From an uncultured virus (IMG/VR IMGVR_UViG_3300048442_000810) (taxonomy: Duplodnaviria; Heunggongvirae; Uroviricota; Caudoviricetes): a stretch of DNA of 20,000 nt. Shown in pieces: positions 1 to 20,000 of the stretch. Numbering within the stretch: the stretch's first letter is position 1; each line of letters starts with the position of its first letter. The stretch lies in IMG/VR virus record IMGVR_UViG_3300048442_000810. The stretch is one strand, 5' to 3'. The translations under genes were made by a program, and so were the position numbers. Under the pieces are notes generated by a model, which did not search any database, was not told the origin of the DNA, and worked only from the letters and a program-made list of their open reading frames with translations.

Positions 1-165
1 ATTATTTTCATCTTTATTTCGTAATATATCTAACTCTCTTCTTTCTGAAGATGATAATTTATTTGTTTTAGTTTTTTTAAACAAAGCCCTAACTCCAAAA
101 AATAATCCGGTAGCTAATGCTAATCCTCCTAAACTATATAATGCTATTTTTGTTGTTTTTTCCAT
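1..165 (-). CDS. Membrane-anchored protein, 3' end outside the window (not in ORF track)
   Basis: ATG at 165, 1 nt after the upstream stop. Reads MEKTTKIALYSLGGLALATGLFFGVRALFKKTK... and stays open to the window edge. N-terminal TM followed by KK. Confidence 0.85.
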   Translation of the reverse strand, partial: MEKTTKIALYSLGGLALATGLFFGVRALFKKTKTNKLSSSERRELDILRNKDENN

Positions 166-166
166 A

Positions 167-622
167 TTATGCGTTTCTAAATGGTGGTTTTTGAGATAGT
201 ATTTGTCCTATTTGACTAACTGTACCTTTATTTAAATCACCTATTTTTGTTCTTAAATCTCCATATCCTTTTTCTTCAAACTTCTGTGCAACCTGACTTA
301 ATGCTACACCATCAGGAAGTGACCTCATAACTCCAATAATTTCATTTTTATCATCGCTAAAAATACCAAATGCATCACCTAGCTTTCTTGCTTTTTGTAA
401 AGCTAGACCGGGTGTAAGCAAAATATGTCCTCCATTGCTATAAGATGTATAATAAGTTGGACTAAACCATTCATTATAATTACTAATATTGGCTCCTTCT
501 CCCCCAATAGCAGAATATATTTCAGTAAATAATTTTTTTCTTCTAATTGAAGTGACAACTAAATACACAATACCTAATCCGGCAACTGATGCTCCTAATG
601 TTATTTTTTGCTTTCTAGTCAT
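167..622 (-). CDS. N-terminally anchored membrane protein with an annexin-repeat-like domain
   Basis: TM at about aa 7-26. KARKLGDAFGIFSDDKNEIIGVMRSL...LSQVAQKFEEKGYGDLRTKI resembles one annexin repeat. Start overlaps the upstream stop (TAATG). Confidence 0.6.
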   Translation of the reverse strand: MTRKQKITLGASVAGLGIVYLVVTSIRRKKLFTEIYSAIGGEGANISNYNEWFSPTYYTSYSNGGHILLTPGLALQKARKLGDAFGIFSDDKNEIIGVMRSLPDGVALSQVAQKFEEKGYGDLRTKIGDLNKGTVSQIGQILSQKPPFRNA

Positions 623-1065
623 TATTGTCCTATTGCTTTTTGACCTCCGCCTATTTGTCCTGCTTCTGACATTCCTCTTGTTCCTATTGCTGCACCAAGT
701 CTTTTTGCTCCTTCAGGAGTTTTAACAATATTATAAATCATTAAACCTGCTCCTCCCACAATAATTAATACAATTATCTTAGAGATAGTAGAACCAAAAT
801 TTATAGAGTTTCCAATAAAATCAAATACTCCTTTTCCTGTATCGGTCAATCTGTCTAAAACATCTCTATCTAATTGAACACCTTGTTCTTCCATATACTC
901 TCGTAATTCAACGGAATCCCCCGGCATTTCTTTATCAAAATTCATCATCCAAAGTTGATTGGCTTGTGATTTTCCAACACAACTTTTTAATGACTTATGC
1001 CATTCTATCCAAGTAGAGAAACTACTTTGATTAGTAGGTATTATTAAACAGGCATCTTTGCTCAT
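622..1065 (-). CDS. Putative virion membrane protein
   Basis: 147 aa. TM IIVLIIVGGAGLMIY, Trp/Cys-containing N-terminal domain, Gly-rich tail. Confidence 0.7.
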   Translation of the reverse strand: MSKDACLIIPTNQSSFSTWIEWHKSLKSCVGKSQANQLWMMNFDKEMPGDSVELREYMEEQGVQLDRDVLDRLTDTGKGVFDFIGNSINFGSTISKIIVLIIVGGAGLMIYNIVKTPEGAKRLGAAIGTRGMSEAGQIGGGQKAIGQ

Positions 1066-1071
1066 ATTTAT

Positions 1072-1593
1072 TTAATCAATTATTTTGACAACAACAACAA
1101 CTATTAAAGCTGCTAATAAAAAAGTGTTAGTGTCTATACCTGCTGCTATATTATTATCTTCTATAGGTTCTTCAGCATCACAAAGAGAATTTGCTATTTC
1201 TAATTCTAAAAAATTATTATCTTTAGATACTGTTGGTTTTTCACTTTTGACTGCAATCTTTTTTATTACATCTTCTTTTACTACTTTTTCTTTTGGCTCA
1301 AATGCATCATCTCTTTCAATACGAGTAACATTTTCTAACTTATCTCTTTTTTCTTTTTCTAAAGACAAAGAATTTAATTTAGATTTAAGTATCATTTCAT
1401 CTTCTTCACAATTAGGCTCAATAGATGAAACTTCATTAATCATATCTGTTAAGTCATCATACTCCATATGGTTAGCCATTCGTGATGAATTGGACTTATT
1501 ACGATTAGGAATATTATATACTGTTACATTATCATCTCCCCAAGCTGAATTGCTTTTTCTAAATGCATCTTTATGATTATTAAGAAATGCCAT
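1072..1593 (-). CDS. Tail-anchored membrane protein (start corrected to MAFLNN)
   Basis: ATG at 1593 follows the upstream stop at 1595 (TAATATG). C-terminal TM FLLAALIVVVVVKII. Confidence 0.75.
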   Translation of the reverse strand: MAFLNNHKDAFRKSNSAWGDDNVTVYNIPNRNKSNSSRMANHMEYDDLTDMINEVSSIEPNCEEDEMILKSKLNSLSLEKEKRDKLENVTRIERDDAFEPKEKVVKEDVIKKIAVKSEKPTVSKDNNFLELEIANSLCDAEEPIEDNNIAAGIDTNTFLLAALIVVVVVKIID

Positions 1594-1594
1594 A

Positions 1595-2065
1595 TTATGT
1601 AATATTTTGTATTGATGAAATTTTACAAGATTTTCTAGCCATATTATATGCCGTTTTAAATCCGGGACCAATATAACCATCTACTCCACCTGAAGAATCA
1701 ATTATAACCTTGATGTCAGGACTTAAATCAGACAGATTCATTTGCATTTTTTCGATTTCGGAAGATGAATAATCATCTGCCTTAATACCATCCGCAGTAT
1801 ATGGGTCTGCCGGTGCTTCACAAGTTGGTGCCGTTGTAGGATTATTTTCTTTTTCTTTTTTTGCAAAAAGTTCAGAAAACAAATTTCCAATTGTTGTGCC
1901 CAAACTATCTACGGTGCTAGTTGATGGGTCATTTTGAATTGAACCGCCCCCTCCTGTAGTAGTAATAGTTGTTGTAGTTCCGGGTTTTCTAGTAAGCAAA
2001 TAAACCCCAACACCTAATGCTCCAACTACACCAACACCAATAAGAATCTTATTAGTATCTGTCAT
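1595..2065 (-). CDS. Membrane protein with a C-terminal peptidoglycan-binding-like (PG_binding_1) motif
   Basis: N-terminal TM, Thr/Gly linker, then EIEKMQMNL...GGVDGYIGPGFKTAY, matching the Q..L...vDG.fGp.T..A pattern. Confidence 0.6.
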   Translation of the reverse strand: MTDTNKILIGVGVVGALGVGVYLLTRKPGTTTTITTTGGGGSIQNDPSTSTVDSLGTTIGNLFSELFAKKEKENNPTTAPTCEAPADPYTADGIKADDYSSSEIEKMQMNLSDLSPDIKVIIDSSGGVDGYIGPGFKTAYNMARKSCKISSIQNIT

Positions 2066-2069
2066 AATT

Positions 2070-2426
2070 TTACTTTTTTAAATATTTGTTATAAGCCCAA
2101 AATCCTACTAAAAGTGCTCCTGCAATAAATACTACTTTCTTAGTTGGAAAGTTAGATACACTTGCACCTGCCGTTACTTCTGAACTTCCTAAACTTACTG
2201 AACCGCTAACGGCTGCTCCTCTTGGAAACTCTATATTTTCATCAGCATTATCTAATACCACTTGCTCTTTAGTTCTTGGTGCATCAGGAATAAATCCTTC
2301 GCCATTCATATTAATGAATTCTTCATTTTCAATGAATTTTGCTCCATACTTGTTTTTTTGCTCTCCTACCCACTCGCTGAATGGAGTATCTGAACCTGAT
2401 AATTTGTAAACTTGATTTGCAGTCAT
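2070..2426 (-). CDS. Tail-anchored virion membrane protein
   Basis: C-terminal TM VVFIAGALLVGFWAY ending LKK. Carries the motif FINMNG. Confidence 0.75.
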   Translation of the reverse strand: MTANQVYKLSGSDTPFSEWVGEQKNKYGAKFIENEEFINMNGEGFIPDAPRTKEQVVLDNADENIEFPRGAAVSGSVSLGSSEVTAGASVSNFPTKKVVFIAGALLVGFWAYNKYLKK

Positions 2427-2466
2427 TTTTTTTTGATTTTAATTGTTAATTGTTAATTGTTATTAT

Positions 2467-3060
2467 TTATTTTTTTAAGACAAGAACTAAAAGCATAATT
2501 CCTACTAATGCTCCTGCACCTATCATTAAATTCTTTTTTTCTTTATCGGCTTTTGCAGTTTCACGATTTATTAAAGCCTGTGCTTCATTAAATGTTCTTT
2601 CAGTTGCTGCTGCCGAGTCCTTGCCCAATTGTGTTAATTGCTCTCTTATAGCATCTAGTTCTTTGTTTTTTTCTGCTACATCTGCAATACCTGCATCAAT
2701 AGAAGATTCTACTGTAGTATTTACCTGACAATCTCTAGCATCCATAAAACTAACTACTTTACCTTTGTGGAATGTAGCTGCCTTTCTTTTTCTCTTAGGA
2801 ACTCTACTATTACCTGTATTAGAGTTATAGATGTTTTGAAAGAAATCTTTACACTCTTGTAAGTCTACACAACTATCTCCTGCTGCGTAATCACAATCAG
2901 CTTTTTGACTTGCCAATTCGGCATTATATCTGTCACTTTCGGCTCCTTTAGGGTTAGTTATATCTTTAAACCAAGACCCTCCAATAAAGCCGGGATGATT
3001 TAAGAATTCACCATCTGTAAGAGATGATACATTTTGATTTGAATCACTATCTAAAAACAT
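2467..3060 (-). CDS. Tail-anchored Cys-containing helical protein, paralog of 3064..3894
   Basis: MFLDSD start, FLNHPG motif, FMDARDC, coiled coil, C-terminal TM followed by KK. Confidence 0.75.
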   Translation of the reverse strand: MFLDSDSNQNVSSLTDGEFLNHPGFIGGSWFKDITNPKGAESDRYNAELASQKADCDYAAGDSCVDLQECKDFFQNIYNSNTGNSRVPKRKRKAATFHKGKVVSFMDARDCQVNTTVESSIDAGIADVAEKNKELDAIREQLTQLGKDSAAATERTFNEAQALINRETAKADKEKKNLMIGAGALVGIMLLVLVLKK

Positions 3061-3063
3061 AAT

Positions 3064-3894
3064 TTATTTCTTTTTTAATATTAATACTGCAATGACTATA
3101 GCTGCTCCAATCATAATCATTTTATTTCTTTTTGCTAACTCAGCATTATCTTCTGCTGCTATTGCTGCTGCTGCATCTGACTCTTCTTTTATTAGTTCTA
3201 TTTCTTGATTATATGCTGCATCTGATGTTTCTTTTTCTATTTGTGCTAATTCTGCTGCTGCTGCTGCATCTTCTGCTGCTGCTTCTGCTGCATTTTGTGC
3301 AATTTGAGCAGTATCAATAGCTGAGGTTGTGCCATTACAATCTCTTGCATCCATAAATCCTGAAACCTTACTTAAAGCATCAGAAATTTCACTTAAATAT
3401 TTTGCTCTATAATCTCTATCAAATTCGTGTACTACCGAAGCATTACTCCAATCATTCATTAAAGAATTTAAACTTTCAGTAACACTAACATACTCTGCAC
3501 AAGTCATATCTGAAGTAAATGGAACTAAGTTTTTTACTCTTGATTTAACTGAAGCAAGACTACTACTCATAGTAGCTAAATTAAGTCCGTGTGAGTTTAA
3601 ACTTCTAGCTTTTGTATCATATGCTTCTTTGATTGCTTGATTTGAAGAGTAATCTCCAATTTTAAAGCCGGGTGTTTGGCACAGAATACCCATAAAACCT
3701 CTACAAGGAGTATATCCTGCATTTTGGAAACCTGCCTTACCGGGGAAAATATTATATTTTATAACAAATTCTCTGTAATTTACACTTGCAGCAGCATTAT
3801 AATATTCTCCACTTGCATAAAGTGAGTTGTCCTGCATTGCATCTGTGTCAAAATTTCCAAAACTATTTGCGTTAAAGTCGCTATCTATAAACAT
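3064..3894 (-). CDS. Tail-anchored Cys-containing helical protein, paralog of 2467..3060
   Basis: MFIDSD start, FMDARDC, Ala/Glu-rich stalk, C-terminal TM followed by KKK. Confidence 0.75.
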   Translation of the reverse strand: MFIDSDFNANSFGNFDTDAMQDNSLYASGEYYNAAASVNYREFVIKYNIFPGKAGFQNAGYTPCRGFMGILCQTPGFKIGDYSSNQAIKEAYDTKARSLNSHGLNLATMSSSLASVKSRVKNLVPFTSDMTCAEYVSVTESLNSLMNDWSNASVVHEFDRDYRAKYLSEISDALSKVSGFMDARDCNGTTSAIDTAQIAQNAAEAAAEDAAAAAELAQIEKETSDAAYNQEIELIKEESDAAAAIAAEDNAELAKRNKMIMIGAAIVIAVLILKKK

Positions 3895-3904
3895 ATTTCT
3901 TTTT

Positions 3905-4174
3905 TTAATTATCCATTACACCGTTTTTGAAACGGTATGCCCCAAGTTTTAATCCTTCTACTCCTCCAAACTTAGATTTTGTTTTACAATCTTTATTTGT
4001 GAAAATTCCATCTCCACTATCATCCATACTGTCACAACCTCTGTCCCAAGTTAGTACAGGCTCATATGAATACTTATCTCCTCCTACAGTAATAACTGCA
4101 TCTCCGGATTGATTAAACCAAAGTTCTGTACTATTTTGTGCTCCTGATTGATTAAACCATAAATTGTTTTCCAT
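3905..4174 (-). CDS. Small structural protein, 89 aa (start corrected to MENNLW)
   Basis: ATG at 4174 behind an A-rich spacer, which removes the overlap with the upstream gene. LWFNQSG occurs twice. Confidence 0.7.
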   Translation of the reverse strand: MENNLWFNQSGAQNSTELWFNQSGDAVITVGGDKYSYEPVLTWDRGCDSMDDSGDGIFTNKDCKTKSKFGGVEGLKLGAYRFKNGVMDN

Positions 4175-4184
4175 TTTCTTTTTT

Positions 4185-4508
4185 TTAATAATCTCCAAAC
4201 ATAAAATCACTACTACCACCAAATCCAAACCACACATCTGAATTGGCTTTTGTTCCTCCACTTGCATTTAGCATAGATGGAGTAATATTTTGATAAGGGT
4301 CAATCACACTTGTATTAACTCTTGTAGATGTATTACCTGCAACTGCATTTCCTGTTGTAACACTATATTGTTCAGTTGGACCACCAATACCATCTCCACC
4401 AAAAATTGATGAATAATCGCATCCGCTTCCATCAGGTAAACTACATAAAGGATAGCAAGGGTCATTTGTAACATATTGTCCGTTACATAACATTGTTTTG
4501 TTGCTCAT
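4185..4508 (-). CDS. Small Cys/Gly-rich protein
   Basis: Four Cys in the first ~30 aa. Contains IDPYQN and MLNASG. Sits in the operon with short spacers. Confidence 0.7.
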   Translation of the reverse strand: MSNKTMLCNGQYVTNDPCYPLCSLPDGSGCDYSSIFGGDGIGGPTEQYSVTTGNAVAGNTSTRVNTSVIDPYQNITPSMLNASGGTKANSDVWFGFGGSSDFMFGDY

Positions 4509-4512
4509 AATT

Positions 4513-5202
4513 TTATCTTTTCATTACTTTATAAATACCATATCCAACTGCTCCAAGAACTAAAAATCCAAGCATTAAGTTTGTAGGACTATTTAGACCT
4601 CCTGTTGCTGCTGCGGATTGTGTAAATAATTGTTGTTGATTAGCCAAATTGACTTGTTGTGCTTGTTGTTCTGCAATACAAGCTGATTCCATAGCATCTT
4701 TTATACTTGGTCTACGAATACCTCTTGTTTTTCTTGCTCTTGCATTAACTCTTCTAGAACCTCTACTTCCTCCATCTTTATTGGCTTCTAATCTATCTAC
4801 ATCTCCATCTAATCTTTCTAAACTTGATGTAAGAACCGCACAGTTTCCTGTATTAGGATATTCTGCATTTACTTTAGCTTGTTCTTTAGCTTCTCGTTCT
4901 CTTTCAGCTTTCTTTTTACTCCAAGTTATGCCTAAAAATCCGGGATGGTTACTCCATACATCACTATCAGGCATTGAATTATTATCATCATCAGTTAAGA
5001 CCATATTTGGTCTATTTCCAATATGATGGTCTAATGTGATTGATTCTTCTCCTGATGCATTAAAAGCAGTACCAACTATCTGAGATACTCTTACTGCTTC
5101 TTCTTTTGTTACATTTCCTGCTTGATTTGACCAAACTGTGTTGCCCCAAGGCATATCATTTGGTACATCTGAAGCATCCATATTTAAAAAGTTATTGTCC
5201 AT
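4513..5202 (-). CDS. Tail-anchored protein with four copies of the shared motif and a Cys-flanked helical domain
   Basis: FLNMDA, WSNQAG, AFNASG, WSNHPG, then an Arg-rich segment between two Cys and a C-terminal TM. Confidence 0.75.
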   Translation of the reverse strand: MDNNFLNMDASDVPNDMPWGNTVWSNQAGNVTKEEAVRVSQIVGTAFNASGEESITLDHHIGNRPNMVLTDDDNNSMPDSDVWSNHPGFLGITWSKKKAEREREAKEQAKVNAEYPNTGNCAVLTSSLERLDGDVDRLEANKDGGSRGSRRVNARARKTRGIRRPSIKDAMESACIAEQQAQQVNLANQQQLFTQSAAATGGLNSPTNLMLGFLVLGAVGYGIYKVMKR

Positions 5203-5218
5203 TTTTTATATTTTTTTA

Positions 5219-5347
5219 TTAAGCTGATTCTTGTCCTTTATAATATCCATAGCCAATTACATAAAATAATAATCCTACTGATACCATTGATAAAACAAAA
5301 TTACCTACACTCATTTTCGATACATTTTCTTCTTCTGTTCTTGCCAT
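5219..5347 (-). CDS. 42-aa single-TM microprotein (not in ORF track)
   Basis: MARTEEENVSKMSVGNFVLSMVSVGLLFYVIGYGYYKGQESA. Fills the gap, has an A-rich start and resembles the C-terminus of 5365..5754. Confidence 0.8.
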   Translation of the reverse strand: MARTEEENVSKMSVGNFVLSMVSVGLLFYVIGYGYYKGQESA

Positions 5348-5364
5348 TTTTTTAATTTTTTTTA

Positions 5365-5754
5365 TTACTTAGCAGCCGTACCGCCTTTTCTAATTGCATA
5401 CCCAATTACAAATGCAGTTAAACCAATTCCTAAATATCCCATAACTAATTTGCCTACAGTCATTTTCATAACTCCTTTATTTTGTGACTCACCTGAAGCA
5501 TTTTGGAATACTCCACCATCTTGCCACATAGTTTCACGATTTCTTCCTGATTGTTGCCAATTAGTACCCGTAAAACTTCTAAAGTTTTGTCTTTGCCCTC
5601 TTGGACCATATCTTAATGAGCCTTGTGAAGGAACTCCTCTTGTTTTTGAAACATTAGTTCTAGGTACTTCAACACAAATGCCATTTTGACATTCATAATT
5701 ACAATTTGGACCACAAGTGGGGCACGAATAGGTACTACTACAATTAATTGCCAT
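5365..5754 (-). CDS. Tail-anchored protein with an N-terminal 6-Cys minidomain
   Basis: CSSTYSCPTCGPNCNYECQNGIC, motifs FRSFTG and FQNASG, C-terminal TM. Confidence 0.75.
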   Translation of the reverse strand: MAINCSSTYSCPTCGPNCNYECQNGICVEVPRTNVSKTRGVPSQGSLRYGPRGQRQNFRSFTGTNWQQSGRNRETMWQDGGVFQNASGESQNKGVMKMTVGKLVMGYLGIGLTAFVIGYAIRKGGTAAK

Positions 5755-5765
5755 ATCTTTTTTTT

Positions 5766-6596
5766 TTATTTACTTGCTCTCAAATTAGGTGTACTATTCT
5801 GAGTGCAAAATTTATTTCTTTCAAAATTTGTTATAAACTGATTTAAAATGTCAAATCTTTCTTTATTTTGAGGTGTTGGAGTGTCCTTAAATGTTGTAAG
5901 GAAACTTTGATAAGCCTCTATTCTTGGATAACCAAGAGCCAAATAAATTAATAATCCATTCAAATCTGCTTCTGTTTCATCTTCCATATTCTCATTCAAA
6001 TAAAAATGAGAAAACTCGTGTAATAGAATTGCCATTCTCATTGGAACAGTAAACTTTTTATAGTGTGCTTTGCTTACTTGTATAATTCCTTTTGACTGAC
6101 TAATTCTTGCAGGGGTTTGTATTACCAAACCTCTTTTTGTTCTAATATCATCAAAGTAATCTATTCTAAAATTACCCTCATCTGAGATATATGTGCTTCC
6201 GTTTGGAAACTTTCCTGCACTTAATATTCCTGCGTTGTCTGAAAATTGTTGAGCAAAATTTGCAAAATCTCTTATTTTTGGATTACTCCAATCAACACAA
6301 TCCATTTTTCTTTCTAATGGTCTAGCATCTATTTTTACAACTTTAAATGATGCATCTTGACCCTTTTTCAAATTACCGTTAGCTTTATTATATACACTTA
6401 TAAGTGCTTCATAAGGAGATAAAGGCATTCTAACGAAGAATCTTTGCTTACCATCAATAGTTGCATATCTATTAGTATAATCAGTATTAGGCTTATTAAT
6501 ATCCTTAACTACTATCTGAATTTTTTGAGGACTATTTGTTACGACCTCTATCATAATAGTTAACGATTTTTGCTTTGTTTTAAATAAAATATTCAT
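5766..6596 (-). CDS. Zinc metalloprotease (HExxH, gluzincin-like); candidate virion maturation protease
   Basis: AILLHEFSH followed by ETEAD, which supplies a likely third ligand. The maturation role is inferred from its position among structural genes. Confidence 0.7.
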   Translation of the reverse strand: MNILFKTKQKSLTIMIEVVTNSPQKIQIVVKDINKPNTDYTNRYATIDGKQRFFVRMPLSPYEALISVYNKANGNLKKGQDASFKVVKIDARPLERKMDCVDWSNPKIRDFANFAQQFSDNAGILSAGKFPNGSTYISDEGNFRIDYFDDIRTKRGLVIQTPARISQSKGIIQVSKAHYKKFTVPMRMAILLHEFSHFYLNENMEDETEADLNGLLIYLALGYPRIEAYQSFLTTFKDTPTPQNKERFDILNQFITNFERNKFCTQNSTPNLRASK

Positions 6597-6718
6597 TTCT
6601 TAATTACCAAAATTATTAAACCTAATAATATGACTCCTCCTACTAACCTTAATCGAGTTACTGATATACCCTTTATTTGCATATCCATTTCTTCTCTTTC
6701 TAAAGGTTGTAGTGCCAC
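6593..6718 (-). CDS. 41-aa single-TM microprotein (not in ORF track)
   Basis: GTG start. MALQPLEREEMDMQIKGISVTRLRLVGGVILLGLIILVIKK. The stop overlaps the protease start (ATGA). Confidence 0.75.
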   Translation of the reverse strand: MALQPLEREEMDMQIKGISVTRLRLVGGVILLGLIILVIKK

Positions 6719-6724
6719 TTATCA

Positions 6725-7033
6725 TTACTTTTTAAAATTTATAATACTCTCCTTTGCTATGTAACCTCCGGCTAATCCTCCGGCTAAAACTCCCATCCAT
6801 ACACTTTTCTTTCTCCATAATGATAGAATAGCCCCTAATACACTTCCTAATACTGCTCCTTTCAACATCTCTTTAGTGCTATCTTTAACTAAAGCTGCCT
6901 TTCCATCATCTACAATCGTACTGATACTTTCTTGTGTTTCAGTTGGCATTGTCATTCTGTTTGTGACATTATTTTGTCCATCAAAAGAAATTTCCTGAGC
7001 CTCATCAAAAAGATTTACTTCGCTATCAAACAT
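6725..7033 (-). CDS. Membrane protein with a glycine-zipper two-helix C-terminus
   Basis: GAVLGSVLGAIL and GVLAGGLAGGYIA. Acidic N-terminus containing ISFDG. Confidence 0.75.
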   Translation of the reverse strand: MFDSEVNLFDEAQEISFDGQNNVTNRMTMPTETQESISTIVDDGKAALVKDSTKEMLKGAVLGSVLGAILSLWRKKSVWMGVLAGGLAGGYIAKESIINFKK

Positions 7034-7044
7034 ATTTCAAAGAA

Positions 7045-7743
7045 CTAATTTTGTACTGCCGGTGATGAACTTCCTTTTCTGCTATTATATAAAGCAAAAC
7101 CTATAACTGCTAAAACCCCAACACCTAATAAAATAAATACAACTTTGCTAGAGCCTCCTAAACCTGCTTGAGTTGGCGGTAATACAGTTTGATTTGCACC
7201 TAATTCCATTTGCTGCAACATCAAATCTCTATTCATTCCTGCAAGTTCCAATTCGTGAGCCCTTTGCTTTCCTGCTTCTTTATAACTTTTATTTCCTTGC
7301 CAAATACCTGCAACTGTAGATAAGACTTGAATTCCTCCGTTTAACCATTGTCCGCCTGTTACTCCTGCACCTGTACTTGCTGATGGAGCAGGAACTCCTC
7401 CTACTTGATTCATAAATCCATCTCTACTAGCATCCGTGTCCATTGGACTAATTTCTTCTGCACCTTCAATAAATGGCAATTGATTAGCTAAAACTAATTT
7501 CATAATTCCAATCCTTACACATTCACTTGTTAAATTGTATGCTACTGCCGTAACTAATTCAACTTTTCCTGCTCGTGAAGAAACTTTCACACCACAGTTA
7601 ATAAGTGTTTTTCGTACTAAAGCCGGTCTACCCTCTATCACTTTAGCAACTTCGGATAACATTAACTCTCTCGTTATAGCCATATCTTTTGTTTTATTTA
7701 TTGCTTTAAAATTTTCTTTAAAATTATGATGCTCATATCTCAT
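7045..7743 (-). CDS. Tail-anchored virion protein
   Basis: Helical N-terminal domain, FMNQVG motif, amphipathic Gly-rich segment, TM VVFILLGVGVLAVIGFALY. Confidence 0.75.
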   Translation of the reverse strand: MRYEHHNFKENFKAINKTKDMAITRELMLSEVAKVIEGRPALVRKTLINCGVKVSSRAGKVELVTAVAYNLTSECVRIGIMKLVLANQLPFIEGAEEISPMDTDASRDGFMNQVGGVPAPSASTGAGVTGGQWLNGGIQVLSTVAGIWQGNKSYKEAGKQRAHELELAGMNRDLMLQQMELGANQTVLPPTQAGLGGSSKVVFILLGVGVLAVIGFALYNSRKGSSSPAVQN

Positions 7744-7744
7744 A

Positions 7745-8254
7745 CTACTTTTTTGCTATTATATATCCTACCGCAAAACCAACTGCTAATAAAAGAATTG
7801 GAGATGTTTGCATTTCTTTCATTTTTCTATCTCTTGCTCTCCTATCTCTTTTTAGCTTTTCTCTAAGTATTTCTTTTTTTACTTCTTTTATTTCACTTAC
7901 TACCTCTTTTGCATCAAAATTAGAACTTGATGTATTAGGCTCAAATGAAGATGGAGCCTCCGGTTTAAATGGGGTTGGCTCTACAACTTCAGGTTCAGCA
8001 AATCCCGGTGTTCTACCTGTTGCATAAGCGAAATCTTTATCTGAACCAAATGATTTAGTGAAAGACTCTAATAAAGACTTATCAGGATGAATTTCACTAA
8101 TATCTTGTAAGGCAACTTTTTTGTATTTTCTTACAATTATTTTTAATCTGCTAATTAATTCACTTATACTGTTGGTAGCTTGAAAACCATAATTACTTAA
8201 AAGTTCATTAGCCCCTGAAGAATTATTATGTGCTATGTATGTGTATAAATTCAT
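7745..8254 (-). CDS. Tail-anchored virion protein
   Basis: Helical N-terminal domain ending HPDK, FAYATG motif, basic stretch, C-terminal TM followed by KK. Confidence 0.75.
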   Translation of the reverse strand: MNLYTYIAHNNSSGANELLSNYGFQATNSISELISRLKIIVRKYKKVALQDISEIHPDKSLLESFTKSFGSDKDFAYATGRTPGFAEPEVVEPTPFKPEAPSSFEPNTSSSNFDAKEVVSEIKEVKKEILREKLKRDRRARDRKMKEMQTSPILLLAVGFAVGYIIAKK

Positions 8255-8292
8255 TTTTATCTTTTTTGTATATTTTTAATTTATCTTTTAGT

Positions 8293-8345
8293 AAAAAAAA
8301 ATGGGGCTCGAAGAAAATGCCTTTGCATCTACCTCTGCCCCATTT
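8293..8345 (-). terminator. Intrinsic terminator downstream of the candidate capsid gene
   Basis: Minus strand AAATGGGGC...(inner ATGC-AAAG-GCAT)...GCCCCATTTTTTTTT: a GC stem followed by a run of nine T. Confidence 0.8.
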
Positions 8346-8378
8346 AATATCTAATCTCTAAGAATTAATAACTTAATA

Positions 8379-9128
8379 TTAACCCTGTAATGCACGAGCA
8401 ACTCCTTGACCAAGAACAATCTTGTCTTGTCTTACAACATTTGGATTACCATAACCACGAGCAATTGAATTGCCTGTTAGAGCACGACCTTGAGAAACAG
8501 TTTCAGATGGGAACAAGTAGACTTTTAAAGTCGCTTTTGCTGCAATACTGTTAACTGTTAATGTAGTAAAGCCATCCCACTTATAGGTATGCTTTAATAC
8601 AGTAATGTCTGTTTGGTTTTGGTAAGGGTCAATTGTAGGAACAAGAGTTTTTTGTTGTTGATTACCATTAGAGTCAACTACTTTTACTACGATAGTTTCT
8701 AGGACCTGTGTTGAGCCTCCATCACTTTGTAGGTAAGTTAATCCAACCACGAATGGTTTAGATGAACTTTGCCATAAAAATTCAAGATAAGTTACACCTG
8801 AAATAGCCATATTATATAGGATATTTGCCGTGTTACCTGCTTCACCTGCCGGAATACCTCCACCTGCTGCGATTGCGGTTACCTTAGTTATCGTGTTATA
8901 TGCTCCACCAATTTCAACAGATGCTACATCTGCTGCCGTAGAGTTATATAATGAGATAATGTAAGGTTGTGATGAACTAGCATCAGCCGAACCCATTGCG
9001 TTTAAGTATTCTTCTTCAGAACCACCAAAGTCAAAAGCATCATCCCAATCATTTACACCATTAGCTGACATAAATTCGTTTGAAATGTTTTCTTCTGCAT
9101 CAGAGAAATAACGGTTTAAATTTTCCAT
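8379..9128 (-). CDS. Candidate major capsid protein (jelly-roll-like beta sandwich with an acidic N-terminal extension)
   Basis: Soluble, with many short beta-type segments (PYIISLYN, FVVGLTYLQS, IVVKVVD, TTLTVN, LKVYLFP). Heads the structural block, has a long leader and its own terminator. The fold is inferred. Confidence 0.6.
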   Translation of the reverse strand: MENLNRYFSDAEENISNEFMSANGVNDWDDAFDFGGSEEEYLNAMGSADASSSQPYIISLYNSTAADVASVEIGGAYNTITKVTAIAAGGGIPAGEAGNTANILYNMAISGVTYLEFLWQSSSKPFVVGLTYLQSDGGSTQVLETIVVKVVDSNGNQQQKTLVPTIDPYQNQTDITVLKHTYKWDGFTTLTVNSIAAKATLKVYLFPSETVSQGRALTGNSIARGYGNPNVVRQDKIVLGQGVARALQG

Positions 9129-9160
9129 TTTTTCTTTAATTTTATTTGGTTAAACAATTA

Positions 9161-9330
9161 TAATTCATAAACTTTTTATGAACTAAACAACATAAACTCC
9201 CCTTAACGGGTCACTCTTTTTACAAAACTTAATAATTATCTTGTTATCAATTATCAACCTTTAGGAGCCGTGGGCTCAACTAAAAGGACCATATCAAACT
9301 GACTGCCCTTGGGACTTACCATCAATAATT
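9161..9330 (-). ncRNA. Candidate structured RNA leader of the capsid gene
   Basis: Outer helix AAUUAUUGAU/GUUGAUAAUU encloses the hairpin CCUUUUAG-UU-GAGCC-CAC-GGCUC-CUAAAGG. A second hairpin is UAGUUCAUAAA/UUUAUGAAUUA. G-U pairs favour the minus strand. Confidence 0.45.
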
Positions 9331-9331
9331 A

Positions 9332-9460
9332 CTATGCTTCACCATCTTTGTCTAGGAAATTCTTTTCAACCACATTTGCTCCAATGATACCTATCATTAC
9401 ACCAACTGCGACTCCAAGAATACCCATCAACATAGACTTTTTTCCTTTTCCTTCAATCAT
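9332..9460 (-). CDS. 42-aa single-TM microprotein (not in ORF track)
   Basis: MIEGKGKKSMLMGILGVAVGVMIGIIGANVVEKNFLDKDGEA. GxxxG zipper, ends TAG TAA. Confidence 0.8.
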   Translation of the reverse strand: MIEGKGKKSMLMGILGVAVGVMIGIIGANVVEKNFLDKDGEA

Positions 9461-9514
9461 CTTACTAAAGATTTTAAATTAAACTTAGGCACAAGCCATT
9501 GTTAAATACAAAAA

Positions 9515-9522
9515 CAAATTTA
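9515..9522 (-). promoter_or_regulatory. Bacteroidota-type -7 promoter element for the structural operon
   Basis: TAAATTTG matches TAnnTTTG, is intergenic and lies 54 nt upstream of ATG 9460. No clear -33 element. Confidence 0.5.
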
Positions 9523-9646
9523 TAAACATATATAGGTTTATTAGCTTGTTGTTATGTAAATAAGTGTAACCGGTTTGGTTGAAGTTATTTTAGAAAATAC
9601 TATTTAACCCTGAAAATTTGATAAAAAAGTTGAAATTAAGTTGAAA

Positions 9647-9883
9647 TTAAAATGATTTTTTAACTTCATTGACTATTACACCATTCATAATAGAAAATAT
9701 TCCTACTATTAATGCTAACTTAACTAACTCTTTAGAATCCGGTAATTTGAAGTTATTTGGATTTGTCACTTCGCCTTCTAATTCTTTTGTATGATTTTTA
9801 CCCATATTAAAATGGATAATTGCTTCAGTCATAAATAGAACAAAAGTTGTGCCTCCAACAATAAGACCTAGATTCTTTTTCAT
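9647..9883 (-). CDS. Small two-TM membrane protein
   Basis: 78 aa with hydrophobic segments at both ends. A holin role is possible but has no further support. Confidence 0.7.
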   Translation of the reverse strand: MKKNLGLIVGGTTFVLFMTEAIIHFNMGKNHTKELEGEVTNPNNFKLPDSKELVKLALIVGIFSIMNGVIVNEVKKSF

Positions 9884-9887
9884 TGGA

Positions 9888-9895
9888 CAAAGATA
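9888..9895 (-). promoter_or_regulatory. Bacteroidota-type -7 element, probably leaderless transcript
   Basis: TATCTTTG-TCCA-ATG: the box sits 4 nt before the start codon. Confidence 0.6.
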
Positions 9896-9917
9896 TATAA
9901 AAATATATTATAAAAAA

Positions 9918-11390
9918 TTAATTCAATATTTTTTCAATTTCCATTCCTGTTAAAACATACTTAATATCAGGATTTATAGCAATATGATATTCTTTATAAA
10001 GCCCCATAGCTATTGCCATAGAAACGGAAGGATTGCAATAAAACTTACTACATTTTTTTATCATCCAAGCCATATCATATAAGTCTTTGACTTTATCACC
10101 ATAAAAAATTAAATTATCTTTTACATCATATTCTTTTAAAAGGGCTTCATATTCATCTTTTAAACCAATAAAATAGTTTTTACCTTTTTGTTCTTTTATG
10201 CATTTTTCCCAATTAAAATCTACACCATCTCTGTACCTCTGTGTTATATGGAAAACATTAAATTTTCCTTTTGGAATTTCTACATTATTATTTAATTCAG
10301 GAGTATTAAATTTAAAATCATCCTTTAATAATAAATAAGGAAATGGGGTGTCTTGAGGATTTTCTTTCCAAACTCTAAAATATGAAAACACTACTTGTTC
10401 TTCAAAAAGTTTTGGCGAAAGCCTAAAATAATCTAAATCATAATCTAACTCTACTGAATTATCATATTTTACTTTAACACCTGTGTCGATTTCAGATGTT
10501 GAACCTTTTTTGTATGTTTTTTCTCCAAAACCATCTTTATATAAATTTACATTATTTATATAAGGTTGACATTTAAGCAGCCTGTATAAAGATTGATATT
10601 GCTTATTGGTGGCAGAAAATTTATGTTTATTTTTTAAATAAATATCTCCTCCTCCTTTTTTAATAATTAATGGCAATGAAAATATTACATCTCCTAAACT
10701 TCCGCTATGTAAAAAACTTTGAACTCTTTTTTTAGAAAAATTTTCTACCCCTACTTCTTCTATAAATTCTTCTGTGCTCTTTATATTCATCCACTCTTCT
10801 CTGTTTTTTGAGAAATTATCCCAATCAAGAGTTATTTTACCTTTGATAGCCGGTTTTTTCTTTTGGGCAAATGTAATCATACCAACCCCTGTATCTGTAT
10901 CAATTACTGACATTTCTACATCTGTTCTTTCATTTCTAACTCGAACAAATGCTTTCCAAACATCTCCATTCCAATAACTTGTTACTGCCGGTACTTTTTG
11001 ATGGTCCTCTTCTAAAGGCAAACAATCGTGCATTAAAATTGTACCCCCTTTATTTAAACAATCTATAGAATTATTTATATCTCTATATACTTGCTCATTT
11101 AGGTGTAATCCATCAATAAATATAATATCATATTTGTGATTGTGATTTTTAAAATATTCATCTGATGTCATTCTAAAATCTACATCTATTTCTGATGGTT
11201 TCCATTTTTTATCAGATGTACTTTTAGCAACAGAAAATTCCGCTAAAAATCCTTCATCTAAAGGGTCACATCCTTTTTTATCATCTATTATAATTTGATT
11301 GAAACATTCTTTATCCCTTACCCCTATTTCGAGATATGTTTTGTAATTGTTTTTTTTAATCAATGCGTTTATAATGTCAAATCTTTTCAT
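9918..11390 (-). CDS. Fusion of a class I SAM methyltransferase (Methyltransf_24-like) and a GT-B/GT9-like glycosyltransferase
   Basis: N-terminal half: YLEIGV, YDIIFIDGLH, GGTILMHD. C-terminal half: HSGSLGDVIFSLP and DLYDMAWMIKKCSKFYCNPS, resembling heptosyltransferase-family motifs. Confidence 0.75.
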   Translation of the reverse strand: MKRFDIINALIKKNNYKTYLEIGVRDKECFNQIIIDDKKGCDPLDEGFLAEFSVAKSTSDKKWKPSEIDVDFRMTSDEYFKNHNHKYDIIFIDGLHLNEQVYRDINNSIDCLNKGGTILMHDCLPLEEDHQKVPAVTSYWNGDVWKAFVRVRNERTDVEMSVIDTDTGVGMITFAQKKKPAIKGKITLDWDNFSKNREEWMNIKSTEEFIEEVGVENFSKKRVQSFLHSGSLGDVIFSLPLIIKKGGGDIYLKNKHKFSATNKQYQSLYRLLKCQPYINNVNLYKDGFGEKTYKKGSTSEIDTGVKVKYDNSVELDYDLDYFRLSPKLFEEQVVFSYFRVWKENPQDTPFPYLLLKDDFKFNTPELNNNVEIPKGKFNVFHITQRYRDGVDFNWEKCIKEQKGKNYFIGLKDEYEALLKEYDVKDNLIFYGDKVKDLYDMAWMIKKCSKFYCNPSVSMAIAMGLYKEYHIAINPDIKYVLTGMEIEKILN

Positions 11391-11410
11391 TTATTTATTT
11401 TTTAAAATAT

Positions 11411-12229
11411 TTATGTTAGGAAATATTGCTGCCTTATTCTAGCCCTTACTTGTCTAATAGCTTCATCTCTATCAATTTTAGAGCCATCACTTAAACTTTT
11501 TTTATTAATAGCAGGTTTTACTACGGAATTAAAATTTTTAGATAAGTATTCATCTATTCCATTATTTATAATTGCTTCAGACATTTTTCCTTTTAATTTT
11601 TCTTCATCTAAATCTACATACATAAAATATCTAGGATTATCATTAAAATACTGTGTGTTTACTATATTTTCAGCTATACTAAACATTTCGTATTTATCAG
11701 GAAATTTATTTCTATGTCTTTCAATACTATCTGAGTTTTTATGAAACCTCAACCAATTAGCATTTTGCCATACTTTAGTTGTTATTCTTCCAATACTCTG
11801 AAAATGCATAATAATATCTAAGTCTGTGTGTCTGTTGGAGCAAATAGCACCTACAATATCTGTTGGAAGATGGTCACCTACATACTTATTAATGTCCTCA
11901 ATCAATAACATACCCCCTCTAAAATAGTGTAGTATATCCCATAATTGATTTGCTATTTCTTTTAAAGTAAGTCTTATTCCTGTTTGCTCATTAAAAGGTC
12001 TTACCCTTCTTATTTCTGCGGTAGGCATAACAGAAAATCTTACTAAATCTTTCATAGATATAGCTTTATAATCTACAAACTCATCATTAACATCTAAAAT
12101 TAATACTCTACGAGGAAGAACCCCTTTTGATGGATTTCCATAAACATAGGATTCAATAAGTATTTTAGTTTGATAAGTTTTACCAATCCCTTTTTTTCCT
12201 ACTGCCATTCCTAGCTTTGGTTCTCTCAT
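11411..12229 (-). CDS. FtsK-HerA superfamily genome-packaging ATPase (A32/PRD1 P9-like)
   Basis: Walker A GKKGIGKT at the N-terminus, VLILD strand, Walker B MLLIED, Arg-finger NRH, then IIMHFQ. 272 aa with no TM or nuclease domain. Confidence 0.75.
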   Translation of the reverse strand: MREPKLGMAVGKKGIGKTYQTKILIESYVYGNPSKGVLPRRVLILDVNDEFVDYKAISMKDLVRFSVMPTAEIRRVRPFNEQTGIRLTLKEIANQLWDILHYFRGGMLLIEDINKYVGDHLPTDIVGAICSNRHTDLDIIMHFQSIGRITTKVWQNANWLRFHKNSDSIERHRNKFPDKYEMFSIAENIVNTQYFNDNPRYFMYVDLDEEKLKGKMSEAIINNGIDEYLSKNFNSVVKPAINKKSLSDGSKIDRDEAIRQVRARIRQQYFLT

Positions 12230-12230
12230 T

Positions 12231-12857
12231 CTATAATTTTTTAAATGTAGCAGTTAATATATTTGGTGTGTAATTTTTATCAATTCTAACTTTATCTTCT
12301 ATGTTAGTATAATTAATAATTTCAAAACCCATTCTTTTCATAAATTTTTCTAATGATTTTTCATCAAAGTGATACAAATGTTCATCAGGCTTTCTATGTT
12401 TCCAATTATTAAACCATTCATCATCTGATGCCCCCCAACACCAAGGAAGAGATATAACTGCGTATTTACACTTTAAATCTTTTACAAACTCAATATCATT
12501 AAAATGCTCTAAACTGTCAAAAAATGTAATCACATCCACCTCAACAGAGGTTATATCTTTTACAAATTTTATATTATCTTTTAAAGGATATGCAGGTTCT
12601 ACATCATTTCCATAAAGAACATCTATTGAGTTTTTACACGCATCTAAAAAATCTCCATTGCCATATCCAACATCCATTAACGATTTTGGAATATGACCTA
12701 TTGAGCCAATAATATATCCTAATCTTAGGTTAAGTATATTTCCCCTGTCATTAAATACTGAATACCTGCTATCTGAATATTCTTTAGAATATATATACGG
12801 TTTGCAATTTATTTGCTTAACTACTCCATCTATATTTTTTTTATAGTTAGCTAACAT
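12231..12857 (-). CDS. Class I SAM-dependent methyltransferase (Methyltransf_23-like)
   Basis: LMDVGYGNGDFL, DVITFFDSLEH, EHLYHF. No DNA-MTase DPPY or PCQ motif. Confidence 0.85.
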   Translation of the reverse strand: MLANYKKNIDGVVKQINCKPYIYSKEYSDSRYSVFNDRGNILNLRLGYIIGSIGHIPKSLMDVGYGNGDFLDACKNSIDVLYGNDVEPAYPLKDNIKFVKDITSVEVDVITFFDSLEHFNDIEFVKDLKCKYAVISLPWCWGASDDEWFNNWKHRKPDEHLYHFDEKSLEKFMKRMGFEIINYTNIEDKVRIDKNYTPNILTATFKKL

Positions 12858-13289
12858 TTATTTTTTTTTATAGTCATTCACTTTTTTTTCACTTTCACCT
12901 GCTTCAAATCGTTTCATAAAATCTTCTTTGTAATAAATATATGTGTCTACATAAACATTTTTTTGAGATACGATTTCTATTTTAATATTATGAGCATCTA
13001 TTTTTGCCTGTGCTACATCTAATAGCATTTTATTATCCTCAATAGGATGTGCAATATATTCTTTAAGACATTTTTCTTTATCTTCTAAAAGTTCAACATA
13101 TTTTTTTCGCAATTCTAACTGCCCCTCTAATCTTTCTTTTTGACCCTTCATAGAAGTATCTCTCTTCTTATCTCTTTCGCCTATATATTTTGTTATATCT
13201 CCGGGCATTTTCCACTTAAAGTCTTTATAATGAGTTTTTTTTGGCTCTTTCCTTAAATACTCTTTTCCGTTGTTTGCAAAGTGATTCAT
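12858..13289 (-). CDS. Hypothetical helical/coiled-coil protein
   Basis: 143-aa charged ORF abutting the next gene (TAAATG). Confidence 0.7.
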   Translation of the reverse strand: MNHFANNGKEYLRKEPKKTHYKDFKWKMPGDITKYIGERDKKRDTSMKGQKERLEGQLELRKKYVELLEDKEKCLKEYIAHPIEDNKMLLDVAQAKIDAHNIKIEIVSQKNVYVDTYIYYKEDFMKRFEAGESEKKVNDYKKK

Positions 13290-13309
13290 ATTTTAATTGT
13301 GTTTATTTT

Positions 13310-14017
13310 TTAATTATAATCTTTTCCAAATTCTCCCCATTTTGAATTCTTATGTTTACATATTATACCTGTATGAGCAAAATATTTTTGACCATTACGA
13401 TATAAATCGTTTATGTAAACCACATCAGGAAACCATCTTTGCCCTTCTATATATCTGAAATCATACTTTTCAAATACCGGTCTTGCAATCAAAATGCACC
13501 CTAAACCTGCTGACAATGTTTGAACAGGCTTTCCATCTATCATAAAGTTGTTACTTGCCCCTGAAATAGAACATCTATGGTCATCTAAGTCTGATGATAT
13601 TCTATTCAACATAGGTTGCCTATTCTCGTTATCGTTTAACTGATACAAGGCACCTATTACGGGCTTTCTTTCAAACATTAAGTCCTGAATTACATCAGGT
13701 GGAGGAAACACATCTGTTTCGAGATGAAGTATGTAGTCGTAATTCTTTCTTAAAGCATACTGCCTACACAACTCGTGACTAATCGCTAGTCTTTTTAAAA
13801 CAGAATCTTTGTTATCTTCTTCAGTTACATTAATACAATCAAAACCTTTGGTTTTAATATATTCACTAAAGTCCTTTGTCAAAGAATTGTCCGCAAGAAA
13901 AACATCATATTCAGGATAGGTAAAGTTTTTTACATTTTCTGCCCACTCATCAAAGCAATAATCTTTTATATCTGATTGTGGTCCGCAGACTAAAACCTTT
14001 TTCCTTCTGTATTTCAT
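13310..14017 (-). CDS. GT-A fold (GT2-like) glycosyltransferase (start corrected to MKYRRK)
   Basis: VFLADNS, YILHLETDV (DxD-like), AGLGCILIARPVF, PDVVY, CKH. ATG 14017 lies just after the upstream stop. Confidence 0.8.
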   Translation of the reverse strand: MKYRRKKVLVCGPQSDIKDYCFDEWAENVKNFTYPEYDVFLADNSLTKDFSEYIKTKGFDCINVTEEDNKDSVLKRLAISHELCRQYALRKNYDYILHLETDVFPPPDVIQDLMFERKPVIGALYQLNDNENRQPMLNRISSDLDDHRCSISGASNNFMIDGKPVQTLSAGLGCILIARPVFEKYDFRYIEGQRWFPDVVYINDLYRNGQKYFAHTGIICKHKNSKWGEFGKDYN

Positions 14018-14021
14018 TTTT

Positions 14022-14231
14022 CTATTTCTTTTTCGTAAATCTTCCTCTAGGTCCTCTGTCAACATTTTTGTTGTACTGAGGATGCAGGTTCTTTTGAGCC
14101 CTCTTGATACTTTCTACTCTTTTGTCTTTGGGTTTAGAAGAATCATTTTCACAACTTCCTTTTCTGTTACACAAAGAATAAATAGAAAAACCAAAAAGAA
14201 TAAGAACTACTAAAAAAATAATTATTTTCAT
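14022..14231 (-). CDS. Small N-terminally anchored basic protein
   Basis: N-terminal TM and C-terminal RGPRGRFTKKK. Confidence 0.7.
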   Translation of the reverse strand: MKIIIFLVVLILFGFSIYSLCNRKGSCENDSSKPKDKRVESIKRAQKNLHPQYNKNVDRGPRGRFTKKK

Positions 14232-14262
14232 AATTTCATTTTTGGGTTAATACTAAGTTTAA

Positions 14263-15432
14263 TTATTTTTCTTCAGCTTCCATAGCATCTGACATATCGA
14301 AACCTTTATTTAAATCTACATCTTCAACTGTAGCTTCTATAATTGTTGTTTTACTTTCTTCTTCTGTTGGCTCTAACCTCATTTTTTTTCTAGGTCTGCC
14401 TCTTCTTCTTTTTGGAACTACGGTTATTTCATCTTCCATATCATCGTGAAAAGTTCCTTCATCTTCATTCGGAGAATTCATTTCCTGTTCTACAGTTTGT
14501 TTTATAGGGTTTGCAATTTCTTCTTGTTTCGGAAGCCCTCCAAACACCTCTTCTTCTCTTAAAGCAGATGGTGCTTCAGGCTCCGGAGTTGGTGGTGGCG
14601 GAGGTGGTGATTGAGGCTTAGGAGGATTTGGTGGAGGTGACTGAGGAGGAGGACTTTGTGGTCTTGGTCCTGTTGCTCCTTGAGAACTAGAGTTAAACTC
14701 AGGATTTACTTGAGCATTATACATTTCTGTCATCATTTTCAACGATTGTGTAAGTGATTTTTTGAATGTATAAAGTTGTGCTCCTTTTTGAACTATATCT
14801 TTTCCAAATGCTACCATTAAGAATTGCTCATCACTCAAACCATATCCTCTTGAAGAGAATACTCTAATCATTACGGGTCTTACACTTTCTACAAACTCAT
14901 CATCAACTACTAATACTTCAGTTACCTGTCTATTATATTCTCCAATAAACTCTTGAACTGAAATTGTTTGAGTCTGAGAAATAGGGATTCGCATATCAGG
15001 ATTTATCTCTCCCTTGATAGCTTTTTTAACAATTTCTTCTTCACTTAATGAAAAGTATTTTTGTCCAAATGTATGTGCAACTTTATATCCTTCTAAAAAA
15101 GTGTCTACCATCAAACTAGCACTTTCATCGGCATCTTTTTTACTATAATCTTGCAGGTCGTTATTTACAAAAGGGTCATCGCTTCCAAATCCTGATTTAG
15201 GTTTTGAGGGCTTTTCCTTTTTTGAAGCAGGTTTATCATCTTCATAATCATCCTCTTGTAATTCATCTAAATTCGGTTGCTGATACATTGGCTCCGGAAT
15301 GCTTGTTATTGAAGCAGGGTCATAAGATACCTTGGGTTTTGTATATTCCCTTTGAACTACCGGCTCATCAAATGGGTTGAAGTTTTCAGGAGTAGATAAT
15401 TCCGAATAATCCGGTGTAGTGTTTTCAGACAT
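14263..15432 (-). CDS. Acidic, partly disordered protein with a Pro-rich linker and an AT-hook-like motif (start corrected to MSENTT)
   Basis: Helical core, PQSPPP repeats, KRRRGRPRKK. ATG 15432 follows the upstream stop. Confidence 0.75.
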   Translation of the reverse strand: MSENTTPDYSELSTPENFNPFDEPVVQREYTKPKVSYDPASITSIPEPMYQQPNLDELQEDDYEDDKPASKKEKPSKPKSGFGSDDPFVNNDLQDYSKKDADESASLMVDTFLEGYKVAHTFGQKYFSLSEEEIVKKAIKGEINPDMRIPISQTQTISVQEFIGEYNRQVTEVLVVDDEFVESVRPVMIRVFSSRGYGLSDEQFLMVAFGKDIVQKGAQLYTFKKSLTQSLKMMTEMYNAQVNPEFNSSSQGATGPRPQSPPPQSPPPNPPKPQSPPPPPPTPEPEAPSALREEEVFGGLPKQEEIANPIKQTVEQEMNSPNEDEGTFHDDMEDEITVVPKRRRGRPRKKMRLEPTEEESKTTIIEATVEDVDLNKGFDMSDAMEAEEK

Positions 15433-15433
15433 A

Positions 15434-15871
15434 TTATTTATTATTTTCAACGAATATCTTAATATCGTTGTTTATTTTAATTAATTTATTATTTTGTTTT
15501 TTTTCTTCAGGAAATTTCGGATTCAAATTTTCCATATAACGCATATCTCTGCTTACAGTCGCTTTATTTAATTTAAGATTTTGAGATATTTGAGATTGTG
15601 ACCAATGTAGATGTTCTCTGATTAGTAATACTAACATTGCTCGTGCTTTTGTTCTAACACCAAACTTCCTGCTTTTGCCTAGAAACAGTTCACTCTCTGA
15701 TATGTTGAAATTTTTGCAAGTTGTTTTGATAATATAAGCTAAAAGATAATCTTGATTTTCATATCCTTCTTTTAGTCCTTTATCTATAATTTTTTTTGCC
15801 TTTTCGATTCCTTTCTCATCAACGAGTTTCATTAATTTTTTAATGAGTTCAAAAGAATTGGTGTGTTTCAC
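15434..15871 (-). CDS. HTH protein with a DnaA C-terminal (domain IV)-like fold
   Basis: IIKTTCKNFNISESELFLGKSRK...ARAMLVLLIREHLHWSQSQISQNLKLNKATV. No AAA+ domain. GTG start. Confidence 0.7.
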   Translation of the reverse strand: MKHTNSFELIKKLMKLVDEKGIEKAKKIIDKGLKEGYENQDYLLAYIIKTTCKNFNISESELFLGKSRKFGVRTKARAMLVLLIREHLHWSQSQISQNLKLNKATVSRDMRYMENLNPKFPEEKKQNNKLIKINNDIKIFVENNK

Positions 15872-15912
15872 GAATGAATAATTTTATTTTAATAAATAAT
15901 TACTAATTGCAA

Positions 15913-15920
15913 CAAAAGTA
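15913..15920 (-). promoter_or_regulatory. Bacteroidota-type -7 element
   Basis: Intergenic TACTTTTG upstream of the HTH gene. Confidence 0.5.
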
Positions 15921-15936
15921 AAAAAAAAAATTGCAA

Positions 15937-16332
15937 TTACAACCTATTTACTTGAATAATTATTTTTGGCTCTCCTTTTTGAAAGAAATAATGAATCTGT
16001 TGTATATGATGAACACTATCATCTTCTATTTTTCCCATTCTTTTAAGCAAATCACATAATACCTTTTGCCAAAAAAATGCTTTATTATCTAAATCGAAAT
16101 GATTGTTTTTGTCTGTTTGATAACCTATTGATATACTTAGATTGCTTCCAAGAACCGGACAGTCTTGCAAGTGAGGAAGTAAAAATTGTTTAGCTTCATC
16201 GACCACTTGTTTTCTAACTTGGTAATGAACACTACTATAAAATAAATTTGCGGTTAAGTAGTAGGTAGATTTCTTTTTCTTTCCTAATTCTACTTTTTCT
16301 ATTGGGGTGGGAATGACTTTTCTATACAACAT
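15937..16332 (-). CDS. rusA: RusA-like Holliday junction resolvase
   Basis: FDLDN...KVLCDLL...GKIEDDS. ATG 16332 is preferred over TTG 16338. Confidence 0.75.
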   Translation of the reverse strand: MLYRKVIPTPIEKVELGKKKKSTYYLTANLFYSSVHYQVRKQVVDEAKQFLLPHLQDCPVLGSNLSISIGYQTDKNNHFDLDNKAFFWQKVLCDLLKRMGKIEDDSVHHIQQIHYFFQKGEPKIIIQVNRL

Positions 16333-16336
16333 AAAC

Positions 16337-16364
16337 AAAAAAAAAGTCAGGCACCAACCTGACT
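16337..16364 (-). terminator. Intrinsic terminator or attenuator directly before the RusA-like gene
   Basis: AGTCAGG-TTGGTG-CCTGACT followed by a T run. Confidence 0.75.
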
Positions 16365-16410
16365 GAATTCTAAGGAATAAACAATTTGTAAAAAAGAGTT
16401 GTTTAAGCTA

Positions 16411-16418
16411 CAAATATA
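16411..16418 (-). promoter_or_regulatory. Bacteroidota-type promoter
   Basis: TATATTTG, with TTTG at 16438-16435 (16-nt spacer, slightly short). Confidence 0.55.
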
Positions 16419-16457
16419 TAAAAAATTTATTAAACAAATCATTTTTGTGTTTTTTTT

Positions 16458-17093
16458 TTACAAGAACTTTAATCCTCTCTCGGTTACTTCTTGTATTGAT
16501 TTAAAATGTGATAATGAAAGTTGATAACTACCTTCATCACTCATTAGAACTTCAGCCTCTTTTAAATTGGTCATAAATCCATTTTCAGTTAATACTGAAG
16601 GCATTGATGTATATTTTAATACATAAAAATTAGCGGTTTTAATACCTCTATTTCTCCATTTCATCTCCTCAACAACATTATCATTAAATATGGATGCTAA
16701 TCTTAATCCTTTGTCTGATTTTGGATAATGATAAGTTGACAATCCGTGTGCATTATTCCAACCTTTTCCGTAAGCATTATGATGTATTGATACATATATA
16801 CAGTTATCTATCTTTTCAGCTATTAAATTAGCTTTTGAAACTCTATCGCTTAAAGAATTATCTCTCCATTCCTCTGATACTACACTATATTCGTAGTTGT
16901 TTTCATCTAGTAACTCTTTTAAACAATGTAAAACCTGTCTATTTCTTACTCCTTCATACAACACTTCTCCTGCATATTTATTTGGAGTAGGGAATACCGG
17001 GCTTCTTTTACCTCTTGTTTGATACTCTCCGGTTTCAGGATTCAATCCTCCGTGACCTGCATCTAATATCCAATGATATTTTTTAGTATTCAT
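16458..17093 (-). CDS. N-acetylmuramoyl-L-alanine amidase (Amidase_3), probable endolysin (start corrected to MNTKKY)
   Basis: WILDAGHGG, LYEG, SLSDRVSKAN, YVSIHHNA, FYVLKYTSMPSVLTENGFMTN. Confidence 0.93.
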   Translation of the reverse strand: MNTKKYHWILDAGHGGLNPETGEYQTRGKRSPVFPTPNKYAGEVLYEGVRNRQVLHCLKELLDENNYEYSVVSEEWRDNSLSDRVSKANLIAEKIDNCIYVSIHHNAYGKGWNNAHGLSTYHYPKSDKGLRLASIFNDNVVEEMKWRNRGIKTANFYVLKYTSMPSVLTENGFMTNLKEAEVLMSDEGSYQLSLSHFKSIQEVTERGLKFL

Positions 17094-17103
17094 ATACTTA
17101 TGT

Positions 17104-18072
17104 TTATTTAGGACCAAACGGAGGCATACCTCCTTCAGGTGCTTTAGGAAGCCCTCCAAATACCTCATTTTCATTTACTGTTTTAGGTGGAGCAAATCTA
17201 TTAGGATTTTGTCCTTGATTGCCTTGAGGACTGTTTTGTACTGCATTAGAGATTCCATAATTTTGTTGTGAATCAAAATAATTTTCTGTCCCCGGATTAT
17301 TATTTACATAATTCTTTATTGGGCTTTTGCTATCTCCTATACTTTCTGCAATTTTACTTGCATTAAAATATTTATTTTTAAAGTTGTCATCGTTAATAAT
17401 ACCCTGAGCCAATTGCTTACCAAAAACTTCATCAGAAGGAAAATGAACTCCTAAAATTATTCTTGATTTAGAGCATTTATCAGCAAATTTAGTTAGCATA
17501 TCTTGTTGGTCGGGATAACGAAAAGATAATATCTCTGCAAATACCCTGCTTTGTACTGTATGACCTGAAGGGTATGAAGGTGACTGAGCAGATACCGTAG
17601 GCATTGGGTTCAAAGGAAACTTATAAATATTTGCAAGTTGATAAGGTCTTATTCTATTATAATAAAATTTTAACTTCATTATAATTGGATTTATATCTTT
17701 ATATAATTCTTTTACAAAACCTTCAGGATTTGAAACTCCGCATTTATATGCAGTATCAAGAAACATTCCTTCTAAATCTTCATCAAATTTGATACTTAAC
17801 TCCACAACTTTATCGTGTTGGAGTTTTTCCATATCTTTTTGTATATCCTTTAACTCTTTAGCGGCATAAGTACCATCATTATTTGGATAGGGTTTATCCA
17901 TAAAATAATTTGCTATGTAATCAAAATCTCCTTCTTTTCTAATAAGTATATCTTGTGCTGCATTAGGATTTCCATATGTTAGATTATTAACAGGAATTAG
18001 CCCATACTTAGTTTCAGGTGTAGAAGTATTAATTGTTTGCTGAGTTCTTTTTCTTGTTCTTGTTCTAGCCAT
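17104..18072 (-). CDS. PAP2 / acid phosphatase / vanadium haloperoxidase superfamily protein, soluble
   Basis: All three motifs present: KFYYNRIRP, PSYPSGH, SRIILGVHFPSD. N/Q/P-rich tail. Confidence 0.88.
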   Translation of the reverse strand: MARTRTRKRTQQTINTSTPETKYGLIPVNNLTYGNPNAAQDILIRKEGDFDYIANYFMDKPYPNNDGTYAAKELKDIQKDMEKLQHDKVVELSIKFDEDLEGMFLDTAYKCGVSNPEGFVKELYKDINPIIMKLKFYYNRIRPYQLANIYKFPLNPMPTVSAQSPSYPSGHTVQSRVFAEILSFRYPDQQDMLTKFADKCSKSRIILGVHFPSDEVFGKQLAQGIINDDNFKNKYFNASKIAESIGDSKSPIKNYVNNNPGTENYFDSQQNYGISNAVQNSPQGNQGQNPNRFAPPKTVNENEVFGGLPKAPEGGMPPFGPK

Positions 18073-18081
18073 AATTATATA

Positions 18082-18516
18082 TTAAAAAAAGTAATCAAAA
18101 AGTGAATTTCCCTCTTGCTTAGGTTTAGACTCAGGCTCTTCTTTCAATTTTTCTTCTTCTAATCTTTTAGCTTCTGCCTGTTCTGTTCGCTTTAAATCCT
18201 CTTCTTCTTGAATTCTTTTTAGTTCTAAGGCTTCTTGTTGTAGTCTTTCTTCTTCTTTCTTTCTAGCTACGGCTTCTTGCCTTGTGGTATTCATATCTTC
18301 ATAAATCTGAACACAAACTGATTTTGATAATCTTATTAATTTTTGTGTGTCAGATTCTGATACTTCAAAATCTTTGCCTTTTTTTTCTGCTCTTGATTGC
18401 TTTAAAGAAACTCCTCTATGAAAATGATTAAAATCTTTTAAATAATTTTGTGCTTCTCTTGTCAGATTTTCTTTTTGAAGTTTCTGCTCTTCCATTAAAA
18501 CTTGGTGTGGGTACAT
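18082..18516 (-). CDS. Hypothetical charged coiled-coil protein
   Basis: E/K/Q-rich helix ending SLFDYFF. Confidence 0.7.
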   Translation of the reverse strand: MYPHQVLMEEQKLQKENLTREAQNYLKDFNHFHRGVSLKQSRAEKKGKDFEVSESDTQKLIRLSKSVCVQIYEDMNTTRQEAVARKKEEERLQQEALELKRIQEEEDLKRTEQAEAKRLEEEKLKEEPESKPKQEGNSLFDYFF

Positions 18517-18538
18517 AATGTATAAGTTTAGTTAATAA

Positions 18539-19132
18539 TTAATTTTGTGCACCGGGCTTCAATCTTCCGGATGCTATGTCGGCTCTTATCTCGCCTAATT
18601 TTTTAATCAAATCTTTTATTAATTGGTCTGCATCTTTTTTATATTGTATCATTTCAACACAATTTTTAACAATAGACTCAATATTGAATGCAATGGCTTT
18701 TTGTTCACTTTTGGTAATCTTCTGACCGGCATCAGATTTACTCTCAATAGTTTTAGCTTCATTTTTCAATGATGTACTTGGTTTTAATGAACCATCTTTG
18801 ATTGCTCTTCCTGATTTAATATTTTTTTCAGTTGTATCTTCTGCCTTTATATATCTTGCCTTCATCTCTGCTAGGATTTTATTACAATCCTCCTTAGAAT
18901 ATGTTCCTGCTATTTTCTTAGATTTTTTTTCTTTGGCTTTTTTGTCAGTTTCTGACTTTTTAGTTGCTTTAGCTTTTTCTTCATTCTCCAAGGCTTTAAG
19001 TGCTTCTTTAGCAGCTTTTATCCTAACCTCTACCTTATCAGCAAACTTTTTATTTCCTTTCTTTACAAAAGTAGATTTTAAGGCTTCTTGGCTCTTAATT
19101 TTCTTCTTTAATTCTTCTATTTTACTTGCCAT
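18539..19132 (-). CDS. Lys-rich basic helical protein, possibly DNA-binding
   Basis: 197 aa with very high Lys/Ala content. Confidence 0.7.
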   Translation of the reverse strand: MASKIEELKKKIKSQEALKSTFVKKGNKKFADKVEVRIKAAKEALKALENEEKAKATKKSETDKKAKEKKSKKIAGTYSKEDCNKILAEMKARYIKAEDTTEKNIKSGRAIKDGSLKPSTSLKNEAKTIESKSDAGQKITKSEQKAIAFNIESIVKNCVEMIQYKKDADQLIKDLIKKLGEIRADIASGRLKPGAQN

Positions 19133-19151
19133 TTTCTATTGTTTTATTTTA

Positions 19152-19159
19152 CAAATATA
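19152..19159 (-). promoter_or_regulatory. Bacteroidota-type -7 element
   Basis: Intergenic TATATTTG, 19 nt upstream of ATG 19132. Confidence 0.6.
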
Positions 19160-19207
19160 TTATTTTTTAAAATAACTTACTACATTTGTATGGTTAATTT
19201 AATATTA

Positions 19208-20000
19208 CTACTTTAATGTTGTTAACTTCTTTAAGTTTTTATCAATCAATTTTTGTATTGACTCTGCCCTAAATGAATTAATTCGTTTTTCATCTGATGT
19301 TACACTAGCATCTAAATTTTCTAAACTTACTTTTAATTGATTATAAAGATAGTCCAAACTAAAATTAACTTTTAGTGATTCATCTGACTTTAATTTTTTG
19401 ACTTTTCCTCCTTTTTTCATACGAGATTTTGCTCTAACTCTATCTGCTTTGCCCGATGAAATAGCACCAAAGTATCTTTTCTGTTTATCAGTTAATTTCT
19501 TTCCATTTGCAATACCATCATCTAGTATTTGTTTAGCTTTTGTAGGTGTAAGCCCTCCTTTTTTAAACTTTCCTTCGTTGTCAATATAATATAAATCTCC
19601 TTCATATTCAAAACCTATAGCTTCTTGACCCCATTTTCTAGCCCATTCTTTTACTTTAGAAACTACTTTTGCTTCATTCTTACTCCAATCCTTTTCATTA
19701 GCAAATACTGATACTTTAACTATATCTTCTTCTATTATTTCTCCTGACTGAGATTTGTAACCTCCATCTGTTTCGGTTTCAGTATATCCACCAAATTCAT
19801 TAGCTACATAATTTTCCACTTCTTTGACTCTGCTTTCTAACTCCTCCTCAGATATTTTATCTCCTACATTAGATGTAGATGGAACATAAATAACAAAATT
19901 CTTATCAAATTTAAATTCTTTTGACAAGGCACCACCTCTCTCATAAGGACTTGATACCCAAAGTTCTCCGCCTTTTTCCATCTTCAATTCCTTTTCATCT
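19208..20000 (-). CDS. C-terminal part of a modular protein with a DUF3574-like domain and [MFY]x[KR]GG linkers (5' end outside the window)
   Basis: The frame is open to the window edge (..DEKELKMEKGG). Domain FVIYVPST...FGGYT...GGY...GEIIEE...WGQEAIG. Linkers MEKGG, YERGG, FKKGG, MKKGG. Confidence 0.7.
   Translation of the reverse strand, partial: DEKELKMEKGGELWVSSPYERGGALSKEFKFDKNFVIYVPSTSNVGDKISEEELESRVKEVENYVANEFGGYTETETDGGYKSQSGEIIEEDIVKVSVFANEKDWSKNEAKVVSKVKEWARKWGQEAIGFEYEGDLYYIDNEGKFKKGGLTPTKAKQILDDGIANGKKLTDKQKRYFGAISSGKADRVRAKSRMKKGGKVKKLKSDESLKVNFSLDYLYNQLKVSLENLDASVTSDEKRINSFRAESIQKLIDKNLKKLTTLK

What the first reader, a model, noticed from the sequence alone, without database searches (positions are those of the whole stretch)
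2070..9128. Shared aromatic-x-N-x-x-G motif in 11 structural proteins: candidate maturation-cleavage or assembly signal
Seen: FINMNG (2070 ORF); FLNHPG (2467); SLYASG, YYNAAA (3064); WFNQSG twice (3905); MLNASG (4185); FLNMDA, WSNQAG, AFNASG, WSNHPG (4513); FRSFTG, FQNASG (5365); ISFDG (6725); FMNQVG (7045); FAYATG, SSNFDA (7745); FMSANG, YLNAMG (capsid candidate). The copies lie in acidic or low-complexity N-terminal segments or linkers of mostly unrelated proteins. The only match I noticed in the enzyme genes is WNNAHG in the amidase. Inference: a common protease site that removes propeptides, as in adenovirus and poxvirus maturation, or a short capsid/scaffold docking motif.
Basis: partly seen in the sequence, partly recalled or inferred. 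Interest (0 to 1): 0.88.

Follow-up and report, generated by a model that had tools for sequence, protein, structure and literature searches.

The report
Shared assembly tag in phage proteins
The likely coat protein and several unrelated membrane proteins of an uncultured marine virus carry the same short peptide tag, kept across a very large virus family that always keeps a zinc-protease gene among them, so the tag probably marks proteins for cutting or docking during particle assembly, but no cutting has been shown.

Summary
The motif is real. All 19 listed copies are present, but only 9 fit the title pattern, 2 are not conserved, and the 11 ORFs are about 7 independent families. The refined consensus is [D/E]-x-aromatic-x-[N/G/S]-[A/F/Q/H/M]-x-G.

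It ranks first in a de novo search of relatives (29 families vs 4.8 expected). All 117 testable capsid-candidate homologues carry it in their disordered N-arm (239 copies vs 16). It persists where the protease is only 31-47% identical (97 sites vs 32).

The 5766-6596 gene is a beta-sandwich plus an M48-like zinc-protease domain with invariant catalytic residues. It lies beside the capsid gene in all 83 loci long enough to show it (83 of 109).

Best reading (0.5): a recruit-and-cut maturation tag read by that protease. Strong rival (0.35): an uncut docking motif, because 41-48 aa anchor-plus-motif proteins end 1-11 residues after it. Cleavage is not shown.

This scan noted the same motif on other genomes; nine literature searches found no description.

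The parts
8379..9128 (-). Capsid candidate, 249 aa: N-terminal helix (4-19), disordered acidic arm (17-51), single jelly-roll-type beta-sandwich (about 52-210)
   Evidence: Model pLDDT 67.5. Generic jelly-roll matches Z <= 6.9. 870 homologues; 862 clusters at 50% identity. Capsid role is inferred.
9057..9074 (-). Motif copy 1 in the capsid arm (residues 19-24)
   Evidence: Class kept in 21 of 32 close orthologues; several misses are His at position 1 or gap placement
8991..9008 (-). Motif copy 2 in the capsid arm (residues 41-46), about 10 residues before the first strand
   Evidence: Class kept in 31 of 32; Gly in all; four Gly codons used
8015..8032 (-). Motif copy in ORF 7745-8254 (residues 75-80), between a conserved N-terminal domain and the C-terminal membrane anchor
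   Evidence: Positions 1, 4 and 6 identical in 25 of 25 close orthologues vs flank identity 0.60. Family in 60 loci, 49 with the pattern.
7399..7416 (-). Motif copy in ORF 7045-7743 (residues 110-115), in the linker before the anchor region
   Evidence: Positions 1 and 6 identical in 21 of 21; position 5 free; flank identity 0.43
5766..6596 (-). Candidate reader: beta-sandwich (1-96) plus M48-like gluzincin (H193, E194, H197, E207). No membrane anchor and no conserved motif copy of its own.
   Evidence: Four residues invariant in 85 of 85. Model pLDDT 90.9. BepA Z 8.8, rmsd 3.8, 117 aligned. Weak SprT/M48 hits in 11 and 6 of 85 members.
5491..5583 (-). Two motif copies in ORF 5365-5754 (residues 58-63 at 5566-5583; residues 83-88 at 5491-5508)
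   Evidence: Class kept in 8 of 9 and 7 of 9
4939..5190 (-). Four motif copies in the N-terminal segment of ORF 4513-5202 (residues 5, 24, 46, 83)
   Evidence: Gly6 kept in 12, 11, 17 and 17 of 17; the window's residue-5 copy is a degenerate form of a canonical site
4257..4274 (-). Motif copy in ORF 4185-4508 (residues 79-84); soluble, Cys-rich N-half of a protein that is often fused to 3905
   Evidence: Gly6 in 18 of 18; fusion in 14 of 25 loci
4103..4159 (-). Two motif copies at the start of ORF 3905-4174 (residues 6-11 and 19-24); soluble, Cys-containing C-half
   Evidence: Second copy kept in 19 of 19, first in 14 of 19
3787..3825 (-). Two degenerate copies in ORF 3064-3894 (residues 24-29 and 31-36)
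   Evidence: Only 6 close orthologues; some restore the canonical form. Weak.
2989..3006 (-). Motif copy in ORF 2467-3060 (residues 19-24; His-Pro variant, homologous to the residue-83 copy of 4513)
   Evidence: Kept in 10 of 10; paralogy
2301..2318 (-). Motif copy in ORF 2070-2426 (residues 37-42), between a conserved N-terminal domain and the anchor
   Evidence: Positions 1, 3 and 6 identical in 14 of 14. In distant members only 24 of 55 keep the pattern.
6977..6991 (-).
   Evidence: Gly not conserved (identity 0.12); 0 of 52 family members have the pattern
7910..7927 (-).
   Evidence: Not conserved among 34 orthologues
11411..12229 (-). P-loop ATPase, HerA/FtsK-like packaging candidate; no motif
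   Evidence: DUF87 E 9e-4. Present in 62 loci. 0 of 14 representatives have a matrix site.

Best explanation
The motif is a short linear tag read by one virus-encoded assembly factor, most likely the conserved zinc protease at 5766-6596. Tagged proteins (the capsid candidate through its disordered arm, membrane-anchored proteins through their linkers, and a few soluble proteins) are recruited to the assembling particle and cut at or next to the tag. This would remove the 46-residue capsid arm in pieces and free N-terminal domains from their membrane anchors. The favoured bond is after Gly6; the bond between positions 3 and 4 is the alternative. Shown: the motif, its conservation, its location, and the protease fold and linkage. 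Inferred: that the protease reads the motif, that it cuts, and where.
For: (1) The zinc-binding and catalytic residues are invariant in 85 of 85 homologues, so the enzyme is probably active and needs substrates. (2) It sits 1.5-7.4 kb from the capsid gene in 83 of 109 loci. Of the 26 misses, 23 have under 2.4 kb of downstream DNA and 3 are paralogue loci. Starting from the protease, 75 of 77 loci hit the capsid-family profile. (3) The capsid arm is predicted disordered, acidic (median net -14) and holds 1-3 copies in 117 of 117 homologues, against 14 copies in all their cores. Distant arms hold tandem arrays of motif-like repeats. Multiple sites in one propeptide are what SPN3US gp245 substrates show (PMC10052503, passages). 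(4) Gly6 is 97% fixed. Pro is rare at position 7 (1.4% vs about 4-7% further downstream) but allowed at position 5, as expected if position 7 is P1'. (5) Copies lie at domain-to-anchor junctions, and the 4185/3905 gene split falls inside the motif cluster.
Against: No cleavage data exist. Eleven distinct 41-48 aa proteins consist of an anchor, a short linker and the motif, with only 1-11 residues after it, so cutting there would release almost nothing; they are one family. After the 4185/3905 split both halves keep copies, so the motif does more than release a domain. The protease has no conserved copy for self-cleavage, unlike SPN3US gp245. No lineage lacking the protease was found, so the linkage cannot separate reader from neighbour. 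The contexts are related sequences, not independent events.
Confidence: 0.5

Rival explanations
1. The motif is an uncut, multivalent docking motif. It binds a pocket on the capsid jelly roll or on a scaffold; the membrane proteins mimic the capsid's own arm and so tie the membrane to the shell. The protease has another substrate.
For: Minimal anchor-plus-motif proteins with 1-11 residue tails, one with a doubled motif. The motif lies near either terminus more often than chance: 19 vs 8.4 within 8 residues of the C-terminus and 19 vs 5.9 within the first 8 residues. Both halves of the split gene keep it. Tandem internal repeats in distant arms often lack Gly6. ORF 4185 also shares six residues with an invariant capsid loop, which hints at capsid mimicry.
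Against: It leaves an invariantly linked, catalytically intact protease without a visible substrate. The number of copies per capsid arm varies from 1 to 4, which suits a disposable propeptide better than a fixed lattice contact.
Confidence: 0.35
2. The motif is a sorting or membrane-insertion signal read by a non-protease factor (for example the conserved 395-aa acidic protein or the ATPase), or by the protease acting as a chaperone as BepA can (recalled).
For: Soluble conserved genes with no assigned role lie in the module in 60 of the loci. The site density is 2.3 per 1000 aa in C-anchored proteins vs 0.44 in proteins without a predicted helix. Flank charges would put the motif on opposite sides for N- and C-anchored proteins under the positive-inside rule (C flank more basic in 220 of 253 and in 50 of 63), so topology needs explaining.
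Against: The capsid candidate and ORFs 3905 and 4185 have no anchor but carry the motif. Many anchored families have none.
Confidence: 0.1
3. The motif is a modification site, such as an N-x-S/T glycosylation sequon or an Asn cross-link.
For: Asn dominates position 3 (69%). The window encodes a glycosyltransferase-like ORF (Anp1, E 3.6e-5).
Against: Only 176 of 490 Asn contexts have S/T at position 5. Asn is replaced by Gly, Ser or Tyr in conserved copies.
Confidence: 0.03
4. The pattern is a by-product of composition or of paralogy in N/G/S-rich linkers.
For: Some listed copies are chance, and three ORFs are paralogues. A 3-position de novo search with 12-residue block shuffles did not rank the motif at the top.
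Against: It ranks first in the 4-position search with 20-residue block shuffles. Held-out test 0 of 1000. Arm shuffles 239 vs 16. Conserved above its flanks with synonymous codon change.
Confidence: 0.02

Closest known systems
Prohead-protease maturation in SPN3US (gp245, cuts after A-x-E), and in T4 (gp21) and phiKZ (gp175)
   Same: One virus-encoded protease and one short consensus in many virion proteins; several sites per N-terminal propeptide; T4 propeptides also target proteins to the prohead (PMC10052503, passages read). The T4 and phiKZ consensus details are recalled or come from earlier scan notes.
   Different: Those are tailed phages with HK97-fold heads and a non-metal protease (recalled) that cuts after Glu and cleaves itself. 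Here the capsid candidate is a jelly roll, the enzyme is a gluzincin, the fixed residue is Gly, most carriers are membrane-anchored, and no self-site is seen.
Adenovirus protease (AVP) and its consensus sites
   Same: A jelly-roll-capsid virus in which one protease cuts several unrelated capsid and core precursors at conserved consensus sites (PMC4246237, passages). The Gly-containing consensus is recalled and also appears in earlier scan notes.
   Different: AVP is a cysteine protease of a eukaryotic virus without a membrane. The enzyme class and the consensus differ, and no homology was found.
M48-family gluzincins (BepA, Ste24/ZMPSTE24)
   Same: HExxH plus a downstream Glu ligand; fold matches BepA Z 8.8, 3c37 Z 6.8 and Ste24 Z 6.3.
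   Different: No Pfam M48 match above cut-off. N-terminal beta-sandwich, no membrane helix, viral context.
Tailless internal-membrane phages (PRD1, PM2, single-jelly-roll viruses), whose membrane proteins tie the membrane to the capsid
   Same: Jelly-roll capsid candidate, HerA/FtsK-like ATPase and many small membrane proteins; no terminase or portal match in 5 related records.
   Different: No sequence match to any cultured phage for the capsid, ATPase or protease. Contigs reach 170 kb. I found no report of a maturation protease or shared tag in these phages: 'protease' occurs 0 times in PMC5894146, and searches returned no papers.

Membership tests
T4/phiKZ/SPN3US prohead-protease system | One consensus site in many virion proteins, several per propeptide | tested here: met
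T4/phiKZ/SPN3US prohead-protease system | Cleavage consensus ending in Glu | tested here: not met
   The fixed residue is Gly (97%); SPN3US cuts after A-x-E
T4/phiKZ/SPN3US prohead-protease system | Tailed virion with terminase and portal | tested here: inconclusive
   0 of 5 related records (4 rated >=90% complete) match PF03237 or PF04860, with controls positive. One family each was tested, on relatives rather than the window's own genome. The ATPase has a weak P-loop hit to a terminase PHROG (E 1.8e-4).
T4/phiKZ/SPN3US prohead-protease system | Cleavage shown in particles | not testable with these tools
   The virus is uncultured
Adenovirus AVP system | Cysteine protease of the adenain class | tested here: not met
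   The linked enzyme is an HExxH zinc protease; AVP is a cysteine protease
M48-like gluzincin | HExxH plus a downstream Glu ligand | tested here: met
   H193, E194, H197 and E207 invariant in 85 of 85
M48-like gluzincin | M48 catalytic fold | tested here: met
   Best match BepA Z 8.8, rmsd 3.8, 117 aligned, model range 128-261; three more M48 entries among 50 rows. The Z is modest for a helical domain.
Peptidase M48 (Pfam PF01435) proper | Profile score above the family cut-off | tested here: not met
   No hit for the window protein; best member E 0.007 in 6 of 85; Atlas hits under 0.9
M48-like gluzincin | Peptidase activity and specificity | not testable with these tools
   Needs an assay
Single-jelly-roll tailless membrane viruses | Single jelly-roll major capsid protein | tested here: inconclusive
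   Beta-sandwich at residues 52-210; matches to capsids and non-capsids are tied at Z 5-6.9
Single-jelly-roll tailless membrane viruses | FtsK/HerA packaging ATPase | tested here: inconclusive
   DUF87 E 9e-4, below cut-off; no PDB sequence hit; conserved beside the capsid gene in 62 loci
Single-jelly-roll tailless membrane viruses | Lipid membrane in the particle | not testable with these tools
   Inferred only from the many predicted anchors

The most novel reading that the evidence does not exclude
A very large, undescribed lineage of tailless bacterial viruses matures its particles with an M48-like zinc protease. One tag first gathers the jelly-roll coat protein and a changing set of membrane-anchored and soluble cargo proteins, and is then cut. 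This would be consensus-site proteolytic maturation in a prokaryotic jelly-roll virus, by an enzyme class that I found no report of in this role, and a portable tag for loading cargo into a membrane-lined particle.
Probability: 0.4. Interest if true: 0.82.

Novelty: new variant of a known kind. Interest (0 to 1): 0.62.

Why it matters
Consensus-site maturation is known from tailed phages and from eukaryotic jelly-roll viruses. My searches found no report of it in tailless bacterial viruses, nor with a gluzincin. The capsid-candidate family is large (862 clusters at 50% identity) and has no cultured member. The motif gives a sequence marker for predicting its virion proteins. It also allows a test without culturing the virus: one soluble 276-aa enzyme and short peptide substrates.

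Tried and rejected
Complex prediction of the protease with zinc and capsid residues 8-52 gave no answer (score 0.03, mark 0.32). It is not evidence either way.

The first de novo search (3 exact positions, 12-residue block shuffles) did not rank the motif at the top; only a 3-residue piece of the His-Pro variant scored high.

The test for clade-specific motif dialects shared with the capsid protein was uninformative: the capsid arm uses Ala at position 4 in nearly all clades. Trp at position 1 and Gln/His at position 4 are mainly in the window's clade.

The search for a lineage without the protease failed. Five records with no protease match are 9-34% complete fragments, and the distant-capsid alignment was too divergent to scan with.

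My recalled SAP/HeH resemblance of the 7745 and 7045 N-domains got no Pfam support in 25 proteins.

There was no sequence match for the capsid or protease profiles in the PDB at E <= 0.001, and no Foldseek PDB match at E <= 0.001. Atlas hits were under 0.9. These absences do not show that the folds are new.

A single-protein scan of viral contigs found nothing; no own genome is held.

Read depth and the 4185/3905 junction were not checked against reads. The split is seen in 8 independent assemblies of the window's clade.

Charybdis elements (bioRxiv 2025.08.03.668216, abstract and outline) are 4.6-kb elements and unrelated. The Odin and FLiP groups (PMC5894146, passages) are small, double-jelly-roll and lack an ATPase.

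In one search the second 7745 copy was mis-indexed; it was redone.
Full report
CONTEXT. All long genes of the window are on the minus strand. The right part encodes enzymes: two methyltransferases, a glycosyltransferase-like protein, a DnaA-C-like HTH protein, a RusA-like nuclease, an amidase and a PAP2 protein. The left 9.1 kb is a block of proteins of no known family, most with one hydrophobic helix at an end. Identical capsid-candidate sequences occur on contigs of 43-92 kb. The stretch is held by 20 of 24 listed runs from 15 studies, labelled marine, seawater or viral metagenome; 14 of these may be the source of this DNA and 6 are RNA runs (listing only). No cultured phage matches the capsid candidate, ATPase or protease. 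ORF 8379 models as a helix, a disordered arm (17-51) and one jelly-roll-type sandwich with only generic matches. Five related records lack terminase and portal matches. A tailless, membrane-containing phage is therefore inferred, not shown. The host is unknown: the four genome-collection hits are MAGs of four different groups.

OBSERVATION. All 19 listed copies are present. The strict title pattern gives 9 sites in 7 proteins vs 1.22 shuffled, and 2 vs 1.38 in the other 16 proteins (two of the 17 left-block intervals were mis-entered non-ORF frames). That pattern was chosen on this window, so I tested it elsewhere. In 1321 dereplicated ORFs from L001-L066 plus the window (426 families), all 4-position patterns were ranked against 20-residue block shuffles. 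Aromatic-x-N-A-x-G came first, in 29 families vs 4.8; against whole-protein shuffles, membrane-helix patterns ranked above it. An iterated matrix gave 251 sites vs 43-46, trained and scored on the same data. A matrix trained without the window found 7 left-block sites vs 0.81 (0 of 1000) and 2 elsewhere vs 0.41 (55 of 1000). At a lower threshold the non-structural set was also mildly enriched, 5 vs 1.28. That matrix misses the Gln/His variants, which are typical of the window's clade.

CONSERVATION. In close orthologues the aromatic, Asn and Gly positions exceed their flanks while positions 2 and 5 drift, and the Gly codons vary synonymously, so the signal is at protein level. The 6725 copy and the second 7745 copy fail. 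ORFs 2467, 3064 and 4513 are related, and 4185 with 3905 is one gene in 14 of 25 loci (10 split, 1 single ORF), leaving about 7 independent families. Of 120 capsid homologues, 117 had a testable arm; all carry 1-3 copies (239 vs 16 shuffled; 14 in the cores). Among 137 of 148 distant representatives, 91 carry a copy (137 copies vs 16.8). Those without include paralogues with basic N-termini, and several arms are tandem arrays of motif-like repeats. I then took 15 of 77 protease-anchored loci with 31-47% protease identity, leaving out the closer loci, one near-duplicate and two contigs already used. They hold 97 sites vs about 32 expected; 8 loci are individually at <=3 of 300 shuffles and 7 are not (10-71 of 300). 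The full motif has an acidic residue two positions before the aromatic (49%) and little Pro at positions -1, 2 and 7 (related contexts).

THE PROTEASE. ORF 5766-6596 has 1661 homologues. H193, E194, H197 and E207 are invariant in 85 of 85. The model (pLDDT 90.9) has a beta-sandwich (1-96) and a catalytic domain whose best match is the M48 protease BepA (Z 8.8). It is present in 83 of 109 capsid-anchored loci; all 23 true-capsid misses are truncated within 2.4 kb. Conversely, 75 of 77 protease loci hit the capsid-family profile, paralogues included; many of these contigs overlap the first set. It has no conserved copy of the motif.

MECHANISM. For cutting: an intact, always-linked enzyme; multi-copy sites in a disordered acidic arm ending 10 residues before the capsid core, like SPN3US propeptides (PMC10052503, passages); near-fixed Gly; sites at domain-anchor junctions; and gene fission inside the motif cluster. 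For docking: 11 of 215 distinct short anchored proteins carry the motif, with only 1-11 residues after it, all one family; excess copies at both termini; retention in both halves of the split gene; and a six-residue match between 4185 and an invariant capsid loop. A tag that first recruits and is then cut, as described for T4 propeptides in the same paper, fits most of this, so I give it 0.5, against 0.35 for uncut docking. An open problem is topology: flank charges would put the motif on opposite membrane sides for N- and C-anchored carriers unless the C-anchored ones insert as tail-anchored proteins (tail-anchor behaviour recalled).

COMPARISON AND NOVELTY. It works like prohead-protease and adenovirus maturation but is a member of neither: the fixed residue and the enzyme class differ. 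Nine paper searches returned no description of this lineage or motif. The library lacks most subscription journals, and I read no supplements. Papers seen: PMC5894146, PMC10052503, PMC4246237 and PMC13552765 as passages; bioRxiv 2025.08.03.668216 as abstract and outline; the rest as listings. This scan has noted the same motif and protease on other genomes several times. These are unchecked AI notes and are not counted as support; two searches showed nothing.

VERDICT. A real, deeply conserved assembly tag in an undescribed virus family; its reader is probably the linked gluzincin, but cleavage is unproven. New variant of a known kind; interest 0.62.

Noticed in passing
window 4287-4304 (-), ORF 4185 residues 69-74: Six residues identical to the capsid candidate's near-invariant loop (residues 166-171). 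The pattern is in 26 proteins of that family cluster. It may be a second, capsid-mimicking element.
   Followed up: partly
window 3905-4508 (-): A gene that is fused in 14 of 25 close loci is split here. In L097 the 3905-type domain is instead joined to a 5365-type N-terminus, so modules are exchanged at motif-rich linkers.
   Followed up: partly
window 5219-5347 (-) and about 6593-6688 (-): Two small ORFs below the listing cut-off (42 aa and about 31 aa), each a single hydrophobic helix without the motif. The second, read by eye, overlaps the protease start codon with its stop.
   Followed up: no
L007:654-779, L044:14363-14648, L063:650-778, L039:223-504: A family of anchor-linker-motif proteins, followed either by 1-11 residues or by a highly variable Cys-rich tail, often in several copies per genome.
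   Followed up: partly
L061:9923-10384, L062:9896-10345, L060:605-1267: Capsid-family paralogues without the acidic arm or motif, some with a basic N-terminus; possible vertex proteins.
   Followed up: partly
window 2467-3894 and 4513-5202 (-): Three paralogous C-anchored proteins that share a Cys-containing helical domain.
   Followed up: partly
L004:10801-11175, L012:18987-19307, L025:17811-18116: C-x-C or C-G-C-G stretches often lie next to the motif in relatives; possible cross-linking or metal sites.
   Followed up: no
window 14263-15450, 15434-15871, 17104-18072 (-): A 395-aa acidic protein, a DnaA-C-like HTH protein and a PAP2-family protein are core genes beside the ATPase in 55-60 loci; roles unknown.
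   Followed up: no

What the first reader, a model, noticed from the sequence alone, without database searches (positions are those of the whole stretch)
8379..9128. Capsid candidate is sized for a single jelly roll with a removable acidic leader
Seen: about 53 acidic N-terminal residues with two motif copies, a beta-rich core of roughly 155 aa, and a ~40-aa tail. This core looks too short for a double jelly roll. Known: single-jelly-roll capsids paired with A32-like ATPases occur in sphaerolipoviruses, which use two capsid proteins. I see only one candidate here. Inference: a single-MCP, single-jelly-roll architecture with a scaffold-like propeptide.
Basis: inference. Interest (0 to 1): 0.7.

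Follow-up and report, generated by a model that had tools for sequence, protein, structure and literature searches.

The report
Single jelly-roll coat protein, tailless phage
This 249-residue gene of an uncultured marine virus encodes a protein predicted to fold as one jelly-roll barrel behind an acidic, motif-tagged leader; it is likely the main shell protein of an apparently undescribed family of large, probably tailless and membrane-lined bacterial viruses, but it has two sister genes on the same contig and removal of the leader is untested.

Summary

'Only one candidate' is wrong. The contig holds two paralogs: a leaderless 154-aa copy and a 453-aa copy with an inserted domain. 40 of 48 related virus records have at least two matches. 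'One major capsid gene' still stands: one leader-bearing copy per genome (10 of 10), downstream of a P23-77-like ATPase (65 of 65 loci), top codon bias in 8 of 10, and no HK97, portal or double-jelly-roll hit.

Leader removal is about even odds. A conserved HExxH peptidase lies nearby (57 of 58 loci), but no cut is shown and the leader's first helix is conserved. The vertex-type paralog appears split into two genes in 8 of 9 relatives, and a tandem two-barrel form exists. Oligomer modelling was unavailable. This scan noted the same kind of capsid and motif before on other DNA; ten literature searches found no description.

The parts
8379..9128 (-). Likely major capsid protein gene, 249 aa (P0001)
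   Evidence: 870 homolog clusters at 90% identity, 379 representatives at 50%
9075..9128 (-). N-terminal helix, residues 1-18, conserved
   Evidence: Helix 4-16 in the model; Y7 90%, F8 80%, A11 69% of aligned residues
9057..9074 (-). Leader motif copy 1, residues 19-24
   Evidence: F/Y at 19 in 78%, G24 in 91%; pLDDT under 50 at 19-27
9009..9056 (-). Acidic and aromatic spacer, residues 25-40, predicted disordered
8991..9008 (-). Leader motif copy 2, residues 41-46
   Evidence: A44 88%, G46 85%; the Asn is variable, 48%
8496..8972 (-). Predicted single jelly-roll core, residues 53-211
8379..8495 (-). Basic conserved tail, residues 212-249; likely an arm contacting neighbours or the interior
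   Evidence: R215 71%, L217 88%, P229 98%; role inferred
8299..8345 (-). Terminator-like hairpin followed by a U run, just after the gene
   Evidence: -26 kcal/mol, z -6.2; RNA-run contigs end at 8334 and 8337; missed by the simple scan
9332..9460 (-). 42-aa hydrophobic ORF upstream, on the same RNA-run contigs as the capsid gene
   Evidence: Translation; contigs 8334-9491 and 8337-9484
11411..12229 (-). FtsK/HerA-type ATPase, likely for genome packaging
   Evidence: hhalign to P23-77 ATPase, probability 86%, E 5e-6, 144 columns; upstream of the capsid gene in 65 of 65 loci
5766..6596 (-). Conserved HExxH...ExxAD zinc-peptidase-like protein, candidate maturation protease
   Evidence: Motif intact in 10 of 10 genomes and 65 of 65 copies in fetched loci; no Pfam or PDB hit
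7745..8254 (-). Core membrane-anchored protein next to the capsid gene; relatives carry the motif between a soluble domain and the anchor
   Evidence: 10 of 10 genomes; by eye the motif is clear in the 9 relatives and degenerate in this copy
2070..2426 (-). Core membrane-anchored protein with the motif between domain and anchor
   Evidence: 10 of 10 genomes

Best explanation
[quoted passage not shown] Shown: the ORF, leader composition, motif enrichment, paralogs, gene order, conserved peptidase residues. Predicted: the fold. Inferred: major-capsid role (about 0.8), homo-hexamers (about 0.55), vertex role of the inserted or split paralog (about 0.65), a Bacteroidota host (about 0.7). For the leader I commit to this order of events at about 0.5: the conserved first helix and the acidic spacer hold subunits on the membrane-protein layer during assembly; the HExxH peptidase then cuts inside the motif, probably before the small or hydrophobic fourth residue, freeing leader pieces and maturing the membrane proteins that share the tag; the ATPase then fills the particle with DNA.
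For: Fold: pLDDT 82.9, pTM 0.73, one beta domain with 150 sequences; neighbours are jelly rolls, and double-jelly-roll capsids match through one barrel only. Major role: exactly one leader-bearing copy in each of 10 genomes, mean identity 52.5%, second only to the ATPase (55.1%) among the 11 families present in all 10. C-ending codon index ranks it first in 8 of 10 genomes, 2nd and 4th in the others, while paralogs rank 6th to 78th. ATPase upstream in 65 of 65 loci with enough flank and similar to the P23-77 packaging ATPase. No major head, portal or double-jelly-roll family hit in 102 own ORFs, 91 of 116 ORFs of G007 or 89 of 119 of G034, both records with inverted terminal repeats. 35 of 117 own ORFs have a hydrophobic C-terminal segment. 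Vertex paralog: model pLDDT 83.3 with the same barrel and an inserted domain of about 145 aa; in relatives the partner gene ends in variable domains. Cutting: peptidase downstream in 57 of 58 loci with catalytic residues in 65 of 65; motifs lie in low-confidence segments; four paralogous membrane proteins agree right after the motif's Asn and differ before it.
Confidence: 0.7

Rival explanations
1. Major capsid protein, but the leader is kept: the motif is a docking peptide that ties capsid subunits and membrane proteins to a shared pocket, and the first helix contacts the membrane, as N-terminal helices of PRD1-type capsid proteins do (recalled).
For: Conserved helix faces Y7, F8, A11; motif-like W-F-N-D at the very C-terminus of two own proteins, where a cut would remove one residue; negative truncation test; the peptidase may serve a second motif, aromatic-x-x-G-G, enriched in 10 of 10 genomes.
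Against: Unrelated leaders of 8 to 85 residues precede a shared sequence that starts right after the motif's Asn; motif and peptidase are both core.
Confidence: 0.35
2. Two-MCP capsid as in Helvetiavirae: this protein pairs with the inserted or split paralog in hetero-capsomers with turrets.
For: A small barrel plus a barrel with an inserted domain echoes VP16/VP17 (recalled); the paralog is present in 9 of 10 genomes; the ATPase resembles P23-77's.
Against: The paralog has ordinary codon bias (ranks 15-71), lies more than 10 kb away in the ten genomes rather than adjacent, and its partner gene carries variable extensions up to 1,241 aa, as expected at vertices.
Confidence: 0.12
3. Not the shell protein: an abundant minor jelly-roll protein (decoration, cement or inner scaffold) of a tailed or otherwise different phage whose real capsid gene escaped detection.
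Against: None of the 11 universal families hits a head, portal or tail-tube profile; two records with terminal repeats lack such hits; this gene is the most codon-optimised.
Confidence: 0.12

Closest known systems
Singelaviria / Helvetiavirae (Thermus phage P23-77 VP16/VP17; SH1 VP7/VP4)
   Same: Single-barrel capsid proteins, FtsK/HerA-type ATPase (P23-77 ATPase matches), many membrane proteins.
   Different: They have two MCPs forming hetero-capsomers (PMC8812541, PMC5332951, passages), encoded side by side in genomes of 17 and 31 kb. Here there is one major gene, genomes of 68-102 kb, a tagged leader and a peptidase, and no detectable capsid sequence similarity (E 0.07 or worse).
Sulfolobus polyhedral virus 1 (Portogloboviridae), VP4
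   Different: SPV1 lacks a packaging ATPase (same passages) and infects archaea. SPV1 is not among the 50 listed rows, and its record was not held for a direct comparison.
[quoted passage not shown]
   Same: Bacterial, membrane-containing, T=49, 44 kb, listed as 'single jelly roll?' (PMC6260650, table passage).
   Different: None of 29 of its 57 ORFs tested matches the capsid or peptidase profile, and its ATPase-like gp40 matches only at Walker A. One review says it has two MCP types (PMC6356626, passage); I recall the original paper reporting one, but could not read it.
Consensus-site maturation in T4 (gp21), phiKZ/SPN3US and adenovirus (recalled)
   Same: One short motif on many structural proteins, acidic leaders, a conserved protease among the structural genes.
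   Different: Those are serine or cysteine proteases; here the candidate is a zinc peptidase, the motif differs, and no cut is shown.

Membership tests
Helvetiavirae / Singelaviria | Capsid protein with a single jelly-roll fold | tested here: met
   [not shown]
Helvetiavirae / Singelaviria | Two major capsid proteins | tested here: inconclusive
   Paralogs exist but are distant, not codon-optimised and vertex-like; stoichiometry is unknown
Helvetiavirae / Singelaviria | Homology to VP16/VP17 or VP7/VP4 | tested here: inconclusive
   No profile signal against single sequences, a weak test; not among the listed structural rows
Helvetiavirae / Singelaviria | FtsK/HerA-type packaging ATPase | tested here: met
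   Probability 86%, E 5e-6 to P23-77 ATPase; SH1 ATPase only at Walker A; HerA Pfam hit in 7 of 10
Helvetiavirae / Singelaviria | Barrels vertical in pseudo-hexagonal capsomers over an inner membrane | not testable with these tools
Portogloboviridae | Single SJR-MCP and no packaging ATPase | tested here: not met
   ATPase present upstream in 65 of 65 loci
Bamfordvirae / Abadenavirae (PRD1, PM2, STIV, FLiP) | [quoted passage not shown] | tested here: not met
   One barrel; core 140-179 aa in 150 of 150; no such family hit in 102 ORFs of a partial contig
Caudoviricetes | HK97 capsid protein, portal, large terminase | tested here: inconclusive
   No head or portal hits in three records; one weak terminase-labelled hit on the ATPase; profile scans can miss divergent genes
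Protease-matured propeptide | Cleavage at the motif by a virus protease | not testable with these tools
   Only indirect signs

The most novel reading that the evidence does not exclude
A separate high-rank lineage of bacterial viruses with 70-100 kb linear genomes that builds a membrane-lined shell from one single-jelly-roll protein plus a packaging ATPase, the combination missing between SPV1 and the two-MCP helvetiaviruses. It matures by a zinc protease, assembles its vertex barrel from two gene products by strand complementation so that spikes can be swapped, and has made a tandem two-barrel protein from its own capsid gene.
Probability: 0.35. Interest if true: 0.85.

Novelty: new variant of a known kind. 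Interest (0 to 1): 0.63.

Why it matters
The current scheme has SJR viruses with either one MCP and no ATPase (SPV1) or two MCPs and an ATPase (Helvetiavirae), and says prokaryotic double-jelly-roll viruses stay under 20 kb (PMC8812541, passages). A widespread family (870 homolog clusters) with one SJR major gene, an ATPase and 68-102 kb genomes would fill that gap or be an independent origin. Database clusters from it are labelled as tailed phages, so tailless phages may be undercounted. The tandem form gives a natural test of whether two single barrels can fuse into a double one.

Tried and rejected
Pfam, PHROGs, PDB sequence and INPHARED searches for the protein: no hit. ESM Atlas: best score 0.78, uninformative. 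Foldseek: no PDB match at E 0.001; 26 BFVD matches at that level, all with query TM under 0.3. SH1, P23-77 and SPV1 capsid chains are not among the 50 rows listed, which does not exclude them. A shared D-x-x-G-N hairpin with P23-77 VP16 and SH1 VP7 (E 0.1-0.5) was rejected as a common turn. SSIP-1: no capsid match in 29 of 57 ORFs. Single-protein scan of IMG/VR: nothing; a tighter alignment then gave 74 loci. Truncation test for a cut site: negative. Oligomer prediction of four copies of residues 48-249 was not available because the queue was full, so capsomer type is open. Sigma-70 promoter scan at chance level, 7 against 6.8; no Rfam hit around the gene. Provirus evidence: by eye, both ends of the 132-kb contig in the Sediminibacterium bin look viral, so integration is not shown. 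RNA-run contigs over the gene carry depth figures of 39-306 against 21 or less for listed neighbouring contigs in four studies, but the tool states contig depth cannot rank genes, so I do not count it. Literature: ten searches found no description of this family; subscription journals and bioRxiv supplements were not searchable.

Full report
The sequence. The ORF is 8379-9128 on the minus strand, 249 aa. The window is the last 20 kb of a 71,399-base linear virus record without end repeats. Residues 1-53 carry 13 acidic and 1 basic residue, the core 54-208 is 155 aa, and the 41-aa tail is basic. The two motif copies are at 19-24 and 41-46. The protein has no Pfam, PHROGs, PDB-sequence or cultured-phage hit, but a large uncultured family: 870 clusters at 90% identity and 379 representatives at 50%.

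Is it alone? No. A profile of the homologs finds two paralogs on the contig outside the window: a leaderless 154-aa copy (contig 472-936) and a 453-aa copy (25960-27321). I searched 48 of the 74 IMG/VR loci, picking longer contigs: 48 of 48 records match, 40 of 48 at least twice, and 12 of the 15 that are at least 90% complete at least twice. Five have inverted terminal repeats and are 67.8-84.4 kb; a 102-kb record has six matches. In ten genomes read in full (own plus nine I chose: the five with repeats, G001, G002, G003, G018) the family falls into three types. Type A is the leader-bearing form, one per genome in 10 of 10. Type B is a separate group in the tree (9 rows, support 93/98, not starred). 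In the own genome it is one gene whose model (pLDDT 83.3) has the same barrel with about 145 residues inserted after strand C. In 8 of 9 relatives it is a 146-211-aa protein lacking the first two strands, next to a gene that begins with a B-C-like segment and ends in variable domains (113 to 1,241 aa; seven by clustering, G018 by eye). Profile support for that segment is weak (E 0.007-0.011, probability 4-5%) though it lands exactly on the missing strands, so the split barrel is an inference. Type C are leaderless copies in 3 of 10 genomes that fall among type A in the tree, some on long branches; they include a 397-aa tandem two-barrel protein, with 41 full-length relatives among the 120 rows listed.

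Is type A the major capsid protein? It is the second most conserved of the 11 universal families and ranks first for C-ending F/Y/N/I codons in 8 of 10 genomes, an index I chose from recalled knowledge of translational selection, while paralogs rank 6th to 78th. Of 74 loci, 72 held a complete ORF; the ATPase lies upstream in 65 of 65 with at least 5 kb of flank. That ATPase aligns to the P23-77 packaging ATPase over 144 columns (probability 86%). PHROGs scans found no major head, portal or double-jelly-roll family in 102 own ORFs, 91 of 116 in G007 or 89 of 119 in G034. Against this: the own ATPase weakly hits a family labelled terminase large subunit, fibre and lysozyme proteins hit tail-labelled families, and Atlas clusters carry a Uroviricota label. 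A strong hairpin and U run follow the gene, and contigs from two RNA studies span 8334-9491 and 8337-9484, a weak hint of a short transcript. Endolysins point to a bacterial host. Upstream regions are A-rich with Shine-Dalgarno-like words in 6 of 68 genes, as I recall for Bacteroidota; two of six genome-bin loci are Bacteroidota and the others are mixed. The best-holding runs are marine.

Is the leader removed? For: the motif is enriched and is present at least once in 66 of 71 leaders under a relaxed pattern. It recurs between a soluble domain and the anchor in two core membrane proteins. An HExxH...ExxAD protein lies downstream in 57 of 58 loci with residues intact in 65 of 65. Four paralogous membrane proteins share sequence from the residue after the motif's Asn and differ before it. 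Against: the first helix is conserved, 54 of 149 leaders miss the stricter pattern, no homolog credibly starts at the proposed cut among 373 sites, and a second enriched motif could be the peptidase's target. I put cutting at about 0.5 and docking without cutting at about 0.35.

Comparison. Krupovic 2022 (PMC8812541, passages) describes helvetiaviruses with two SJR-MCPs and an ATPase, derived from an SPV1-like ancestor with one SJR-MCP gene and no ATPase. The ICTV 2025 paper (PMC12714852, passages) makes them the realm Singelaviria. This virus works like them but is not shown to be a member: the capsid protein gives no profile signal against P23-77, SH1 or SSIP-1 proteins. SSIP-1 is the nearest cultured analogue (PMC6260650, PMC6356626, PMC5332951, passages). 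Yutin 2018 (PMC5894146, abstract and passages) covers 7-17 kb double-jelly-roll elements, not this group; the haloarchaeal preprint (10.1101/2025.02.15.638363, passages) and PMC10848233 (passages) describe two-MCP viruses. Ten searches found no account of this family. Earlier notes of this scan report the same kind of capsid and motif on other DNA; they are not independent evidence. The lead to SSIP-1 came from one of them.

Verdict. The fold and size claims hold at the level of prediction; 'only one candidate' does not, but one major gene does. The propeptide is an open, testable hypothesis. New variant of a known kind, interest 0.63.

Noticed in passing
[not shown]
   Followed up: partly
L003:10001-11194 (G001 contig 17225-18418); P0143: Tandem two-barrel version of the capsid domain with basic helices before each barrel; 41 full-length relatives listed. 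The fold was not modelled.
   Followed up: partly
G000 contig 472-936 (+) = L001:472-936: Leaderless 154-aa capsid paralog; similar copies in 3 of 10 genomes, in G001 among glycosyltransferase-type genes. Possibly a decoration protein or an assembly decoy.
   Followed up: partly
L136:9657-10619 (-): 320-aa capsid paralog with an insertion, a motif-like segment and a C-terminal membrane anchor.
   Followed up: no
G000 contig 34661-35074 (-): 137-aa protein that starts like the capsid leader and first strand, then continues as an unrelated domain (phrog_36695).
   Followed up: no
G000 contig 28699-31174 and 38451-41758: Long modular proteins joined by an aromatic-x-x-G-G motif, enriched in 10 of 10 genomes; one carries ArdA.
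   Followed up: partly
window 2467-3060, 4513-5202; contig 37728-38225, 46508-47266: Four membrane proteins share a His-Pro-Gly-Phe segment right after the motif, behind unrelated leaders.
   Followed up: partly
G000 contig 5553-12638 (+): 2,361-aa Gly-x-y collagen-like repeat protein, probably a long fibre.
   Followed up: no
window 9129-9491 (-): Long 5' region with a 42-aa hydrophobic ORF and moderate structure (z -2.4); contigs in two RNA runs skip 201 bases here.
   Followed up: partly
window 17104-18072 (-) and 15434-15871 (-): PAP2-family phosphatase and DnaA-C-like HTH genes are present in 10 of 10 genomes; a lipid-related role for the phosphatase would fit a membrane virion.
   Followed up: no
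G000 contig 32072-32743 (-): Fe/Mn superoxide dismutase gene in the virus.
   Followed up: no
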